DNA of 62,718 bases, filler included, from an uncultured Thermoplasmatales archaeon (GTDB lineage Archaea; Thermoplasmatota; E2; DHVEG-1), in NCBI GenBank assembly GCA_964517155.1. It is 8 parts of 8 records of this genome, joined end to end, with 100 filler letters (N's around TTAATTAATTAA, not from the genome) between each part and the next. Parts side by side here need not be neighbours in the genome. Positions count along the whole stretch, not along the records: positions 41,629 to 46,155 come from CAZFAZ010000066.1; 7 more parts are not named here. One strand, 5' to 3'. Under the pieces are notes generated by a model. It ran no database searches. It was not told the origin of the DNA and was given only the letters and a program-made list of their open reading frames with translations. This document shows, piece by piece, positions 1 to 62,718 of the stretch (positions are counted from its first letter, which is position 1; the number at the start of each line of letters is the position of its first letter). The position numbers and the translations under genes are program-made.

Positions 1-59
1 GTATGTCCATCTTTTGGGTTAATTATCTTACTAATTCTGTTTTTCATACCCCAGTCCAT
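1..59 (-). CDS. 5' end of LsrF/DhnA-family class I aldolase/thiolase (runs off window start)
   Basis: Not in ORF track; minus strand reads MDWGMKNRISKIINPKDGHT, resembling the LsrF-type N-terminal DWGM..R.S.I.NP..G; GGAGG SD upstream. Confidence 0.7.
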   Translation of the reverse strand, partial: MDWGMKNRISKIINPKDGH

Positions 60-192
60 AAAAATCTTTGCCTCCGAAACAATAATATTTTTGGGTTAAT
101 AGAGGCAGTATTATATAAATGGTTTTGTGGCAAACCTTTTATTACATGTTTTGTTTCCATATTTTGCTTTAAAATATGGGAGGAAAAAAGTT

Positions 193-1641
193 ATGTCTGC
201 GATTAGTAATCTTGAGCCAAAACTTGTTTGGAAACATTTTGATGAAATTAGAAAAATTCCACGTTGTTCCAAACATGAAGAAAAAATACGAAAGTATATT
301 GTTGATTTTGCAAAAACACATAATCTTGAATATAAAATAGATAAAGTTGGAAACGTAGTAATTCGCAAAGCTGCAACAAAAGGAATGGAGAATAAAAAAG
401 GCGTGGTACTCCAAGGCCATATGGATATGGTCTGTGAGAAAAACAGTGATGTCAAATTTGATTTTTCAAAAGATTCTATACAACTAAATCTTAAAGGAGA
501 TGTTTTAACAGCAGTTGGCACAACACTTGGTGCAGACAACGGAATAGGTCTAGCAATGAGCCTTGCAATACTTGAAGATAAAACTTTAAAACATGGACCA
601 ATAGAAGCGTTATTTACTGTTGATGAGGAAACAGGTTTAACTGGTGCTTTTGCAATGGAAAAAGACCTACTAAAAGGAAAAATACTATTAAATCTTGATA
701 GTGAAGACTTTGGAGTTTTAACAGTTGGTTGTGCAGGTGGTGGAGATTCTCAGATAAAACTGCCTTTCAAAACGCAACCTGTAAACGGCACAATGGATAA
801 CGTCATGATAAAAGTATCAGGTCTTCGCGGTGGTCACTCAGGTGTTGATATTCATGAACAAAGAGGAAATGCCATAAAACTTTTAAGTAGAATGCTATGG
901 AAAGCAAAAAATGATTATAAATTTTATATAACTGAGATAAAAGGCGGGGATAAACACAACGCAATTCCTCGTGAAGCATATGCAAAGATTGTTGTAGATA
1001 AAAAAGACAAAGATAAATTTGTTTCACTGCTTAAGACTGAAGAAAAATACATACTTGATGAAATAAAGCCAATTGATCCTAACTTCAAAGTAGATGTAGA
1101 AAAAATTGAGAATTTAAAAACTACTATGACTGCTGATTCACAGAACTATTTACTTGATCTGCTCCATGGCCTTCCGCATGGTGTTGATAAAATGAATTAT
1201 GATATACCCGAGCTTGTAGATACTTCAACAAATCTTGCAACTGTTTCAATAAAAGAAAAAAACATAGAAATTGGAATGAGTACAAGAAGCAGTATAAAAT
1301 CAGCGCTTCAAGATTTTAGAGATAGAATACGGGCGGTAGCTGAGCTTTCTGGTGCAGAGGTAAAAGAAGATTCACCATACCCTGGATGGAAACCAAATCT
1401 AGATTCAGATATTCTAAAACTTTCAAAGAAAATATTCAAAGATGTATATGGAAAAGAGCCAAAAGTTGAAGCGATACACGCAGGATTGGAATGCGGAATA
1501 ATAGGTGAAAAATATCCTGGTATGGATATGATAAGCATCGGCCCAACAATTAAATATCCACATAGTCCAGAAGAACAAGTTCATGTTAGCACGGTTGATA
1601 AAACTTACAAATATGTGCTAAAGATACTTGAAAAAATCTAA
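193..1641 (+). CDS. pepD: Aminoacyl-histidine dipeptidase (M20C)
   Basis: IPRCSKHE, LQGHMDMVCEK, TTLGADNG, DEETG, GGHSG, IHAGLECG, HSPEE motifs; ATG at 193 preferred over 127. Confidence 0.95.
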   Translation: MSAISNLEPKLVWKHFDEIRKIPRCSKHEEKIRKYIVDFAKTHNLEYKIDKVGNVVIRKAATKGMENKKGVVLQGHMDMVCEKNSDVKFDFSKDSIQLNLKGDVLTAVGTTLGADNGIGLAMSLAILEDKTLKHGPIEALFTVDEETGLTGAFAMEKDLLKGKILLNLDSEDFGVLTVGCAGGGDSQIKLPFKTQPVNGTMDNVMIKVSGLRGGHSGVDIHEQRGNAIKLLSRMLWKAKNDYKFYITEIKGGDKHNAIPREAYAKIVVDKKDKDKFVSLLKTEEKYILDEIKPIDPNFKVDVEKIENLKTTMTADSQNYLLDLLHGLPHGVDKMNYDIPELVDTSTNLATVSIKEKNIEIGMSTRSSIKSALQDFRDRIRAVAELSGAEVKEDSPYPGWKPNLDSDILKLSKKIFKDVYGKEPKVEAIHAGLECGIIGEKYPGMDMISIGPTIKYPHSPEEQVHVSTVDKTYKYVLKILEKI

Positions 1642-1661
1642 TAAAAAATCTTTTTTTTATT

Positions 1662-2954
1662 TTATTTTTTTTCAAAGTTTAAAGATATAAGAGAATTATT
1701 TAGATAGTAAAAATCTTCATCAGGAATATACAGGCCTTCTCCAACGGTGTAAACTAACAAAAAAGGAGTGCTTTGAAAATATTTTTTGAGTTTTTTCTGT
1801 ATTTCAAAGATTCTATAAGCAATTATTGCCTGCCTAATCGAAGAAGAAATCATAAAAGAAAAAACCGGCGTCTCAGAAGGTAAAACATCATACGTCGATT
1901 CAACAAGTTTATCAGGACTTAAATACCCCACAAAAATATCATCTTTTTCAATTTTACACATACTGCTTATAGAGTTCCCAAGAACTATGCCCAGAGGACG
2001 TAGAACTTCCTTATCGTTTTTATAATAGCCGATTGGCAACTGAATAAGATTAGTAATAAGAGCTTCAGGATCTATTGAGCTTTCAATTTGTTTTATCAGT
2101 CTTAAAAATTCTGGAAACGCAGGTTTACCATTTAATTTTTTAACAACCAATCTATCTTTGCTTATCTTTGTTATCTTAAAATTTACATCTAGTTTTTCTT
2201 GCCCATGCGTAAAATTTAGTTTAAAAGGAATATCTGTGTCTACAGCAAGACAAATAACTGAGTTAGTGGTAATTTCTCTGTTGAAAAATTGATAGTTAGA
2301 TGCAACAGGACCGGTGGCTGATGACCCATGTATCATATGAAACTCAGGCAATTGTTTTACAAGTTCTTCAAATACTTCTTGTTCTCGACCAAGACCTTTC
2401 TGAAAAACTTTTTGAGATATTTTTAATATAGGCATTACTATCTTTGCAAGTATCCTAGATTTAATAATTGGAACGTTTCCTTTACCTGAAACTCTTGGAA
2501 AAGCAACCCCTGAAATATTACTTATTAAAAACTTGTTTTTGTATCTGTTTTTCAAATCTTTTTTTATCATTTCTGCACAGCAAATAGCTGCTTTTTTAGG
2601 ATTTCGCTTAGTACCTCGGCCGATACCTACAGTTATATTCATATTTGGATAAGAAACCGCTAATGCAACTGCACCTTTAACAATGCAGCCCTCAGAAGTT
2701 ACAAAACCACTGGCATTACCACCTATCAAGATAGTTTTATCAGAAAGAATACTCCATATAGAATCTAAAAGAGGTTTAAAACCACCGTATTCTTCATAAT
2801 GAATTGTTGCAAATAATACAAAAAAATCAGGTTGTTTGCCTAATTTTTTAATAATTTCCTCTGCAAGTTCTTTACCTGCTTTACTTGGATTCATAATTGT
2901 AGTTGAAACAACAGCAACCTTGAAATCATTAGTTGTTTTATTTTCTAGATTCAT
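1662..2954 (-). CDS. Stand-alone FIST-domain protein
   Basis: PDFFVLFAT, LIGGNASG, THG..K..F.IT, V..LNGKPA, YTVGE pattern of FIST N and C domains. Confidence 0.8.
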   Translation of the reverse strand: MNLENKTTNDFKVAVVSTTIMNPSKAGKELAEEIIKKLGKQPDFFVLFATIHYEEYGGFKPLLDSIWSILSDKTILIGGNASGFVTSEGCIVKGAVALAVSYPNMNITVGIGRGTKRNPKKAAICCAEMIKKDLKNRYKNKFLISNISGVAFPRVSGKGNVPIIKSRILAKIVMPILKISQKVFQKGLGREQEVFEELVKQLPEFHMIHGSSATGPVASNYQFFNREITTNSVICLAVDTDIPFKLNFTHGQEKLDVNFKITKISKDRLVVKKLNGKPAFPEFLRLIKQIESSIDPEALITNLIQLPIGYYKNDKEVLRPLGIVLGNSISSMCKIEKDDIFVGYLSPDKLVESTYDVLPSETPVFSFMISSSIRQAIIAYRIFEIQKKLKKYFQSTPFLLVYTVGEGLYIPDEDFYYLNNSLISLNFEKK

Positions 2955-3058
2955 CCCGTCAAATAACAAAAATAAAATTAGAGAATATATATTTTATCTA
3001 AAAAACCGTCTTTTAAATACATAAGAGTTATCAAGAAAAAAAATATAACAGATATAAA

Positions 3059-3907
3059 ATGAAAGAACTATTTCAAGAAAAAGATAAAATTCAGATAAAA
3101 TTAGACGGAGTTCAAGAGACTTTGGTTTTACCCTTGTGGGGCAGAGCAATTGAAAGTATAAAACCAAATCCAATCATTGAAGATCATAAAGCTTTAGAGT
3201 TTATTAAAAAAATAGAGTATAATTGGAATAAAATAGGCTCCGGTTATAATGATGACGGTGCTCTTTCATATATATTTCGTGCTAAAAGTTTAGATGATGC
3301 AATCTTAACTTATATAAACAAACATCCAAACGCTACAATTGTAAACATCGGCGCTGGACTTGACACAACATTTACACGTGTAGATAACGGAAAAATTCTA
3401 TGGTATGATTTAGATTTACCGGAAGTAATTAATCTTCGTAGTAAATTGATGAAAGAAACAAATCGTATGAAGTTTATTTCAAAATCTGTTCTTGATTTCA
3501 GTTGGTTTAACGACATAACTTTTAACAAAGACGACGGGATTTTTTTCACGGCAGGAGGGGTTTATCATTATTTTAATGAAGAGGATATAAAAAAATTGTT
3601 TTGTGCGATGGCAGAAAGCTTTCCTGGTGGTGAGCATGTTTTTGATATTGTTTCAAAGTTTGGAAAGTTTCTTTCAAATAGAATGGTTAAAAAAGCAGGT
3701 AACACAGGCGCTCCTATGAATTGGCATGTTAAAAACGCAGAAAATATTGCAAAATGGCATAACAAAATCCAAATACTCGAAGAATACTCGTATTATAGTA
3801 AAATACAAAGGTCAAACTTGCTTGAAAGCAGCATGATATGGAAAATGAATATGTGTGACAAATTAAAAGCAGCAAAATATATCCACATATATTTTAAAAA
3901 AGCCTAG
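3059..3907 (+). CDS. Class I SAM-dependent methyltransferase (LCM/TcmP-like)
   Basis: ETL.LPLWGRA.ES, VNIGAGLDT.F.R, WYDLDLPEVI.LR. Confidence 0.9.
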   Translation: MKELFQEKDKIQIKLDGVQETLVLPLWGRAIESIKPNPIIEDHKALEFIKKIEYNWNKIGSGYNDDGALSYIFRAKSLDDAILTYINKHPNATIVNIGAGLDTTFTRVDNGKILWYDLDLPEVINLRSKLMKETNRMKFISKSVLDFSWFNDITFNKDDGIFFTAGGVYHYFNEEDIKKLFCAMAESFPGGEHVFDIVSKFGKFLSNRMVKKAGNTGAPMNWHVKNAENIAKWHNKIQILEEYSYYSKIQRSNLLESSMIWKMNMCDKLKAAKYIHIYFKKA

Positions 3908-3983
3908 TTTAAACCAAAAAACCCGCGTTAATATTTTAAATAAATTAGTATTTACAGTATTTATACACTAGAATTGGGATGTG

Positions 3984-6239
3984 ATGTCTGTAAAAAATGA
4001 ACCTGACGTTGTAAAAGAACTTAGAAAAGAAGAGTTCAACAAGTTACTATATCAAAAAAATGATGATAAAAACTATTATTTTTTAGAAAAAAAATCATTA
4101 GAAAATATAGATGAAAGCGATAAAAGCGATGACAGTTTAATAATTAAAAGTGAAGTAGCACCTGTTTTATCTGTTTTAAATGAATTCGAAGAAGTTAAAA
4201 AAACATTAATCCAGCCTTCTGAAGAAATAATCATATATGCAGATGATAAAGGTGGAATTATAGATGTAAACAATACAACTATTGAGTTTTTAAATATAAA
4301 AAAAGAAAAAATTATAAACAAAAAATTTTGGGATGTCATTAAAACAAATGATAAAAAGCCTTATGAAATTCAAGACATCTTTGAAAGCATAATAGCAGGC
4401 GAAAGACAAACAGGTTTTTCAAATAATATTGAAGATAAAAATGGAAATAACGTTACAATAGCTTTTAGTTTTTATCCAATAGCCAAACAAGGAAAAATAG
4501 ATCTTTTGATGATACTAGGTAGAAACGTTTCTGAGATGGAGAAATACAAAGAGAACCTAATTGAAAATGGTGAAAAATTCGATTCATTAGCAAAGTATTT
4601 TGACATGTTATCTGACACAGCAATTGCTCTTGGTAAAAGAGATTTATTTAGCAATGTAAACGACATAATATTCCAGCTAGACCCAAAAGGTAGAATTACT
4701 TTTATAAACTCTGCAGTTAAAAAAATAGCAGGGTATAATCCAGAAGAATTAGTTGGTAGAACCTTTAAAAAAATTGTTCCAATAAATGTTTGGAATGATA
4801 TTCAAAAAACATTTTTTTCAGATAATGATAACCTAGAAATCAATAGTTTTGAAACAGTTATCAAAACAAAAAACAATGTAGTAATACCTGTAGAAATCAA
4901 CTGCAAGTTAACAATGCATGGCGTTGAGCTATTGGGTAAAAAAAAGAAGTTAAGCATACAGGGAAGTATAAGGGATATAACTGCTAGAAAAGAAGTAGAA
5001 ATTGCATTAAAAGAAAGCGAAGAAAACTATCGCACGATTTTTGAAAATGCAAGTGATGTAATAGTGTATCTTGATAGAACAGGCAATATCTTGAATATAA
5101 ACAAAAGTATAATTGAGACTTTTGGGCGTAAAAAAGAAGAAGTAGTCGGTAAAAATTTTACAGAACTGGGCATGTTTGAAACAAAAAATCTACCATTAAT
5201 TGCAAATATGATGAAAGATGTTCTTTCAGGAAAAAATTATTCGTTATTTGAAACAGAGATTAAACATACAGATGGCAGCAGAATCCCAATTGAAGTTAGC
5301 GTTTGCTCAGTCAAAAAGAAAGGACGAAAAGAAGGACTTCTTTGCATAGTAAGAAATATCACGGAAAGACGTAAAGTCGAGGAAGAAAGAAGGAAAAACG
5401 CAGAGAGAATAAGAAAAATTAATGAAGAATTACAGATGGCAAACAAAGATTTAAAAATAGCTCAAGAAGAGCTAAAAGTTCTTAATCAGAATCTTGAGAA
5501 AAAAGTCGAAGAAAGAACAGATGAAGTTCAAAAACTATTGAAGCATAAAATTGAATTCATAGGTCAGCTAGGTCATGATTTAAAAAGTCCACTGACACCA
5601 GTTGTTGCCTTAGTACCTATACTAAAAGAAGAAGAAACAGATGCTAAAAGAAAAGAATTATTAGATGTAGTCGAAAGAAATGTAAATTATATGCGGGATT
5701 TAGTCGGTAAAACATTAAAGTTTGAGCGGCTTAACTCCCCAAATCTTAAACTTAATCTTGAAGAGATAAAACTTTTTGATATAATAAACAGGATACTTCA
5801 AAATAAAAAATATCTTTTTGATGAAAAAGAATTATCAACCGAAAACAATGTTGATAAAAACATTATTACAAACGTTGATAGAATAGAGTTTGGAGAACTA
5901 ATTGATAATTTACTTACAAATGCTTTTAAATATACTCCAAAAGGAGGAAAAATAACCTTTAATTCCAAATTGGAAGAAGATTATGTGATAATCTCCTTAA
6001 AAGATACAGGCATCGGTCTTACAGAGGAGCAAAGCAGCCATATTTTCGAGGAATTCTATAAAGTTGATGATTCAAGACACGATCTAGACAGCAGCGGTTT
6101 AGGGCTTTCTATTTGCAAGAGAATAGTTGAAAAACACGGTGGCAGAATCTGGGCTGAAAGCCCTGGTCTAAAACAAGGTTCAACTTTTTATTTTACGATA
6201 CCACTCAAAAAAGAAAAAATAGTTGTTCCTGAAAGTTAG
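3984..6239 (+). CDS. Soluble 3xPAS sensor histidine kinase
   Basis: Three PAS/PAC repeats; H-box HDLKSPLT, N-box NLLTNAFKYT, G1 DTGIG, G2 GLGLSICK. Confidence 0.95.
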   Translation: MSVKNEPDVVKELRKEEFNKLLYQKNDDKNYYFLEKKSLENIDESDKSDDSLIIKSEVAPVLSVLNEFEEVKKTLIQPSEEIIIYADDKGGIIDVNNTTIEFLNIKKEKIINKKFWDVIKTNDKKPYEIQDIFESIIAGERQTGFSNNIEDKNGNNVTIAFSFYPIAKQGKIDLLMILGRNVSEMEKYKENLIENGEKFDSLAKYFDMLSDTAIALGKRDLFSNVNDIIFQLDPKGRITFINSAVKKIAGYNPEELVGRTFKKIVPINVWNDIQKTFFSDNDNLEINSFETVIKTKNNVVIPVEINCKLTMHGVELLGKKKKLSIQGSIRDITARKEVEIALKESEENYRTIFENASDVIVYLDRTGNILNINKSIIETFGRKKEEVVGKNFTELGMFETKNLPLIANMMKDVLSGKNYSLFETEIKHTDGSRIPIEVSVCSVKKKGRKEGLLCIVRNITERRKVEEERRKNAERIRKINEELQMANKDLKIAQEELKVLNQNLEKKVEERTDEVQKLLKHKIEFIGQLGHDLKSPLTPVVALVPILKEEETDAKRKELLDVVERNVNYMRDLVGKTLKFERLNSPNLKLNLEEIKLFDIINRILQNKKYLFDEKELSTENNVDKNIITNVDRIEFGELIDNLLTNAFKYTPKGGKITFNSKLEEDYVIISLKDTGIGLTEEQSSHIFEEFYKVDDSRHDLDSSGLGLSICKRIVEKHGGRIWAESPGLKQGSTFYFTIPLKKEKIVVPES

Positions 6240-6250
6240 GTTAAATTTAA

Positions 6251-6350
6251 NNNNNNNNNNNNNNNNNNNNNNNNNNNNNNNNNNNNNNNNNNNNTTAATT
6301 AATTAANNNNNNNNNNNNNNNNNNNNNNNNNNNNNNNNNNNNNNNNNNNN
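6251..6350. other. Artificial contig linker (same linker at 23249-23348, 37180-37279, 41529-41628, 46156-46255, 50887-50986, 54386-54485)
   Basis: N44-TTAATTAATTAA-N44, giving stops in all six frames. Confidence 0.99.
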
Positions 6351-9300
6351 TCATTATGAACAAGAGACTTTGCCATATCACCCCAAACCACATTATAAGT
6401 ATGATAAGGCACAACCTCAAAATTAAAAGTAGGGACACGTTCATATATCATATCAATAGATGTTATGATATTATCACCGAAAACATCACCAACCTGTAAT
6501 TCACCTGCCGTGATCTGAGTTCCATTGACAAAAATAGGATGATTAGGAGTAATTTCTAAATCATCGTTAAGAACCAGATAATAATCAGTCATCTCAGAAG
6601 GATTATGATAAAATACATAACTTACAATTCCAGTTTTCCATTCCTCTGAATCAATATCATAAGAAACAACAGTATCACCAACAACAATATCTTCAATGTT
6701 TTTAGTGGAACCATCGGCCATTTCAATCTGAGTACCTGCAAGGAAACAGGCATCTCCCCATTTCCTCCGATTTTCTGCTGCTTCTGTTATTCTATCTAGA
6801 AGATCAACTAACCAAGCAGGGAGAGAATAACCTTTATCTTTTAAATGTTGGGCAAAGTCAGAAAGAGTCATTCCATTTATTGTTAAATCACCAATGTCAA
6901 CAAGATCCCCAAAGTTTTCACCTTTATCCTGCAACCAGTTTATAAGTTCATTTAATGTATTAAATACTGGGTAATCAGCGTCAGGGTCAACATCTAAACC
7001 TAACAAGTCTATAATAAACTGACCGTAGTTTCCATTATTCAGTGCATTAATATTTATATGTACATCTAGTTCCACTTCTGTTTCTCCTCTTTGAACTGTA
7101 AGACCTATCTCAAATGAATCACCAAGAATATCATATAAAAGAGGGTTCTCTGATTTATCAATATCAAATTCTAATCCAAATCTACCTTGTACACCTTCTT
7201 TGTTTGAATTAAAACTCAGCCTATAACCATCTTCATAACGATCTAATGATATGCTTCCATCTGTTCTAGGATCTAGCTTAAGTTCATATACATGAAGAGT
7301 AAGACCTTTTAAATCAGTAGCAATATCACCTTCATAAATAAGACCATCTGAAGAAAAACTTAAACCAAATATAGTATCATAACCAGTTTCACTTTGTATA
7401 GTCCAATCCTCAGGATTCAACCAACCGTTTTCCATGTTATCCAAAATACTATCAACGCCAACTATGAAATCTGTAAAATGTAAATCACCATCAAACTGGT
7501 TAATATTTCCAGTTAAAAGACCACCAAGTGCAGAAAATGTAAAACTATCCCAGTTTGAACCCAATTGATTATTTAAATAAATGTCACCTGTGCTAGTATC
7601 AACATAAAATTCAAACATTCCGCTACCGTGGAAATTCTCAATATTATAATAACCTTCAGTACTGCCAATCATTGCTAATAAAGACAATAATTGATCAACT
7701 TTTTCAGAATCAATATTATCTAACAAACCAACAATAATATCAATAATTTCATCAGGATTAACACCAAACTGATTGCAAATAACATCAAAATTTGGTAACT
7801 CATCTCTAAACCAATCAGCATCAATATCACTAAAATCACTGAAATCATCTGTTATATCTTTTAAAGCATCATACCAAAGATAAAACTGATCAAAACCCCA
7901 TGTAATATCAAGATTACCATCAGATATTTCACCATCAATACCAAAATCAATAGTCCAACCCTCCTCAGTAGTCTTTACTTCAAAAGTGATTTCAGCATCA
8001 ACAGAAGCAGTACCTCTAAAATAAGAAGTTCCAACAGTTATATCTACTTCAACAGTACCATTAACAACATGTTTTGGAGGAGCGCCATTTTCACCAGGGA
8101 TGAATCTGTAGGTACCATCAAAACCAAGCTCAATTGTTTTTATATGTATCTCAAAACCGGCAATGTTAATGATTAAATCTTCTAAACTTAACGAAACTCC
8201 ACCTTCAGCCTCTACAGTACCATCAGGATAAACATTGATCGAACCGGAAAAATCAAATATAAAACTTTTACAAGACACCTCAACAAAACCACCAAATACA
8301 CTAAGATAAAAATCATCTATAGTAAACATTGCATCTCCAACATATGTAATAGCAGAGTTTCCATCATCGTCTAGTATTATCTTACATTCTCCACCCAAAG
8401 AAAACACTACGGATTCAATTTTTAAACTCAAAACCTCTGATGAATCAGAAAAACCATTAAGAGGATGACACGAAGAGCTGCTAATAGCAAAAGTTATATC
8501 CTCAAGTACAAGAGATGCCTCTGCACTTATAAATATCTCTATATTACCCTCTTCAGATAAAGTTGAAAAAATATTAAGATCTAAATCAAGATTTATAGCA
8601 TCAATAGAGCTTGAAAAATCTAAAAGCTGATCGTGTGGACCATCAACACGATAATTTGACACTCCAAACTCAAAACCATTAATCTCTGCATTTCCATGTA
8701 ATTCAAGATTTAAACCACTCAGCGAAAGAACTCCATCATAATCAATACTTAATTCACCTTCTATTTTGTCAATCGAAAACCAGATTTCAAGTGGATCGGG
8801 ATATAAAAATGGATAACCCTCTGGTTTATCATCCTTTTGTTTAAAATAAAAATTGATATCTTCGCATTTAAGGTTAAAGTCTCCTGAAAATTCGACTTTA
8901 TATAAATTAGGCGTCCAAAGTTGAAAATCACCATTAATCTCTATTCTTCCTATTTCGATTTCTAATATATTATCTGAATCTACTTTTTTAAGTCTTAAAT
9001 TATTGATCTGAAACTCTGGTGAACCATATGCATACGCACTTATACCACTTATACCTAAATTAAAATTTCCATCTTTAAAAGAAATATGTATACTTATAGT
9101 AGCCCCAATAATCATATTCCAGTCAACTTTAATTTCATCCATCTCAACAAGCCATCCATTAAATTCTCCCGAAGTATTGGTCTGATGTATATCATAAATA
9201 TGAACCTTTGCAAAAAAAACTAAAGAGCAAAATAATTCAAGATCTATTTCCCCAGTAGTTAAATTAATATTAACTATAGCAAAACACTGCCCCCCTCCTG

Positions 9301-11770
9301 TCGCACGTATACCAATTCTAATATATATACCTGCTACATTAAATAAGAGGCCTAACCCAGTACTACCACCAACAGCAAACGTACAATAAATACGTAAATT
9401 ATCTCCATCTAAGAAACCCGAAAATTCACCTGAAACATCAAATGTTAGACCCATTCCCATTACTGTTAGACGACCGCCAGCTCCAAAATAACCATTAAAT
9501 CTCCCACTAGCAATATCAATTGAAATATTAACATTACCACTCATATGTAAAGTAATTCCACCTACAGGACTTGCACTAATGACAAGATCTGCATTAATTG
9601 GAGCTAGACTTATATCCCACGTTCCATTATAAACCTCCGACTCAAGTATTCCATCGATATAAAAATAGTTAAACCATATAGCAGGGCTTGAAGGCAAATC
9701 TTCCGAAGATGAACCCCTCTCAGGCATAATACCTATACCAAAATCAGTAAATTGTGCAGTGCCATCTATTTTAAACCAGATCCTATCAGTATCATATTCT
9801 AAAGTCCATTCTGCAAATAAAAAGATACTTCCGATATATCCTAAAAAATCATTATAGCTTATACTTATATCAGCAATTGCAATACCTCTATCCTTAGATG
9901 CAAAAGCTTCGACTAACATTGCAGTTTCATTGCCCGTTTCATCAACAGTCCAATTGATATTAAGGTAACAGATACCATTTGTCGCCGAGTAAATAGAGCC
10001 AACATCTACAGATATATAAGAATCCAAAATTTTACCTACAAAATAAAGACCAGTAGCTTTTGTCTTTGAACCCTGATACCTAAATACTGCGTTGTCACCT
10101 GATTTTTCAACAATAATATGAGTATCACTATGAAGCTCAAGGCTGCTAAAACCAAGATTAATCCAGTTATCATCTATACCAATAGCTAACCCATAAATCT
10201 TTGATAGACCGCCCTTGGATTCCAGCTTAAAAAAACCCAAGTTTTTATTCCATGATATCTCAACAGTATGATCAAGGCCACCCATATAAAAATCACCTTT
10301 AACAGCAACAACATTATCATCTATTTCAACAACAGTATCAATGCTTATGAACATACTACCGCCAATAATTATATGACCTTCTTCAGCAGTAATATAACTA
10401 TCAGAATCAATTTCTAGCATAAACTCAAGACTAGTATCAACCTGAACACTATCAACAAAAATTCCAAAATCACCAAAACCAAGATACAAACCCTCAATCA
10501 GAATATCAACTGAACTGACAAGGCAAAATACAACACCAGCATCCTCTGTAAACTCAAAAACAGCAGAACTACGAAAACTAATAAGATCTGCAGCTATTAA
10601 AATACTATCAAACTTTAAACTAAAATCATAAACATCAATCACTGACTCCCCTATAAAATTTCCATTTGCAGAAATACCGGATTCATCCCAAGAAACACCC
10701 AGGTTTTCAGCCTCACCAATCATCGAAAAATCAAAAGTACCACTAACAGAGATATTAGCACCTAAAATATCCTCAAGGTTAACATCAAAGGATAAATCTT
10801 CCAAAGCAATAACACCCTCAAAACTAAAATCCCCTTCAAAACCCTGATGCTCAAGCAAGATGTAACCATTGGTATCAACTACAAGAGAACTAGTAACAAA
10901 AATAATGTTATTATTGATATTAAGATAAAGGTTACTAAACTCAAAATAACCATCACCTGTAATTTCCAGATAACCCAAGGTTTTATTCCAAGTAATCTCA
11001 ACAAAACCTGTATCCGGGCCGATAAAAACATGAGAACTAATAGTCACAATAGTACCATTTACATCCATAGTAAAATCAAGATCCATACTACCCTGACCAA
11101 GAAACAAAAAACTACCAGCAGTGGGAACTATAATTATATCAGGATCATCCTCTTCTTCATCCTCAGAAAGGATGCCCATAGAAGAACCACATGAACCACA
11201 TAACTCACAGCCACTATCCCCCTCATCAGAAGTTACCCCCTCTGATCGTACAAACCTACTAAAAAAAGGTAAATTTGCCAATATAGGAAAACGATCAACA
11301 AACTTATTTATAAAATCAGATAAAAAACTAAACATAAAACCATTTTCAGAATCTTTATTTCTAAGGCTAAAATAACTACTACTACGAACTAAATCATCAT
11401 CAACAACATCTGAATCATCATTTTTAGTATATCTAGAGTAATCCACCTCATCAGGTCTTTTCAAAAAAGGAAAAACAGGCTTATCCACAATCTCATCGGA
11501 GTCTTCTTCCGATTCATTCTCATCTAAATCAGAAAGATTACTTGAAACCCTTTCACCATTATGCTCTGCATTAAAATTACGAACTACAGCATTATCATAA
11601 TTAGAAACATCTTCATCATGACCCTGCTGAGAATCTAAAACATCAACATTACGGCCAATAACTGTTGCAAAAGATGCAAAAACAAGCAAAAAAACAACAA
11701 AGATACTAACTAGATTCTTAATGTTCGTTTGTCTAAAAACAGCTTTTTTAATATTCATTTTTTTTTGCAT
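6351..11770 (-). CDS. Giant secreted acidic beta-rich protein with C-terminal Hint domain (3' truncated)
   Basis: N-terminal signal peptide; Hint at 6748-6353: CFLAGT..MADG..K.IEDI.VGD.V, TPNHP, FNFEV..YHTY, LVHN. Confidence 0.88.
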
Positions 11771-11985
11771 ATGAGAAATTCCCCTAGGTTTTTATATTAA
11801 TATCCAATAATATAGACATTTAACTATACTTAGATATTTGTCATTCTTAGTATATATAAGTTACTATATAAGTCTTATCAATAATTTTATAAATATTAAG
11901 AGATATTTTCAAAGTAAAGTCAAAATATAGTGAGAATTATACAAATTCAAAAAACATAGTTTTTTTAGATTTGTATTACATCAAA

Positions 11986-13050
11986 TTATAAAAAATCGTT
12001 AATACTTCTTTTAACAGTTTCAACAAAATCCAACACATCCTCCCGTTTAGTATTATAAGAGCACATTAATCTTGCTTCAGAATTATTCTCATCAAATACA
12101 TGGAAAAAATATTTCTTATGAATTTTTTGCAAATAGTTTTTGGGAACTTTTGCAAACACTGCGTTTGATTCTACTTTTTGAGTTATTTCAATGCCTGAAA
12201 TATTTTTGATTTTGTTATAAAGAAGCTTTGCCATAGAGTTTGCATGCTCTGCATTTTTTTTCCATAGATCATTTGAAAGAAGAGTTTCAAACTGTATGGA
12301 TATATAGCGCATTTTTGACATCAAATGCATGCCTTGTTTTCTAAAAAACTCAAAGTTTCCAACAAGATTCTTATCAAAGAATACTACAGCATCACCGTAC
12401 ATCATACCATTTTTTGTACCGCCAAAACTAAGTAGATCAATACCTGCATCATAAGTAATTTCACCAAGCCCCACTTTCAAGTACGCTGCAGCGTTACAAA
12501 GACGAGCCCCATCCATATGAAGAAGCATATTATTTTTATGCGCAAAATCAGAAAGATTTTTTATTTCTTGGGGAGTATAAACTGTTCCAAGCTCTGTTGT
12601 TTGAGTAATAGAAATTACTCGTGGCTGTGCCATATGAACATCCCCAAATCCAACAAGCATAGGTTTAATCATATCAACAGTTAATTTTCCATCTTCTGTT
12701 GGAATAGTTAATAGCTTGCAACCTATAAAACTCTCGGGTCCGCAGCATTCATGTACATTTAAATGAGCTTGCTCTGCACAAATAATTGAGTTAAAAGAAT
12801 CTACAACAGATTTTAAACCAATTATATTTGCAGCAGTACCGTTTGCTACAAAAAAAACACCAATATTTTTTCCAAAATGTTCTTTGAATTTTTCAACAGC
12901 ATATTTTGTATATTCATCATCACCATATGAAACAGAATAACCTGAATTTACAGACTGCATAGCTTTAAAAATTTCAGGATGAACTCCAGAGTGATTATCA
13001 CTTCCAAATTCGTAATTTACGCTCATAGGATATTTGTAATCATTGAACAT
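11986..13050 (-). CDS. ltaE: Low-specificity L-threonine aldolase
   Basis: FGSDN, YGDD, NGTAAN, ELGTVY, HMDGAR, SFGGTKNG, SKMR. Confidence 0.92.
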   Translation of the reverse strand: MFNDYKYPMSVNYEFGSDNHSGVHPEIFKAMQSVNSGYSVSYGDDEYTKYAVEKFKEHFGKNIGVFFVANGTAANIIGLKSVVDSFNSIICAEQAHLNVHECCGPESFIGCKLLTIPTEDGKLTVDMIKPMLVGFGDVHMAQPRVISITQTTELGTVYTPQEIKNLSDFAHKNNMLLHMDGARLCNAAAYLKVGLGEITYDAGIDLLSFGGTKNGMMYGDAVVFFDKNLVGNFEFFRKQGMHLMSKMRYISIQFETLLSNDLWKKNAEHANSMAKLLYNKIKNISGIEITQKVESNAVFAKVPKNYLQKIHKKYFFHVFDENNSEARLMCSYNTKREDVLDFVETVKRSINDFL

Positions 13051-13091
13051 TATAAAAACCTTTTAAAGAATCTATAATCAAAAAATGTAAT

Positions 13092-13114
13092 TCGATAAAT
13101 TTTAATAGATTCAT
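13092..13114 (+). promoter_or_regulatory. Conserved promoter element of kbl-like gene (BRE/TATA-like)
   Basis: TCGATAAATTTTAATAGATTCAT; 22/23 identical copy upstream of a second kbl-like start (46354-46332, minus strand). Confidence 0.65.
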
Positions 13115-13175
13115 CTGTTTCAGGTGGAACCATACAAAAAAAATATTGTGAGTAATTATGGGGGCAAAAAGTCTT

Positions 13176-14363
13176 ATGAAACGAAATCCAACAGCATTTT
13201 TAAAAGAAGAATATGAAGAACTTGTAAAAAATAATTTTGACTGGAAACTAAGAATACTTGAATCAGGATCAAAACCTCATTCAATTGTTGATGGTAAAGA
13301 AGTAATAATGCTTTGTTCTAACAATTATCTAAACCTAAGCAACCATCCAAGATTAATTCAAGGTGCCGTAAACGCTGCTAAAAAACTCGGAGCAGGCTCT
13401 GGTAGTGTCAGAGCAATTGCCGGTACAATGAAGATACATATGGATGTAGAAAAACGTCTTGCAAAATTCAAAGGAACAGAATCCTCCCTTATTTATCAAA
13501 CCGGTTTTGCAGCAAACGCAGGTCTTATACCCCAACTCGCAGGTAAAGGAGACATAATCATTTCAGATGAGCTTAACCATGGAAGTATAATAGATGGCGT
13601 AAGGCTTACAAAAACAGATAGAGCTGTGTATAAGCACTGTGATATGGGTGAACTTGAGAAGGTACTCATTGATGCAGATAAAAAAAATTACCGTAGAATG
13701 CTTATCATCACAGATGGAGTATTTTCTATGGACGGAGATATTGCACCAATGGATAAAATCGTAAAACTTGCACAAGAATATGGTGCGATGACTTATGTAG
13801 ATGACGCGCATGGTGAGGGTGTAATAGGACCAGACGGCAGAGGAATCGGTGCCCATTATGGTCTTGAAGGTAAAATTGATGTGGAGATGGGGACTTTTTC
13901 AAAAGCATTCGGTGTCGTAGGAGGCCTTGTGGCAGGAAGTCAAGATCTTGTAAACTTTGCATACAACAAAAGCCGAACATGGCTTCTTTCAGGAAGTCAT
14001 CCACCAGCAGTCGCAGGAGCTCAACTTGCTGCAATAGATGTACTTGAGACAGAGCCGGAACATGTAAAAAACCTATGGGATAACACAAAATATTTCAAAA
14101 AAGAACTTAAAAATATGGGTTTTGACACGGGAGAAAGTCAAACTCCGATAACACCAGTAATTGTTGGAGAAAGCAGCAAAGCAAAAGACCTAAGCAACGG
14201 GCTTTACAAAGAAGGAGTATTTGCCTTACCAATAGTATTTCCAATGGTTGCAAGAGACAAAGCAAGAATAAGAACTATGATGAATGCTGGTCTTACAAAA
14301 AAAGATTTAGATTTTGCACTTGAAAAATTTGAAAAATTAGGCAAAAAACTTGAAATAATCTAA
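13176..14363 (+). CDS. kbl: Glycine C-acetyltransferase / AONS-family PLP enzyme
   Basis: CSNNYL, SDELNHGSIIDG, DGVFSMDGD, DDAHGEG, GTFSKAFG; divergent from ltaE; start 13176 supported by the second copy. Confidence 0.85.
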   Translation: MKRNPTAFLKEEYEELVKNNFDWKLRILESGSKPHSIVDGKEVIMLCSNNYLNLSNHPRLIQGAVNAAKKLGAGSGSVRAIAGTMKIHMDVEKRLAKFKGTESSLIYQTGFAANAGLIPQLAGKGDIIISDELNHGSIIDGVRLTKTDRAVYKHCDMGELEKVLIDADKKNYRRMLIITDGVFSMDGDIAPMDKIVKLAQEYGAMTYVDDAHGEGVIGPDGRGIGAHYGLEGKIDVEMGTFSKAFGVVGGLVAGSQDLVNFAYNKSRTWLLSGSHPPAVAGAQLAAIDVLETEPEHVKNLWDNTKYFKKELKNMGFDTGESQTPITPVIVGESSKAKDLSNGLYKEGVFALPIVFPMVARDKARIRTMMNAGLTKKDLDFALEKFEKLGKKLEII

Positions 14364-14398
14364 AAAAACTTTTTTTCTTTTTATTAAAGTGTTGATAT

Positions 14399-14779
14399 AT
14401 GGTTCAAAAAACAACAATTATGCATATTGCATTAAACTATCCTGATAAAGAAAAAGCAGACGTCTTTTTTACAGAAATACTAAATTTAAAACTGCAAAAA
14501 TCATTTAGTTTAAATCCTGACTTGTCCAAACAAATATTTAATCTAAGCGAAAAAGTCGATGTTTTTGTTTATGGTGAGGATTTTACTGTTTTTGAAGTGT
14601 TTATTACAGAAAAAAAAGTAAGACATAGTTTTGAGCATGTTTGTATAAAAATAGATGATAAAAAAGAGTTTATTGAAAAATGTAAAAAATATAAATTAAA
14701 AATTTATCAAGTAAATAAAGATGAAAAAAAGCTTCTTTTTGTAAAAGATTTTTCAGGTAATCTTTACGAAGTAAAATAA
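14399..14779 (+). CDS. VOC/glyoxalase-family protein
   Basis: HIAL..FF..IL.L, HVCI, F.KD.SGN.YE. Confidence 0.8.
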   Translation: MVQKTTIMHIALNYPDKEKADVFFTEILNLKLQKSFSLNPDLSKQIFNLSEKVDVFVYGEDFTVFEVFITEKKVRHSFEHVCIKIDDKKEFIEKCKKYKLKIYQVNKDEKKLLFVKDFSGNLYEVK

Positions 14780-14784
14780 AAAAA

Positions 14785-15474
14785 CTATTTTTTTGCCCAT
14801 TTTCCTTTTTTCTTCTGATTTAGCACACGATCGATTATTGTTTGCTCATCTACTTCTTTAAATGAATCATCTTTATCTTCTTTACTCATATGTCGTTGTA
14901 ATGCAGCTTCTATTGCATCTGAATCTGCTTCAACTATTGTGCCTTCTTCAGATTTTTCTTCATCTGTTTTTTCAGCAGTATATTCTTTTTCCACTTTTTT
15001 TATTTCTACTTTAGCATTCATTGCAGGCTCATTTTGTTTTTTTTCTAAGTCTTCATCTATCTCTTTTTCAATTGTTTCGTTATTCTGATATGAGTTTTCT
15101 TCTGTAACTTCAAAAACAGATGGTTCTTCTTTTTCTATTGGTGGGACATCTATTACTTCATCTTTAGTTTCTTTAGTTGTATCTATGTCTGATTCGAGTA
15201 CTGCAGATTCTTCTTCAAATGTTGGAGTATCTTTTGGTTTTTCAGCGTAAGAACTTGGATCAGAGTATTTTTTATTTGTTGTTTCAGAAGGAATAAAATT
15301 AAATGCTTCATCAATAAGTTCTCTTTCTTCACTAGTTGGAATCCATATGTATTCATTGTTTTCAATTATTATGTTTGATGAATTTAAATTAAAATGGGCA
15401 ACCATTTTCAGTTTTCCTGATTGGTTATCTTTTATTAATTCAATTTTTATACCAATATTATCATCTTTAGGCAT
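14785..15474 (-). CDS. Hypothetical protein with long acidic linker
   Basis: 229-aa ORF with GGAG SD; compact termini, E/K-rich middle. Confidence 0.75.
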   Translation of the reverse strand: MPKDDNIGIKIELIKDNQSGKLKMVAHFNLNSSNIIIENNEYIWIPTSEERELIDEAFNFIPSETTNKKYSDPSSYAEKPKDTPTFEEESAVLESDIDTTKETKDEVIDVPPIEKEEPSVFEVTEENSYQNNETIEKEIDEDLEKKQNEPAMNAKVEIKKVEKEYTAEKTDEEKSEEGTIVEADSDAIEAALQRHMSKEDKDDSFKEVDEQTIIDRVLNQKKKGKWAKK

Positions 15475-15545
15475 ATATCTCTCTCCAGACCATAAAATTT
15501 GTATAATTTATTAGAACTTATATCTTGCGTTTTATCTGGGTGTTT

Positions 15546-16517
15546 TTAAAATGAAAATAAATTTAGATTTTTAATGTTGTTGATTTTTTCTAGTAAATTT
15601 TGAATTACCAAGTTAAATCTTGATATATATCTTTTGTTTTCATCTATTTTTGGATTTTCAATTATTTCATTGTCTGTAGAATATTTGTTCATTACGATAT
15701 TACCATCAATATTATTGGTTAATGTAGAATCTATTATTTTATTGTCATTTGATGATGAAAGGTAGATACCATGTACTCTGTTGTTAAAGATTTCACAGTT
15801 TGAAATAATGTTTTCATTATTATTTGATACAATTGCATTTATGCCTGTATGTGTGTTGTTATAAAACTTGCAGTTTATAATTTGATTATATGAAGAATAT
15901 TGGAGTTCTATTCCATCGCAGTTGTCATAAAAAATGCAGTTTGATATAATATTGTTATTAACTGGGTTTTTACTGCTACCAAGTAGCGCTATTCCTTCAT
16001 CTTTGCATCCATAAAAAGTACTGTTGTATATCTTATTTTCACTAGTCCAAACTGCAATACCTACAGGTGTGTTAAAGATTTTACAGTTGTCAATTTCTGT
16101 GTTTTTTGAAGATATTTTTATTCCTTGGGAATATATGCCCGGGGCTCCATTTGTAATTCCTATATTTTTTATTTTTATGTTTGGAGCCCCTATATATACG
16201 GCATATCTATTTTCTTCCGAGATGGGATTTATTAGAGTGCTATCCTTATCCTCTCCTATGAGCCAGATAGTTTTTTTAATCTGAATTATTTCAGGATATT
16301 CGCCGTTTTTGATATATATTGTTGAGCCTGATGCAGCATTATCTATTGCTTCTTGAATTGAGATGTACTGGCCGTTGCCATTTTTATCAACAATTATCAA
16401 ACTGTTATCATTTGTTTGTTGTATTGTCTCTGATTGAACAAGAAATACAAATGTAGTTTGCATTAGTATTATAATTGAAGCGATTGTCATTGTTTTTCTT
16501 ATTCTTCCCTTCATCAT
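15546..16517 (-). CDS. Secreted right-handed beta-helix (NosD/pectinesterase-like) protein
   Basis: Signal peptide; IVDKNGNGQY.SIQEAID.A, G.Y.E, repeated GI.L..S.NN.I..C.F.NN. Confidence 0.88.
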   Translation of the reverse strand: MMKGRIRKTMTIASIIILMQTTFVFLVQSETIQQTNDNSLIIVDKNGNGQYISIQEAIDNAASGSTIYIKNGEYPEIIQIKKTIWLIGEDKDSTLINPISEENRYAVYIGAPNIKIKNIGITNGAPGIYSQGIKISSKNTEIDNCKIFNTPVGIAVWTSENKIYNSTFYGCKDEGIALLGSSKNPVNNNIISNCIFYDNCDGIELQYSSYNQIINCKFYNNTHTGINAIVSNNNENIISNCEIFNNRVHGIYLSSSNDNKIIDSTLTNNIDGNIVMNKYSTDNEIIENPKIDENKRYISRFNLVIQNLLEKINNIKNLNLFSF

Positions 16518-16609
16518 ACCATACCACGTTAAATATTACCATGTTGTTTGTTAACGTGATACGTTTTCTACTAAATATTATATAAAGTTTAAGCGTAAAA
16601 AAACCAAAA

Positions 16610-16622
16610 TGACAAAATGTCA
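16610..16622. promoter_or_regulatory. Palindromic operator candidate TGACA-AAA-TGTCA
   Basis: Upstream of TTTATATA box of the beta-helix gene; identical copy at 39929-39941. Confidence 0.5.
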
Positions 16623-16624
16623 AA

Positions 16625-17884
16625 TTAATTCAAAACCAAACCATTTAACTCCCTACAACGCGAGAGAATCTTATCACAAACACTTGAATTGCATTCAAAA
16701 GAAATAACAACAAAATCATCATAAGAAACATCTAAAACATGAGCCTTTTCATAAATCCAAGAAACAAAAGATTGGGATTCTTCACACAAAGGAATCTTAA
16801 TTTTACAACCTACAAGATGCGGCAAAAAACTATATATCACATCAAATAACTCACCAATATTAAAATTATTTTTAACAGAGACAAATACCATTTTTTTATC
16901 CCTCAAAAAATCCATATCATTAAAAAATTTGATTCTAGACTCCAAAACCTTCTGAGAAACAATATCGCATTTATTAAAAACCAAAACAACAGGTACCCCA
17001 ACACCCAGATTAACAAGCTCCCCGAGACTAACCTTTAATTTCTTGACAACAACATCCAACTCATCACCAATATCAACAACTAATAATACAACATCAGAAA
17101 CAGCAATTTCCTCAAGGGTAGAATGAAAAGCATCAACAATCTCACTAGGAAGATTACTGATAAAACCAACAGTATCAGTCAACAAAACAGGTAAAAGGCT
17201 CTCTTTGATTTTTTTAGTAGTAGTAGAAAGAGTAGAAAAAAGCCTACCCTCAACTTTTACATTACCACCAGTTAATAAATTCAAAAGACTACTTTTCCCA
17301 GCATTAGTATAACCTGCTAAAGAAACAAGATAAAAACCACTCTTATGACGATGAGCACGACGCAACTCACGCTGATTACGAATACTTTCCAATTCTTCTT
17401 TAACCTTTCTAACTTGTTTCTTGATCATCTCGTAATAATCATCAACCTGATACTCACCACCCGCCATAAAACCAGGATGCTCACCTGCTCGTGCACGATG
17501 AATAAGCTCACGAACAAAAGGTCGTTCATACTCAAGTTTAGCCAATCTCACCTGAAGCTTTGCTTCTCTACGCTCAGCATGATTCTCAAAAATAGAAAGA
17601 ATAAGCCTAACACGATCAAAAACATCTACACCAAGTTTCTTCTCCATTAAAAACCACTGAGAAGGTTTAAGCTGGCCATTAACAACCACCAGATCTATAG
17701 ACTCAATAGATTCATCAATATACTTTTTAATTTCTTCCAACTTACCTTTACCAACAAAACTATTAACATCAGGGTTAACCCGGTTCTGAAAAAAAGATTT
17801 TACAACATTATACTCCAAAGTACTTGACAAATCAACAATTTCAGAAACATAAGACTCCAGAGAAATAACAATAGTATTCTTCAT
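16625..17884 (-). CDS. hflX: GTPase HflX
   Basis: GYTNAGKSSL, LFSTL.TTT, DTVGFI, AF.STLEE, NKCD. Confidence 0.95.
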   Translation of the reverse strand: MKNTIVISLESYVSEIVDLSSTLEYNVVKSFFQNRVNPDVNSFVGKGKLEEIKKYIDESIESIDLVVVNGQLKPSQWFLMEKKLGVDVFDRVRLILSIFENHAERREAKLQVRLAKLEYERPFVRELIHRARAGEHPGFMAGGEYQVDDYYEMIKKQVRKVKEELESIRNQRELRRAHRHKSGFYLVSLAGYTNAGKSSLLNLLTGGNVKVEGRLFSTLSTTTKKIKESLLPVLLTDTVGFISNLPSEIVDAFHSTLEEIAVSDVVLLVVDIGDELDVVVKKLKVSLGELVNLGVGVPVVLVFNKCDIVSQKVLESRIKFFNDMDFLRDKKMVFVSVKNNFNIGELFDVIYSFLPHLVGCKIKIPLCEESQSFVSWIYEKAHVLDVSYDDFVVISFECNSSVCDKILSRCRELNGLVLN

Positions 17885-17952
17885 ACAATTTCAACAACAA
17901 TTAAACCAAGTAATACCACAAACTATACTTAAAACAAACACACAGCATACTA

Positions 17953-18057
17953 TTATGAATAAGGCATAATCAAAAACCAAAAAACAACAATAAAAATAGC
18001 AATACCTGCAACAAACAAAAAATCAATTGTATTTTGGATACTTTCTGAAATATTCAT
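17953..18057 (-). CDS. Small single-TM protein (34 aa)
   Basis: Not in ORF track; MNISESIQNTIDFLFVAGIAIFIVVFWFLIMPYS with AGGGA SD. Confidence 0.5.
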   Translation of the reverse strand: MNISESIQNTIDFLFVAGIAIFIVVFWFLIMPYS

Positions 18058-18152
18058 TAACATCCCTTATAATAACTAAAACAACAAAGCATACATAAAA
18101 ACATTTTTCGCAGTTGAATATACAATTGAATATACATTTTATCAAAAATAAT

Positions 18153-18794
18153 TTAATTCTTATTAAACCATAAAAGAGTGCTAAAAAACCTTTGAACTGC
18201 TGTAATAACTCCAACTACTGCAAAATAAACAAGAACCCATGTAAGAAGACTAAAATTCAACGGCAATACAATTTCATAATTAAGTAAAATATGTTGAACT
18301 ATAGGTGCAATCATTAAAAGAACAAGTCTATCTGCACGGCCAAGAAGCCCTGAATAATTCCTATTAGCACCAACTGCCTGAGACTGAGTGCCCATATAGC
18401 TCGTAAGAAGCATGCTTGTAACTGCAATTAAACCAATTGCATATTCTTCTCTACACCATGGACTAAGAGCAAGACCTCCAAGTATTAAAACATCTGAAAA
18501 ACGATCAAAAGCATGATCAATAAAATCACCTTTCGCAGAAACTTTACCTGTAATTTTTGCAACTTTTCCATCTATTGCATCAAAAAAACCATTAAAAAAA
18601 ACAAATAAAGATGCAAAATACAAATAAAAATTATTAAGCTCTAAACTCGGGCTTGAAAAATAAAAAAACATACCTCCCAAAAAAGCAAAAACAAGAGATA
18701 TAAAACTAAGAATATTGGGACTAAAACATACAAAAATTTTGGCGAACCTATTTAGTAAAGGATCAACATTATCTCTTTGAGTATCAAGAACCAT
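18153..18794 (-). CDS. CDP-alcohol phosphatidyltransferase (archaetidylinositol phosphate synthase-like)
   Basis: DAIDGKVA...G.F.DH.FDR signature. Confidence 0.92.
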   Translation of the reverse strand: MVLDTQRDNVDPLLNRFAKIFVCFSPNILSFISLVFAFLGGMFFYFSSPSLELNNFYLYFASLFVFFNGFFDAIDGKVAKITGKVSAKGDFIDHAFDRFSDVLILGGLALSPWCREEYAIGLIAVTSMLLTSYMGTQSQAVGANRNYSGLLGRADRLVLLMIAPIVQHILLNYEIVLPLNFSLLTWVLVYFAVVGVITAVQRFFSTLLWFNKN

Positions 18795-18810
18795 AAATCG
18801 CAACCTACAT

Positions 18811-19359
18811 TCACAACTCTTTTAAGAGTTCCTCAGACCAATCAATTTCTCCTATTTTATATTTTTTTATATTTTTAAATTTATTTTCAATAATTTCTAA
18901 AATACAACGAACAATATTTTGTATAGATAACTTGGTACCATCAATTTCAAAACAATTTTTTTCAGAATGAATATCAACTGCCTCGCATAATATTACATCA
19001 AGGGCTTCTGCTTGAACATTCTCACTAACTTTATCTTTTTTCCAATTTCTATCAAAAAGTATTTCTCTGAGTCTTAAAGGATGCAATCTAAGAATAATAA
19101 TTTTATCTGCACAATTTAACAAATGAGATATATGTCCTTCAACAAAAACCAATTCATCAGAAGAAAAATTCCTTTTAATATAAACATTTAATTTTTCAAT
19201 ATCAACAATTTTAGAATTTCTATTTTTATCTACACCAAGTACAAAATTATTATCAAACGCAACTTTTTTTAAATCAACTACTGTAAAACCTTTCTTTTTT
19301 AGAATAGATGCTACAGTAGTTTTACCTGTTCCAGGAGTACCTGTTATTGCTACAATCAT
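18811..19359 (-). CDS. Archaeal AK6/Fap7-like nucleotide kinase
   Basis: ITGTPGTGKTT, VEGH.SH, K..EN..AE. Confidence 0.88.
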   Translation of the reverse strand: MIVAITGTPGTGKTTVASILKKKGFTVVDLKKVAFDNNFVLGVDKNRNSKIVDIEKLNVYIKRNFSSDELVFVEGHISHLLNCADKIIILRLHPLRLREILFDRNWKKDKVSENVQAEALDVILCEAVDIHSEKNCFEIDGTKLSIQNIVRCILEIIENKFKNIKKYKIGEIDWSEELLKEL

Positions 19360-19368
19360 AAAACGAAT

Positions 19369-20664
19369 TTATACCAAATTATGGTAATCATAACCACGAA
19401 AATCTTCTTTGAAACAATAATGAAGAATCTGATAATCCTTTCTAAATTCTTTAATCTCTGCTTTAATTTTACTTGGTTTTTCATTATCTAAAAGAACACG
19501 CTTATAAAACTCAGCTACTTCATCCATTTCTTTTTCTTTCATGCCAATGCGTGTAAGCTCAGGAGTACCAAGGCGCAATCCAGATGGATTCAATGGATCA
19601 CTATCACCCGGGATTGTATTCATATTTGTAACTATACCTGCATCCACAAGCTTCTTTGATGCTTCTTTTCCTTTACCTAGACCAATTGCAAGAAGTATCT
19701 GATGAGATTTAGTAAAACCTAGTTTTTCACCAAATACTTTAAAACCACGCTCATGCAAAGATTGAGCAAGTGCCTGTGCATTAGCAATTGTCTGCTTTGC
19801 ATATGCCTCTCCAAATTCTAAATGCTCAGCATAAGCAATCGCTTTTGCTGCAACATGATGAAGATGATAAGAAGAAGTAACACCCGGAAAAACACCAAAG
19901 CTGAGTTTTCTTAAAAAAGATTTACCTTCCTCAGTTTTTTCATCATGATCAGAAATTATCATACCACCCTGAGGACCAGGAAGAGTCTTATGCGTAGAGC
20001 CATTCATAACATCAGCACCCTCACGCAGCGGATCCTGAAATTGTTTACCAGCAACCAAACCTAAAACATGCGCTGCATCATATACTAAATATGCGCCAAC
20101 TTCATGGGCAGCCTCTGCAAGTTCTTTAATTGGACTGGGAAACAAAAAAACAGAACGTCCATTAAGACAAAGCTTTGGTTTAACTTGTTTTATAAGTTTA
20201 ACTGCACCATCCACATCGATATTCATCTCTTCATCATTAAAAGGATACGAAACTAGATTAATACCGCGAACGCCAGCACCACCCCATTTACCAAAACTGA
20301 TATGTGCACCATTTGCTAAATCAAGAACACATGCAGTCTCACCTGGTTTAATCAAGGCTTTTAAAACCCCAATATTTGCAGTAGTACCAGATGTTGGTCT
20401 TACATCAGCATAGTTACAATTAAAAAGCTTTTTTGCAAGCTGTATTGCTTTTTCTTCAACCAGATCAAAAATTTCACAGCCTTCATAATATCGTTTACCC
20501 GGAGTACCTTCAGCATAACGACCATGAAAATCAGTTACAAGCATCTCTCTGCACAAGGGAGATAAAACATTTTCACTTGCTATCATCGGAAGTGAATTTG
20601 CAAAAAATTCATTGTTTAAACGTGCCTGTTTTCGTATATACTCAACTTCATCATACCAGTTCAT
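19369..20664 (-). CDS. glyA: Serine hydroxymethyltransferase
   Basis: IASEN, YAEG.PG.RYY.GC, YDAAHVLG, STHKTLPGPQGG, GLRLGT. Confidence 0.97.
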   Translation of the reverse strand: MNWYDEVEYIRKQARLNNEFFANSLPMIASENVLSPLCREMLVTDFHGRYAEGTPGKRYYEGCEIFDLVEEKAIQLAKKLFNCNYADVRPTSGTTANIGVLKALIKPGETACVLDLANGAHISFGKWGGAGVRGINLVSYPFNDEEMNIDVDGAVKLIKQVKPKLCLNGRSVFLFPSPIKELAEAAHEVGAYLVYDAAHVLGLVAGKQFQDPLREGADVMNGSTHKTLPGPQGGMIISDHDEKTEEGKSFLRKLSFGVFPGVTSSYHLHHVAAKAIAYAEHLEFGEAYAKQTIANAQALAQSLHERGFKVFGEKLGFTKSHQILLAIGLGKGKEASKKLVDAGIVTNMNTIPGDSDPLNPSGLRLGTPELTRIGMKEKEMDEVAEFYKRVLLDNEKPSKIKAEIKEFRKDYQILHYCFKEDFRGYDYHNLV

Positions 20665-20726
20665 AGATAAAACCCCTAAAAAAGCCATATCCCTAAATCT
20701 AATAAAAAGTTAATGGAAAAAACAAA

Positions 20727-21827
20727 CTAAATCTCAATTAACTCTCGAGAGGTTTTTGATAAGATTTGAGCACCATTACTTATAACAAGAATATCATCTT
20801 CTATTCTTACACCACCAAAACCAGGTATGTAAACACCAGGTTCAACAGTTAAAACCATATTCTCTGCAAGCTCAAAATCAGACATCGGGCTTAAACCAGA
20901 TCCGCCGTCATGAACATCCAAACCAAGAGAATGACCTGTCGAATGAATAAAACAACCTTTAAACTGGCTTTTATTTATAAAATCATCAACAGTTTTGTGT
21001 ACATCTTTAGCTTTTACACCTGGTTTTATCAAATCAAAAGCCTTTTTTTGAGCATTTAAAACAGTTTCAAACATTTTCTTTTGTTTATCATTTGCACTCC
21101 TAAAAACAAAAGTCCGTGTTATATCAGAGTTATAACGTTTGAAACATGCTCCAAAATCACAAAGAACAAAATCACCTCTCTGAAGTTTAACTTCACCATT
21201 GGTATAATGCGGCTCAGCAGCATTTTTTCCAAAAGAAGAAATAGTATCAAAAGCAGATTTATCTGCACCGTATTTTTTTAGATGATAATCTATTTCTGCA
21301 GCAAGTTCATATTCAAACATACCCTCCTTTAAAAATTTGGGTATTTTTTCCATAACTTTATCAGATATATCAGCTGCTTTTTTTATCAGATTGATTTCCA
21401 ATTCATCTTTAATCATTCTAGTTTTAGTTAAAGCTGTAGATACATCAACAAAACTACAGCCAGATAAGATATTTGATAATATTTGATAATCTGCATATGA
21501 TAAACCTTTGAAATTCAAGCCGATTTTATTACAGCCTTCAACACTATTTTTTAAATGAATGTTAAACTCTTCACGATTTTCAAAAACTTTAATATTACAC
21601 TTTGTTTTTTTAGCAGTTTCAGATTCAAGTTGACTTACAATTAACTTAATGTTTCCGTCAGCAAACAAAACAACAGCACAGCCTTCAAACAAACCTTTTT
21701 CAAGGCCTGTTACATAGAAAAAGTTTGAATCAAAAAAATGTTCACCAGTATTTTTGATAATTATTGCATCTGGTTTTTCTTGAATTTCTTCAAAAATTTT
21801 TTTGATTCTAGCACGTAAATAATCCAT
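20727..21827 (-). CDS. pepQ: Xaa-Pro aminopeptidase/dipeptidase (M24B)
   Basis: Y.SDITRT, HSTGHSLGLDVHD, TVEPGVY, GVRIED. Confidence 0.9.
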   Translation of the reverse strand: MDYLRARIKKIFEEIQEKPDAIIIKNTGEHFFDSNFFYVTGLEKGLFEGCAVVLFADGNIKLIVSQLESETAKKTKCNIKVFENREEFNIHLKNSVEGCNKIGLNFKGLSYADYQILSNILSGCSFVDVSTALTKTRMIKDELEINLIKKAADISDKVMEKIPKFLKEGMFEYELAAEIDYHLKKYGADKSAFDTISSFGKNAAEPHYTNGEVKLQRGDFVLCDFGACFKRYNSDITRTFVFRSANDKQKKMFETVLNAQKKAFDLIKPGVKAKDVHKTVDDFINKSQFKGCFIHSTGHSLGLDVHDGGSGLSPMSDFELAENMVLTVEPGVYIPGFGGVRIEDDILVISNGAQILSKTSRELIEI

Positions 21828-21905
21828 CTGGATAAACCACCAAAGAGCATACAAAATAAAGAAATAAAAGGAATAAGTTTTATATTAAGTTGGATTTAAA
21901 AGCCT

Positions 21906-22289
21906 TTATTTATACTGCTTTACAAGTGTTTGTAATTCTGAGAGATCGTTTTTTATTGTCGCAACTTGTTTCATTTTCTCTGATTCAAAATTCCTTAAGA
22001 TCTCTGGCAAAGGCTTAGTAAGTGTATAAATATGAACTGGCCTGCCTTTACCTTTCTTTTTAAGATCACGTTTTTTTGCCCAGCCGCGTCGTCTCATCTC
22101 TTGCATAGCAACGCTTACTTCAGGTTGTCTTAAATCTGCACCTTGCTCAACATCTGCAGATCTGCATTCAGGTACTTGTGAAATATACATTAATGTCTTA
22201 GCAAGATTTTTTGGCATCCCTAGTTCGGCAAACAAGCTTACCGCTTTATCGTCTTTTTCATCCAATACAAATGAATTCTTTCGCTTCAT
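21906..22289 (-). CDS. Archaeal wHTH transcriptional regulator
   Basis: LRQPEVSVAM and GKGRP..IY.L motifs. Confidence 0.85.
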   Translation of the reverse strand: MKRKNSFVLDEKDDKAVSLFAELGMPKNLAKTLMYISQVPECRSADVEQGADLRQPEVSVAMQEMRRRGWAKKRDLKKKGKGRPVHIYTLTKPLPEILRNFESEKMKQVATIKNDLSELQTLVKQYK

Positions 22290-22362
22290 ATTCTCCTCAC
22301 CTTTTCTAAATCATTCGACAGTATTTATATTTTTCCTATTTTTTCAACAACAGGAGGAAAAA

Positions 22363-22812
22363 TTATTTATTTAAATTTCTTATTTTAATTTTACTTTCAG
22401 CAAGCATTTTCTTCGCAAGGTCATCAGGATAATCACCAGAATAAACAATTTCTTCAACACCTGCATTTATAAGCATTTTAACACAAACAACACAAGGCGT
22501 ATTTGTACAATATAAAGTCGAACCTTTTATGGATGTACCAAAAACTGCAGCTTGTATAATTGCGTTCTGCTCAGCATGCAAACCGCGACAGAGTTCATGT
22601 CTTTCACCCGAAGGAATATTCATATTTTCTCGGATACAACCAACCTCCGAACAGTGCTTCAAACCTTTCGGAGCACCATTATAACCTGTGCTAAGTATAT
22701 GTTTATCTTTAACAAGTATGGCTCCTACGTGCCTACGGAGACAAGTGCTCCTTTTAGAGACAACATGCGCCATTTCCATGAAATATTCATCATACGAAGG
22801 TCTTTTCATCAT
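22363..22812 (-). CDS. dCMP deaminase-family protein
   Basis: RSTC.RR.VGA, TGYNG, HAEQNA, PC..C. Confidence 0.93.
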
Positions 22813-22934
22813 AATAATCAAATGCATAATACAAAAACATAGTTAATAGAATTATGATTTGATTTGAAACAATACTATTAAAAACGATTAAGATATTTGG
22901 ATTTTAATAATTTTTAAAAAAGGGGAAGATAAAA

Positions 22935-23246
22935 ATGTCGTATAAATATGGGATTTTTCAATCATCACCAAAAAGCTGTGTCTTTTATAAAGAAGATGAA
23001 GATGGAAACCAATCAACATTTAATATTTTAGTAACACCAAAAGAACGCGAAAAAGACGCTGAGAAGATAATTGCATTTATCGATAATGAACAGATGAAAA
23101 AAGAAAACTGGGCAAAAACAGAAGTGACCGATGTAAAAGATGTAATAGAAGCATTTGGCGGTTGGGCTACTGATGCACCTATAATATTTGAATTAGAAGC
23201 ACATAAAAGTCTTAGTAATTGTTTGAAAACAGTGCTAAAAAAATAA
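22935..23246 (+). CDS. Hypothetical protein
   Basis: 103-aa ORF with GGGGA SD; no recognised motif. Confidence 0.7.
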   Translation: MSYKYGIFQSSPKSCVFYKEDEDGNQSTFNILVTPKEREKDAEKIIAFIDNEQMKKENWAKTEVTDVKDVIEAFGGWATDAPIIFELEAHKSLSNCLKTVLKK

Positions 23247-23348
23247 AANNNNNNNNNNNNNNNNNNNNNNNNNNNNNNNNNNNNNNNNNNNNTTAATTAA
23301 TTAANNNNNNNNNNNNNNNNNNNNNNNNNNNNNNNNNNNNNNNNNNNN

Positions 23349-24250
23349 TCTATTTCTTGAAAATCTTTTGGGACAAAAGATTCCTTAAATATTTTACGGG
23401 CATCTTCCTCAAGTAATCTGTAATCTATATATCTAGGACTTATATGAATTAAAAATAATTTTTCAACATTTGCTTCTTTAGCAATTTCAGCTGCTTGAGC
23501 CGCTGTTGTATGACCATACTCTCCAGCAACATCTTCAAGTTCTGATTCAAATGTAGCTTCGTGTATTAAAACATCTGCGTCTTTTGCAAATTCAACCATT
23601 TCTTTCATCGGTCTTGTATCACCAGAAAAAACAATTTTTCTTCCTTTGCGCTCATGTCCAAGGACAACATCTGGAGTAATTTTTCTACCATCCTTAAGGC
23701 TGATTGTTTCACCTTTTTGAAGCTTACTAAACAAAGGTCCTTCAGGTATACCAAGCGACAAAGCTTTAGGTTTATCAAATTTTCCAGGACGCATGTTTTC
23801 AACAAGACAATAAGCAAGCGCTGGCACACCATGATTAGCTCTAATAACATTGATTTTATACCCTTCGAACTCTAAGATATCTCCACCATCTAATTCCTGA
23901 GAAATAACTGGATAATTTGGCTTGAAATAACCAAGGCTTAGAAGTTGCACTAGCAGATCATTCATACCTTTCGGGCCATAGATATAAAGTGGTATATCTC
24001 TATCATTAAGCTGCATTGTTTGTATAAGACCAGGTATTCCTAAGAAATGATCACCATGAAAATGGGTTATAAAAATTTTTGAGATTTGCATATAACTCAA
24101 GCTTGATTTTTGAAATTGTCTTTGGGTTCCTTCTCCACAGTCAAACAAAAGTATTTCACCTGCTCTTTTTAAGGCTACTGATGAAACGTTTCGTTTCACG
24201 GTAGGCCAACTGCCGCCAGTTCCAAGAAATATTATGCTTAGCTGCGTCAT
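23349..24250 (-). CDS. rnz: Ribonuclease Z (last codons cut by contig end)
   Basis: FLGTG, DCGEGTQ, THFHGDH, exosite GP-motif, SGDT, HEATF, H.SPRY. Confidence 0.96.
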
Positions 24251-24286
24251 AATCAAAACCAGGGAACAAAATATATTGTTTAATAT

Positions 24287-25297
24287 TTATGGTTGTTTCT
24301 CAAAAACTGCAAAATAGCGTGTTAGGCTTTTATGTGCTCTAAACTCATGAAAGGTTAAAAGCTTCAGAGAATTTTGTGATTTAAGCCATTTTTTATCAGA
24401 AATTCCTACAACTGCTTTCTTTTTTTCTTTTAAAACATCTGAAAAAACTTCAAAAGCTCGTCTGTAAAGTTTATCCATATCCTCTCCTGCAGTAGTTGTT
24501 GCTTTTCCATAGGGTAAATCAGTTACAATTGCATCAACAAAAGATAGTTGTTTTTTAATATCACCTATATCTAAACAAAATACTTTGTAATTTTTTAATT
24601 TGTAAAATTCAAGTGTTTTTTTGCTGCCGTATACCATTTTTTTTTCTATATCGCTTCCAATTAATTTTGCACCTATTAAACCTGCTTCCAAAAGTATTCC
24701 TCCAGTCCCGCAGAAAGGATCAAGCAGTGTTTCATTTTGCTTAACACAAGAAAGGTTTACAATTGCACGAGCAATTTTTGGATGAAGTGAAATTGGCGAA
24801 AAATATGGCCTGAATTGAACCTTTCTTTTTTCATATTGGCTTCTATTAATGTTTACTATTTTTTTACAAACATATATTTTTGAATCAATAATAAAAATAC
24901 GGATTTCATTGTCAGGGTTTGTAAGGTTTACTTTTTTGTTTTTTGTATATATTTCTGCTATTTTATTTATTATTTCTTGAGAGTTTTTGTTTTTTGATCT
25001 ATTTTTATATCTTACAGCCACTGAACCAGGTAACTTTATTAAATTTTTTTTTGCGTTTTTTTCAATTTCCTCAATTGAATCTGAGCAAGTAAAAAATAAT
25101 TCATTGACATAAAAGCTGTGTGATAATCTATTTGCAACGTTTTTTATTTTATCAACATTTGCATTTGTTGATATAACTAAAACATCGTTGTTTTTTTCTG
25201 TAATAGTATATAAGATATCTTCAGCAGTTAAACATGAAAGTATTTCATTTCCTGCAAGAGATATATGTTCTTTTGATAATTCAAATAATATATTCAT
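24287..25297 (-). CDS. trm11: tRNA (guanine-10 N2)-methyltransferase, THUMP + MTase
   Basis: RP.F.P.SLHP..AR, LDPFCGTGG, TDLPYG, HKSLTR. Confidence 0.88.
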   Translation of the reverse strand: MNILFELSKEHISLAGNEILSCLTAEDILYTITEKNNDVLVISTNANVDKIKNVANRLSHSFYVNELFFTCSDSIEEIEKNAKKNLIKLPGSVAVRYKNRSKNKNSQEIINKIAEIYTKNKKVNLTNPDNEIRIFIIDSKIYVCKKIVNINRSQYEKRKVQFRPYFSPISLHPKIARAIVNLSCVKQNETLLDPFCGTGGILLEAGLIGAKLIGSDIEKKMVYGSKKTLEFYKLKNYKVFCLDIGDIKKQLSFVDAIVTDLPYGKATTTAGEDMDKLYRRAFEVFSDVLKEKKKAVVGISDKKWLKSQNSLKLLTFHEFRAHKSLTRYFAVFEKQP

Positions 25298-25338
25298 CTG
25301 ATATCTTATAACTAAAAGGTATGTAAATATATTTTTAC

Positions 25339-26553
25339 TTATTTTTTTGCATTTATTATCTTTATCATAACTGGTGTTATTATCGCTGTAATTATACACA
25401 AAAGAATTGTTGTTGCAAGTAGGTTATCTGCAATTGATTCATATCCTTTAAACATATCATGTGAAATTGCAATAGTTACTGTTACAATTGCCATTTCTAA
25501 ACGAGGTATCATACCAACGCCTACAAGAAGTGAATCCTTTTTTGACATACCCGCTATTTTTGCACCTATGCCACAACCAATTATTTTTCCAGTAACGCCT
25601 ACAACTATTACTAATGCAGCAAATATACCTATTGATAAAAAAACAGATAGATCAACGCTTGCTCCCACCCATACAAAGAAAAGAGGTATAAAAATACCCT
25701 CGCCGATTACACGTACATCTTTTTTTATTCTTCTCGAACCTATAAGTGTGTTTCCGATTAATAAACCTGCGACAAATCCTCCAATAATTCCAGTTATTCC
25801 TGCACCCTCTGCAAAAAATGCATATATGAAAAGTATCGCCAGGGAAATACTTAAAAGGGCTTTTGGGAGGCGTATTTTATCACCAAATGCTAAAATTTTA
25901 TCAATTATTTTTAAACCAATAAACAGGAAAATAAAGAAGTATATCACAATTTTGACGGCCAAATCAAGCGGTGAGCCACCAAGTAATAATGCTAATAATA
26001 TAATTCCAATTAAATCATCGATTACTGCTGCACCAAGTATTGTTACTCCTGAATCAGAATCAAGTGCATTTAGACTCATTAACGTTCTAACTGTTACTCC
26101 AACTGATGTTGCAACTAAAATTAGGCCAATAACTGCAGAAATCTCCCAGGGTAAGCCAAAGTATATGCCTAGGGATATACCAAAAATCAAAGGAACAATA
26201 ACCCCACCCGCGGCAGTAAATGCGGATACTTTACCCATTTTTTTCATTTTAAAAATATCGGTTTCAAGTCCAGAAATAAAAAGTAAAAATAGTATACCTA
26301 TATCTGCAAATATTTTAAAATCACCAGATGCAAAATTTATTTCAGGGAATTTAAAAGCAAATGGATATCCTAAAAGATTTATATCAAAATTATAGTTTGA
26401 AAGCATACCTAGTCCAAAACTTCCAAGTAAAAAACCGGCCAATATCTCGCCAATAACCGAAGGTTGATTAAATCTATCAAAAATATAACCTAATATCCTT
26501 GCAAGTATCAATGCAATTGCGATAAGTAATAAAAGAACAAATTCTTGCGTTAT
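25339..26553 (-). CDS. CPA2-family cation:proton antiporter (probable ATA start at 26553)
   Basis: QP.V.GEILAG, ATSVG.T, AAV.DD, GM.PR.E; in-frame hydrophobic extension above the TTG at 26511. Confidence 0.9.
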   Translation of the reverse strand: MTQEFVLLLLIAIALILARILGYIFDRFNQPSVIGEILAGFLLGSFGLGMLSNYNFDINLLGYPFAFKFPEINFASGDFKIFADIGILFLLFISGLETDIFKMKKMGKVSAFTAAGGVIVPLIFGISLGIYFGLPWEISAVIGLILVATSVGVTVRTLMSLNALDSDSGVTILGAAVIDDLIGIILLALLLGGSPLDLAVKIVIYFFIFLFIGLKIIDKILAFGDKIRLPKALLSISLAILFIYAFFAEGAGITGIIGGFVAGLLIGNTLIGSRRIKKDVRVIGEGIFIPLFFVWVGASVDLSVFLSIGIFAALVIVVGVTGKIIGCGIGAKIAGMSKKDSLLVGVGMIPRLEMAIVTVTIAISHDMFKGYESIADNLLATTILLCIITAIITPVMIKIINAKK

Positions 26554-27059
26554 TAAACACCTTCTCCCTCTTCATCTATTGAAATATATTGAGTTGCACC
26601 ATAATATTTTCTTATAAGCTGATGCAGGGTAAGCTCACCAACAATTTTTTTATCAGTTACAACTGGAAGTCTCCTAAGATCATACTTTGTCATTTTCATT
26701 AAAGCATCAATTATTTTATCATCAGGTTCACAGGTAATAATTCGGTGGCACATGATATCCTCAGCAGTTTTTGCTGTGCCATTTTTTATAGAGCTGATAT
26801 CAGGTATACCAAAGATATAGCCAGGTAGATTCTTAGGAGCGAGAATCGAAAGAACATCATGTTCTGTAATCACGCCTGCAAGTTCCTTTGTTTCTTTATC
26901 TTTTACAACCCATATATGGTTGCGTGCACCAAGAATTGAAAGAACATGATAGATATCTTCTTTTTCTTCAATTATTGGTAAATCCCATACTCGTTTATCA
27001 ATAATTTGACTAACTTTCAATTCATAAAAGTCTGATATAAGTTTATTTTTTTTTGCCAT
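26553..27059 (-). CDS. CBS-domain protein, coupled to antiporter
   Basis: Two CBS repeats (GVITEHD; RRLPV..VG.LT). Confidence 0.9.
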   Translation of the reverse strand: MAKKNKLISDFYELKVSQIIDKRVWDLPIIEEKEDIYHVLSILGARNHIWVVKDKETKELAGVITEHDVLSILAPKNLPGYIFGIPDISSIKNGTAKTAEDIMCHRIITCEPDDKIIDALMKMTKYDLRRLPVVTDKKIVGELTLHQLIRKYYGATQYISIDEEGEGV

Positions 27060-27108
27060 AAAAAACCCTTAACCTTATTAAAATATTTAAACACTACTTA
27101 AAGATTAT

Positions 27109-28299
27109 TTATTTGTTGTTTTCTTCTTGATTTTGTTTTTTCTTTTTCATTTTTTCATCTATTTTTTTCTTAATATCATCTACACCTTCAAACCATTTAT
27201 CTATGCCTTCTTCATCAATTTCTCCTGTGAGTTTATCAATTTCATAGCGTATTTCATCTACACCTTCAAACCAATCATACTCACGGCGTTGAGTCTTTTT
27301 CTTATCAATGATATCTTGGGTTTCATCTTTTTGAGTTTTTACATCGACTATTTCTTTTTCTTTACGGGAGCGGCTTATCCTTATTTCTTCAACTTTACTA
27401 TCTTTACCTTGATTGACTCTAATAGAAGGTCCGATAAAACCTTGGGACTCAAACCTGTTTTTATCAGATGAGGTATCTGATTCTGAAGTATATTTATCAA
27501 TAGTTTTTTTATTTGATATTTCTTTTGCACGGTTGTAAACATTTTTTTTCTGTCTTAAATGAACAAATAAAATAGAAAAAAGGAGTGCTAAGATAGCTAT
27601 AAAAACCATAAAGTATTTGTTATTTATAATAAGAGTAAGCAAGTCTTCTTTAAGATTTATACGAATATAAATTGAGTCAGATACATAACCTTCTTTACTT
27701 GCTATAACTCTAATTTCTTCAAATCCTTTATCAGGAGCTTTTAAAAAAGCAATGCCTTTTTCATTTGTTGTTTCAACATTATCCCACTGATTAGAAATAT
27801 AAACAGTTGCTCCTTCTACAGGTTGATCTTGTTTGCCGTCTTCGTATACAGTTACATAAAATATATCTCCTGCAGAAATAACAAGATCTTTAGCATCTAC
27901 TTTAAGAACTTTTTCACCTGTATTTTTTACATAAACAGCCTCATAACCTGGTAAATATCCTTCTTTAGATGCATATATTAGAATTGGTGTGTCTTCGTCT
28001 ACCAGTGGTGCTTTGATTTCAATTTCATAGTTATCACCTTGCTCAGTAATTGTATATAATTGGTCGTTAAATGTGATATTTACATTTGTTAACATTTCTA
28101 TTTCTTCTGACTCATTTATAATATAAGCACTAACTGTAAAGTAATCATTTTCATTGACGTCTGTTGGTTCTATATCAATTAGTATAGACTGCATCTGTGC
28201 TAGAGAATTAACAGCAGATATACTAATAAAAAATATAAAAATTAGTATAAAACTTAAACTAATCTTAATTTTGGATTTTTTGTTTTTCCTCAGAACCAC
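27109..28299 (-). CDS. Membrane protein: extracellular beta-sandwich repeats, TM, charged cytoplasmic tail
   Basis: Signal peptide, two ASKEGY repeats, PVEGATV..TT.E.G, TM helix. Confidence 0.8.
   Translation of the reverse strand: MVLRKNKKSKIKISLSFILIFIFFISISAVNSLAQMQSILIDIEPTDVNENDYFTVSAYIINESEEIEMLTNVNITFNDQLYTITEQGDNYEIEIKAPLVDEDTPILIYASKEGYLPGYEAVYVKNTGEKVLKVDAKDLVISAGDIFYVTVYEDGKQDQPVEGATVYISNQWDNVETTNEKGIAFLKAPDKGFEEIRVIASKEGYVSDSIYIRINLKEDLLTLIINNKYFMVFIAILALLFSILFVHLRQKKNVYNRAKEISNKKTIDKYTSESDTSSDKNRFESQGFIGPSIRVNQGKDSKVEEIRISRSRKEKEIVDVKTQKDETQDIIDKKKTQRREYDWFEGVDEIRYEIDKLTGEIDEEGIDKWFEGVDDIKKKIDEKMKKKKQNQEENNK
27176..27273. repeat. Two identical 20-nt copies 78 nt apart (WFEGVD peptide repeat)
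   Basis: TCATCTACACCTTCAAACCA at 27176-27195 and 27254-27273. Confidence 0.85.
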
Positions 28300-28492
28300 C
28301 TTTCAAGATTGCGTTTTTATTATGTATGCTTAGGTATTTATTTTTTTTCAAATTAATATTTTTTTGTGGAGTACAAATATTATTTCGCTTTTTAATTTAG
28401 GCTTAAAATGCTGTTTTTTGCTTAATTTACCCATTTATAGCTTTTAATAGCAAAATATTTATAAAATATTAAATATATTATAATATTGCTAG

Positions 28493-28526
28493 AATAGTTG
28501 CCAAATACTAAAAAATGGTAACTATT
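28493..28526. promoter_or_regulatory. Inverted repeat upstream of TATA box, between divergent genes
   Basis: AATAGTTGCCA-N12-TGGTAACTATT (10/11); TTTATATA at 28538-28545. Confidence 0.5.
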
Positions 28527-28585
28527 GTCAACAAAGATTTATATATAAATACACACAAAAATAAAGATGTAGGTGAGATAACAGC

Positions 28586-31528
28586 ATGCTTATAAACAAA
28601 AAAACCCAGATATGGGCAATAACTTTCGCCCTCTTATTCAGTTTATTATCACTTAATTTTAGTAATAATATAAAAGCAGAAGAGCCTTATGACTCAGAAT
28701 CAATTATGGAATTAATCGATATATTTAGCTCTATGATTGATTTCGAAGACGAGTTAGGACCACATCCATTTAGACAAGTTGGAATATGGCAAAGCAACAA
28801 ATCAATGACTATTCAAGAAGATATAGAGTTTGAACTGTATTTCTCAGCACCACTTTTTACACAAATTCAACTATTGGAATTAATAGATTATCAAGATACT
28901 TTAAAAATAGATGTTTATCATATAAATTCACAAGGTTTAAAAAATCGTATTCAAAATGGTAATGCAACAATAAAATTAGAACCAGAAACACTTGGAGATT
29001 ATGTCCAAAAATTCAACGTTAAATTAGAAGACATTCAGGTAAGTATAGATGAAAACGAATATCTAGCATTTGTAATTGAAATTGAACAATCCAAAAAACC
29101 AGTAAATAGTTTTGTAGAAAAAAGATTTGACACAAAAATTATTGGAAGACTAGAAAAAATTTCAAATATGCTAAGAAAAAGTACAGATCCAAATCTTATA
29201 GAAATATCAGATATTATTGATATATTACTAGAAAATCTAACTTATGTAGATATCGGTGGAGCAGAAGTAGCAGCCCTTGCGAATGTTTTATGTTCCAGTG
29301 CTTTTTATTATGGATCAAGCAGTCATCCAGCATCTATTAAATTTAAAAATGATGAAGCAGAAGAAATAACAGTATACTTTCAAGGCCAATATTCAGATTT
29401 TCAGTATGAATCATATTATTTAACAGAGATGTTTCTTTTTGAAAGAATAGTAAATGAAACAAAACCTACATCAAGTACAAAGTTTGCTTGGCCACCTATA
29501 CTTGCTGGATTAGAGGACTTTGAATCATTTGAAAATATAAGTGAAGACAGCGATATATTTAACTGGTTTGCAATATGGGCATTGTACACGCTCGGCAAAC
29601 CTATTGATGAACTTGATAAAAACAAAGTCACATATTATCTTGCTGAAGATGCAAAATTAACAACTGATAAACCAACTGGTTCAAACACCATAAAACAAAG
29701 CCTTTCAAAAGAACCTTTGTCTTGGAGTATTTCAGGTTTTGAAAGAAACAAGATGCTTACAAATGCAACTGCTCATCTAAATATTCATTATTCAAAGATT
29801 TTAATTCTTGGTAAAGTAAAAATAGTTGCTTCTTTAAAAATAAATGATGAAGTAATTGCAACTGATGAACAAGAATTAGATAGAACAAATATACTTGAGT
29901 TTTTACAGAAAGGACCAGATATAGAAACCAAGTTTACTTTTGATATTCAAGGAAATACCAAAGAAATATGTTATAACGATAATCTTAGTCTTGAAGTAGC
30001 CTTTGTTAAAAAACCAATTATGGGGTTGTTAAGACCAGTTAAGATACTATACGGCTCAAATGATTATCCTTCAAAAATTGTTTTAACATTAGAAGAAACA
30101 GATAATATAAAAATCGGCGAGTTGGAGGATAAAGTAGTATATTCTGGTGGAAGTGCACATTATATAGTAAATGTTACTAGTAAACATACAGATGAAGTAA
30201 AGATTACAGCTGAGGCAAAAGAAAAAACAGGAAACTGGAATATAGAAGTTTATCCAAAGGAACTTCAAATTACTTCAGGAAGTACTCAAAAAGTTCATAT
30301 CTTTATAAATTCAACCGCAGTTGATGATTCAGCATATGATGTAGATGAAATATACTTCTTTGTAAATGCAACAGGTAAAACCGGTTTTGATACAAATATT
30401 TCATATGTTTATGTTTCGCAAGATTCAGTTAAATACGATTTTGAAGTAAGTAATATTCCTGATGAAATAAAAATTAAACATGGTTCATCTGAAACATTTA
30501 CAATTACTATCATAAACAAAAACAAAGGATATATTTCTGATAAATATACAATAAATGCTAAAACTGAGCATGGCTTTAACGTAGACGTTAATTTATCCTC
30601 TGAAAAAGAAATAACTGTTTACAATCCTGATTCTGATAAAAATGAAGAGATAACAGTAAATATAACTGTTTATGCACCCTGGTATACAAATATTGCATCT
30701 GAGAAATTTACAATAGATATACTATCAGATAAAAGTTTTGATCAGCAAGATGAATTAGAAAAAACATTTATTGTTACAGTTAAAGTTACTACACCAAACA
30801 TCTTTGAAGGTATTTACAGAGCATTTGAATCTGCAGCAGGAAAAATAGGACTTACGGGCATATACGCGGGATGGATTTTAATTTCAGCAGTATTACTATT
30901 GCTTATAATAATCTGTATAATTGTAATATTACTTAAAAAAAGAAGATTTGCAGATATAATATGCACTGAAAGAATTAAAGAAATTACACCTGATGAAACT
31001 GCAAAATATGAAATATTACTTAAAAATCCATACAGATATGATCTTACATATAACATAACTGCAAAAACTGAAAATGATACAGAAGGCTTTGATGTTTCCG
31101 TTGATGCAACAGAATTAGCTTTACAATCTGGAGAAACAAAAGTTATAAACCTATTAGTTAAACCAAATGATAATGTTAAAAAAGATGATTGGGCAGAAGT
31201 AATAATCAGTGTAAAGCCTAGTGATAAGAACAAAGTAGCAGATATATCAACAGTTACAACTATCAAAAATGGTCAAGTAGATGTTAAATTATCTGGCGTG
31301 TTTCATTGGCCAAGAACATTTAAAAAAGGAGACAGAGTTGAAACATCATTTAAGGTTTGGAATTATGGCAATGTATCAACCGGTAAGATTAGCATTATTT
31401 TCTTTGTAAATGGCCAGGAAAAAAATAAAGTAGAAGATATTATTATACCTCGTGGAGGGCATGCTGATATTGAGATACCTTGGATTGCAGAAGCAGGAAA
31501 AAACCAGGTATATATAGTAGTTAATTAA
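28586..31528 (+). CDS. Large membrane-anchored protein with Ig-like/CARDB-like repeats
   Basis: Signal peptide, multiple beta-sandwich repeats, TM near residue 770, C-terminal N.G...F.VNG..W.A.AG CARDB-like domain. Confidence 0.8.
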   Translation: MLINKKTQIWAITFALLFSLLSLNFSNNIKAEEPYDSESIMELIDIFSSMIDFEDELGPHPFRQVGIWQSNKSMTIQEDIEFELYFSAPLFTQIQLLELIDYQDTLKIDVYHINSQGLKNRIQNGNATIKLEPETLGDYVQKFNVKLEDIQVSIDENEYLAFVIEIEQSKKPVNSFVEKRFDTKIIGRLEKISNMLRKSTDPNLIEISDIIDILLENLTYVDIGGAEVAALANVLCSSAFYYGSSSHPASIKFKNDEAEEITVYFQGQYSDFQYESYYLTEMFLFERIVNETKPTSSTKFAWPPILAGLEDFESFENISEDSDIFNWFAIWALYTLGKPIDELDKNKVTYYLAEDAKLTTDKPTGSNTIKQSLSKEPLSWSISGFERNKMLTNATAHLNIHYSKILILGKVKIVASLKINDEVIATDEQELDRTNILEFLQKGPDIETKFTFDIQGNTKEICYNDNLSLEVAFVKKPIMGLLRPVKILYGSNDYPSKIVLTLEETDNIKIGELEDKVVYSGGSAHYIVNVTSKHTDEVKITAEAKEKTGNWNIEVYPKELQITSGSTQKVHIFINSTAVDDSAYDVDEIYFFVNATGKTGFDTNISYVYVSQDSVKYDFEVSNIPDEIKIKHGSSETFTITIINKNKGYISDKYTINAKTEHGFNVDVNLSSEKEITVYNPDSDKNEEITVNITVYAPWYTNIASEKFTIDILSDKSFDQQDELEKTFIVTVKVTTPNIFEGIYRAFESAAGKIGLTGIYAGWILISAVLLLLIIICIIVILLKKRRFADIICTERIKEITPDETAKYEILLKNPYRYDLTYNITAKTENDTEGFDVSVDATELALQSGETKVINLLVKPNDNVKKDDWAEVIISVKPSDKNKVADISTVTTIKNGQVDVKLSGVFHWPRTFKKGDRVETSFKVWNYGNVSTGKISIIFFVNGQEKNKVEDIIIPRGGHADIEIPWIAEAGKNQVYIVVN

Positions 31529-31580
31529 TATCGGTGCTCAAATCTTATCAAAAAAAACAACAAAATTTATAGTGTTTCTT

Positions 31581-32459
31581 ATGTCTGAGAAAGCTGAAAG
31601 TAAAAAAGAAATTGAACAGTTAAAAGATGCAGAGAAAAAGTATCAGTCTTACATACAGAAAAGAAATGAACTTAATGACATGGCAAAAGTTGCTCGTGAA
31701 GAACGAGATATGATACATAACAGTCGTAAAGAGTTAAAAGAAGAAATTGAAAAAGTTAAAAAAGAGCGCAATGAGCTAGTCGAAAAAATGCGGCATCATA
31801 AAAAAATGCGCAATAACTATCAGGAAGAAGCAAAAAAGTTAATTGAAGCGAAACGCAATAAAAAAGGCGCTGTTTTTAAAAATTTACCTCTTCGTGTTGA
31901 AGAGCTTAAAGCAGATTTTCAAATGCTTGAATATCGGCAAGAAACCGTTCCTATGAATCATCAGGAAGAAAACGAGTTAATTGAAAAAATAAGGTTTAAA
32001 CGTGATGAATACGAAAGAACAAAGATGCATCTTGAAAAACAAAAAGAAGTAGAAATTGATATTTCTGATAAAGATAAAGCAATAGATGAAATGTTTAAAA
32101 AAGCAGATGAGGAGCATACTCTTGTTCAGAAGTATTATGATGAAAATCAGAAGAAACATGAAAGATACATGAAACTTATAAATGAGTTATCCGTATCAAT
32201 TGCTGAAGCAAATAAAAAGCATGCTGAGTATGTTGAACTTAAGAAAGAAGCGCAAACTGCACATGATAAAGCTTTTGAGATGAAAAGTAGAGTAATCGGT
32301 ATAAAAGGTGAAAGACGTAAAAGATTCCAGGAAGCAAAACAAGCGATAAAAGAACAAAATATCAAAGCTCGTAAAGCTGTAATGGATGAAAACAAGCTTG
32401 ATGAAATTGCAGATAAATCAGTAGATGCTTTAAAGAAGGGAGAAAAAATAAAATTATAA
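31581..32459 (+). CDS. Conserved archaeal coiled-coil protein (COG1340-like)
   Basis: R.ELN repeats, LE..QET...E.EL, terminal LKKGEKI.L. Confidence 0.8.
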   Translation: MSEKAESKKEIEQLKDAEKKYQSYIQKRNELNDMAKVAREERDMIHNSRKELKEEIEKVKKERNELVEKMRHHKKMRNNYQEEAKKLIEAKRNKKGAVFKNLPLRVEELKADFQMLEYRQETVPMNHQEENELIEKIRFKRDEYERTKMHLEKQKEVEIDISDKDKAIDEMFKKADEEHTLVQKYYDENQKKHERYMKLINELSVSIAEANKKHAEYVELKKEAQTAHDKAFEMKSRVIGIKGERRKRFQEAKQAIKEQNIKARKAVMDENKLDEIADKSVDALKKGEKIKL

Positions 32460-32475
32460 AAAAAAGTTTATTTAT

Positions 32476-32876
32476 CTAGGGCCCTGATAAACATCTAAGA
32501 GCTGGAAACGAATTAGGAAAAATCTCTAGCAATTTTTGGATTATATTGTTTAATATTAAAGAAAAACGATAAATTGATCGAGTTCTTGGTGTTGGATATC
32601 CTGCATCTTTCCATGCATTCATCCCACCGATCATATTATGTACATATCCATTAAATCCATCAATTGCAATTTTTTCAATGAGAAGATCTACCGCTTCACT
32701 GCTTCGAGCATCAGTATTGCAATAGACAATAACTTCTGAATTATTATATTGACCAATAAATTCTTCTAATCCAACTTCTTCATGCAAATCTGGATAGTTT
32801 ATTGGGTTTTCTGGTTCTGGTGTTTTTATATGCTTTTTTTCCCATTCTCCAGTGGTTCTAATATCTATCGGTATTC
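32476..32876 (-). pseudogene. 5'-truncated rhodanese-domain gene
   Basis: Frame reads *RIPIDIRTTGEW..HI..IVYCNTDARS..GGMNAWK.AGYP; in-frame stop just above the domain, no start codon or signal peptide. Confidence 0.65.
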
Positions 32877-32973
32877 GTCACAGATTATAAAAAAAATATG
32901 GTTTTACCTGTGGAAATTCTGTGATACAAAACAGTAAATTGAAAAAACTATCGTTTAACTGCTATAGTTAATA

Positions 32974-33639
32974 TTAATCAACAGTGGTTTTTTTAAATCC
33001 AACAATATTCCTATCATAAAGTTCATTACTGAATTTTAAAAGCTCAACAAAAACTTCATACTTTTTTTTAGCAGTGGGTTCAAAATCACTGCTATACAGA
33101 GAACTGTAGTAAGGTTTGATATCACCTCCATGTGAATATTCAATTGTAATTATTGTAGACATAGGTAAACCACTTATATGGTCTTTATCATAAATCCAAA
33201 AGGATTCCGTTTTTTCTGTTTTAGGAGCATCAACATCTATATAGATATAATAAAAATAGAAACTAATATTTTCAATAGTTACTTCTGTTTCAAAAGATTC
33301 GCTTTTGTCAGTAAAATTTATATGAAAATATGGGTCCATAACTTCATCTATTATCTTATTACATCCTGTACAGCCTGGTTCACTATATAAAATTAAAATA
33401 GGACCCTTGTTTTTTAGAGTATCAATAACAAAATCAGGATGATCCCTACCATTTGCTGTATCAAAAGTGAAATCTCTGGAAGTTATTGGCTTAAGTTTTA
33501 TACAACTAAGGCAAAGAACTCTGACAATACCTGATTCAACATCATCATAAATATCAGTATAATATAACATCCCGCCTAAAACACCTGAGATAAGGAGTAT
33601 TAAACCAACCTGAACTGCTAGTAGCATTTTTTTATTCAT
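32974..33639 (-). CDS. Membrane-anchored protein with LCLSCI motif and thioredoxin-like CTGC domain
   Basis: N-terminal TM, VLCLSCI, YSEPGCTGC, GLP cis-Pro-like site. Confidence 0.75.
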   Translation of the reverse strand: MNKKMLLAVQVGLILLISGVLGGMLYYTDIYDDVESGIVRVLCLSCIKLKPITSRDFTFDTANGRDHPDFVIDTLKNKGPILILYSEPGCTGCNKIIDEVMDPYFHINFTDKSESFETEVTIENISFYFYYIYIDVDAPKTEKTESFWIYDKDHISGLPMSTIITIEYSHGGDIKPYYSSLYSSDFEPTAKKKYEVFVELLKFSNELYDRNIVGFKKTTVD

Positions 33640-34454
33640 ATCTTCGTCCTTTCATATCTAATTGCATTTTTAGGGCAAACATTTATACATTTGCCACAAA
33701 GAATACACTCGGGATCACGATTCATCTCAGGAACATTTATACCCATCGGGCAAACATCTGAACAAAGATTACAATGAATACAAGAATCCTTATCAACAGA
33801 CACAGTAAGATAACTAATCTTGTTAAAAAGTGCAAGTATTGCCCCCACAGGGCAGAAATAACGACACCAACCTCTTTCTACTAATAATATTAATGCAAAG
33901 AATAATATGAAGAAAATTATAGCTGTCCAAAAAAAGGGATTTGGACTGAATTTACCAGGGTTTAAAATAAGTATTGGAATAGTGCCTGTTAGAATACCAA
34001 CCGGACATATGTCAGTAAACATAAAACCAAGTAGAAAAGGTGTTATTATAACTAGACTAATTAAGACCACATATTTTGTGTATCTTAAGTATTTTTCTAC
34101 TTTACATTTTCCTATTTTTTTAAAGATAGGTATTTTCTTTTTTAGATATCTTGGAATCTTTGCTGTTGTACGTTGTAAAAGGCCAATTGGGCATGCCCAA
34201 CCGCATACAGCTCTACCTGTTGAGATACCAACTATTCCAAGTATTAATAAGGGATATACAAAAAGTTTCCATGCAAAACTATGATCATATAAACTTTTTT
34301 CTATTGCCCCAATCGGACATGCTGATGTTGCATATGGACAAGCATTACAATAGAAAAATGGAAAACAAAAACCTGTTTTAAGGCCAAAGGCTCCAAAGTT
34401 TGCAGAAAAAAATATTGAGATTTGTATTAATAATCTTTTGATTTGAAATTTCAT
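33636..34454 (-). CDS. Membrane polyferredoxin (NapH/RdxA-like 4Fe-4S binding protein)
   Basis: C..CP..CP.G, GR..CGW.CP.G, R.WCRY.CP.G, two CxxCxxCxxxCP. Confidence 0.9.
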   Translation of the reverse strand: MKFQIKRLLIQISIFFSANFGAFGLKTGFCFPFFYCNACPYATSACPIGAIEKSLYDHSFAWKLFVYPLLILGIVGISTGRAVCGWACPIGLLQRTTAKIPRYLKKKIPIFKKIGKCKVEKYLRYTKYVVLISLVIITPFLLGFMFTDICPVGILTGTIPILILNPGKFSPNPFFWTAIIFFILFFALILLVERGWCRYFCPVGAILALFNKISYLTVSVDKDSCIHCNLCSDVCPMGINVPEMNRDPECILCGKCINVCPKNAIRYERTKI

Positions 34455-34960
34455 CTTTTGTCCCTTTTTTTAACTTTAACAAATGATAAGAATAAAGCAA
34501 CAAGAAATAGGATTATACCAAATCCAGATATTGCATTATCATCATTATTTGTAGAACCTGCATTATTGTTTTCTTCATCTTCTGTTTCTAAACTATAATT
34601 AACATACTCTGTTTCAATCCATCTTTCCTCTGTTTTTATGTTCAAAGAGTATTTAAAAAATGTCGCTTCAGGATATAATAACTGATAAGATATAGAATAT
34701 AACGTTTTGTTCTTTTGCATTGATAAGTTTTGGATAGAATGACATAAGGATAATCCTTCACATTCTCCTATTTTTATATAGACTTGTTCTATGTTTTCTT
34801 CAATTGTAATATTTGCATTTATTTTAACTGTTGATAGTGGTTCTGGTTCTTCTGGTGTAACTGTTACATTAATCATAAGAGCTACTGAATTTAACATAAA
34901 AAAACTTAGTACTAAGACTATTATTACTGCATATAATATTGTTTTTTTATAATATCTCAT
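34451..34960 (-). CDS. Secreted protein with PGF-CTERM-like (SGF) tail
   Basis: Signal peptide; C-terminal ISGF + TM + basic KKRDKR. Confidence 0.7.
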   Translation of the reverse strand: MRYYKKTILYAVIIVLVLSFFMLNSVALMINVTVTPEEPEPLSTVKINANITIEENIEQVYIKIGECEGLSLCHSIQNLSMQKNKTLYSISYQLLYPEATFFKYSLNIKTEERWIETEYVNYSLETEDEENNNAGSTNNDDNAISGFGIILFLVALFLSFVKVKKRDKR

Positions 34961-35040
34961 TTTAACTTTTTCTCCCCCATTAGCTATTTTTTAATAATTT
35001 GATTTTCTGTAATAAATATTTCCATTTTATCTAAAAATCT

Positions 35041-35664
35041 TTAACCAAGTTTTATATAATCTCTATATGTTTCTAAAACATCTTCCTTTGTTTCACCTGA
35101 GTAATATGTGTCAATTGAGATAATAGTAATACTGTTTCCTTTTTCTTTTTTTATTTTTTGAAGCTCAGGCATTTGCATTTCACAAGGTGGACATCCAACA
35201 CCCATAATATCAAGGATGATTACTTCTCCTTTATGTTTAGATAAAGTAAAATCCTCATTATTAAAGGTTGTAACCGTAAAATCGATAGATTCTGCAAGGC
35301 TTTCTGCTGTCCCTGAAATCGCATCTTCAATATACGGGAGGAGTTGATCTTTAGAATGATATCCCGGCCCATAAAAAACAACATCTCCATTTTTATCCAT
35401 TATAACTAATGTAGGTATGGCATTAGCTTGATATTTATATTGAATATTATCAGTATCCATTGCAAATAACCATCTATCATCTGATTCATTATTTTCGTTT
35501 TTTATTTTTTCTTCATCTGTATTATTTTCTTTACCTGTATTATATACAATTACTGCTAAACCAGAAATACACAGCATTACAATTATTAATAATACAATAT
35601 AAATTCTTGAATAATTTTTTTTGTATGATTTTTTTGATTTTATTTCAGCTCTTTTTCTGGACAT
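35041..35664 (-). CDS. Membrane-anchored, circularly permuted TlpA/ResA-like redoxin
   Basis: cis-Pro half (AIPTLVIMDKNG) precedes CxxC half (DFT..F.LS..KG.V.ILD.M..CPPC..MP.L). Confidence 0.85.
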   Translation of the reverse strand: MSRKRAEIKSKKSYKKNYSRIYIVLLIIVMLCISGLAVIVYNTGKENNTDEEKIKNENNESDDRWLFAMDTDNIQYKYQANAIPTLVIMDKNGDVVFYGPGYHSKDQLLPYIEDAISGTAESLAESIDFTVTTFNNEDFTLSKHKGEVIILDIMGVGCPPCEMQMPELQKIKKEKGNSITIISIDTYYSGETKEDVLETYRDYIKLG

Positions 35665-35729
35665 TACTTAACACGTCTCCTTAAAAACTGCAATATAATA
35701 AAAGAACTGGAGTATAGCAATTTTTGAAA

Positions 35730-36143
35730 TTATTTATAACGCTCAATCTTTGGTTTAAGTATTTGTTTTGGCATAGCGCCGATAATAACATCAACTAGTT
35801 TTCCATTTTTAAAAACTAGTAATGACGGGATGCTCATTATATTATATTTTATTGAAGTTGCCTGGTTTTCATCAACATTTAGTCTACCAAATACTATTTT
35901 TCCTTTCATTTCTATAGCAAGTTCTTCTATTATAGGATGAATCACACGACATGGACCACACCATGGAGCCCAACAATCAACTACAAGAGTGTCGTACTTA
36001 TGTATATGTTCATCTATATCTGCATCAGTCAATTCCAAAGGTTTATCAAGTATATTTTTATCCATATTTTTTCCTCCAAACATGTATTGTTTTTTTAATT
36101 GCTCCATTTTTCTTTTCTTTATTTCTTCAAGTTCATCATACAT
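35730..36143 (-). CDS. trxA: Thioredoxin
   Basis: WAPWCGPC, SIPSLL.FKNG. Confidence 0.95.
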   Translation of the reverse strand: MYDELEEIKKRKMEQLKKQYMFGGKNMDKNILDKPLELTDADIDEHIHKYDTLVVDCWAPWCGPCRVIHPIIEELAIEMKGKIVFGRLNVDENQATSIKYNIMSIPSLLVFKNGKLVDVIIGAMPKQILKPKIERYK

Positions 36144-36174
36144 TAGAAAATAAATAATGTTGCTGACTTTTATA

Positions 36175-36432
36175 TTATTTATTATCCTGAAGCCATTTTC
36201 TAATCCTTAAATAACCAATGAGTTTAACACCATCAACCCAAAGAATTGGTGCTGTTTGCTGTAAATCTTCAAAAACATTATGAGATTTAGCATCATTTAA
36301 TTGATCAGTAGTCCAATTACTAATATCATGAGAATAAGTCACTATTTTAATATCATCTCTATTTTCAATTAACTCTTTTGTTTTCATGCATTTAACACAG
36401 TTTTCCAATGAAAATAATATTTTTTCAGCCAT
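36175..36432 (-). CDS. Glutaredoxin-like protein
   Basis: NCVKC..TK, APIL.VDG...G. Confidence 0.8.
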   Translation of the reverse strand: MAEKILFSLENCVKCMKTKELIENRDDIKIVTYSHDISNWTTDQLNDAKSHNVFEDLQQTAPILWVDGVKLIGYLRIRKWLQDNK

Positions 36433-36458
36433 GAATTATTATATACCCCCCTAAATAG

Positions 36459-36511
36459 TGGGCCAGGCCAGAATTGAACTGGCGACCTCCGCGTTGTAAG
36501 CGCGACGTCAT
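36459..36511 (-). tRNA. tRNA-Val(TAC), 3' two-thirds only
   Basis: Anticodon arm TCGCG-CTTACAA-CGCGG, T-arm GCCAG-TTCAATT-CTGGC, 3' acceptor strand CTGGCCC-A; 5' acceptor strand and most of D-arm absent. Confidence 0.85.
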
Positions 36512-37179
36512 GATGGCCTCGCGCGACCTGGCACGGCACAAGGGGCTGGCAATCGACTACAGCGTGGAAGACGCCGTGCCTTGCTGGCTGCGCGGCGATG
36601 GGCGGAGGGTGGGGCAAATCCTCGGCAACCTGGTGGCCAACGCGTTGAAGTTCACTTCGCAAGGCGAGGTCCACGTGCGCGTGTCGCTCGACGAATACAG
36701 TGGCGGGGCCGCCGTCATTCGCATGGTTGTCACCGACACGGGCGTGGGAATCCCCGCGGACCGGCAGCAGGTTATCTTCGACGCCTTCGCCCAGGCCGAC
36801 GGCTCCTCGACGCGCCGCTTCGGAGGGTTGGGGCTTGGACTGTCCATCTGCAAGCAACTGGTCGACCTGATGGGCGGGCAAATCGGGTTCCGCAGCCAGT
36901 CGGGAAACGGCAGCAGCTTTTGGGTGACCGTGCCGCTGGCTATCCACGCGAATGCGAAGCTTGCATCGCCAGCCACAGCATATCCGCCCGCCGGACGTGC
37001 CGGCCGTTTCGGCCAACCGCAACGGGAACAGATGAACGAGAAACCCCGCCGGCTGTGCCCGCGCGTCCTGGTAGCCGACGACGACTACCTGAGCCGGACC
37101 CTTGTGGAGATGCTGCTGGGACGTGCGGGCTGTCTGATCGACACGGCAGCCAATGGTTCCGAAGCGCTGACCCTGGCCG
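36501..37179 (+). other. High-GC bacterial-like hybrid histidine kinase fragment (HATPase + start of receiver), probable chimera/contaminant
   Basis: NL..NALKFT..G.V, DTGVGI, AF.QAD.S.TR.FGG.GLGL.I, VLVADD; no H-box; abrupt jump in GC content. Confidence 0.85.
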
Positions 37180-37279
37180 NNNNNNNNNNNNNNNNNNNNN
37201 NNNNNNNNNNNNNNNNNNNNNNNTTAATTAATTAANNNNNNNNNNNNNNNNNNNNNNNNNNNNNNNNNNNNNNNNNNNN

Positions 37280-37636
37280 ACTTATAATAACCTGTACATA
37301 AGCACATCTGATTCCTTTGTTTTTTGCATTATTAATAACAGTATTTGCTTTAGTACTACTTTCATTTTTTAAAAAATCATTTACTTCTTCAAGTAATGGA
37401 TCATGTAAGGTGTATTTGTCTCCTTCTTTTAAAGTTGTTAATATTGACTTATTTTGTTCATAAGATTCTTGTAAAATTATAAGTTTTTCTTCATAGTATT
37501 TTATAGTGTTTTGTAATTCTTTTATTTCATTTGAGATTGTATGGTTTATTCCTATTATAGCTAGGTTTAAAGTTACTGTTAAAACTAGTATAATTGTTAG
37601 TATAGCTGTAGTTTTTTTCTTTGGTTTTTTATCCAT
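37280..37636 (-). CDS. Degenerate paralog of adjacent papain-like protein (3' truncated)
   Basis: TM + coiled coil + DP...EV..FL and NNA...GIRCAYV shared with 37653-38231, but nucleophile segment missing. Confidence 0.7.
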
Positions 37637-37652
37637 TTTTTTAATTTCCTTT

Positions 37653-38231
37653 TTACCAATACAGTATATAATCTAATATTATGTTTCCTGATCCATGGCT
37701 TGTTGAATTTTCTAAACAGTCTTGCCAGTAGTCTTTGCCTATTTCTATTTGTGCTATTTCATCTAGTTGTGGTTCAAAAAATATAAGTCCTTTATCTGTG
37801 GTGTTAAATGCAACTATTGCATGTGGATAGTTGTTGTTTAATATGAGCTCTACATATGCACATCTAATATCTTGTTCTTCTGCGTTGTTGTTTACATCGG
37901 TTGAGAAATGTACGCAGTTGTAATCTGTATCATGATATGTGTTTTCGTTTGTGGTATCATTTATAATAAAGCTAAGGACTTGGTTGTAAGTTGGATCTTT
38001 TAACTCTGTTTTGTTTTGATTTTTTAGAAGGTTTATGTTGCTAATTGTATTTTCTAATGAACGTTTATAATCATTTAGCTGTGTTTTAATTGATGATGCC
38101 TGGTTGCTAGTTGAATTCAGCTCTTTTTGATTAGGAAGAAAAACTGTGCTTGAATAAAACGTTATTATAAAGCTTATTAAAACTGTTAGAATTAAAAAAA
38201 TATTTTTTCTTAAAGCTCTCCTCATCTCCAT
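37653..38231 (-). CDS. Membrane-anchored papain/transglutaminase-like protein (putative Cys-His-Glu triad)
   Basis: YNCVHF, HAIVAF, FFEPQ motifs after TM and coiled coil. Confidence 0.75.
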   Translation of the reverse strand: MEMRRALRKNIFLILTVLISFIITFYSSTVFLPNQKELNSTSNQASSIKTQLNDYKRSLENTISNINLLKNQNKTELKDPTYNQVLSFIINDTTNENTYHDTDYNCVHFSTDVNNNAEEQDIRCAYVELILNNNYPHAIVAFNTTDKGLIFFEPQLDEIAQIEIGKDYWQDCLENSTSHGSGNIILDYILYW

Positions 38232-38304
38232 TATAATTTATTATAGATGCTAAAAAGGTTAATAAAATCTATTAAAAAATAGTGATTAAAAAAAAACAAA
38301 AGTT

Positions 38305-38326
38305 GAAGTATCCCTGCGGATACTTC
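38305..38326 (-). terminator. Hairpin terminator after 502-aa gene
   Basis: GAAGTATCC-N4-GGATACTTC followed by T-rich tract on minus strand. Confidence 0.75.
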
Positions 38327-38342
38327 TTTTTTATAATTATTT

Positions 38343-39851
38343 TTAAATGCTTGCGCTTTGGCTTTGTTGCTGTGATTGGCTAGAGCTGCTTGAACTGGAT
38401 GAGCTGCTTGAACTGGATGACCCTGTTGTGCCATATGAGCTTGTACCGTATGACATGGTATTGGTTTGCATAGGTATGCCGAATATTTCTGCCTGAGCTT
38501 TTCCAAGTAGTCCTAGGTTGCTACCACCTTCATCATCACAATAAATGATAGTACAGAGTACAGATTTTGCCATATCATAGAGCCCAGCAAGGACCATTGA
38601 ACCACCTGTACTAAGTCTAAATCCATTTCTTAATGCACTTATCAATGCAGGTCCTATCGATGCAGCTGCTGTTGCAACTACGGGTAACCATGCTGGAGCT
38701 GTAATAATACCTAGGCCAACTGCAACAACTAGTAAATCCAATTGTATGTTGCTAGGTAGGTTGCTCCAAGCGTCAGCACCCATATTTAGTAGAGGGAAAT
38801 CCCAATCTGATATAATGTCCCATGTTTCACCAGCGATATATCCAGCTGCTTGAAGAGCGGCTAACACCGCATTTAAGGTCATTGAGTCGATTTCGGCTTC
38901 ACAACTAGTTCTTTCTGCATTTGATGCTGATCTTATTCCATCGACACATTCTGTTGAACCTATGCTAGTTGGACTGCCAGCAGAAGTAGCTGTACTGGTT
39001 GCAGATCCTCTTGCCATTACTGGGTGTGTAAAATCTGGTATTGGTATTGCTTCTAAGGACTCTCCATATTTATTATCCGTTATGTTTGTTGGTATATTAT
39101 TGCTAATTTCTGAAACACTGCTTATTCCTCTTTGTTCTATTCTGCTTTTTATTACTCGTACTTGTTCAACATCTTCTCTTAGATATGCTGCAATTAATTC
39201 AAATCCGTCTTTTTCTTTTATGCTTCTTGCAGTTAATGCCATTTGTTCAAATTGACTAGCTGAATTTATTCTTACAGATATTTGTTGATCTGCGCTTAAT
39301 GCTCTTGTTTCTTGTATTGTAGGATAAGTTTCAACTAATCCCACTAAAAATGCTGCCATGTTCTTTTTCTCTTCGTCTGTTTTAAAAACTGCGTCAAAAG
39401 ACAAATCTACTGATTGTTGTACTCCACTGGAAATCATTCTAACTTCTTGACGAAGTAGGGATACTTCTTGTTTGAGTGCTATTACTTCTTGAGTTAAAAC
39501 TTTTAACAATGAAACGACTTCATCTTCTTCTGATAATGAATCTGAAGATACAGCTGCTGTTAGAGTTGAGGCGATTTCTGCGCTTCTCTCCTCGGTTTTT
39601 TGAATTTCTTCTTCTACGGCTGCTCTAAGTTTTTCTTGTTCTTCTACTGCTCGTGTTATACTACATAATACACACTCTGTTTCTTCCTGTTCAGAACTTT
39701 GTTCTATTTCTAATCCTAATTCTTTTGCTCGTTTCTCTTTTGTCATTACGTCATTTGCTAAAACTGTACTCATACTTGTTCCTATAAACATTGCAACAAC
39801 AAAAATTGTTGTTATTACTAGCATCTTATTTTTCATTATTTTTTTTCTCAT
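38343..39851 (-). CDS. Secreted 502-aa protein: coiled coil, hydrophobic G/A-rich C-terminal domain, Ser/Gln tail
   Basis: Signal peptide, GGTGAGG SD, heptad LTQEVIALKQEVSLLRQEV, hydrophobic hairpin. Confidence 0.8.
   Translation of the reverse strand: MRKKIMKNKMLVITTIFVVAMFIGTSMSTVLANDVMTKEKRAKELGLEIEQSSEQEETECVLCSITRAVEEQEKLRAAVEEEIQKTEERSAEIASTLTAAVSSDSLSEEDEVVSLLKVLTQEVIALKQEVSLLRQEVRMISSGVQQSVDLSFDAVFKTDEEKKNMAAFLVGLVETYPTIQETRALSADQQISVRINSASQFEQMALTARSIKEKDGFELIAAYLREDVEQVRVIKSRIEQRGISSVSEISNNIPTNITDNKYGESLEAIPIPDFTHPVMARGSATSTATSAGSPTSIGSTECVDGIRSASNAERTSCEAEIDSMTLNAVLAALQAAGYIAGETWDIISDWDFPLLNMGADAWSNLPSNIQLDLLVVAVGLGIITAPAWLPVVATAAASIGPALISALRNGFRLSTGGSMVLAGLYDMAKSVLCTIIYCDDEGGSNLGLLGKAQAEIFGIPMQTNTMSYGTSSYGTTGSSSSSSSSSSSSSSQSQQQSQSASI
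38383..38418. repeat. 18-nt tandem duplication encoding poly-Ser
   Basis: GAGCTGCTTGAACTGGAT x2. Confidence 0.9.
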
Positions 39852-39875
39852 TTTTTCCTCACCTTTTTAAATCTT

Positions 39876-39942
39876 TATCACAAACGTGATATGATATACT
39901 CTATATGTTATAGTATTTAAATATTTCTTGACAAAATGTCAA
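39876..39942. promoter_or_regulatory. Promoter of 502-aa gene bracketed by two palindromes
   Basis: TATCAC-N4-GTGATA (39876-39891) and TTGACA-N3-TGTCAA (39928-39942) either side of TTTAAATA. Confidence 0.55.
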
Positions 39943-39982
39943 AAAAGCAATAATTATCTAAAGATTGAAAAAGGGTAACAAT

Positions 39983-41263
39983 CTAAGAAACATAAAATGA
40001 GGTGCTTTTACTAGCACTAAGAGATGTTCTACGATCATATAAATCAATATCTGCTTTGTAAATCTTAGAATTTTCCCAAACATTTGAATCAAGCTCAAAC
40101 CACCACATCTGAGAATTATTTCCAACAGTTGTTTTATTAATACTAGAATAATAATATTTTTTATTAGATGATGTAACATTTAAAACTAAGATTATATCAC
40201 ATATAGTATTATCATCAGTAGTAGCAATCTCAGTATATTCTAAATAAACAAAAACAGTATCATTAATATTAAAAATAGAATTAGCAGTATAAACCCTATA
40301 AGCTGAAACAGAACTTGCAGTTGTAAATATATTTATTTTTGGTATTTTTTCATACAACGTAAAATAAGTTTCATCACTTGCAGTTAAACCAGATATTTCA
40401 TCTTTTAAAATAAAGACAACTCTGTAATTACCTAAAGGCCATGAATACTTAGTTACAAAATCGCAATTATTTACAATTTCCTGAGAAGAATTAACATAAA
40501 AACTGTAACTATCTACCAAATTTTGTTCATGATATAAATTAACCTTGCCTGAAAACTTATAAGTAATATTCTCTGTGATATTTTCATATTCAAAATTAAT
40601 ACTTATCTTATCACCTAATCCAAGAGCATAATCAGAAACAGATAAACTTAGTATTCTTGGAGGATCATATACAATATCAGATGTATCTAGTAATACAAAG
40701 AAAAATAAACACAAAAATAGAATTATGCCAACGACAGCAGGTATAGCAATCTTAACAATTTTTTTCTTGTTATTTTTCTTAGGGATATCTTGTACAGGTT
40801 TTTTTATAATAGGTTTTTGTACAGGTGTTACTTGTTTTTTTTCTTCAGAAGGAGTCTTTACCCATCGATACGATTTAACAACTTCATCAATTTTATTTTC
40901 AAAAATCTTTAAACTATTTGGAATAAGTGTATCATCATCATAATGAATAACAGTTTTTGTTTTTATCTCGCCTTGCAATCCTTGTATTTCAACAGTAATT
41001 TTAGTAAAAGAGCGATTTAATCCTTCATCAATGCTGTATTTTTGATTTATAGAAAAAAGTTTAGATGATTTTAATTCTTCTAAAATTAAAATAACATCAT
41101 CTTCACTAATGAAAGTTTCAATTTTACTTTTTATTTTGACGTTATTTAAACCTTCATAAACAATTTTTCTATCATCATAGATAGTTATATTATATTCTGG
41201 TTTTTCAAATCCACCCTTTCTATATAATATAATTTTAATTGAATTATTATTCATAATAATCAA
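39983..41263 (-). CDS. Bitopic membrane protein: N-terminal DUF6438-like domain, TM, extracellular beta domains
   Basis: R.G....P.Y.ITIY.D.....G...V pattern; central TM; many NxS/T sequons. Confidence 0.65.
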   Translation of the reverse strand: MIIMNNNSIKIILYRKGGFEKPEYNITIYDDRKIVYEGLNNVKIKSKIETFISEDDVILILEELKSSKLFSINQKYSIDEGLNRSFTKITVEIQGLQGEIKTKTVIHYDDDTLIPNSLKIFENKIDEVVKSYRWVKTPSEEKKQVTPVQKPIIKKPVQDIPKKNNKKKIVKIAIPAVVGIILFLCLFFFVLLDTSDIVYDPPRILSLSVSDYALGLGDKISINFEYENITENITYKFSGKVNLYHEQNLVDSYSFYVNSSQEIVNNCDFVTKYSWPLGNYRVVFILKDEISGLTASDETYFTLYEKIPKINIFTTASSVSAYRVYTANSIFNINDTVFVYLEYTEIATTDDNTICDIILVLNVTSSNKKYYYSSINKTTVGNNSQMWWFELDSNVWENSKIYKADIDLYDRRTSLSASKSTSFYVS

Positions 41264-41423
41264 TTTGTAGTTTTATCTAACAATCTCTCCTAAATAAATA
41301 TGATATAAATAAATCACATATAAAATATATCTTCTAAAATTAAGAAATAAAGTAAAAAATGAAAAAATATAAGACCTATAAATTTAATTACTGAAAAAGA
41401 TAGGTGGAAAAGAGGATTAAAAA

Positions 41424-41528
41424 ATGAATAAAAAAAAATAATGATTATTTTGCTATCTTGTGTTTTTTTAATAGGCTTGTACCCCATGAATATATCTGCA
41501 GATTCAAATCTTTCGTTTAATCTGATAG
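41424..41528 (+). CDS. 5' end of secreted protein, with frameshift in A9 run (truncated by contig end)
   Basis: GAGG SD, MNKKK* then MIILLSCVFLIGLYPMNISA in another frame. Confidence 0.5.
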
Positions 41529-41628
41529 NNNNNNNNNNNNNNNNNNNNNNNNNNNNNNNNNNNNNNNNNNNNTTAATTAATTAANNNNNNNNNNNNNNNN
41601 NNNNNNNNNNNNNNNNNNNNNNNNNNNN

Positions 41629-43105
41629 ATTCGTTTCTAAGGTTTATTACGTTTTGTTCTTTTTCTAAGAGAATGTTTTTGTTTTGTTCAAGTTCTGTTA
41701 TGTTTTCTTGGAAATCTTTTCTTAATATTTCTATTGTATTATTTTTTTCATTAATTGCTTCTTTAATATTTTTAAGCTCATTGTCTTTTTTGGTAAGCTC
41801 GGTTGTTTTTTCATCAAGTTTTTCTGCAATTTCTTTTATTTTCTCCTGTTGATTATTTAATATTTCTTCTTTTAAATCAATAGCATTTAGCTTGTCAGAA
41901 AGCTGTTTTTTCAAATCTTTTAAATCCTTTGTTTTTGTATTTAATTCTTTTTGAAATTCTTTGATTTGAGTGTTTCTGGTGTTTATTTCCTCAGTTTTGT
42001 CATCAAGTACTTTTTTTAGTTTTTCCAAAGATAGTTCTTTTAATTTTATTTCTTCTTTTGCATCTTCAAGCTCAATTTGTTTTTCTTGTATTTCTTTTTC
42101 AAGATTGAGTACTTTTTTGTTGTTATCAGAAGAGTTTTTCTGATTTTGAGCAACTTGTTTTTTAAGATCATCAATTATTTTGTTTTTACTTTCAAAATCT
42201 TCATGAAGCGCTTTTATTTCTTCATCTTTTTTTACAAGCTCTTCTCTTATTTTTTCTAGTTCTTTTTCTTTTGATTTAACTTCTTTTTCTTGTTCAGAAA
42301 AACTTTGTTTTTCTCTTTGAATATTTTTTTGTATTTTTTCAATTTCAAAGTTTTTATCGTTTAATTCAGAGCTGTTTTTTCTTAATTCTTCTCTGAGATT
42401 TTCTATTTCTTGCTCTCTTTGATGAAGTCTATCTTTTATTTTTTCAATTTCATTTTCAAGAGTATTTATCTCTTTTATTCTACTGTTTATTTCTCTTTCT
42501 TTTTCACTGAGTTCTTTATTTACAAAATCAAAGTTTCTTTGCTGCAAGTCAAATTCTTTTTCTTTTTTTTCTATTAAGCTTTTTATGCTTTGCAATTCTT
42601 GATCTTTTTCTTTTAATTTTTGAAAGGAGTATGTTGCCTCTTCGTTTCCCATTCTTTCTTTTCTAAATTCTTTTTTTGTTCTTTTATCAAACGATGATGC
42701 TTCTTTGTTCATAGTTGTATTTTTAACAAGGTTTATTTCTCCTGTAAATCTACTGTTTTTAATCAATGGTTTTGTATCAATTTCAAATGTTTCTAAGTCT
42801 CCTTTTTTGTTTATCAAATCAATTGTGTAAAAAGGACTTTGTTTTCCTATGAGACGTGATACATGTCTATAGCGTAGTTCTTTTTTTGAGTCATCTGTGA
42901 TAAAACCTAAATCAGTTATGTTTCTGCCGATTAACTCTTTTGTTTTAAACCCTGTTTTTTTACAAAATGCATCATTTACATCGGTAAGCTCGCCGTTTCG
43001 ATTTACAACAAAAACAGGGTAATTGCTATCAAGATAAGCAGATAAAGTCTTAATATCTGTTTCAAATGCGTTATCATCCTTTTTTTTATTAGAACTATAT
43101 TTCAT
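41629..43105 (-). CDS. PAS domain + very long coiled-coil protein (3' truncated)
   Basis: VN.AFC..TG....ELIG PAS motif, then more than 300 aa of K/E heptads; GGGGTGAGG SD before ATG 43105. Confidence 0.85.
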
Positions 43106-43225
43106 ACTATTCAGCCTCACCCCAGCGTATGTTGGGAAACAAACTACCTAATTTTTAAATAAATAATATCCTTTATTTAATTATTGATAATGCTTTAAAG
43201 TAATATTAATCTTTTTTAATTTTCT

Positions 43226-44362
43226 TTATTTTTCAATAAGTCTGTCAACTGCTATTTTCAGCTCTTGATATTCTGATTCTAGCTGCTCAAATTGATTTTT
43301 AAGTGCAAAATATTTGTCTTTGTAATAGGCATCTGTTTCTTTTACCATGTTGTTTTCTAGTTTTAATTCTTTTTGCAATGGTGAAGATTCAAGTATTTTT
43401 TCATAAAAAGTGTTTTTAATGTTTAAATCAGTTTTATTTCTGTTTTTTCCTATTTTTTGAATGATGTTTTCTTTTCCAAGCAAGCCAAAGGATGTATTAT
43501 CTAGGCGTTTAATTAAATCTTTACATTTATTTATATTTATATCAAGGATGTTTACTTTTCTTCTATGTTTAAGCACATCTTCTGAAAATTCTCTGCGGTC
43601 TATATCTTTGATAAGTCTTTTTTCAGTAAGATCCATTAAATCATCTTTAAGCGCAAGTCTTTGACGCTCTAAAACACCTAGTCTATTTGTAAGTAGTTCT
43701 CGAAGGGATTTTGCATCATCGATATAGTTTACCATTTCATCATCATGCTTTACAAAAATATCGTATAACTCTTCATTTGAAACCTCATCATCTGATATTA
43801 ATGCAGTAAGCTCAGGTGATATTTTATCTTTAAATTCTAGTTTTTCAATTATTTTAACTGAGTTTGTATACCATCCAGGTATGAAAATAACACCCTCGTT
43901 TGTATAATCAAACTGCTCTAGTGGAAAACTAAGGACAGCATCAGATTTTTCGTCTTTTATTTTAAAACCAACAATATTTTTGTCTTTATCATAAATTGTA
44001 TCAAAAACAAAACCTAGTTTTTCTCCAGTATCCTCAAGATATACAGGTTTGTTTTTCAAATCTTTTTTAATAAATGTTTTCTTTTTTTCTTTTGAAAACT
44101 CTTTTTTCTCAATTGGTTCTTGAGTATTAATTGTTTCTTTTTGAAAATCTTCTATGTCAACCTCATTTAAAACAGCGGTTTGAGCTATATCTGTTTTTAC
44201 TTGTTGTTTTTTATCTATTTTTTCTTTATTTTTACGGCCTAAACCTAGTTTTCTTTTCTTTTTTACAGTAAGATGTTTTTGATTATTATAAACCTCTTTT
44301 GAGCTCAAATTATTTTTTATTTGTTTTTTTGAACCCTTATCTTTTTTCTTAAATAGAGGCAT
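43226..44362 (-). CDS. CdvA-like protein (PRC-barrel + helical coiled coil)
   Basis: K.VY..DTGE.LG.V.D..D PRC motif followed by IFIPGW and about 125 aa helical region ending RLD. Confidence 0.7.
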   Translation of the reverse strand: MPLFKKKDKGSKKQIKNNLSSKEVYNNQKHLTVKKKRKLGLGRKNKEKIDKKQQVKTDIAQTAVLNEVDIEDFQKETINTQEPIEKKEFSKEKKKTFIKKDLKNKPVYLEDTGEKLGFVFDTIYDKDKNIVGFKIKDEKSDAVLSFPLEQFDYTNEGVIFIPGWYTNSVKIIEKLEFKDKISPELTALISDDEVSNEELYDIFVKHDDEMVNYIDDAKSLRELLTNRLGVLERQRLALKDDLMDLTEKRLIKDIDRREFSEDVLKHRRKVNILDININKCKDLIKRLDNTSFGLLGKENIIQKIGKNRNKTDLNIKNTFYEKILESSPLQKELKLENNMVKETDAYYKDKYFALKNQFEQLESEYQELKIAVDRLIEK

Positions 44363-44388
44363 CCTTATCCAACTCCTGCTGATAATCT

Positions 44389-46131
44389 TTACAGATCACA
44401 GCTTCCCTCCAATGAAAGTAATGGGTCTTTCTGTTCTTTAACATTTCGGATGAAACGCGTAGTTGCCCAGGAGATAGCTGCGAATGGTACTAACAATAAA
44501 GATAATATCAGGATATAAACACCTATAGCTCCTATTAATAATGATAATATTTGCATCATATCTGTTTGCTGCTCAAATATTATAAGATTTAATTGTATCA
44601 GTGTATATACTATGCTTGTAATCATAATTATAAATGTAGTTAAAACAATTTTTTTTCTTAATTTACAGCTGATAAAATATGCTATAATTCCTCCTAAAAG
44701 TATAGCTACTAGCATAGCTGAGAAAGGATCATTTATAATGAAAAGAATTGGAAGTAGCACCAATGATGCTATAATTGGTTTTCCATAGTTTGTAAAAAAT
44801 GTTTCTTTTCCTTCTGATTTTGTATAATTTATATTAAGAATCCAGCCCATGCTGTTGCTTACTGTTTTTTTGATTTTGCCTTTTAGTGAGATTACTTTTT
44901 TTACATGTTTTTTCTTAATTATTGTTTTTGAATAATGTCGCCATGATCTATCAATTGCCAGTGTACTTAGGTTATCTGATATAAAAGTTATTCCAATTAA
45001 AAGTAAAAGCGTTAGTGTTGTAAGTATTGCAGCTGAAAATAAATCTAGTAAATATACTGTTGCTTCTGCATTCCACGCAAGCAGGTTTTGTATAAAAGAA
45101 TCAGAAAATAAAAGCCAGAATGGTGAAGAATAAACCATTATTTTTCCGGTATATGTTCCATTAGCAGTTATATTTGAGGCATAGGCTTTTAATTTCATTG
45201 AATTAACTTTGCCTCTACTTAAATTAAAAACATTTTTTGAAACATGTTCATTTATTTCACCTTGTGCAAAAACTATTCCTTTGACAGGCATTGTACTAGG
45301 GTTTATTATCTCCAGGTTTTTTGGAAATGATTCAGTACCTGTTCTTATCCTTCCAAAGTTAATAGCTACTGCTTTTTCGCTTTCAGCATTTATTCCAACA
45401 GATGCTGTTTGTGAATCAAAGGCAAAAGCATGTATAACTGTTAAAAAAACAATATATATTACAAGAAATGAAATTGCTGTTTTTTTAAGGTTAAGTGGCT
45501 TACGACCAAATATATAAAGCCTTATTTTTTCTTTGAAAGTTTTTGCATGCTCAGGTATTATAAACATGAGTGCTACAAGGATTACAGCAGATATTGTAAG
45601 CGGTGCAAAAACTCCAAGATAACTTATTGATTCTTTTGCACTTGTTGGCTGTGATACAGCTTCGAGTCCTTGGTTTATCCAAAGGCCTATTATTCCAACA
45701 AATGGTACTTTTAGAGGTGTTTGTCCTATTGATATTACTTTTCCCATTAATGCATCTTGTCTTATGTATGGCTCTGGTATATGTGGTCCTGCCTGATCTG
45801 TAAAATCGTTTTTATCTCCTTTTGTCTCAAGTAAAATATTTCCGCTGCGAGATTGTGTAATGTCTGATACTCTATGAACTACTATTTTTTGATCTGGCCA
45901 ACGTATATGGCTTTTAAAGACAATTATATCTCCAACTTTTATATCTTCTATTCTTGTAGGTGTCCATGCAACGACATCTCCTTCAAAAAGAGTAGGCGTC
46001 ATTGAATCAGATGTAACAAGATTTATTGGGAATGGTGTTCCAGACCATACTGATAGGAAACGCGCTATTATCAGAAATAAAGCTGCAATAAATAATAGGT
46101 TACCTACCAGTGATTTAACACTTAGTTTAAT
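44389..46131 (-). CDS. Signal peptidase I (SEC11/SipW-type) fused to beta-sandwich and multi-TM domains
   Basis: TSDSMTP, GDIIVF, VHRV, TKGD.N...D; catalytic Ser lies upstream of the track's ATG 46002, so true start is near 46131-46138. Confidence 0.88.
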   Translation of the reverse strand: MKLSVKSLVGNLLFIAALFLIIARFLSVWSGTPFPINLVTSDSMTPTLFEGDVVAWTPTRIEDIKVGDIIVFKSHIRWPDQKIVVHRVSDITQSRSGNILLETKGDKNDFTDQAGPHIPEPYIRQDALMGKVISIGQTPLKVPFVGIIGLWINQGLEAVSQPTSAKESISYLGVFAPLTISAVILVALMFIIPEHAKTFKEKIRLYIFGRKPLNLKKTAISFLVIYIVFLTVIHAFAFDSQTASVGINAESEKAVAINFGRIRTGTESFPKNLEIINPSTMPVKGIVFAQGEINEHVSKNVFNLSRGKVNSMKLKAYASNITANGTYTGKIMVYSSPFWLLFSDSFIQNLLAWNAEATVYLLDLFSAAILTTLTLLLLIGITFISDNLSTLAIDRSWRHYSKTIIKKKHVKKVISLKGKIKKTVSNSMGWILNINYTKSEGKETFFTNYGKPIIASLVLLPILFIINDPFSAMLVAILLGGIIAYFISCKLRKKIVLTTFIIMITSIVYTLIQLNLIIFEQQTDMMQILSLLIGAIGVYILILSLLLVPFAAISWATTRFIRNVKEQKDPLLSLEGSCDL

Positions 46132-46255
46132 TTTTCATCCCATCCCAATGTACAANNNNNNNNNNNNNNNNNNNNNNNNNNNNNNNNNNNNNNNNNNNNT
46201 TAATTAATTAANNNNNNNNNNNNNNNNNNNNNNNNNNNNNNNNNNNNNNNNNNNN

Positions 46256-46275
46256 GCTGTTGGATTTCGTTTCAT
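46256..46275 (-). CDS. First codons (MKRNPTA) of a second kbl-like gene at contig edge
   Basis: Identical to 13176-13195, with the same upstream motif. Confidence 0.7.
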
Positions 46276-46356
46276 AAGATATTTTCCCCCATAATTTGTG
46301 TATTAATTCTTAGTGGATTTCCGTGTATTATATGAATCTATTAAAAGTTATCGACA

Positions 46357-47493
46357 TTATTGTCTTTGAATGCGTATAACCCTGCTTAGACGATAGCTTA
46401 TAATTACCATTATAAACTCTTTCTCAAAAAACATTTTATCAAGATTTTTATCTCCTGTGTCTATTCGGATTACAGGAGTTGCTGCAAGTTTACTTGGTGT
46501 TGAAATAACAAGTATGTTATCAATTCCAATCCTGCGGATAACCTGTGGGCTTAGCTGAAGATTGCCCCGGCCTAGAATAAAACCCTGTGCACCAATCGGA
46601 CTTAGAATAACTTTTGCTTTTGGGTATTTATCTAAAAGCTTTAGAATTTTTTTTTCGTTTAAATCAGATTCAATGATTTTTCCATTATAATAAGCATCAA
46701 TTCCAAGCAATGTGTTTTCTAAACCAAGATTCTTTGATATATAATCTATAGTTCCACCAGGTCCAAATAAATATAAAAAACCAGGGTTTTCTTTTAATTC
46801 ATCTTCAATATGTTCGGCAAGTTCATCTTTTACAGCATCATCTGTTACAGATTCAAAAACACTTTTACCTACTTGAACATAAGTTGGCTCAACGATACCT
46901 TTTGCAATACCAAATAACTTGATGTTCCATTCACCTTTTCGGTAGAGCTCTTCATCAAGATCCATTATTTCTGCATCACCTATAGTAAGGTGTTTGTTTA
47001 CAAATTCATGCAGCATTTTTGCACTAGCTGAGGTATTTACTCCAAAAACTGCACTGTGCATTTTTACGCCCGAAGGAATTCCAAGCATAGGAATTTTATC
47101 ACCGATGATACTGTAAATATCTCTTGCTGTTCCATCGCCGCCACAAAATAAGATTAATTCTATATTTTTTTCTAGTAATTTTTTACAGGCTTCTTTAGTA
47201 TCATCAGAGTTAGTTTTATTTTTATTATAATTGTATACAACTGTAATTTTTTTTGCACCTGCGTCTATAAGCTCGTCATATCCCATAACATCAGAGCAAG
47301 TAAACCACTCTATTTCATCGCTCTGAGAGTAACTAGATATAAACTCTTCAAGTGTTTCAAGTGCTTTATCAGGTGCTACAGGTTTTGCTCCAAGCCTTTT
47401 TGCTTTATCTGAGACCCTGTCAGTACCTTTTAAACCGACTTTGCCACCCATACCTGCAATAGGATTTACCAGGAAACCTATCTTTGAAATCAT
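46357..47493 (-). CDS. ATP-NAD kinase-family protein (COG3199-like)
   Basis: NPIAGMGG.VGLKGTD, GGDGTARD, GIPSGVKM.S, QGF.LGRGN.Q, DTGD. Confidence 0.88.
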   Translation of the reverse strand: MISKIGFLVNPIAGMGGKVGLKGTDRVSDKAKRLGAKPVAPDKALETLEEFISSYSQSDEIEWFTCSDVMGYDELIDAGAKKITVVYNYNKNKTNSDDTKEACKKLLEKNIELILFCGGDGTARDIYSIIGDKIPMLGIPSGVKMHSAVFGVNTSASAKMLHEFVNKHLTIGDAEIMDLDEELYRKGEWNIKLFGIAKGIVEPTYVQVGKSVFESVTDDAVKDELAEHIEDELKENPGFLYLFGPGGTIDYISKNLGLENTLLGIDAYYNGKIIESDLNEKKILKLLDKYPKAKVILSPIGAQGFILGRGNLQLSPQVIRRIGIDNILVISTPSKLAATPVIRIDTGDKNLDKMFFEKEFIMVIISYRLSRVIRIQRQ

Positions 47494-47591
47494 GATAAAC
47501 TAGAAAATCTAAAACAAAAACAGATATTTAAAAACAATGAAACCTTTATGAATTCAAATAAATGCTTTGTAAATTTTATGTGCTATCCTCG

Positions 47592-47615
47592 TGCAGGGGA
47601 AAGGTTTTGAACCCC
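47592..47615 (-). repeat. tRNA 3'-end-like direct repeat, copy 1
   Basis: Minus strand GGGGTTCAAAACCTTTCCCCTGCA; 22/24 identical to 48314-48337. Confidence 0.75.
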
Positions 47616-47712
47616 CGTTTAGTCATAAAAAAATAATGTTTTATCATGTTGGATATGAAATCAAAGGCAGATTTATAAATAATTAATCCATTTTAGAATT
47701 GAGGAGAACTGA

Positions 47713-48309
47713 ATGAAAGTTTCAAAAAAAATAAATTATATTTGTATTTTTTTTGGTTTAATTATTATTTGTATTGGTATTTTCCTTATTTGGACAAGTT
47801 TTTTAATTGGTGGTTTTAATTGGGAATTTATTCCTGCAGTAATTTTAACATCTTCAGGATTTGCAATATTACTTTGTGTTACATTTTTTAATATTATGAA
47901 AACAAAAAATGCAAAAATAATTTGTACTATTTCAACAATAATTATATTTTTATTTTCGTTTGTATTTTTATATATTAATCTGTCAGGGTCGCCATATTAT
48001 ACATCACAATCCCCAATTGTTAATTGCGAAATCGTTTTTTATAATGATACAGCTAATATGATAAAATGGATTGTAACACAAACCTATGGTATAATAAAAA
48101 TTGAAAATCTTGGCTATAGATTGATTAGTGGTACTAGTGGTTATAATGAAATAGAAGCTAATATTATTTATTATGATTCTGATGATAGCAGTAGCCTAAC
48201 AAAAGGAGATATTTTTGAAGTCTATGCTCCATATGATGGAATTTACAATTTTGAAATAATTGATTGGAGTATGAATCTCTTGGTTTGTAGCTATAAAAAT
48301 AGTTATTAA
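47713..48309 (+). CDS. Membrane protein (3 TM) with extracellular pilin-like beta domain
   Basis: GAGGAG SD; three hydrophobic helices; YYD.D....LT.GD.F motif. Confidence 0.7.
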   Translation: MKVSKKINYICIFFGLIIICIGIFLIWTSFLIGGFNWEFIPAVILTSSGFAILLCVTFFNIMKTKNAKIICTISTIIIFLFSFVFLYINLSGSPYYTSQSPIVNCEIVFYNDTANMIKWIVTQTYGIIKIENLGYRLISGTSGYNEIEANIIYYDSDDSSSLTKGDIFEVYAPYDGIYNFEIIDWSMNLLVCSYKNSY

Positions 48310-48313
48310 ATTA

Positions 48314-48337
48314 TGCAGGAGAAAGGATTTGAACCCC
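48314..48337 (-). repeat. tRNA 3'-end-like direct repeat, copy 2
   Basis: Minus strand GGGGTTCAAATCCTTTCTCCTGCA (T-loop TTCAAAT + acceptor strand ending GCA, Leu-like). Confidence 0.75.
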
Positions 48338-48393
48338 GGGCGTCAAAATGATACTATAAAATTAAAAACAATTACTATAAAAAAATTGAAGTT

Positions 48394-48419
48394 TGGCTGA
48401 CTAATTTTTAAGCCAGCCA
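48394..48419 (-). terminator. Hairpin between convergent genes
   Basis: TGGCTGACT-N8-AGCCAGCCA, T-rich tract downstream on minus strand. Confidence 0.55.
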
Positions 48420-48437
48420 CCATTCTTAGACTTTAAT

Positions 48438-48623
48438 TTATTTCTTTTTTAGATATGGAAGACCAGTTCTTTTATTTACACCAACAGTGTAGCCATCTGG
48501 TTTATCACAGGGCTTGCCGCTCTTTGGTGATCTTTTACTAAAGAAATAAATTGTTTGATTTCTTCCACCTTTAAGTTTTACTTCTCGCGTATAAAGTGTC
48601 CAACCATCATGTACAAATGCCAT
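48438..48623 (-). CDS. Small basic protein (61 aa)
   Basis: GGAGGT SD; V.L.GG..Q.IYFF.K...P.GY.V..N.R.GLP.LKK. Confidence 0.85.
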   Translation of the reverse strand: MAFVHDGWTLYTREVKLKGGRNQTIYFFSKRSPKSGKPCDKPDGYTVGVNKRTGLPYLKKK

Positions 48624-48691
48624 AATTTTACCTCCAACAGAGGAATGCTTATCAAAGCATTTAAGTTTTTTGCAATTTTACTCCTGTTTTA

Positions 48692-49648
48692 CTAGTCTCG
48701 AACACCATTTTCGCTGATTGAGAACACTGCTTCACCTTCAGGAAGATGTGGCGAATCAATAAGTCTTGCAATCCTTTTAGGTCCTTTGCTCTTACGAAGA
48801 TATAACCTAAATGTTGCTGTATGACCGACAATGTGTCCTCCAATAGGTCTTGTCGGATCGCCAAAAAATGCATCAGGTTTTGAGGATACCTGATTTGTAA
48901 CACATACAACTCCATTGTTTAAATCTCCCCAGCGAAGTAGATCATGCATATGCTTGTTGAGTTTCTGTTGCCTGTCTGCCAAAGCACCACGACCAACGTA
49001 TTCTGCTCTAAAATGTGCTGTAAGAGAATCAACAATAAGTAAACGAGCAGGTATATCTTTAGAAAGCTCTTTTACCTTTTCAACTAAAAGCATCTGATGA
49101 TTAGAATTATATGCCCTGGCAACATGAATCTTTGAAAGAACCTCATCAGGATCTAGTTCATAACCTTGAGCCATCTGAACTATACGCTCGGGTCTAAAAG
49201 TGTTTTCAGTATCAATATAAAAGGCATGACCGTTCATACCGCCCTGTTCTTTAGGTAACTGAACTATAACACATAATTGATGAGCAATTTGCGTTTTACC
49301 AGAGCCAAACTCACCAAAAAGCTCAATTATTGCTTGTGATTCAAAACCACCGCCAAGTAGTTCATCAAAAATTTTTGAACCAGATGATAAATGCCCAACT
49401 TTTGCTCTTTTCTCAAGAAGCATAGCCCCTGTTTCAAAACCTCCGATGTCAGCTTGTTTTCTTGCATCCATAATTATTTTTGATGCTACAGCCTCACCTA
49501 TTTCTGCAGCTTCAGCAAGTTCAGACGGCGAAGAAACAGCAATGCTCATAACATCGATATATCCTGCTTCACGTAGCTTTTCTGCAGTTGCTGGACCAAC
49601 ACCTGCAAGCTTATCAATCATTTCATTATCAAGATCGTCTTTCCCCAT
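48692..49648 (-). CDS. radA: DNA repair/recombination protein RadA
   Basis: N-terminal Hh[33 protein letters not shown]; no intein. Confidence 0.98.
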
Positions 49649-49739
49649 GAAAATCCCTTGAAAACAGGTAATTGATAAACATTTATAAAAGTGCGTATGG
49701 GTTTACTAAAAGTATTATTATAAATTATTATATGGGACA

Positions 49740-50315
49740 ATGAATGTTATGGAAAACAAATATTATCCGTGGGGTGGAGAATTCACAACATGCAAAGATA
49801 TAGGCTGTGTTGCAGTAGTACTCCTAAACACAGAATATACCCCGCCTGATACAGTTGCGATTTATGGTCCTTTAAAAACAGAAAATATTGGGATTGAAAA
49901 AATAGTTGCAAACACAATTTCAAATCCTTATATTAGATATCTTATAGTTACTGGAGAAGAAATTAGAGGACATCGCTCTGGTAACTCATTACTTGCGTTA
50001 TCAAAAAATGGTATAGATAAAAATAATAGAATCATAAATGCGCCAGGTGCGATACCATACATTGAAAATATTGATGAAAAAGCAATAAAACGCTTCCAAG
50101 AACAAATACAAATAATAGATATGATAGGAGAAAAAGATACATCTAAAATAGATAAAAAAATAAAGGAATGTATAAATAAATCACCACCTAGTTTTGGAAA
50201 GTCTTATATTGCTATAAGAATAACATCTGAAGTGACAACACTTGATGATAAAAGAGCACTTCATTCAAAAATTATTGTAGATTATATGGGAAAAGTAAAG
50301 AAAAGAGGCGAATAA
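49740..50315 (+). CDS. mtrA: MtrA/MtxA-like corrinoid protein (no TM anchor)
   Basis: KTENIGIEK..AN.ISNP.IR, GHRSG, A.GAIPYIEN. Confidence 0.88.
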   Translation: MNVMENKYYPWGGEFTTCKDIGCVAVVLLNTEYTPPDTVAIYGPLKTENIGIEKIVANTISNPYIRYLIVTGEEIRGHRSGNSLLALSKNGIDKNNRIINAPGAIPYIENIDEKAIKRFQEQIQIIDMIGEKDTSKIDKKIKECINKSPPSFGKSYIAIRITSEVTTLDDKRALHSKIIVDYMGKVKKRGE

Positions 50316-50319
50316 AATT

Positions 50320-50886
50320 ATGTTTTCATTTACTCAGGAGCAAAAAATAGTTGAAGTATCGAAAACAAAAATTGGTGGACAGCCTGGAAATCTTCCAACT
50401 GTGCTTTTTTCAGGATTTTTTTTCAAAGGTGAACCAGATTATGTAAAAGCAAAAGAACATGTTAAAAAAATGTATGAATTAAGTGCTAAAACTGGTAATC
50501 CTGTTATTCCTGATTTTTTTATAAAAAAAGAAGAAAACTTAGAAAAAATAATTGGATTCATAAACAGGGAAATGCCTGTTGATAAACCGTTTTCAGTTGA
50601 TATAATAGAACCAGATTTAAAAATTAAAACTTTAGAGTTATTGTCTAAGAAGAATCTGTTGAAAAGAACAGTTTACAACTCTATTCATATTGGTACTACA
50701 GATGAGGAGCGAAAAACACTAAAAAAGCATACTCCTGAAATGGCAATAGTTGTAGCTTTTAACCCAAAGGATAAATCACCAGATGGCAAAATAGAGGTTT
50801 TAGAAAATGGTGCAAACCTTTTAGATATAGGATTACTCAAGCTTACAAAACAGGTGGGAATCAAAAAGATTTTGATAGATACCGCT
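50320..50886 (+). CDS. mtrH: MtrH/MtxH-like methyltransferase (3' truncated)
   Basis: MF.F..EQ.......IGGQPG..PTVL, TGNP, YNSI, LIDTA. Confidence 0.85.
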
Positions 50887-50986
50887 NNNNNNNNNNNNNN
50901 NNNNNNNNNNNNNNNNNNNNNNNNNNNNNNTTAATTAATTAANNNNNNNNNNNNNNNNNNNNNNNNNNNNNNNNNNNNNNNNNNNN

Positions 50987-51437
50987 ATCTTACAACCATG
51001 ACAGAAACGCTTGCATGTCTAACTACTTTATCTGTAACGCTTCCAAGTAGGAAACGTCCTTCTTTGCCGTATCCTTTGTATCCTACAATGATAATATCTG
51101 CATCTGCTTTTTTAGCACTTATCAAGATTTCATCCGCAGGATCGCCGTCTTCAACTGCAACATTTACTTTTGAAACTACTGTTTCTAAATCTTTTACAAT
51201 TTTTGATAATGACTCACGTGCTTTATCCTTAAAACTACCACTTTTAACAATGCTACTTAGATCAATTGTAGGCAGAAGCATTCTTGTAAAAGAGGATTCT
51301 GCAAGTTCTGCAGGTACAACTGTGAGAAGTGTTATTTCATCATCTTTATTAGCACATTGTTTAGTCAATTCTATTGCTTTTTTTGAAGCATCAGATCCAT
51401 CATACGCAACTAGCATTTTTTTCATCTTAATCAGCAT
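50987..51437 (-). CDS. Universal stress protein (stop codon cut by contig end)
   Basis: LVAYDGS..S..A, GDPA.EI, LLGSV..KV.RHA..SV.VVR. Confidence 0.93.
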
Positions 51438-51521
51438 AGCATGAATACAGAAAGGTTCTAAAAGGTTTTGTATTGTTTTTTATTTTTTCCAAGAAACTAG
51501 ATTATCACAAAACAATTTGAT

Positions 51522-51603
51522 TAGGAAAAAGTAAGAAGGAAAAACAACCTGGGGATTAGATGAAAAATATACATCTACAAGTTTTTTCCTTCTTTAATTC
51601 CTA
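51522..51603 (-). ncRNA. Candidate small structured RNA (nested hairpin)
   Basis: Three nested stems; TATA-like element about 25 nt upstream on minus strand. Confidence 0.35.
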
Positions 51604-51685
51604 GGTTATATATTATTTTCTATATTTTATATATTTTATTTGGAAATTTTTGAACAAAAATCAAGTTATATTCTTTAATATCAGA

Positions 51686-52201
51686 TTAATCTTTACAAAG
51701 ATAATAAATAAAATCAGATAAAGGCATTCCTTCATCCCATTTCATAATAAAGTTACCATTTTTACTACGTTTTATTTTTGGCAGTCTATTGTGAACAACA
51801 TTAAGTCTGCCTTCTAAACCTGATATGTTAAGTGTAAATATACGCCAGCTGTCTCCGCGTACACCTTTTGTTCTAAAAGCATAAATTGGAAGATTTTTTG
51901 TTTTTTCGCATATCTTTATCATATTTTCTGCTTGTTTCTGTGGTTTTCCACCCATGCTACTAAAATGAAGAGTATCCTCAACACTTGTTTTTACTTCTAT
52001 TAAAAAAGATACATCTCCTCTTGCTGCGACTAAATCAACACCAAGGGAGCCGGCCGCTCGTATTACTGCAAAAGGTTTATTTGAAATTTTTAAATAATTA
52101 TCTTTTTCAAGTGTCAAGCAAGTCTTTGTAACCTTGGAAATAATCTTAAAGTCTCCTTCAAGTATAGCTTTAAGCTCACGTTCATATTGACTTGCGGACA
52201 T
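51686..52201 (-). CDS. Hjc-like Holliday junction resolvase (PD-(D/E)xK)
   Basis: YEREL, R.AGS.GVDLVA, IEVK. Confidence 0.85.
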   Translation of the reverse strand: MSASQYERELKAILEGDFKIISKVTKTCLTLEKDNYLKISNKPFAVIRAAGSLGVDLVAARGDVSFLIEVKTSVEDTLHFSSMGGKPQKQAENMIKICEKTKNLPIYAFRTKGVRGDSWRIFTLNISGLEGRLNVVHNRLPKIKRSKNGNFIMKWDEGMPLSDFIYYLCKD

Positions 52202-52269
52202 ATGAAAACATAAAATACAGCAAAAGGTATTAATGTTTGGGCTCAAAAAATGGTCCAAAGGTGAAAAAG

Positions 52270-52824
52270 ATGAGCCGTGAGATAATAGTTAAAGAGGCAA
52301 TGAAGACAAATCTTGCAATAATTAACCCTGAGTTAACAGTACTTGATGCAGCAACGCTTATGAAAAAAAGAAAAATTGGAAATGTACTGGTTGTACAAGA
52401 TAAACTGCCGATTGGTATACTTACTGAAAGTGATATAATTAAAAAAGTAGTTGCTGAAGCAAAAAACCCAAAAGATATTCAAATAAAAGATGTTATGTCA
52501 ACTCCTGTAATAATTATAGATCCTTTTGTTAGTCTTGAAGAAGCGATGAAGACTATGGGTAAATGTAATGTTAGAAGGCTGCCTGTTGTCGAAAATGATG
52601 AGTTGATAGGCATTATTACTCAAAAAGATATTTCAAGGATTTCACCAATTCTACATGAAATATCTCGTGAATGGCATGATATAACTGTAAGAGATGAAAT
52701 ACATTATAAACAGCAAATATTTTCTGGTAAGTGTGAGGATTGTGGAATTCTTTCAACTAATCTTAAAAACATTGAAGGAAAATTGTTATGCGAAGGTTGT
52801 ATAGATTCTTTAAAATACGAGTAA
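52270..52824 (+). CDS. CBS-pair protein with C-terminal Zn-ribbon
   Basis: Two CBS repeats; G.CE.CG...LC..C. Confidence 0.9.
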   Translation: MSREIIVKEAMKTNLAIINPELTVLDAATLMKKRKIGNVLVVQDKLPIGILTESDIIKKVVAEAKNPKDIQIKDVMSTPVIIIDPFVSLEEAMKTMGKCNVRRLPVVENDELIGIITQKDISRISPILHEISREWHDITVRDEIHYKQQIFSGKCEDCGILSTNLKNIEGKLLCEGCIDSLKYE

Positions 52825-52846
52825 ATTAGACTGTTTTGTTTAGGAG

Positions 52847-53638
52847 ATGAAAAAAACTATGAAAGTAAAAGATGTAATGACAAAAGATATTATAGCAGTT
52901 GATAAAGACATAAATCTAAAACATGTGTTAGATTTAATGAAAAAACATGAGATAACAAAGCTGCCTGTTTTAGAAGATAAAAAATTAGTTGGTATCATAA
53001 CTGATAATATAATTGCATATAAGCTTGGCTCAATTCGTAAAAAAGGAGTCCCTGCATCCAGGCTTCATGCTTCAAGTGTGACTGATAAAAACATTGAATG
53101 TGTGCATCCTGAGACAGATATTGAAAAAATACTTGAAAAAGTAGGTGAGCCTGGCCATACAATGCTTTGTGTAACAGAAAATACAAACCTTTTAGGTGTG
53201 ATAACAAAAGCAGATTTATTGCCTTTAGTTAAAAGTAAAAAAAATGTTGGCGAAATTGCAAATAAAAATATACTTACTGTATCCTCTGATGATAGAGTTG
53301 TTCATGCAAGACGCATAATGGTTGATGAAAACATTGCAAGACTTCCGGTTCTCAAAGATGGAAAACTTGTTGGAATAATTAGCGATAATGAAATCGCTTT
53401 TGCTTTTGCAAGTATTAAACGTTCTTTTCCACTTGGGCGTCAAAAGCATCAACTTGAAGAGTTGCTTGTAGAAAATGTTATGAAAAAACCAGCGATATGG
53501 ACTCAGCCAGGTGTATCTGTTTCTGAAGCAGCAAGCATTATGATAAAAAATAACCTTGGTGCATTGCCTTTAGTTGAAAATGAAAAAATAGTAGGAATTG
53601 TAAGTAGAACAGATCTGCTTAAAACTATTTCTCTGTAA
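52847..53638 (+). CDS. Four-CBS-domain protein
   Basis: Repeated LPV....LVGII motifs. Confidence 0.92.
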   Translation: MKKTMKVKDVMTKDIIAVDKDINLKHVLDLMKKHEITKLPVLEDKKLVGIITDNIIAYKLGSIRKKGVPASRLHASSVTDKNIECVHPETDIEKILEKVGEPGHTMLCVTENTNLLGVITKADLLPLVKSKKNVGEIANKNILTVSSDDRVVHARRIMVDENIARLPVLKDGKLVGIISDNEIAFAFASIKRSFPLGRQKHQLEELLVENVMKKPAIWTQPGVSVSEAASIMIKNNLGALPLVENEKIVGIVSRTDLLKTISL

Positions 53639-53676
53639 AAGATATATAAATAGAAAAATTATATCTAATAATAGTT

Positions 53677-54075
53677 ATGAGTTATTATATACCTTCGGAT
53701 GAACAGATTAAAAAAGCTCTTAAAAAAATATTTTCAAAACGTAGAACTATAAGTTCTCAGATAAAACTTAAAAACCTTATTGAAAAAGAGCTTAAAACAA
53801 AAAATAAAGAATATGGTATTAGTAATACAAGGCTTAGAAATATTGCGATAAATACTGATTTTATAAAACTTGAAATTCACTCGCGGGAAGGAGATCCTAA
53901 AAAAATTATGAATAAATGCCCTGTTTGTAACAATGATCTTAAAAAAGTTAAGAATCAGACGATATGGGGTGGAAAAGTTACTCTTGAGTTTAAATGCAGT
54001 TTTTGTGGTTATTGGACTGGTAAAAAGAAAAGGATTCCCACTAGATATGTTTTTCAGTATAAAAAGAAGAAATAA
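53677..54075 (+). CDS. Basic protein with Zn-ribbon
   Basis: CPVC...C.FCGYWTG..R.P.RY.F. Confidence 0.8.
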   Translation: MSYYIPSDEQIKKALKKIFSKRRTISSQIKLKNLIEKELKTKNKEYGISNTRLRNIAINTDFIKLEIHSREGDPKKIMNKCPVCNNDLKKVKNQTIWGGKVTLEFKCSFCGYWTGKKKRIPTRYVFQYKKKK

Positions 54076-54079
54076 ATTT

Positions 54080-54385
54080 TTAGTTATACCCGCCTATTTT
54101 TAGACTTGGGTCACCAATCAAAAGCCATTGTTGTACATTTTTTACAATGATTGCATCACCATATGTAGAATTATCAGACCAATCTATTGAAAAGTTCTGC
54201 AGAAATCTATTTATTGTACCTGTCCAGCAATCTCCAAGTATCTGTGTATTGCTTTGTTTGTATTCTTCAAAAAAATGTATATCAAGCCATTCGCATCCTC
54301 CTCGTTTACTATCTATATCTGAGGATTCATAGCTATATGCTGTTGCAGCAATAGTTGCGATACTTCCACCAAAAGGATTTGCAAC
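54080..54385 (-). CDS. 3' end of C25 (gingipain-like) cysteine peptidase
   Basis: Not in ORF track; reads VANPFGGSIATIAAT...ILGDCW...WLLIGDPSLKIGGYN*. Confidence 0.85.
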   Translation of the reverse strand, partial: VANPFGGSIATIAATAYSYESSDIDSKRGGCEWLDIHFFEEYKQSNTQILGDCWTGTINRFLQNFSIDWSDNSTYGDAIIVKNVQQWLLIGDPSLKIGGYN

Positions 54386-54485
54386 NNNNNNNNNNNNNNN
54401 NNNNNNNNNNNNNNNNNNNNNNNNNNNNNTTAATTAATTAANNNNNNNNNNNNNNNNNNNNNNNNNNNNNNNNNNNNNNNNNNNN

Positions 54486-54821
54486 AGGGTTATTCCAAAT
54501 TTTATGATTCAGACAGGTTGTCCTCAGGGTACAGGTTATGGTGGACCGGGTTATACTATTCGTGATGAGTTTAATCCTAGTCTAAAACATGATTGTAAAG
54601 GAATTGTTTCTATGGCAAATTCAGGAAGACCAAATACTGGTGGCTCACAGTTTTTTATAACTGTTGCACCAACGCCTTGGCTTGATAAGCATCATACAAT
54701 ATTTGGAAAAGTAATACAAGGTATGGACGTTGTAGAAAAAATCTCAAAAGTTCAGAAAGATAGAAGCGACAGACCGTTAAAAGAAGTAAAAATAAACAAG
54801 GTTACAATAGTAGATAAATAA
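54486..54821 (+). CDS. Cyclophilin-type PPIase (5' truncated)
   Basis: [35 protein letters not shown]. Confidence 0.95.
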
Positions 54822-54838
54822 AAAAGGGAAGGTTTTAG

Positions 54839-55315
54839 ATGAGCATTCTTTCAGATGTAGACATTAAAAAATATATGCAGGATAATGAACTAGGAATTGA
54901 GCCATTTGTAGAAAAAAATCTTACGCCTAACGGTTATGATTTATCTATTGATGAAGTTTTTATCAAAAAGACAGATGAACATATAAAAAAAGGTATGGCA
55001 AAAATTCCTGCTCAGACTTGGTTTGCAGTTAGTACTCGTGAATTTGTAAAGATGGGACATAAAATAACTAGTCAACTTTGGATACGCTCAAGTTACGCAA
55101 GAAAAGGTGTTATGGCTAGTTTTGGTAAAGTTGATGCAGGTTTTCATGGGACGCTTACGATTAGTTGTTTTAACAGTAATGATGAACCTTTAGAGATTCC
55201 AATTGGTGACAGGTTTTGTCAGATTGTTTTTGAAAATATGCAGTCTGCACCGTCTGAGCTTTATGATAAAAAAAGTGGTAATTATCAGAATCAACGTGGT
55301 ATTAAATTAAAGTAA
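54839..55315 (+). CDS. dcd: dCTP deaminase / dUTPase-family enzyme
   Basis: ILSD, RSS.AR.G, VDAGF.G.LT, G.R.CQ, Y..QRG. Confidence 0.85.
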   Translation: MSILSDVDIKKYMQDNELGIEPFVEKNLTPNGYDLSIDEVFIKKTDEHIKKGMAKIPAQTWFAVSTREFVKMGHKITSQLWIRSSYARKGVMASFGKVDAGFHGTLTISCFNSNDEPLEIPIGDRFCQIVFENMQSAPSELYDKKSGNYQNQRGIKLK

Positions 55316-56071
55316 AATCTTTCTTGCAAAACTAAGATAACCAGTATGCCCGAGCATATCAAAACTAGGCCTTGTGCCGCGTTCACCAATAATCATTTCT
55401 CTTTGTATATTTTCAAATGTTTTAATCTCTATAAAATTGTGTTTTCTCATTTCATTTACAGTTTGTTCTAACTGTGAAACCAATGGCGAATAACAGCAGA
55501 TGTATCCGCCTACTTTTAAAGATTTATAGGCATGTGCTACTGCATCCCAGGGATTTGGAATATCAAGTATTATTGCATCCAGGTTTTTTTCAGATATTCC
55601 TTTTGTCACATCTTTTTCTTTTATTGTTACATATTTTTCTAGGTTTGATGTTTTTAAGTTTTTCATTGAATGTTCTATAAAGTCTTCACGTGTATCATAA
55701 GATGTTACTTTTCCAGTTGGAGCAACAATACTTGCAAGAGCTGTTGTAAGTGATCCTGAGCCTACTCCGGCTTCTAAAACGTTGTGACCTGGTTGTATCG
55801 AACAATAAAGAAGTATATGTGCGATATCTTTTGGAAGTATGATTTGTGCTCTGCGTTTTAGACCAATGAGTTTATCCATGACACTTGGCATTAAAACCCA
55901 GAATTTCTTACTGCCGATTTCTATTTGTTTGCCAAATTCAAAACCAACTAGTATCTTTGGATCAAAGACACCGATTCCACGTATTTTATCAGTTTTTGCA
56001 GTTGTATCTATAAAGTATCTTTTGTATGTTTCATCAATTAATACAACTGTTTCTTTTTTTCCAACTTTCAT
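55307..56071 (-). CDS. trmI: tRNA (adenine-57/58 N1)-methyltransferase
   Basis: R.AQII.PKD, EAG.GSG.LT, LD.P.PW, RP...M.GHTGY. Confidence 0.93.
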   Translation of the reverse strand: MKVGKKETVVLIDETYKRYFIDTTAKTDKIRGIGVFDPKILVGFEFGKQIEIGSKKFWVLMPSVMDKLIGLKRRAQIILPKDIAHILLYCSIQPGHNVLEAGVGSGSLTTALASIVAPTGKVTSYDTREDFIEHSMKNLKTSNLEKYVTIKEKDVTKGISEKNLDAIILDIPNPWDAVAHAYKSLKVGGYICCYSPLVSQLEQTVNEMRKHNFIEIKTFENIQREMIIGERGTRPSFDMLGHTGYLSFARKILL

Positions 56072-56077
56072 AAAAAT

Positions 56078-57118
56078 CTATCCATACATAGTTACAAGGC
56101 TTCCAAAACCCGCCTCTTCAAGATCTAATTGATCAAGCCATTTATCATTACATTCACATTTTAGATCTTTAAATATGTTTATATCTTGTTTTAGTGAAAA
56201 ATCTGATATTGCTGTAAGATATGTTCTGTCGCATTCACCGCAGTTATGTGCACCGCGAATGCTGCCACCTGCTACTATATCGCATTTAATTCTTTTATCA
56301 CCAAGTATTTTTTTACCTTGTATAAGTATTTGTATAACACTGAACAGCCAGGGTGACCTGTATTGTTTGCGCTGCCATAAATAGCTTACAACTGTATTTT
56401 TTTGAATATTTACAGGGTTTAGTGATACAATATCTGTTATATCTTTGATTTTTTCAATTGTATTTATTGCATCATTTATTGCTTGTTTTTCTGATAGAAA
56501 AGGTGGTTTTATAAGTACATATGTTTTTATTTTTACGTTATGTTTTTTCATAATAGTTGCTGCTTTTTTGTAATCATTAAAAGTAAATCCTTTGTTGACC
56601 TTGTTTTGTCTGATATCGTCATCTGATGTTTCAAGACCTACCCCTATCTCAAAAATTTTTAAGCCTTGTATTTTTTTAATTTGTTTTAGTTTTTCATCTG
56701 TTATATACTCGGGTCTTGATTCAACTGATACTTTTTCTGCTGTTGTATATAATTTTTTCAGTATTTTTTCTCTAACCAAAGGATTAATTTCTTCATCATC
56801 CAAAAAACTTCCAGATGTAAAGATTTTTACAAATTTTTCATCTTTGTATTTTCTTAATGAATATTCAAATTGTTGTAAAAGCTCTTCATCTGATACATTT
56901 GAAAAAATGCTATCATTAAAGTAACCGCACATGCTGCAGCCTGATTTAAGTGCCCAACTGCATCCTTTAGTTTTTAGTATTATTACAAAAGTATCAACTA
57001 TTTCTTTGTTTAGCAAGTCTTTTTCAGACCAGCAGCTAACTGGAGTAGTTGTATCGGTTTTTCGCGGTTTAAAGTTTTTTTTTTGTTCCTTGATAAAGTT
57101 TTCTAGTTCTTTGTTCAT
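56078..57118 (-). CDS. Archaeosine-biosynthesis radical SAM protein RaSEA-like
   Basis: T.GC.W....GC.MCGY, KIFTSGSF.D, ESRPE, KPPF.SE, RG.HNC..C. Confidence 0.88.
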   Translation of the reverse strand: MNKELENFIKEQKKNFKPRKTDTTTPVSCWSEKDLLNKEIVDTFVIILKTKGCSWALKSGCSMCGYFNDSIFSNVSDEELLQQFEYSLRKYKDEKFVKIFTSGSFLDDEEINPLVREKILKKLYTTAEKVSVESRPEYITDEKLKQIKKIQGLKIFEIGVGLETSDDDIRQNKVNKGFTFNDYKKAATIMKKHNVKIKTYVLIKPPFLSEKQAINDAINTIEKIKDITDIVSLNPVNIQKNTVVSYLWQRKQYRSPWLFSVIQILIQGKKILGDKRIKCDIVAGGSIRGAHNCGECDRTYLTAISDFSLKQDINIFKDLKCECNDKWLDQLDLEEAGFGSLVTMYG

Positions 57119-58287
57119 TTCTGTTTCTTTTCATCCTTATTTTTCTTTTTAAAAATTAGAATTACCACAGCAATTGCCGCAATTAGTATTATTGCTTCAA
57201 AGCCTGGTATTTCAATAACTTCTACAGATGGAAGTTCAGCTTTAGGTGAATCTTCCAGACCTATGTTTTCTACACCAGTCTGAAAATAATAAATTTGTGA
57301 ATCAACAATTGTATTGTTGTATCCTGTTAAATTAAAAACTGCAGTTTGTGTAGGAGGTCTTACAAACTTGAAATAATGCACGTCTTCTGCATAGACTTTA
57401 ATTGTTACATTTTCATTTGCAGGCCAACCTTTGAATTTTGGATAGGTTGTAAAATAATCATCTTTTTTAGTAACATTTATTCTTGGGCCATCATTGACAG
57501 TATAATAAACAACATCTACATCTGCGTTTACTTGAAAATTAATTGGAGTTGCAGAATATACTATAGGCCCTGGTGATATGTAAGCATTATCGTGAGATAC
57601 TAATTTTATAGTGCTGTTACTATACTTAAAAGATCCAGATGTACTATTTTCAATACCGCTTACGTCTGTTACTCTTAATTCAAAATCATAGGTGATATCC
57701 CCTGAAGTATTTGCAGGGCTTGGGAATTCGTAGCTAAAAATATTATCTGTAAAATCAAAATTGCTATTAGCTATTGTTTGATTGCTTATAGTAAAAAGGA
57801 TACCTGATTTTTCTACGCCAGCGTTATCTGTTATTTTTGCAACTATTTTAACAGGACTGCCAAACTCCTGCATGTCTGGTAGTACCACGAAATCAACCAT
57901 TGGTGCTTCATCATCATAAAATGGTGGATTAACTAAAACTATAAATATTAAAAGCCATGTGAAGAAATATGTACCATATATCATGAACCAGTTTTTCTTT
58001 GTGAAATCAGAAGTATCGACATTAAATTTTAAATAAAAAAATCTTATAAATGTTGCATTTGCAATACCTACAAGTAAAACTAAAATCCAACGAAGACCAC
58101 CTGATCCGCTTCCCATTAAACCCCAAAATCCAAAACATACAAAAGCCATTAAACTAGCAAATAGAAATGCTATGAATGTAGATTTTATATTTCTACGCTC
58201 ACGTTTTAGGTATGCTTGTTCATCAAATTTTGGTACTTTAAAGGGTTTATCCTCTTCTTCCTCGTTTTCTTTTCTTCTTTTAGACAT
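57115..58287 (-). CDS. Membrane protein: 3 N-terminal TMs, extracellular domain, PGF-CTERM tail
   Basis: NPPF.D after TM3; C-terminal IPGFE + TM + KKKNK. Confidence 0.8.
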   Translation of the reverse strand: MSKRRKENEEEEDKPFKVPKFDEQAYLKRERRNIKSTFIAFLFASLMAFVCFGFWGLMGSGSGGLRWILVLLVGIANATFIRFFYLKFNVDTSDFTKKNWFMIYGTYFFTWLLIFIVLVNPPFYDDEAPMVDFVVLPDMQEFGSPVKIVAKITDNAGVEKSGILFTISNQTIANSNFDFTDNIFSYEFPSPANTSGDITYDFELRVTDVSGIENSTSGSFKYSNSTIKLVSHDNAYISPGPIVYSATPINFQVNADVDVVYYTVNDGPRINVTKKDDYFTTYPKFKGWPANENVTIKVYAEDVHYFKFVRPPTQTAVFNLTGYNNTIVDSQIYYFQTGVENIGLEDSPKAELPSVEVIEIPGFEAIILIAAIAVVILIFKKKNKDEKKQK

Positions 58288-58374
58288 CGACGTGGGAACA
58301 GAATTCTTATTTAAAGGCTTTTCCCAAAAATAATGTATTTTTTCTTTTTGTAGTTTCTCTAAAAAATTTATGCT

Positions 58375-59871
58375 TTATAAAAAATCAATTCCTTCTGGTA
58401 ATTTATCTAAATATTTTCTAAATTTCTCAGGCCAGTTTTTTGGATTTAATCCTTTTTGAGCAAGAAAAGCAGTAGTCCAACGCTCAAGTCCAATTCCTGA
58501 GCATCCGCTCCATAATTCACTTTTTTGTGATTTTATATTAAATGCTTTTACGTATTTGTCACCAAGAATAGAAAGATTCTGAAATTCAAGCCATTCTGAT
58601 TTTTTTCTATCACCGCGATACGGCATATATGCTTCAAAATCAATTGTTCCTGTATCCTGTGTGCCTTCATCACCAATTTTACCGGCTTGCTGCATATACC
58701 AAGGTGTTACCCATGCCATACGCCATTCAAGGTCAAATATATCATCAAAAACATGTTTATAACGTGAAAGTAAATCCTCACGTAGTTTCAAAAGCTGCTC
58801 ACGAGTACCAATATAAACAGGTTCAATTCTATGAAACTCATCAACTCGCTCTATTCCATGTCGACCGCCTGATTCATAACGATTTGATACAGCAGTGTTG
58901 TCATAAATAAGCACTGGCAGGCTTTTTTCAGATATTGTTTTGCCTTTAAAACTCCAATAGATAACAGGGCATTGTGCATAACATATACCTGCTTTTGGAG
59001 GACTAAGATTTTTCATAAGTTCATCTGTATGAACTTCTTTTGTAATTTTTGTTAAATCTACAAAACGCTCCCAGACCTGTGCATCACGACTTGCAGGTTC
59101 ACATACGTAGTAAAATTCACCAGGCATACCTTCCATATGCCCTGTTTTAAGCCATACGTCAAAAGGAACAATATGTGATTCAATTACTTCTTCAAAACCA
59201 AGTGGTTTTAATACTTCTTCAATTGCTATTTTCTCCATTGTTTTAAGAATTGCGGCTGCTTGCGCTCTATAAAACCATTTACCTTTAGTAGGCCCCTGCT
59301 CAAGCCATTTATTTTTTACCATTTCTTCAGTTGGATCTTTTGTCCATACTGGTTTTTTTTCACCTGATTCCCATATAGATTTCCAAAATTCTCCTTTTCC
59401 CTCATAATATTGGTTTTGTACTTTTTCATGTACACGGTTTATCATTCTATCTATGTAGTTTCTCTGCAAGAATTCTTCATCTACTTCTTTTAATATAAGA
59501 GTAGCAGTTTTATCTTTGAATTTTACATCAGCAAAAGGAATTGTAATATCTTTTAACGGTTTTTTTTCCAGTTCAAAGCTGATGTTATAACTGATTATTT
59601 TTATTTCACGAATGCCTACATGATGTTTTTTTCCAAATTCTTTTGAAATTTCATTTTTAAGCTGCAGTAAAGCATTATGCGGCCTGAAGACTCCCTCAGA
59701 AACTATTTCAAAAGAAAGAACGTTTTTATCAATTTTTACATCTTTGATTTTTACTGTTTTATCTTTCTGTTTTATCTTGGTATCAAAAATCTTTATTGCT
59801 TCTTGTATCTCTTTGTTTATCGATGAAATATCGTTGCTAAATGTAAAACTCGATTTTAGGTCAAATATCAT
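58375..59871 (-). CDS. serS: Seryl-tRNA synthetase, methanogen-type (Zn-dependent)
   Basis: YAQC, RYESGG.HG.ERVDEFHRIE, WSGCSG.G.ERW. Confidence 0.93.
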   Translation of the reverse strand: MIFDLKSSFTFSNDISSINKEIQEAIKIFDTKIKQKDKTVKIKDVKIDKNVLSFEIVSEGVFRPHNALLQLKNEISKEFGKKHHVGIREIKIISYNISFELEKKPLKDITIPFADVKFKDKTATLILKEVDEEFLQRNYIDRMINRVHEKVQNQYYEGKGEFWKSIWESGEKKPVWTKDPTEEMVKNKWLEQGPTKGKWFYRAQAAAILKTMEKIAIEEVLKPLGFEEVIESHIVPFDVWLKTGHMEGMPGEFYYVCEPASRDAQVWERFVDLTKITKEVHTDELMKNLSPPKAGICYAQCPVIYWSFKGKTISEKSLPVLIYDNTAVSNRYESGGRHGIERVDEFHRIEPVYIGTREQLLKLREDLLSRYKHVFDDIFDLEWRMAWVTPWYMQQAGKIGDEGTQDTGTIDFEAYMPYRGDRKKSEWLEFQNLSILGDKYVKAFNIKSQKSELWSGCSGIGLERWTTAFLAQKGLNPKNWPEKFRKYLDKLPEGIDFL

Positions 59872-59897
59872 AAAAACCAGGATAACATAAAGACTAA

Positions 59898-60122
59898 TTA
59901 ATCTTTATCCATAACCTTGCTTGCAACACTGACACAAGCTAGATAATCATCAAGTGTATGAAGCAGACTGGAAATAGAGTTACTTGTAATTGTTGCTTGT
60001 AAGTTTTTACCAGAAATTTTACTTTTTACAAAGTCAAAATCATCAACGCTTATTGAACGTAAAACTGTTTTAACTAAATCTTCGTTTTCAAATTCTATTT
60101 TTATTTTACAAGATGCTTTCAT
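59898..60122 (-). CDS. pcc1: KEOPS subunit Pcc1
   Basis: Size, S....L..T.DD.L motif, position after RecJ. Confidence 0.85.
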   Translation of the reverse strand: MKASCKIKIEFENEDLVKTVLRSISVDDFDFVKSKISGKNLQATITSNSISSLLHTLDDYLACVSVASKVMDKD

Positions 60123-60128
60123 ATATTT

Positions 60129-61472
60129 TCAACTCTTTATTTGTTTGCTAATTATTTCATCAACAATGTTTAGGAATTCTTCTTCTTTTTCATCAGCAAT
60201 TGTCGCCCCACTTGCTATTGCATGGCCTCCGCCATGGCCTCCAAGTTTGTTTGCTGCTTCTTTCATTGCATATCCAAGGTCTAATCCTTTTTTTACAAGA
60301 TATTGATTGCCTCTGCAGGATACATGGATTTCACCGTCTTTTTTTGCAATTGAAAGCAGTGGTTTTTTGATATCAAGTATGAAATTAGTTGCAATTCCAC
60401 CTATTACTCCACCTAGTGATGAATCATTACTGTAAAAAAATCTATAGCTTTGTTTTTCTTTGAATCCTTCTTGTTCAAGTTTGATTATTTCATCTAGTAT
60501 TTTTTGTTTGTATTCTTTTTCAAGATTTATTGCATCTGAAATAGCTTTTTTATCACCAAGTGCAACAGAAAGGGCAATTCCTCTGCTGCCACCTTTTCCA
60601 CATGCATCAAGTAAATCTGCAAATCTTTCAAATTCAAAAGCAATGTTTTCTGAATAATATCTTTTTCTTATAACTGTATCAAGAATATTTTGTTCACAGC
60701 CTTTCTTGATTAACTTTAGCATTAAATATGAATGTATTTTTTTAAGTTCTTCATTTGTTAAATCCTCTGTTTTTGTGCTTTTTTCAATATTTATTTTTTC
60801 TAAAAAATTAGATATATTTTCACTATTTGAAGAGATGCCTGAATAATAAGGGTCAATTGAATAAAAAAGTGAATCAAAAACTGTTTCACCTGCAAGTTTT
60901 ATCCCTGTTTTTTCTTTTATTACTCCTTGTTTTAATGCTTCATTTATAATCTTTTGATTGTATCCTCTAAAACCACCTATGTATTGTTTATCTCCTGTTG
61001 CACCAACAATTGCAAGTGCTGCTAAATCAACGTTTCTTGGATCAAGTGCATATGCAACACTGAAAGCAAGTGTCGCACCGCATGCCTCGTAGTTTCCATT
61101 AATCCCAAAATGATTACAGTTAATCTGTAATACATTATCGCTTGTTTTGTTTTTAATTGGTTGGTGATGATCAATTATAATGCTTTGGGATTTTAATTTT
61201 TCAATTGCGTCTATCTGTCCGCTACCCATATCTGTAAAAATTATAAGTTTATTTTTTTCTTCTGAAATGCGTTTAAGTCCTTTGTCAAAAGGGTTGCACA
61301 TAAGTGTTGCATGAAAATTAAAACCTGCACGATAAAGTGCTTTGCATATAATTGCAGCAGCTGTTATACCATCTGCATCATAATGAGATACTACTCTGAT
61401 CTTTGTAGATTCTGACATAGAATATATCTGTTTTGCTGCATTTTCACTGATTTCTGATATATTTTTTGTCAT
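60129..61472 (-). CDS. DHH/RecJ-family phosphoesterase
   Basis: H.DADG, DMGSG, DHH, GGGH..A.G. Confidence 0.92.
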   Translation of the reverse strand: MTKNISEISENAAKQIYSMSESTKIRVVSHYDADGITAAAIICKALYRAGFNFHATLMCNPFDKGLKRISEEKNKLIIFTDMGSGQIDAIEKLKSQSIIIDHHQPIKNKTSDNVLQINCNHFGINGNYEACGATLAFSVAYALDPRNVDLAALAIVGATGDKQYIGGFRGYNQKIINEALKQGVIKEKTGIKLAGETVFDSLFYSIDPYYSGISSNSENISNFLEKINIEKSTKTEDLTNEELKKIHSYLMLKLIKKGCEQNILDTVIRKRYYSENIAFEFERFADLLDACGKGGSRGIALSVALGDKKAISDAINLEKEYKQKILDEIIKLEQEGFKEKQSYRFFYSNDSSLGGVIGGIATNFILDIKKPLLSIAKKDGEIHVSCRGNQYLVKKGLDLGYAMKEAANKLGGHGGGHAIASGATIADEKEEEFLNIVDEIISKQIKS

Positions 61473-61544
61473 CGGTTAAAGTCGTAATGCAGGACGTTTT
61501 ATAAATAAATACATGTTATCAAAATATCTGTGGTGTAAAAATAT

Positions 61545-62111
61545 ATGACAAGATTGTGTCCATATTGTGGGCGTAATATACAATATGATGCAAGATTTTG
61601 TCCATATTGTGAAAAAACATTGGCTATTCATGAGGGGATGATACATGAGTCATATGATGTACAGCAAAAAAATGATAAAACATTATGGATTGTTCTTGTA
61701 ATAGTGCTAGTTGTAATAATTGTACCTATAGCAATTGCTGCTACATTGTACGTATATTTTAGCGGAATACTGCCCCCGTCCTCTATGAATGTTACACCAG
61801 ATATAGATATCAAGGCAACAGGCTATGCATCTTCAGCCAATAATGCCACTATAGTAATTAATTCAGTTTCAGGGGAAAATACATATTGGTCTTATCTTTA
61901 TTTTAGTATTTACGATGAGACTGATAACAAAAAATTAAATCAATACACGGATTACACTATACCTGCATCAAGTTATAGCTTAATTAAAGTAGGAGATCAA
62001 ATTCAAATAACTGGCAAAGACGACAAATTAGAGCCTGGCCATATTTATCATCTTTCAATAATTTATTACTTAACTGATGAAATTGTTAAAATAGTAACTT
62101 GGACTCAGTAA
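61545..62111 (+). CDS. Zn-ribbon + TM + pilin-like membrane protein
   Basis: CPYCG..I..DA.FCPYC, TM ending AIAATLYVY.SG, I.VGD.I.I. Confidence 0.75.
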   Translation: MTRLCPYCGRNIQYDARFCPYCEKTLAIHEGMIHESYDVQQKNDKTLWIVLVIVLVVIIVPIAIAATLYVYFSGILPPSSMNVTPDIDIKATGYASSANNATIVINSVSGENTYWSYLYFSIYDETDNKKLNQYTDYTIPASSYSLIKVGDQIQITGKDDKLEPGHIYHLSIIYYLTDEIVKIVTWTQ

Positions 62112-62128
62112 AAAAAATAAATTTTTGT

Positions 62129-62587
62129 TTATTCAAACAAAAGTTTAGCCTGTTCTGGACTATATTTCCAAGTTTTAGGAAGTGTACCTGAAGAAATATA
62201 GTATTTTGAAAGACGGCGAATCTTTGATTCAGTAAGTTGCAGACTGCGTTTGTTATGTAAATCTTTTTTATGCTCGGTTATATGTTTGCGAAGAGAAAGA
62301 GCAGTTTGTATAAGATTACGAAGATCCTCAGGTATTTCAGGTTTGAGATTATTTGTAATAAGTATCTTTGAAATACTTTTACCAGTTGCAATTCTTACAT
62401 CTGGAACTGCAAATTGATCACGAAGTATCATGCCTATTTCGCTAGTGGATTTTCCTTGTTTTGCAAGATCTATTACATGTGACTCTACTTCTCTAGTATT
62501 TAGACTGCTCCAATCAGGATGTTCTTTACGATCAACTGGTTTTGTTGAACCAGATTTGCCTTTTCTTCTCGCATGTATTCGCGCCAT
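62129..62587 (-). CDS. rps15: 30S ribosomal protein S15 (uS15, archaeal type)
   Basis: MARIHARRKGKSGS, IG..LRDQ, PEDL, ESKIRRL.KYY. Confidence 0.98.
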   Translation of the reverse strand: MARIHARRKGKSGSTKPVDRKEHPDWSSLNTREVESHVIDLAKQGKSTSEIGMILRDQFAVPDVRIATGKSISKILITNNLKPEIPEDLRNLIQTALSLRKHITEHKKDLHNKRSLQLTESKIRRLSKYYISSGTLPKTWKYSPEQAKLLFE

Positions 62588-62718
62588 ATTCTTTTTACTC
62601 CAAGTATATTTATAAGGTAAGACCAGAATAAGCTTTTAATATATAAAATTGAAGGTCAAAAAAGGGCGTAAAGCCTAATTTTATTCATTTTTATAGAATT
62701 TTTTCATATCTTCAAGAG

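Follow-up and report, generated by a model that had tools for sequence, protein, structure and literature searches.

A BIL-type Hint domain in a giant, probably self-processing surface protein of Thermoplasmata-like archaea

In an assembly of an uncultured Thermoplasmatales archaeon, a giant open reading frame (ORF) runs off the edge of a contig two nucleotides after the His-Asn end of a Hint domain. This arrangement raises the question of what lies beyond the break and what a Hint domain would do in such a protein. The original prediction was of a giant secreted archaeal protein whose cleavage-only Hint domain released a C-terminal payload, now lost, in either a polymorphic-toxin-like system or an autoprocessed surface protein. 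Our analysis indicates that the gene probably encodes a 2870-aa acidic protein, a member of a small group of giant surface proteins found in Thermoplasmata-like archaea, and that its catalytically complete, presumably mainly self-cleaving Hint domain is followed by a non-toxin tail. We favour a self-processing surface protein over a toxin system because what the contig break cuts off is this conserved tail.

The truncated gene and its product

The window, that is, the whole 62,718-nucleotide stretch of DNA that was analysed, comprises eight contigs joined by N44-TTAATTAATTAA-N44 spacers, and the second contig begins at position 6351. The giant ORF starts with an ATG at 11770 on the minus strand and remains open, without a stop codon, to the contig edge (Table 1). 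Other genes seen in the window were those for RadA, Hjc, MtrA/H and Pcc1, and one for a protein with tRNA_bind_4 and a class II core synthetase domain, which we take to be O-phosphoseryl-tRNA synthetase. With these genes and the predicted export signal described below, the description of the product as giant, secreted and archaeal was borne out. The genes neighbouring the giant ORF had no counterparts in loci L001-L007, revealing no synteny.

Table 1. Features of the giant ORF and the adjoining contig boundary. Coordinates are those of the window; residue numbers are those of the encoded protein.
Feature	Residues	Coordinates	Strand	Basis or remark
Artificial spacer (N44, TTAATTAATTAA, N44)		6251..6350	.	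Marks break between contig 1 and contig 2
Giant ORF, 3'-truncated at contig edge	1-1806	6351..11770	-	1806 codons plus 2 nt
GA, first two bases of codon 1807	1807	6351..6352	-	Asp in P0002
Complete Hint domain of the type A BIL/PT-HINT kind	1675-1806 (132 codons)	6353..6748	-
HN, end of LVHN	LVHN, 1803-1806	6353-6358	-	Hint terminus
TPNH	1741-1744	6539-6550	-	Hint
Cys1, in CFLAGT	1675	6746-6748	-	Hint
ENRRKW	1666-1671	6758..6775	-	Present; not conserved among relatives
Acidic body	221-1674	6749..11110	-	238 D+E vs 64 K+R
Best-conserved part of body; modelled all-beta module	205-720	9611..11158	-	AlphaFold
'RFPxL' motif (..FLSDFINKFVDRFPILANLPFFSRFV..), helical	138-177	11240..11359	-
Lys-rich start and hydrophobic segment; putative signal peptide or signal anchor	1-42	11645..11770	-	Hydropathy

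According to Kyte-Doolittle analysis, the full-length protein has just one strongly hydrophobic stretch, residues ~16-42, and consequently no C-terminal anchor. Because this stretch comes after a Lys-rich start, it is predicted on hydropathy to be a signal peptide or signal anchor. Alignment revealed an N-terminal hydrophobic segment in the relatives as well.

The body had been described as acidic and beta-rich, and both descriptions hold. The excess of acidic residues is evident from Table 1, the protein as a whole has a pI of ~4.05, and an AlphaFold model of residues 205-720, based on an alignment of 11 sequences, is all-beta with very long antiparallel strands (mean pLDDT 76.7, pTM 0.66). 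Residues 221-1674 matched no Pfam family above its cut-off. A Foldseek search of the PDB with the body model yielded no convincing fold match, the best TM-score being 0.21 (LPD-3, probability 0.60); the best E-value in this search belonged to LptD, but with a TM-score of 0.10. The family profile matched PDB sequences through its Hint parts only, and a search of the ESM Atlas gave no usable match for the body. The original prediction also drew attention to a basic patch, ENRRKW, ahead of the Hint domain. The motif is present, but it is not conserved in relatives and we no longer consider it a functional patch.

The Hint domain

The domain at the contig edge is a complete Hint, as originally predicted. 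It has a profile match to the Hint superfamily, an N-terminal nucleophile (Cys1675), the TxxH motif (TPNH) and a terminal HN. The truncated protein scored 29.1 bits against Pfam PT-HINT (cut-off 27.7) and the full-length protein, P0002, scored 48.1 bits (E 1.8e-12). The best PDB sequence match was 2lwy, a 'bacterial intein-like domain' (BIL), which aligned end to end (E 1.1e-7), the LVHN terminus of the Hint aligning with the LVHN end of 2lwy. Moreover, 866 library proteins matched the Hint at E <= 1e-10. On these sequence matches, the identification is not a chance one. The Hint is also the best-conserved segment of the protein, being 74% identical to that of P0003 and 65% to that of P0011, vs 25-47% for the body, which argues for selection on Hint activity.

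Several features place the domain with the type A BILs. Like 2lwy, it is ~130 residues long, lacks an endonuclease insert, begins with Cys1, contains TxxH and ends in His-Asn. The residue that follows (+1) was predicted to be other than Cys, Ser or Thr; it is Asp in P0002 and Ala and Glu in the orthologues. The host is, moreover, a predicted secreted, non-housekeeping protein. According to passages of PMC4031507, type A BILs end in His-Asn, have no +1 nucleophile and usually cleave, although they are capable of ligating the flanking segments as well. Unlike these domains, which are described in bacterial proteins in the portions of the reviews consulted, the Hint studied here resides in an archaeal host. 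Its location is not hypervariable either: the flanks on both sides are conserved in the orthologues (25-47% identity in the body and 33-51% in the tail), and dead Hint copies follow. Canonical class 1 mini-inteins share the fold, Cys1, TxxH and HN. They differ from this Hint in having Cys, Ser or Thr rather than Asp at +1 and in interrupting housekeeping enzymes at conserved sites rather than residing in a secreted giant; the relatives of this protein additionally contain tandem copies with linkers of 1-40 residues.

We also surveyed a wider set of 153 proteins, namely P0002-P0006, of which P0004 and P0005 are near-duplicates, and 148 library representatives. This set contained 101 full-length Hints. 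All 101 started with Cys and 99 ended in HN. The +1 residue was never Cys; it was Ser or Thr in seven cases and a non-nucleophile in the remaining 94, among them Ala (33), Asp (13), Lys (9), Pro (6) and Trp (1). At the level of sequence, these features match the type A BIL pattern given in passages of PMC4031507. At least two Hint-like stretches occurred in 56 of 152 Hint proteins, and many relatives had 2-7 tandem Hints, one such array lying within residues 1830-2660 of P0004; a single cut does not account for these multiple domains. The linkers between Hints ranged from 1 to 291 residues and were as short as 1-7 residues between tandem Hints predicted to be active. Production of cyclic peptides from the linkers was considered and dropped on account of these lengths and the lack of a conserved product. 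Hints of this type, often in tandem, are embedded in many other giant secreted proteins from MAGs with the label Thermoplasmatales or Thermoplasmata, among them proteins that combine the Hint with C25 or S8 peptidase, PKD, BACON, Ig or CARDB domains.

The continuation beyond the contig edge

The public protein P0002, encoded on a 19,614-bp contig, has the same start as the ORF and is 100% identical to it over all 1806 residues; the truncated ORF represents its N-terminal 63%. Beyond LVHN, P0002 continues with Asp and 1063 further residues, a tail of 1064 residues (1807-2870). A second public sequence, P0156, encoded on a 956-bp contig, also crosses the LVHN junction. The original prediction was therefore right about the truncation but not about the loss, as the continuation could be recovered from P0002. 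It had further supposed that the tip varies in the population; instead, P0002 and P0156 alike continue with DGHHDQVEE.... Within the window, tblastn found the missing tail encoded nowhere else, and the contig end (6351-6750) had no 15-mer in common with the remainder.

The tail contains two catalytically dead Hint-like modules, in which Cys1 is replaced by Gly or lost, TPNH has become GPEQ or TYDQ, and HN is lost. It also contains a helical 'RFPxL' motif and a weak PKD-like end. The 'RFPxL' motif near the N-terminus recurs at residues 2672-2698 and is shared with further giant proteins encoded by related MAGs, and a profile built from only the N-terminal copies detected the C-terminal ones. 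Across three orthologue clusters (P0002, P0003 and P0011), the identity of the tail was 33-51% vs 25-47% for the body, and P0003 matched 96% of the P0002 tail at 39% identity. Indels among the orthologues were most frequent in the linker of ~44 residues just past HN. No toxin family was found in the tail at E <= 0.01, and the ESM Atlas yielded no usable match for the tail of an orthologue. From these comparisons, the tail appears to be a conserved region and not a toxin tip. The AlphaFold model of the P0002 tail, made from four sequences, had a mean pLDDT of 35.3, too poor for a fold check, and residues 1807-2135 may for this reason still harbour a novel enzymatic or toxic fold.

Self-cleavage and competing explanations

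The anatomy of the sequence, its conservation and the identity of the continuation are observed, whereas we infer export, the Hint chemistry and its products from what type A BIL domains are known to do. The protein would be exported through its single N-terminal signal or anchor segment. Cys1675, aided by Thr1741 and His1744, would turn the Ala1674-Cys1675 peptide bond into a thioester, and Asn1806, aided by His1805, would cyclise and so break the Asn1806-Asp1807 bond. The side chain of Asp1807 is not a nucleophile, which would prevent the branched intermediate of canonical splicing from forming at this position. The main outcome would be cleavage, parting the ~1630-residue beta-rich body from the conserved tail and freeing the Hint, with a minor ligated product possible via aminolysis. 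The balance of cleavage and ligation is not readable from sequence. The autoprocessed surface protein of the original prediction fits this scheme. The term cleavage-only is retained as mainly cleaving, but 'only' is given up given the ligation by type A BILs reported in passages of PMC4031507.

The alternative in the original prediction was a polymorphic toxin, in which the Hint frees a variable C-terminal toxin, a downstream immunity gene neutralises it, and the contig breaks at the strain-variable tip. Archaeal polymorphic toxins have been described (Makarova et al. 2019, mBio, as cited in a passage of PMC8416519). The best Pfam family is 'Pretoxin HINT' (PF07591), the family found in bacterial polymorphic toxins such as that of locus L023, where it accompanies a GH-E nuclease, and in both settings a self-cleaving Hint, here a predicted one, is part of a long secreted protein. 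The size and predicted secretion of the protein, the break 2 nt past HN and the indel-prone linker right after it are likewise in keeping with a toxin. However, the Hint of polymorphic toxins directly precedes a short toxin domain (PMC3482391, in part), whereas here, unlike in L023, the Hint is followed by 1064 conserved non-toxin residues rather than a tip of 100-300, and these are conserved to the same degree as the body instead of varying beside it. Toxin families at E <= 1e-5 were found in none of the 42 nearest Hint proteins, although the same scans detected the classical Hint-plus-nuclease toxin of L023. Pfam scans found no RHS, filamentous-haemagglutinin or similar stalk repeats. For the six relatives, likewise giant genes with a Hint, whose 3' flank is known, the next gene encoded at least 555 residues in every case, in place of the small immunity-like ORFs that the toxin reading calls for. 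Judged by the refuting condition stated with the original prediction, the toxin idea largely fails: the two public sequences share one continuation, its content is PKD-like or otherwise non-toxin, and the six relatives show no immunity-like neighbour. We regard it as extremely improbable.

Splicing could instead dominate if the amine freed by Asn cyclisation attacked the N-terminal thioester, such that the Hint or the whole array is excised and body and tail become one chain. The ability of type A BILs to ligate without a +1 nucleophile, stated in passages of PMC4031507, would permit this, small +1 residues predominate in our survey (Ala in 33/101), and tandem, apparently active Hints separated by 1-7 residues are easier to explain if all are removed. 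We nevertheless consider dominant splicing unlikely: the same source gives cleavage products as the dominant ones for type A BILs, a passage of PMC7765530 holds these domains unable to ligate, and the +1 residue is highly variable, with Pro, Lys and Trp among its states. A structural relic, that is, a Hint without chemistry like the two dead modules downstream, is highly improbable. Such modules are clearly tolerated and conserved in the family, but in the Hint itself every catalytic motif is intact, it is the most conserved segment, and the decay seen in the dead copies is missing from it.

The thioester might alternatively be captured from outside. In a Hedgehog-like transfer, a membrane lipid, a glycan or another protein would attack the Cys1675 thioester, tethering the body covalently to a wall-less cell surface. 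Thermoplasmata is a class that includes wall-less members, and the relatives come from MAGs of this group. The protein lacks a C-terminal anchor, its only hydrophobic segment being N-terminal, and thioester chemistry is intrinsic to Hint domains; as in Hedgehog/Hog proteins, a predicted thioester-forming Hint lies behind a secreted N-terminal region. Hog domains, however, function without the terminal Asn step, and the retention of HN in 99/101 Hints is at odds with a mechanism that does not need it. Hog domains are also described, in the accounts consulted, as carrying a sterol-recognition region, and none was evident here. Tandem arrays would, furthermore, tether short linkers only. Such a transfer is thus quite unlikely. 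Very unlikely, too, is a broader proposal in which the Hints of this family serve for coupling and not simply for cutting: the Cys1 thioester would be captured by lipids, by glycans or by adjacent molecules through their free amino ends, the giants would be covalently tethered or chained head to tail on the archaeal surface, the matching helical 'RFPxL' motifs near both ends would bring the partners together, and tandem arrays would provide several reactive sites.

Overall, with the tempting but wrong lead of an archaeal polymorphic toxin removed and the supposedly lost C-terminus located in public data, we document a small family of giant proteins from the surface of Thermoplasmata-like archaea, for which we found no earlier description in the literature on Hints that are tandem or degenerate, on surface proteins of archaea with Hints, or on giant proteins of Thermoplasmata. 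A BIL-type Hint with motifs that are intact at the sequence level is fixed between two conserved halves, accompanied by dead copies; sister proteins instead have tandem Hints that are predicted to be active. The consulted portions of the reviews treat BIL-type domains as a bacterial feature of variable proteins; here such a domain is conserved and archaeal. Because the predicted cleavage sites are exact, they can be tested directly with recombinant constructs or metaproteomic peptides. The presence of conserved, often tandem Hints in archaeal surface giants raises the question of what purpose repeated self-cleavage would have on the cell surface.

The truncated ORF and its full-length counterpart

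The window comprises eight contigs joined by N44-TTAATTAATTAA-N44 spacers and has a G+C content of ~31%. On its second contig, from 6351, a minus-strand ORF runs stop-free from an ATG at 11770 to the contig edge, yielding 1806 codons and two bases. The remaining genes are archaeal, encoding RadA, Hjc resolvase, MtrA/MtrH, Pcc1 and an S13/S15-type ribosomal protein. The window also encodes a tRNA_bind_4 and class II core synthetase, which we take to be O-phosphoseryl-tRNA synthetase. For several long ORFs (980, 502, 378 and 537 aa) at 28586-31528 (+), 38343-39851 (-) and 43226-46002 (-), no Pfam match reached E <= 1e-5. At another contig break (54080-54385, -) lies the C-terminal end of a C25 peptidase domain, which may belong to a further large surface-protein gene that the assembly has split.

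A search of a 5.8-billion-protein collection identified P0002, a 2870-aa protein encoded on a 19,614-bp contig, which is 100% identical to the truncated ORF over all 1806 residues. Past the LVHN that ends the Hint domain, P0002 continues with Asp and 1063 further residues; the Asp is consistent with the bases GA directly after the LVHN codons in the window. The C-terminal payload, originally described as lost, is absent from the window due to the contig break but is recovered in a public protein. The rest of the window does not encode the tail and has no 15-mer in common with the contig end. The suggestion that the tip varies in the population was not borne out: both public sequences that cross the junction, P0002 and the independent P0156 (encoded on a 956-bp contig; 98% identity, spanning P0002 residues 1774-1895), share the continuation DGHHDQVEE.... 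Among the orthologues, indels are most frequent in the 44-residue linker that directly follows HN; as a conjecture, this linker could cause assembler trouble. P0155, P0156 and P0157, from short contigs of ~1 kb, match parts of the tail at 93-100% identity. Compared with P0002, P0156 seems to have a frame shift at its end, and an internal stretch of P0155 is divergent. These fragments suggest that the gene also occurs in low-coverage or error-prone assemblies.

Domain architecture and the Hint

The sole strongly hydrophobic stretch of the protein, residues 16-42, follows a Lys-rich start and is a predicted signal peptide or signal anchor, in keeping with the signal peptide originally proposed. 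The acidic, beta-rich body was likewise confirmed. Residues 221-1674 contain 238 Asp+Glu vs 64 Lys+Arg, and the pI of the whole protein is ~4.05. An AlphaFold model of residues 205-720, calculated using 11 family sequences, was all-beta, its antiparallel strands reaching a length of 23 residues (mean pLDDT 76.7, pTM 0.66; moderately confident). Foldseek found no convincing match to this model in the PDB (best TM 0.21, lipid-transfer protein LPD-3), and the family profile matched PDB sequences through its Hints only. Two giant proteins of related MAGs that lack a Hint, L001:16406 and L002:22055, also contain parts of the beta module. The basic patch ENRRKW is present at residues 1666-1671 but is not common to relatives.

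One copy of a ~40-residue motif, ..F..F...[RK]FPxL.....F..hh, immediately follows the signal segment, and a second lies close to the C-terminus; the motif also occurs in giant secreted proteins from related MAGs. A profile built from the N-terminal copies alone recovered C-terminal copies in three proteins, and the motif is also N-terminal in the gene following that of P0003, a relative of P0002. This pair might keep the halves associated after cleavage, or link molecules to one another.

Features of the giant protein, P0002 and related proteins
Feature	Protein or locus	Residues (aa)	Window position (strand)	Description
RFPxL motif, N-terminal copy	truncated ORF	138-177	11240-11359 (-)	
All-beta module	truncated ORF	205-720	9611-11158 (-)	AlphaFold model
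Hint	truncated ORF	1675-1806	6748-6353 (-)	Cys1 in CFLAGT; TPNH 1741-1744; terminal LVHN
Unassigned fold region	P0002 tail	~1851-2050		
Hint-like module 1	P0002 tail	~2136-2405		no Cys1; GPEQ for TPNH; ends ..YFADGILVGG for ..VHN
Hint-like module 2	P0002 tail	2425-2605		begins GFTKGTMIKMADGT (Gly for Cys1); TYDQ; ends NYFADDILVIG
RFPxL motif, C-terminal copy	P0002 tail	2672-2698		helix-forming; IIENFILKLVEKFPVLEKISFIQKII; independent E-value 0.012
Acidic linker	P0002 tail	after 2672-2698		
Weak PKD-like end	P0002 tail			aligns with sub-threshold PKD_4 match in P0003
RFPxL motif	L001:16406-19861	91-130		
RFPxL motif, two copies	L002:22055-28600	79-100; 1974-2007		C-terminal copy, independent E-value 6.9e-5
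RFPxL motif, C-terminal copy	P0008			independent E-value 0.0028
Hint	L004:3788-13750 (3320 aa)	2073-2205		C25 peptidase, then PKD, BACON, Ig-like domains
Hint	L002:3317-13753 (3478 aa)	2230-2362		sister of L004:3788-13750
Hint	L007:4021-17301 (>4427 aa)	972-1102		Subtilase
Two Hints	L006:3581-7627 (1349 aa, 3' end open)			CARDB

The Hint is complete, as originally proposed, with Cys1, TPNH, the terminal HN and the ensuing GA all present. It matched Pfam PT-HINT with 29.1 bits in the truncated protein and 48.1 bits in P0002 (curated cut-off 27.7). The closest solved structure by sequence was 2lwy, a bacterial intein-like (BIL) domain that aligned from first to last residue (E 1.1e-7) and also ends in LVHN. 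The Hint carries the residues for thioester formation (Cys1 and TxxH) and for Asn cyclisation (penultimate His). The residue following it (+1) is Asp in P0002, and Asp, Ala and Glu across P0002, P0003 and P0011. With both half-reaction residue sets and no +1 nucleophile, the domain is by definition a type A BIL.

We surveyed 153 proteins, P0002-P0006 and 148 representatives, P0004 and P0005 being near-duplicates. Among their 101 full-length Hints, Cys was first in all and HN last in 99; residues at +1 included Ala (33 Hints), Asp (13), Lys (9) and Ser or Thr (7), but never Cys. Two or more Hint-like stretches occurred in 56 of 152 Hint-containing proteins, separated by linkers of 1 to 291 residues. 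In P0014, P0038, P0044, P0116 and P0009, whole domains of 150-290 aa have Hints on both sides, such that self-cleavage would cut out an internal domain.

Related giant proteins

An exhaustive HMMER search of residues 607-1806 against 1.84 billion representatives returned 3597 matches at E <= 0.001, of which about eight clusters (P0004, P0007, P0003, P0010, P0011, P0016, P0037 and P0132) match both body and Hint. A scan of genome contigs yielded 36 loci, the best seven from MAGs labelled Thermoplasmatales or Thermoplasmata; the window's own genome did not appear among them. In these MAGs, the same type of Hint is found within several distinct giant secreted proteins. The body family takes two forms. 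In P0002, P0003 and P0011, a single predicted active Hint accompanies a long tail that includes dead ones. In P0004/P0005, P0007, P0010 and ORFs of L002, L003 and L005, two to four predicted active tandem Hints accompany a short tail. Contig CAZQXW010000006.1, which contains L002 and L004, carries a same-strand run of giant genes (3320, 2782 and 955, then 3478, 2694 and 2181 aa), four with Hints and two of these also with C25 peptidase domains; it looks like a giant-surface-protein island.

A Hint also occurs in alpha-2-macroglobulins. In P0006, it lies at 864-992 between a bait-region domain (684-823) and A2M (1008-1096); in L010:6250-11589, from a Peregrinibacteria MAG, the order is bait-region domain 844-980, Hint 1032-1150 and A2M 1165-1222. 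Six ORFs (L012, L013, L014, L016, L018 and L019), from Saccharibacteria, Doudnabacteria and Collierbacteria MAGs and one MAG labelled 'bacterium', resemble that of L010 by length and Hint position alone. It is unusual for a protease trap to carry a self-cleaving domain at its bait site.

Toxin delivery or autoprocessing

The original prediction offered two readings, a polymorphic-toxin-like protein and an autoprocessed surface protein. In polymorphic toxins, the Hint directly precedes the toxin domain (PMC3482391). The same tools detected this classical arrangement in a bacterial positive control, L023 (PT-HINT 526-661, GH-E nuclease 688-755, then stop). By contrast, residues 1807-2870 of P0002 matched no Pfam toxin family at E <= 0.01, and the best 42 of the 148 Hint proteins by rank yielded no toxin-family match at E <= 1e-5. 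The Hints of these proteins are instead partnered by PKD, Big, CARDB, CarboxypepD_reg, Laminin_G_3, TSP_3, M28 peptidase and DUF7289. In place of a small immunity-like gene, a gene of at least 555 aa followed all six related Hint-bearing giant genes with a known 3' flank (P0003, L004:3788, P0005, L002:3317, L002:13757 and L005:10049). A word-indexed search found the whole tail in P0003 only (39% identity over 96% of the tail), and the exhaustive search added P0011. Between P0002 and these two proteins, the tail domains are 33-51% identical and the three parts of the body 25-47%. The tail is therefore conserved like the body, the reverse of a polymorphic tip. On these grounds, the toxin reading is not supported.

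The best reading of the sequence is an autoprocessed surface protein, the other alternative. Cys1, with TxxH, would form a thioester at the N-terminal side of the Hint, and the terminal Asn, assisted by the penultimate His, would cyclise to cut the C-terminal side. Cuts on both sides, the most likely outcome, would part the body from the tail. Type A BILs mostly cleave, according to PMC4031507, and ligate if the thioester is attacked by the amine that the C-terminal cut releases; another review states that they cleave and cannot ligate (PMC7765530). From these accounts and the type A features, we expect cleavage, with ligation a minor or uncertain route. No part of the protein is better conserved than the Hint (74% and 65% identity to P0003 and P0011), and the adjoining decayed copies, both predicted to be catalytically dead, lost exactly the catalytic residues. 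We argue from these patterns that the Hint chemistry is under selection.

The Hint is a new archaeal BIL/PT-HINT domain in an undescribed family of giant proteins. The case is of moderate interest, chiefly for dead Hints that are nevertheless conserved, for sister proteins with tandem arrays and for a beta fold without assignment.

Follow-up and report, generated by a model that had tools for sequence, protein, structure and literature searches.

The locus

The window, by which we mean the whole 62,718-nucleotide stretch of DNA that was analysed, consists of contigs of a metagenome-assembled genome (MAG) of an uncultured sediment archaeon, joined by N spacers, and the gene under study, which encodes a protein similar to the cell-division protein CdvA, is located on a contig of 4,527 bases (41629-46155). 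Since adjacency alone says little on a short contig within an N-joined window, the whole genome, which is 90.8% complete, was searched instead. The features of the contig are as follows.

41629-43120, minus strand: 5' part of a giant PAS and coiled-coil gene (PAS match, E 7e-9), cut by the contig end
43226-44362, minus strand: CdvA-like gene, an open reading frame of 378 residues with homology to CdvA; stop codon 43226-43228
44066-44362, minus strand: disordered Lys-rich tail, residues 1-99 (pLDDT <50 at 7-98)
43877-44065, minus strand: PRC barrel, residues 100-162 (strands 106-160, Foldseek, VIA-align)
43481-43876, minus strand: CdvA-type helical (coiled-coil) domain, residues 163-294, aligned to the helical domain of CdvA
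43325-43480, minus strand: variable linker, residues 295-346 (low pLDDT at 305-327; variable in the alignment)
43229-43324, minus strand: conserved C-terminal amphipathic helix, residues 347-378 (helix in the model, conservation)
44363-44388, minus strand: 26-nt spacer between the peptidase and CdvA-like genes (from the open reading frame coordinates)
44389-46131, minus strand: signal peptidase I of the Sec11/SipW type (TIGR02228, fold match, motifs)
44392-44463, minus strand: predicted cytoplasmic tail, the last 24 peptidase residues, ending in RNVKEQKDPLLSLEGSCDL (conservation)

The first-pass annotation of this DNA had described a basic N-terminal tail, a PRC barrel, the motif IFIPGW and a helical region, 26 nt behind a signal peptidase with several transmembrane (TM) helices, and this description proved accurate: the open reading frame is real, its first 99 residues contain 29 Lys and Arg versus 14 Asp and Glu (pI 10), and IFIPGW occupies residues 159-164, the range 44065-43499 corresponding to residues 100-288. 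The N-terminus follows the pattern M-x-[LIF]-[FL]-[KNR]-[KRN] in all 23 aligned members of the family, 2 of which have an annotated start 1-6 residues further upstream, and the middle of the Lys-rich tail carries the motif KKKxK[IL]G[FL][RK]. The core is 64-83% identical, without gaps, across 24 loci, and the most conserved stretch of its helical domain is DLTEKRLIKDIDRREFSED. Pfam PRC matches 16 of the 23 family members and PF18822 matches 8, with no PRC match in the window's own protein at E<=0.01. In an AlphaFold2 monomer model of low confidence (mean pLDDT 60.4), strands at 106-160 are followed by helices at 163-288 and 329-377, of which the former includes a single long helix (208-288) instead of a three-helix bundle and the latter reaches a pLDDT of 86-90. 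The protein has no TM segment and is cytoplasmic like CdvA.

Homology to CdvA

CdvA of Sulfolobales and other TACK archaea (NF041007; PF18822 plus PRC; 9S9G, 9S9H and 9S9I) has the same PRC barrel followed by a helical domain, and the CdvA-like protein is homologous to it over ~180 residues at 18-27% identity, with an additional basic tail of 99 residues. NCBIfam NF041007 aligns residues 113-293 with profile positions 20-201 of 235 (E 1.3e-6), at a score of 28 bits (30 bits in six-frame search) that lies below the equivalog cut-off of 350 bits, and phmmer against S. islandicus CdvA (9s9g) aligns residues 112-294 with 20-203 of 238 (E 1.7e-6). In hhalign, the family core matched a profile of 11 crenarchaeal CdvA with a probability of 97.6 (E 4.2e-12, 178 columns). 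Moreover, the family profile recovered crenarchaeal CdvA from 1.84 billion representatives (P0210, E 5.7e-7; P0220, E 7.2e-4), and 297 CdvA-like relatives were found at E<=1e-3 among 8000 candidates scored. Because the helical domain aligns too, the protein is a true CdvA homologue and not a generic PRC match, as had been suspected; the alignment from P-x-W to RLD that had been called gapless is nearly so, CdvA having two short insertions that add up to three residues. Judged from these alignments, the gene is a true, if remote, member of the CdvA superfamily, homologous over barrel and helices, and in a tree a long, supported branch lies between its family and the crenarchaeal CdvA sampled.

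CdvA filament chains are the top matches of the model in a Foldseek search of the PDB, which also returned the PRC barrels 1pm3, 8onw and 8qzo. The superposition on CdvA chains has good E-values and an rmsd of ~42 A, the latter a consequence of the single long helix in the monomer model. VIA-align to 9s9i_B gave Z 8.7 and an rmsd of 3.5 A over 82 residues (model 95-180), so that a good rigid-body fit is obtained for the barrel and first helix only; its list is dominated by generic long coiled coils (PI3K p85, SMC, Rad50; Z 8-10.5) and is uninformative for the helical part.

The double-stranded filament of S. islandicus CdvA is held together by six hydrophobic coiled-coil residues, A90, L94, I100, I149, M153 and I156, which in the phmmer alignment correspond to E184, L188, V194, M243, E247 and L250, so that four of the six positions are hydrophobic, in a register that is uncertain at ~19% identity. 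The other two are invariant or near-invariant acidic residues, which makes CdvA-like polymerisation uncertain. CdvA ends in a flexible linker and the E3B peptide that binds the winged helix of CdvB, whereas the CdvA-like protein lacks this ESCRT-III-binding tail and has a conserved helix in the place of E3B; in the comparison of the two termini, the profile alignment stops at residue 297 of 378 and at 208 of 241.

CdvA was treated by Makarova et al. 2024 as diagnostic of the TACK clade (PMC10936438, as far as its text was available), and the earlier assignment of CdvA to TACK and Asgard archaea was loose. CdvA-type domains are also described outside canonical CdvABC, in Thermoproteales arCOG03733 and arCOG03734, at the C-terminus of Halo_FHA arCOG13166 and in a Bathyarchaeal CdvA-like family; in the available text, these families belong to Thermoproteales, Halobacteriales (with Vps4 and ESCRT-III) and Bathyarchaeia, not to Thermoplasmata (PMC10936438). 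The Thermoplasmata systems given there comprise Vps4, ESCRT-III and arCOG07400, with no CdvA-like protein or peptidase partner in the same portion of that article. In the titles, abstracts and available text of the articles covered, no description of a CdvA homologue in Thermoplasmatota was found.

The partner signal peptidase

The gene upstream encodes a signal peptidase with about eight TM helices, an extracytoplasmic beta-sandwich and a conserved tail, and scores 58.7 bits with TIGR02228, or 80.5 bits with the N-terminal part. Its start is probably the ATT at 46131-46129: the first ATG (46002) would remove TM1 and the catalytic Ser, and TM1 and SDSM are found in frame upstream of it. A programmed frameshift was considered and set aside for an ATT/ATA/ATC start after a Shine-Dalgarno-like motif. 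The catalytic Ser (S-M), the His (VVHRV) and GD.N..D are kept in all 25 peptidase sequences inspected. The model (pLDDT 71) has human SEC11A as its top Foldseek match (E 4.8e-4), with nothing clear beyond SEC11 in this fold search, and shows the order TM-peptidase-TM-TM-sandwich-TM, in which TM1 sits in the N-terminal extension and the beta-sandwich (195-293) lies between helices 172-193 and 301-355. The second half is a membrane module of four helices, with a cytoplasmic loop rich in Lys and a C-terminal tail that is conserved down to ~30% overall identity and ends CD[LI] even in distant families; the TM count on the sequence and the helices of the model place this tail, by prediction, in the cytoplasm.

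Of the known systems, the one closest to the enzyme, in its first half, is TafD, a signal peptidase I devoted to the Tat-fimbriae of haloarchaea, which has Sec-type homologues in Thermococcales and Archaeoglobales according to the available text (PMC11821415, PMC12337348) and a layout of four TM helices and two outer domains (PMC11821415). The likeness is one of layout, a Ser/His peptidase domain with four TM helices and an Ig-like outer domain, and extends to the small exported proteins that are often encoded beside the peptidase, whereas the four further TM helices, the Lys-rich cytoplasmic loop and the conserved cytoplasmic tail are extra. No CdvA-like partner of TafD is described in the available portions of the two articles (PMC11821415, PMC12337348). 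Neither DUF5305 (TafG) nor another credible family was matched by the membrane part in Pfam searches, and a region search for short TafD-like homologues returned only close orthologues of 467-589 aa among the best 120 of 191.

The idea that this enzyme is the genome's only signal peptidase I was rejected, as a second, ordinary one exists, a weakly scoring open reading frame with SGSM, HR and GDN motifs. The partner peptidase is therefore regarded as a specialised paralogue. A complex prediction of its last 30 residues with the CdvA-like core reached 0.03 against a mark of 0.32, which is uninformative either way.

All 6 of the f3/f6 loci examined and 2 f1 loci (f1 being the GTDB family of the window's archaeon, and f3 and f6 its sister families) have genes for small exported proteins upstream, and these proteins are candidate substrates of the peptidase. 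Their homologue in the window's genome sits elsewhere, on another contig (C68). They match no Pfam or NCBIfam family and, as single sequences or as a profile, nothing in the PDB, solved pilins included; in the ESM Atlas, they fall into unnamed archaeal clusters only, plus DUF1102 at 0.92.

The pair across the phylum

Co-occurrence and adjacency of the two genes are near-strict over three GTDB families, which bears out the link to a multi-TM signal peptidase that the first-pass annotation had drawn from one locus. Among 401 genomes surveyed across the phylum, 37 strongly match the membrane part of the peptidase; the CdvA-like core is also present in 36 of them, and the 37th match lies at a contig end. 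Five further genomes carry weaker CdvA-like paralogues only. The peptidase is directly upstream on the same strand in all 22 loci that have upstream DNA, out of 25 loci in total, and likewise upstream in the 6 f3/f6 loci fetched, where 4 bases are shared between the two genes. Genome G010 has them on separate contigs, and a genome of the same genus that is 88% complete (G307) has neither.

The possibility that the contig is mis-binned and carries an ordinary cdvA of a TACK or Asgard organism is extremely remote, for all that it is only 4,527 bases long. The titles of the 25 MAG records with orthologues name Thermoplasmata, Thermoplasmatales or Thermoplasmatota (Methanobacteriota in two), the contigs reach 174 kb, and orthologues are present in 21 of 53 further genomes belonging to the GTDB family of the window's archaeon; the downstream PAS gene continues on another contig of the same bin; and both the long branch that separates the family from sampled crenarchaeal CdvA and the 28 bits obtained against a cut-off of 350 are at odds with an ordinary cdvA. 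Contamination is excluded by these Thermoplasmatota orthologues, some of which lie on contigs of >100 kb, and the Thermoplasmatota host proposed earlier is thus upheld. In a search of sequencing runs, 2 DNA runs carry 0.97 of the sampled words, and no RNA run was among those listed.

PAS proteins, fusions and the basic tail

Downstream of the CdvA-like gene lies a PAS homologue in 25 of 25 f1 loci. In the window, it is the giant gene cut by the contig end, the remainder of which is on another contig of the same bin (C46:143-5116), and in relatives the downstream PAS proteins are of 976-2413 aa. In f3 and f6, the core is instead fused to PAS and HisKA, in proteins of 397-413 aa without an HATPase_c match, and a gene for a 129-aa receiver follows. 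The neighbouring PAS and the fused PAS of the sister families share generic similarity only (E 0.02). Further observations are a response regulator with a wHTH domain near locus L032, the continuation of the operon into the gene for the PolD large subunit in f6 loci, and a fusion of the core to a DnaA-like ATPase in one metagenomic representative.

These arrangements could mean that the protein is a signalling scaffold, the coiled coil dimerising and holding a PAS-HisKA/receiver phosphorelay, or the giant PAS protein, at the membrane, with the peptidase as sensor or input. The fusions followed by a receiver gene, the constant PAS neighbour in f1 and the response regulator all accord with this, yet the peptidase keeps all its catalytic residues and is therefore not a dead sensor, the window's own protein contains neither PAS nor HisKA, and the PAS domains of the two arrangements are no more than generically similar; we regard it as a quite unlikely explanation.

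The basic tail invites another reading, in which its Lys-rich sequence binds DNA, as reported for Metallosphaera CdvA filaments, and tethers the nucleoid to the membrane. The pI of 10, the PolD adjacency in f6 and the representative fused to a DnaA-like ATPase are compatible with such a tether, and in the available text of two articles CdvA filaments are 'reportedly stabilized by DNA' (PMC12818579) and fusions between CdvA-like domains and DNA binders of the Cren7 type are reported (PMC5906684). However, f3/f6 forms are partnered with the same peptidase yet lack the tail, the DnaA fusion occurs in one metagenomic representative only, and no DNA-binding domain was detected in domain searches of the protein and its family, all of which make a tether very unlikely.

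Division genes of the host

Besides SepF and two FtsZ proteins, the genome encodes a pair of small PRC proteins, in open frames of 112 and 86 aa, and profile searches of it detected no Snf7, Vps4_C or MIT. The Snf7 model is weak on archaeal CdvB, its control being matched yet under the cut-off; with it, no match was found in 14 f3 or 12 f6 genomes, and only two, both sub-cut-off, among 53 f1 genomes. The CdvC model found only a Cdc48-like AAA protein (207 bits versus a cut-off of 650). By these profiles, ESCRT-III and Vps4 are not detectable in the genome that bears the CdvA-like gene. FtsZ is present in all of the f1 (53), f3 (14) and f6 (12) genomes and in 392 of the 401 genomes of the phylum. 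The earlier reading of the host as an FtsZ divider, with no cdvB or cdvC adjacent to the gene, thus agrees with the genome-wide check, in which FtsZ, SepF and small PRC proteins were present and the ESCRT components undetected. Unlike CdvA, the protein belongs to a genome without detectable cdvB or cdvC, and its gene has a signal peptidase as partner.

In such a genome, the protein might be an accessory of the FtsZ/SepF divisome, its PRC barrel docking on SepF or on CdpB-like PRC proteins, as in CdpB1-3 of haloarchaea, its coiled coil serving as ring scaffold and the neighbouring peptidase serving only the remodelling of the septal envelope. Both archaeal division systems employ proteins with a PRC barrel (PMC10120694, available text), CdvA itself is a division-ring scaffold (PMC12818579, likewise), FtsZ1/2, SepF and the two small PRC proteins are at hand in the genome, and the f6 operon runs into the PolD large-subunit gene. 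The barrel fold is indeed common to CdpB1/2/3 (8QZO, 8ONW) and the CdvA-like protein, but a CdpB protein consists of one barrel of ~100 aa that SepF recruits, whereas the CdvA-like protein is of 378 aa with a coiled coil and tails, and the genome has its two small PRC genes in addition. Moreover, the gene occurs in 41 of the 401 genomes versus 392 for FtsZ and therefore cannot be a general part of the divisome; it was never beside ftsZ or sepF in the loci read; and its invariable companions are the peptidase and PAS domains. None of the findings ties the gene to cell division, and a role in the divisome is, in our estimate, unlikely.

A proposed scaffold for a signal peptidase

The earlier inference had been a repurposed membrane-scaffolding or division module, and since the constant partners are the peptidase and PAS proteins, the membrane scaffold is the better half of it. 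We consider that there is an even chance that the CdvA-like protein serves a TafD-like fibre peptidase as scaffold or adaptor in the cytoplasm, and is not a recruiter of ESCRT. For this protein, we infer physical binding, polymerisation, membrane attachment and a fibre-related role, in the following manner. In a two-gene membrane module with the specialised signal peptidase I, the protein would lie under the membrane, anchored by the peptidase module, by its own hydrophobic-basic N-terminus and Lys-rich tail, or by both, and would self-associate via the CdvA-type coiled coil. Its C-terminal helix or core may couple the peptidase to PAS-domain proteins, which would be the giant PAS/coiled-coil protein here and, in the sister families, the PAS-HisKA part fused to the core together with the receiver encoded next. 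As an outcome, the maturation of exported surface or fibre proteins would be positioned or regulated.

Until now, CdvA has been seen as the protein, specific to archaea, that initiates ESCRT-III division rings, and as a diagnostic mark of TACK systems. That FtsZ/SepF archaea in which no ESCRT is detected conserve a homologue of it indicates that the CdvA scaffold is separable from ESCRT, and such a genome, together with the constant company of peptidase and PAS proteins, suggests that the scaffold has a further role, distinct from division by ESCRT. This provides a second context in which to ask what the PRC barrel and the coiled coil bind, and bears on the evolutionary assembly of the Cdv system. 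It is also a pointer to cytoplasmic control of the maturation of archaeal surface fibres, no such component being found in the available text of the fibre papers (PMC11821415, PMC12337348). A more far-reaching proposal, which is rather unlikely, is that the CdvA fold did not originate as an accessory of ESCRT but is an older, general membrane-proximal polymer that docks on polytopic membrane proteins. In these FtsZ-dividing Thermoplasmatota, it would act as a cytoskeletal platform that clusters a fibre-maturing peptidase and switches it under the control of PAS and phosphorelay proteins, with the recruitment of ESCRT-III in TACK archaea as a later co-option. If true, a strand-donation (Taf/TasA-like) surface fibre would for the first time be known to have a cytoplasmic scaffold.

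A membrane theme also runs through the CdvA-like paralogues, which include PKD-TM-core and tail-anchored forms.

Build of the protein and its homology to CdvA

The gene under study, together with the contig that holds it and the parts of its product (beta strands and helices from an AlphaFold2 model), is laid out as follows.

41629-46155: contig C66, 4,527 bases, which holds the CdvA-like gene
43226-44362, minus strand: CdvA-like gene, 378 aa, core at residues 100-296
44389-46131, minus strand: signal peptidase I gene, directly upstream
Residues 1-99: Lys-rich tail, 29 K+R and 14 D+E, pI 10, predicted disordered (pLDDT below 50)
Residues 106-160: beta strands
Residues 159-164: IFIPGW
Residues 163-288: helical region
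Residues 295-346: variable stretch
Residues 329-377: confident helix

This build agrees with the first-pass annotation, which had described a basic tail, a barrel, IFIPGW and helices, and a spacer of 26 nt to the upstream peptidase gene. In addition, a short, hydrophobic-basic N-terminal motif, M-x-[LIF]-[FL]-[KNR]-[KRN], is present in 23/23 family members. Short hydrophobic-basic N-terminal motifs of this kind anchor ESCRT-III proteins. N-terminal amphipathic helices are stated for CdvB paralogues in the abstract of PMC12818579.

The match of this protein to CdvA, the division-ring protein of TACK archaea, exceeds chance by several measures. Pfam returned only noise at E<=1, and the NCBIfam CdvA model aligned residues 113-293 with profile positions 20-201 of 235 (E 1.3e-6); the score, 28 bits, is below the cut-off of 350. 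Among all PDB sequences, the sole phmmer match was Sulfolobus islandicus CdvA 9s9g (E 1.7e-6), with residues 112-294 of the protein aligned to 20-203 of 238; from P-x-W to RLD, where a gap-free alignment had been proposed, there are only two small insertions. A gap-free alignment of the core (residues 100-296; 25 sequences sharing 64-83% identity with the window protein) was compared as a profile with 11 crenarchaeal CdvA sequences, from Fervidicoccaceae and one other, named as in their sources, giving a probability of 97.6 and E 4.2e-12 over 178 columns that cover both barrel and helices. Searched against 1.84 billion representative proteins, the core profile found 100 matches at E<=1e-3, including the representatives P0210 and P0220 (187 and 216 bits, respectively, on the CdvA model).

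In Foldseek comparisons of the AlphaFold2 model with the PDB, CdvA filament chains were best (E 1.5e-6); next came plain PRC barrels, CdpB1/CdpB2 among them. Rigid superposition on 9s9i_B (Z 8.7, rmsd 3.5 A, 82 residues) is good for the barrel and first helix only; the monomer model has a mean pLDDT of 60.4 and draws residues 208-288 as a single long helix. Pfam PRC was detected in 16/23 aligned family members and PF18822, the CdvA coiled coil, in 8/23. The idea that the likeness amounts to a generic PRC barrel alone fails because the helical part aligns with CdvA as well.

The full-length profile alignment to CdvA ends at residue 297 of 378 (208 of 241), and in it no counterpart of the CdvA linker and the CdvB-binding C-terminal peptide E3B was found; a conserved amphipathic helix occupies the E3B position. 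According to passages of PMC12818579, six hydrophobic residues hold the S. islandicus CdvA protofilament together, and these map, through a phmmer alignment of ~19% identity and uncertain register, to E184, L188, V194, M243, E247 and L250, 4/6 of them hydrophobic. A maximum-likelihood tree of 76 cores has a supported long branch (95/97) that separates the 11 crenarchaeal CdvA sequences and the representative P0207 from 64 Thermoplasmatota-type rows; the latter form a long-tailed clade (n=33, with the window protein and the PKD forms) and a short-N-terminus clade (n=31, with the PAS fusions). The tree is unrooted and its TACK sampling narrow, so it gives separation, not direction. Within the CdvA superfamily, this is a real and conserved subfamily, new in itself and in its functional context, and its member here is not a functional orthologue of CdvA.

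Host genome and distribution

The source, G000, is a metagenome-assembled genome (MAG) of 1.585 Mb in 91 contigs, 90.8% complete with 0.51% contamination. The 62,718-base window is no single molecule but links eight contigs through spacers, each made of N44, a 12-mer and N44, at 6251-6350, 23249-23348, 37180-37279, 41529-41628, 46156-46255, 50887-50986 and 54386-54485, so gene neighbourhoods across spacers are artificial; ORFs run through them, as seen in the X run in ORF 41573-43120. C66 has three minus-strand genes: one for the large signal peptidase, the CdvA-like gene, and a PAS/coiled-coil gene of which only the 5' part is present before the contig ends. On neighbouring contigs, a DUF6438 protein with a TM segment (39983-41263, minus strand) and an ATP-NAD kinase-like protein (46357-47493, minus strand) are both unrelated to the CdvA-like gene.

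A scan of one genome per species yielded 25 loci of the gene on contigs of up to 174 kb, in MAGs whose record titles read Thermoplasmata, Thermoplasmatales or Thermoplasmatota, apart from two titled Methanobacteriota. In an even sample of the phylum (E<=1e-5), the core was matched in 41/401 genomes. By GTDB family, these were 21/53 other genomes of f1, the window's own family, 7/14 of f3, 10/12 of f6, 1/1 of f17 and 1/4 of f29; no further family in this sample gave a match, nor did G307, a genome of the same genus that is 88% complete. Contamination by a mis-binned TACK or Asgard contig, which the first-pass annotation had raised, is excluded by these titles and long contigs and by the spread through the phylum sample.

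Partnership with a signal peptidase

The CdvA-like gene stands in a near-strict genomic partnership with a TafD-like peptidase that keeps all catalytic motifs. The coupling claimed earlier from this one locus is general: in 22/22 loci having upstream DNA (of 25), the peptidase gene is the immediate upstream neighbour and shares the strand, and it is also upstream in 6/6 fetched f3/f6 loci, where the genes overlap by 4 bases. A profile of its membrane part (residues 151-537) gave strong matches (E<1e-30) in 37/401 genomes, 36 of which carry the CdvA-like core; in the core-less exception, G167, the peptidase match sits at a contig end. Five genomes have a weaker CdvA-like match only, the three fetched (L039, L040, L042) being paralogues of other architecture, and in G010 the two genes are on separate contigs.

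The peptidase is a signal peptidase I of archaeal/ER type (TIGR02228, 58.7 bits; 80.5 bits with the true N-terminus), its model has human SEC11A as top fold match (E 4.8e-4), and the Ser-Met, VVHRV and GD.N..D motifs are retained in 25/25 sequences inspected. From sequence and model (pLDDT 71), its first half runs TM1, peptidase domain, TM2 and TM3, beta-sandwich (195-293) and TM4, and its second half a Lys-rich loop of ~65 residues, TM5 to TM8 and the tail RNVKEQKDPLLSLEGSCDL, whose final CD[LI] and preceding RE..DP persist at ~30% overall identity. The peptidase domain and beta-sandwich would lie outside, with the Lys-rich loop inside and the tail cytoplasmic. An ordinary 295-aa signal peptidase I is encoded elsewhere in G000, and the fused peptidase is therefore a specialised paralogue.

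At the 5' end of the gene (46100-46155), a start at the first ATG (46002) would leave the protein without its catalytic Ser and TM1. Upstream of this ATG, the reading frame stays open as far as a TGA (46137-46135), with no ATG, GTG or TTG between the two, and such a stretch recurs in 15/22 f1 loci (21 loci and the window). A conserved ATT/ATA/ATC, ATT 46131-46129 in the window, lies a few bases 3' of a Shine-Dalgarno-like GGATGA or AGGTGAT, which suggests, at the level of sequence, a non-AUG start. Among the best 120 of 191 matches, public gene calls measure roughly 531-537 aa versus versions of 553-589 aa.

TafD, the dedicated peptidase of haloarchaeal Tat-fimbriae, is described in passages of PMC11821415 and PMC12337348, like its Sec-type homologues from Thermococcales and Archaeoglobales, as a protein with four TM helices whose peptidase domain is N-terminal and whose Ig-like outer domain is C-terminal. 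In the partner peptidase, the layout of the first half is exactly the one published in those passages; beyond this TafD-like layout, a four-helix module and a conserved cytoplasmic tail have been gained.

In 6/6 f3/f6 loci, the peptidase gene is preceded by genes of two families of small exported proteins (~220 aa), and the family with a signal peptide ending ...ATQYA is also upstream in two f1 loci (L014, L025), its G000 homologue being elsewhere, on contig C68. They matched no Pfam or NCBIfam family and no solved pilin by PDB sequence or profile searches, and are candidate substrates only. Their signal peptides (C68:5171-5887; L014:5342-6031; L036:4790-6202) end ...ATQYA[RV] or ...[IL]L[YH]A[RE], and a similar post-signal motif occurs in a 741-aa DUF2341 protein and a 455-aa protein adjoining the peptidase. 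The shared motif suggests a common recognition tag for a dedicated peptidase.

PAS partners

The link of the CdvA core to PAS signalling is recurrent. In 25/25 f1-type loci, the following gene encodes a PAS start, a coiled coil and further PAS domains (976-2413 residues). In G000 it is split by assembly between 41629-43120 and contig C46:143-5116, the latter part being 47% identical to the L004 protein, and since it continues on C46 it exceeds 2,100 residues. No output domain is recognised in the giant relatives, which carry two or three PAS domains. In f3/f6, the core itself is fused to PAS and HisKA (397-413 aa), with no HATPase_c match in these fusions, and a 129-aa receiver gene comes next; a DHp-only protein adjoining a receiver suggests a phosphotransfer node. 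That the CdvA-like protein is mainly a signalling scaffold would fit these associations, yet it is an improbable account.

The f3/f6 order (L032, L033, L035, L036) is two small exported proteins, peptidase, core-PAS-HisKA, stand-alone receiver and DNA polymerase D large subunit, as assigned by Pfam on L032 and L036 proteins and by gene order and sizes for L033 and L035; the L033 ORF table has no separate 129-aa receiver. An archaeal flagellin/pilin-like gene of ~208 aa (C46:5134-5763, minus strand; PF01917 E 6e-11, NF006325 60 bits) faces the end of the giant PAS gene in convergent orientation in 16 window-type loci (L004:16197-16823 and 15 others, including L043).

Division machinery and possible function

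The CdvA-homologous barrel and coiled coil occur here with no ESCRT partner found. The first-pass annotation had taken the host for an FtsZ-type member of Thermoplasmatota and proposed a genome search, which bore this out: G000 has two FtsZ genes, SepF and two small PRC-barrel genes, and Snf7, Vps4_C and MIT gave no match in this 90.8% complete genome. The CdvC model found only a Cdc48-like double AAA protein (207 bits against a cut-off of 650, N-terminal part missing). Across the phylum, FtsZ is in 392/401 genomes (f1 53/53, f3 14/14, f6 12/12) and Snf7 in 13/401, 10 of them in f37, with 0/14 in f3, 0/12 in f6 and two sub-cut-off matches among 53 f1 genomes (G361, 21.8 bits; G388, 18.8 bits), of which G388 alone has the CdvA-like gene. 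The Pfam Snf7 model matches Sulfolobus only below cut-off, so very divergent ESCRT-III could be missed. An accessory role in the divisome, which the CdvA homology would favour and the company of peptidase and PAS genes would not, is unlikely. One small PRC-barrel gene adjoins the Cdc48-like double-AAA ATPase gene (C42:42609-44485), a pairing called frequent in archaea in passages of Zhao et al. 2023 (PMC10120694).

The reading we prefer, held with moderate confidence, is an under-membrane scaffold connecting the peptidase to the PAS protein. The CdvA-like protein would be located beneath the membrane, held there through its own N-terminus, through the cytoplasmic loop or tail of the peptidase, or through both, would self-associate via its coiled coil, and might, by connecting the peptidase with the PAS protein, allow the maturation of exported surface or fibre proteins to be positioned or regulated. 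That this protein, with its basic tail, instead serves as a DNA tether is very improbable.

No description of a Thermoplasmatota CdvA homologue was found in the titles, abstracts and passages of papers returned by full-text searches; supplementary tables may list some. In passages of Makarova et al. 2024 (PMC10936438), CdvA-like proteins are placed in TACK, Thermoproteales, a haloarchaeal FHA family and Bathyarchaeia, and the Thermoplasmata systems comprise Vps4, ESCRT-III and arCOG07400. Passages of Zhao et al. 2023 group CdvA with PRC-barrel proteins and do not mention Thermoplasmata.

Other architectures of the core

Some relatives tie the core directly to the membrane. In one type, a signal/TM segment, PKD domains and a TM helix precede the core; in another, a Zn ribbon and a C-terminal TM anchor follow it. 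Odd fusions, in proteins P0172, P0166/P0174/P0184, P0163 and P0145, involve a DnaA-type ATPase, PKD and a TM helix, a C-terminal TM anchor and zinc ribbons; the DnaA-type fusion (TIGR00362, 359 bits) is a single metagenomic representative, possibly chimeric. In public records, relatives are named 'hypothetical protein', 'PAS domain S-box protein' or 'zinc ribbon domain-containing protein'.
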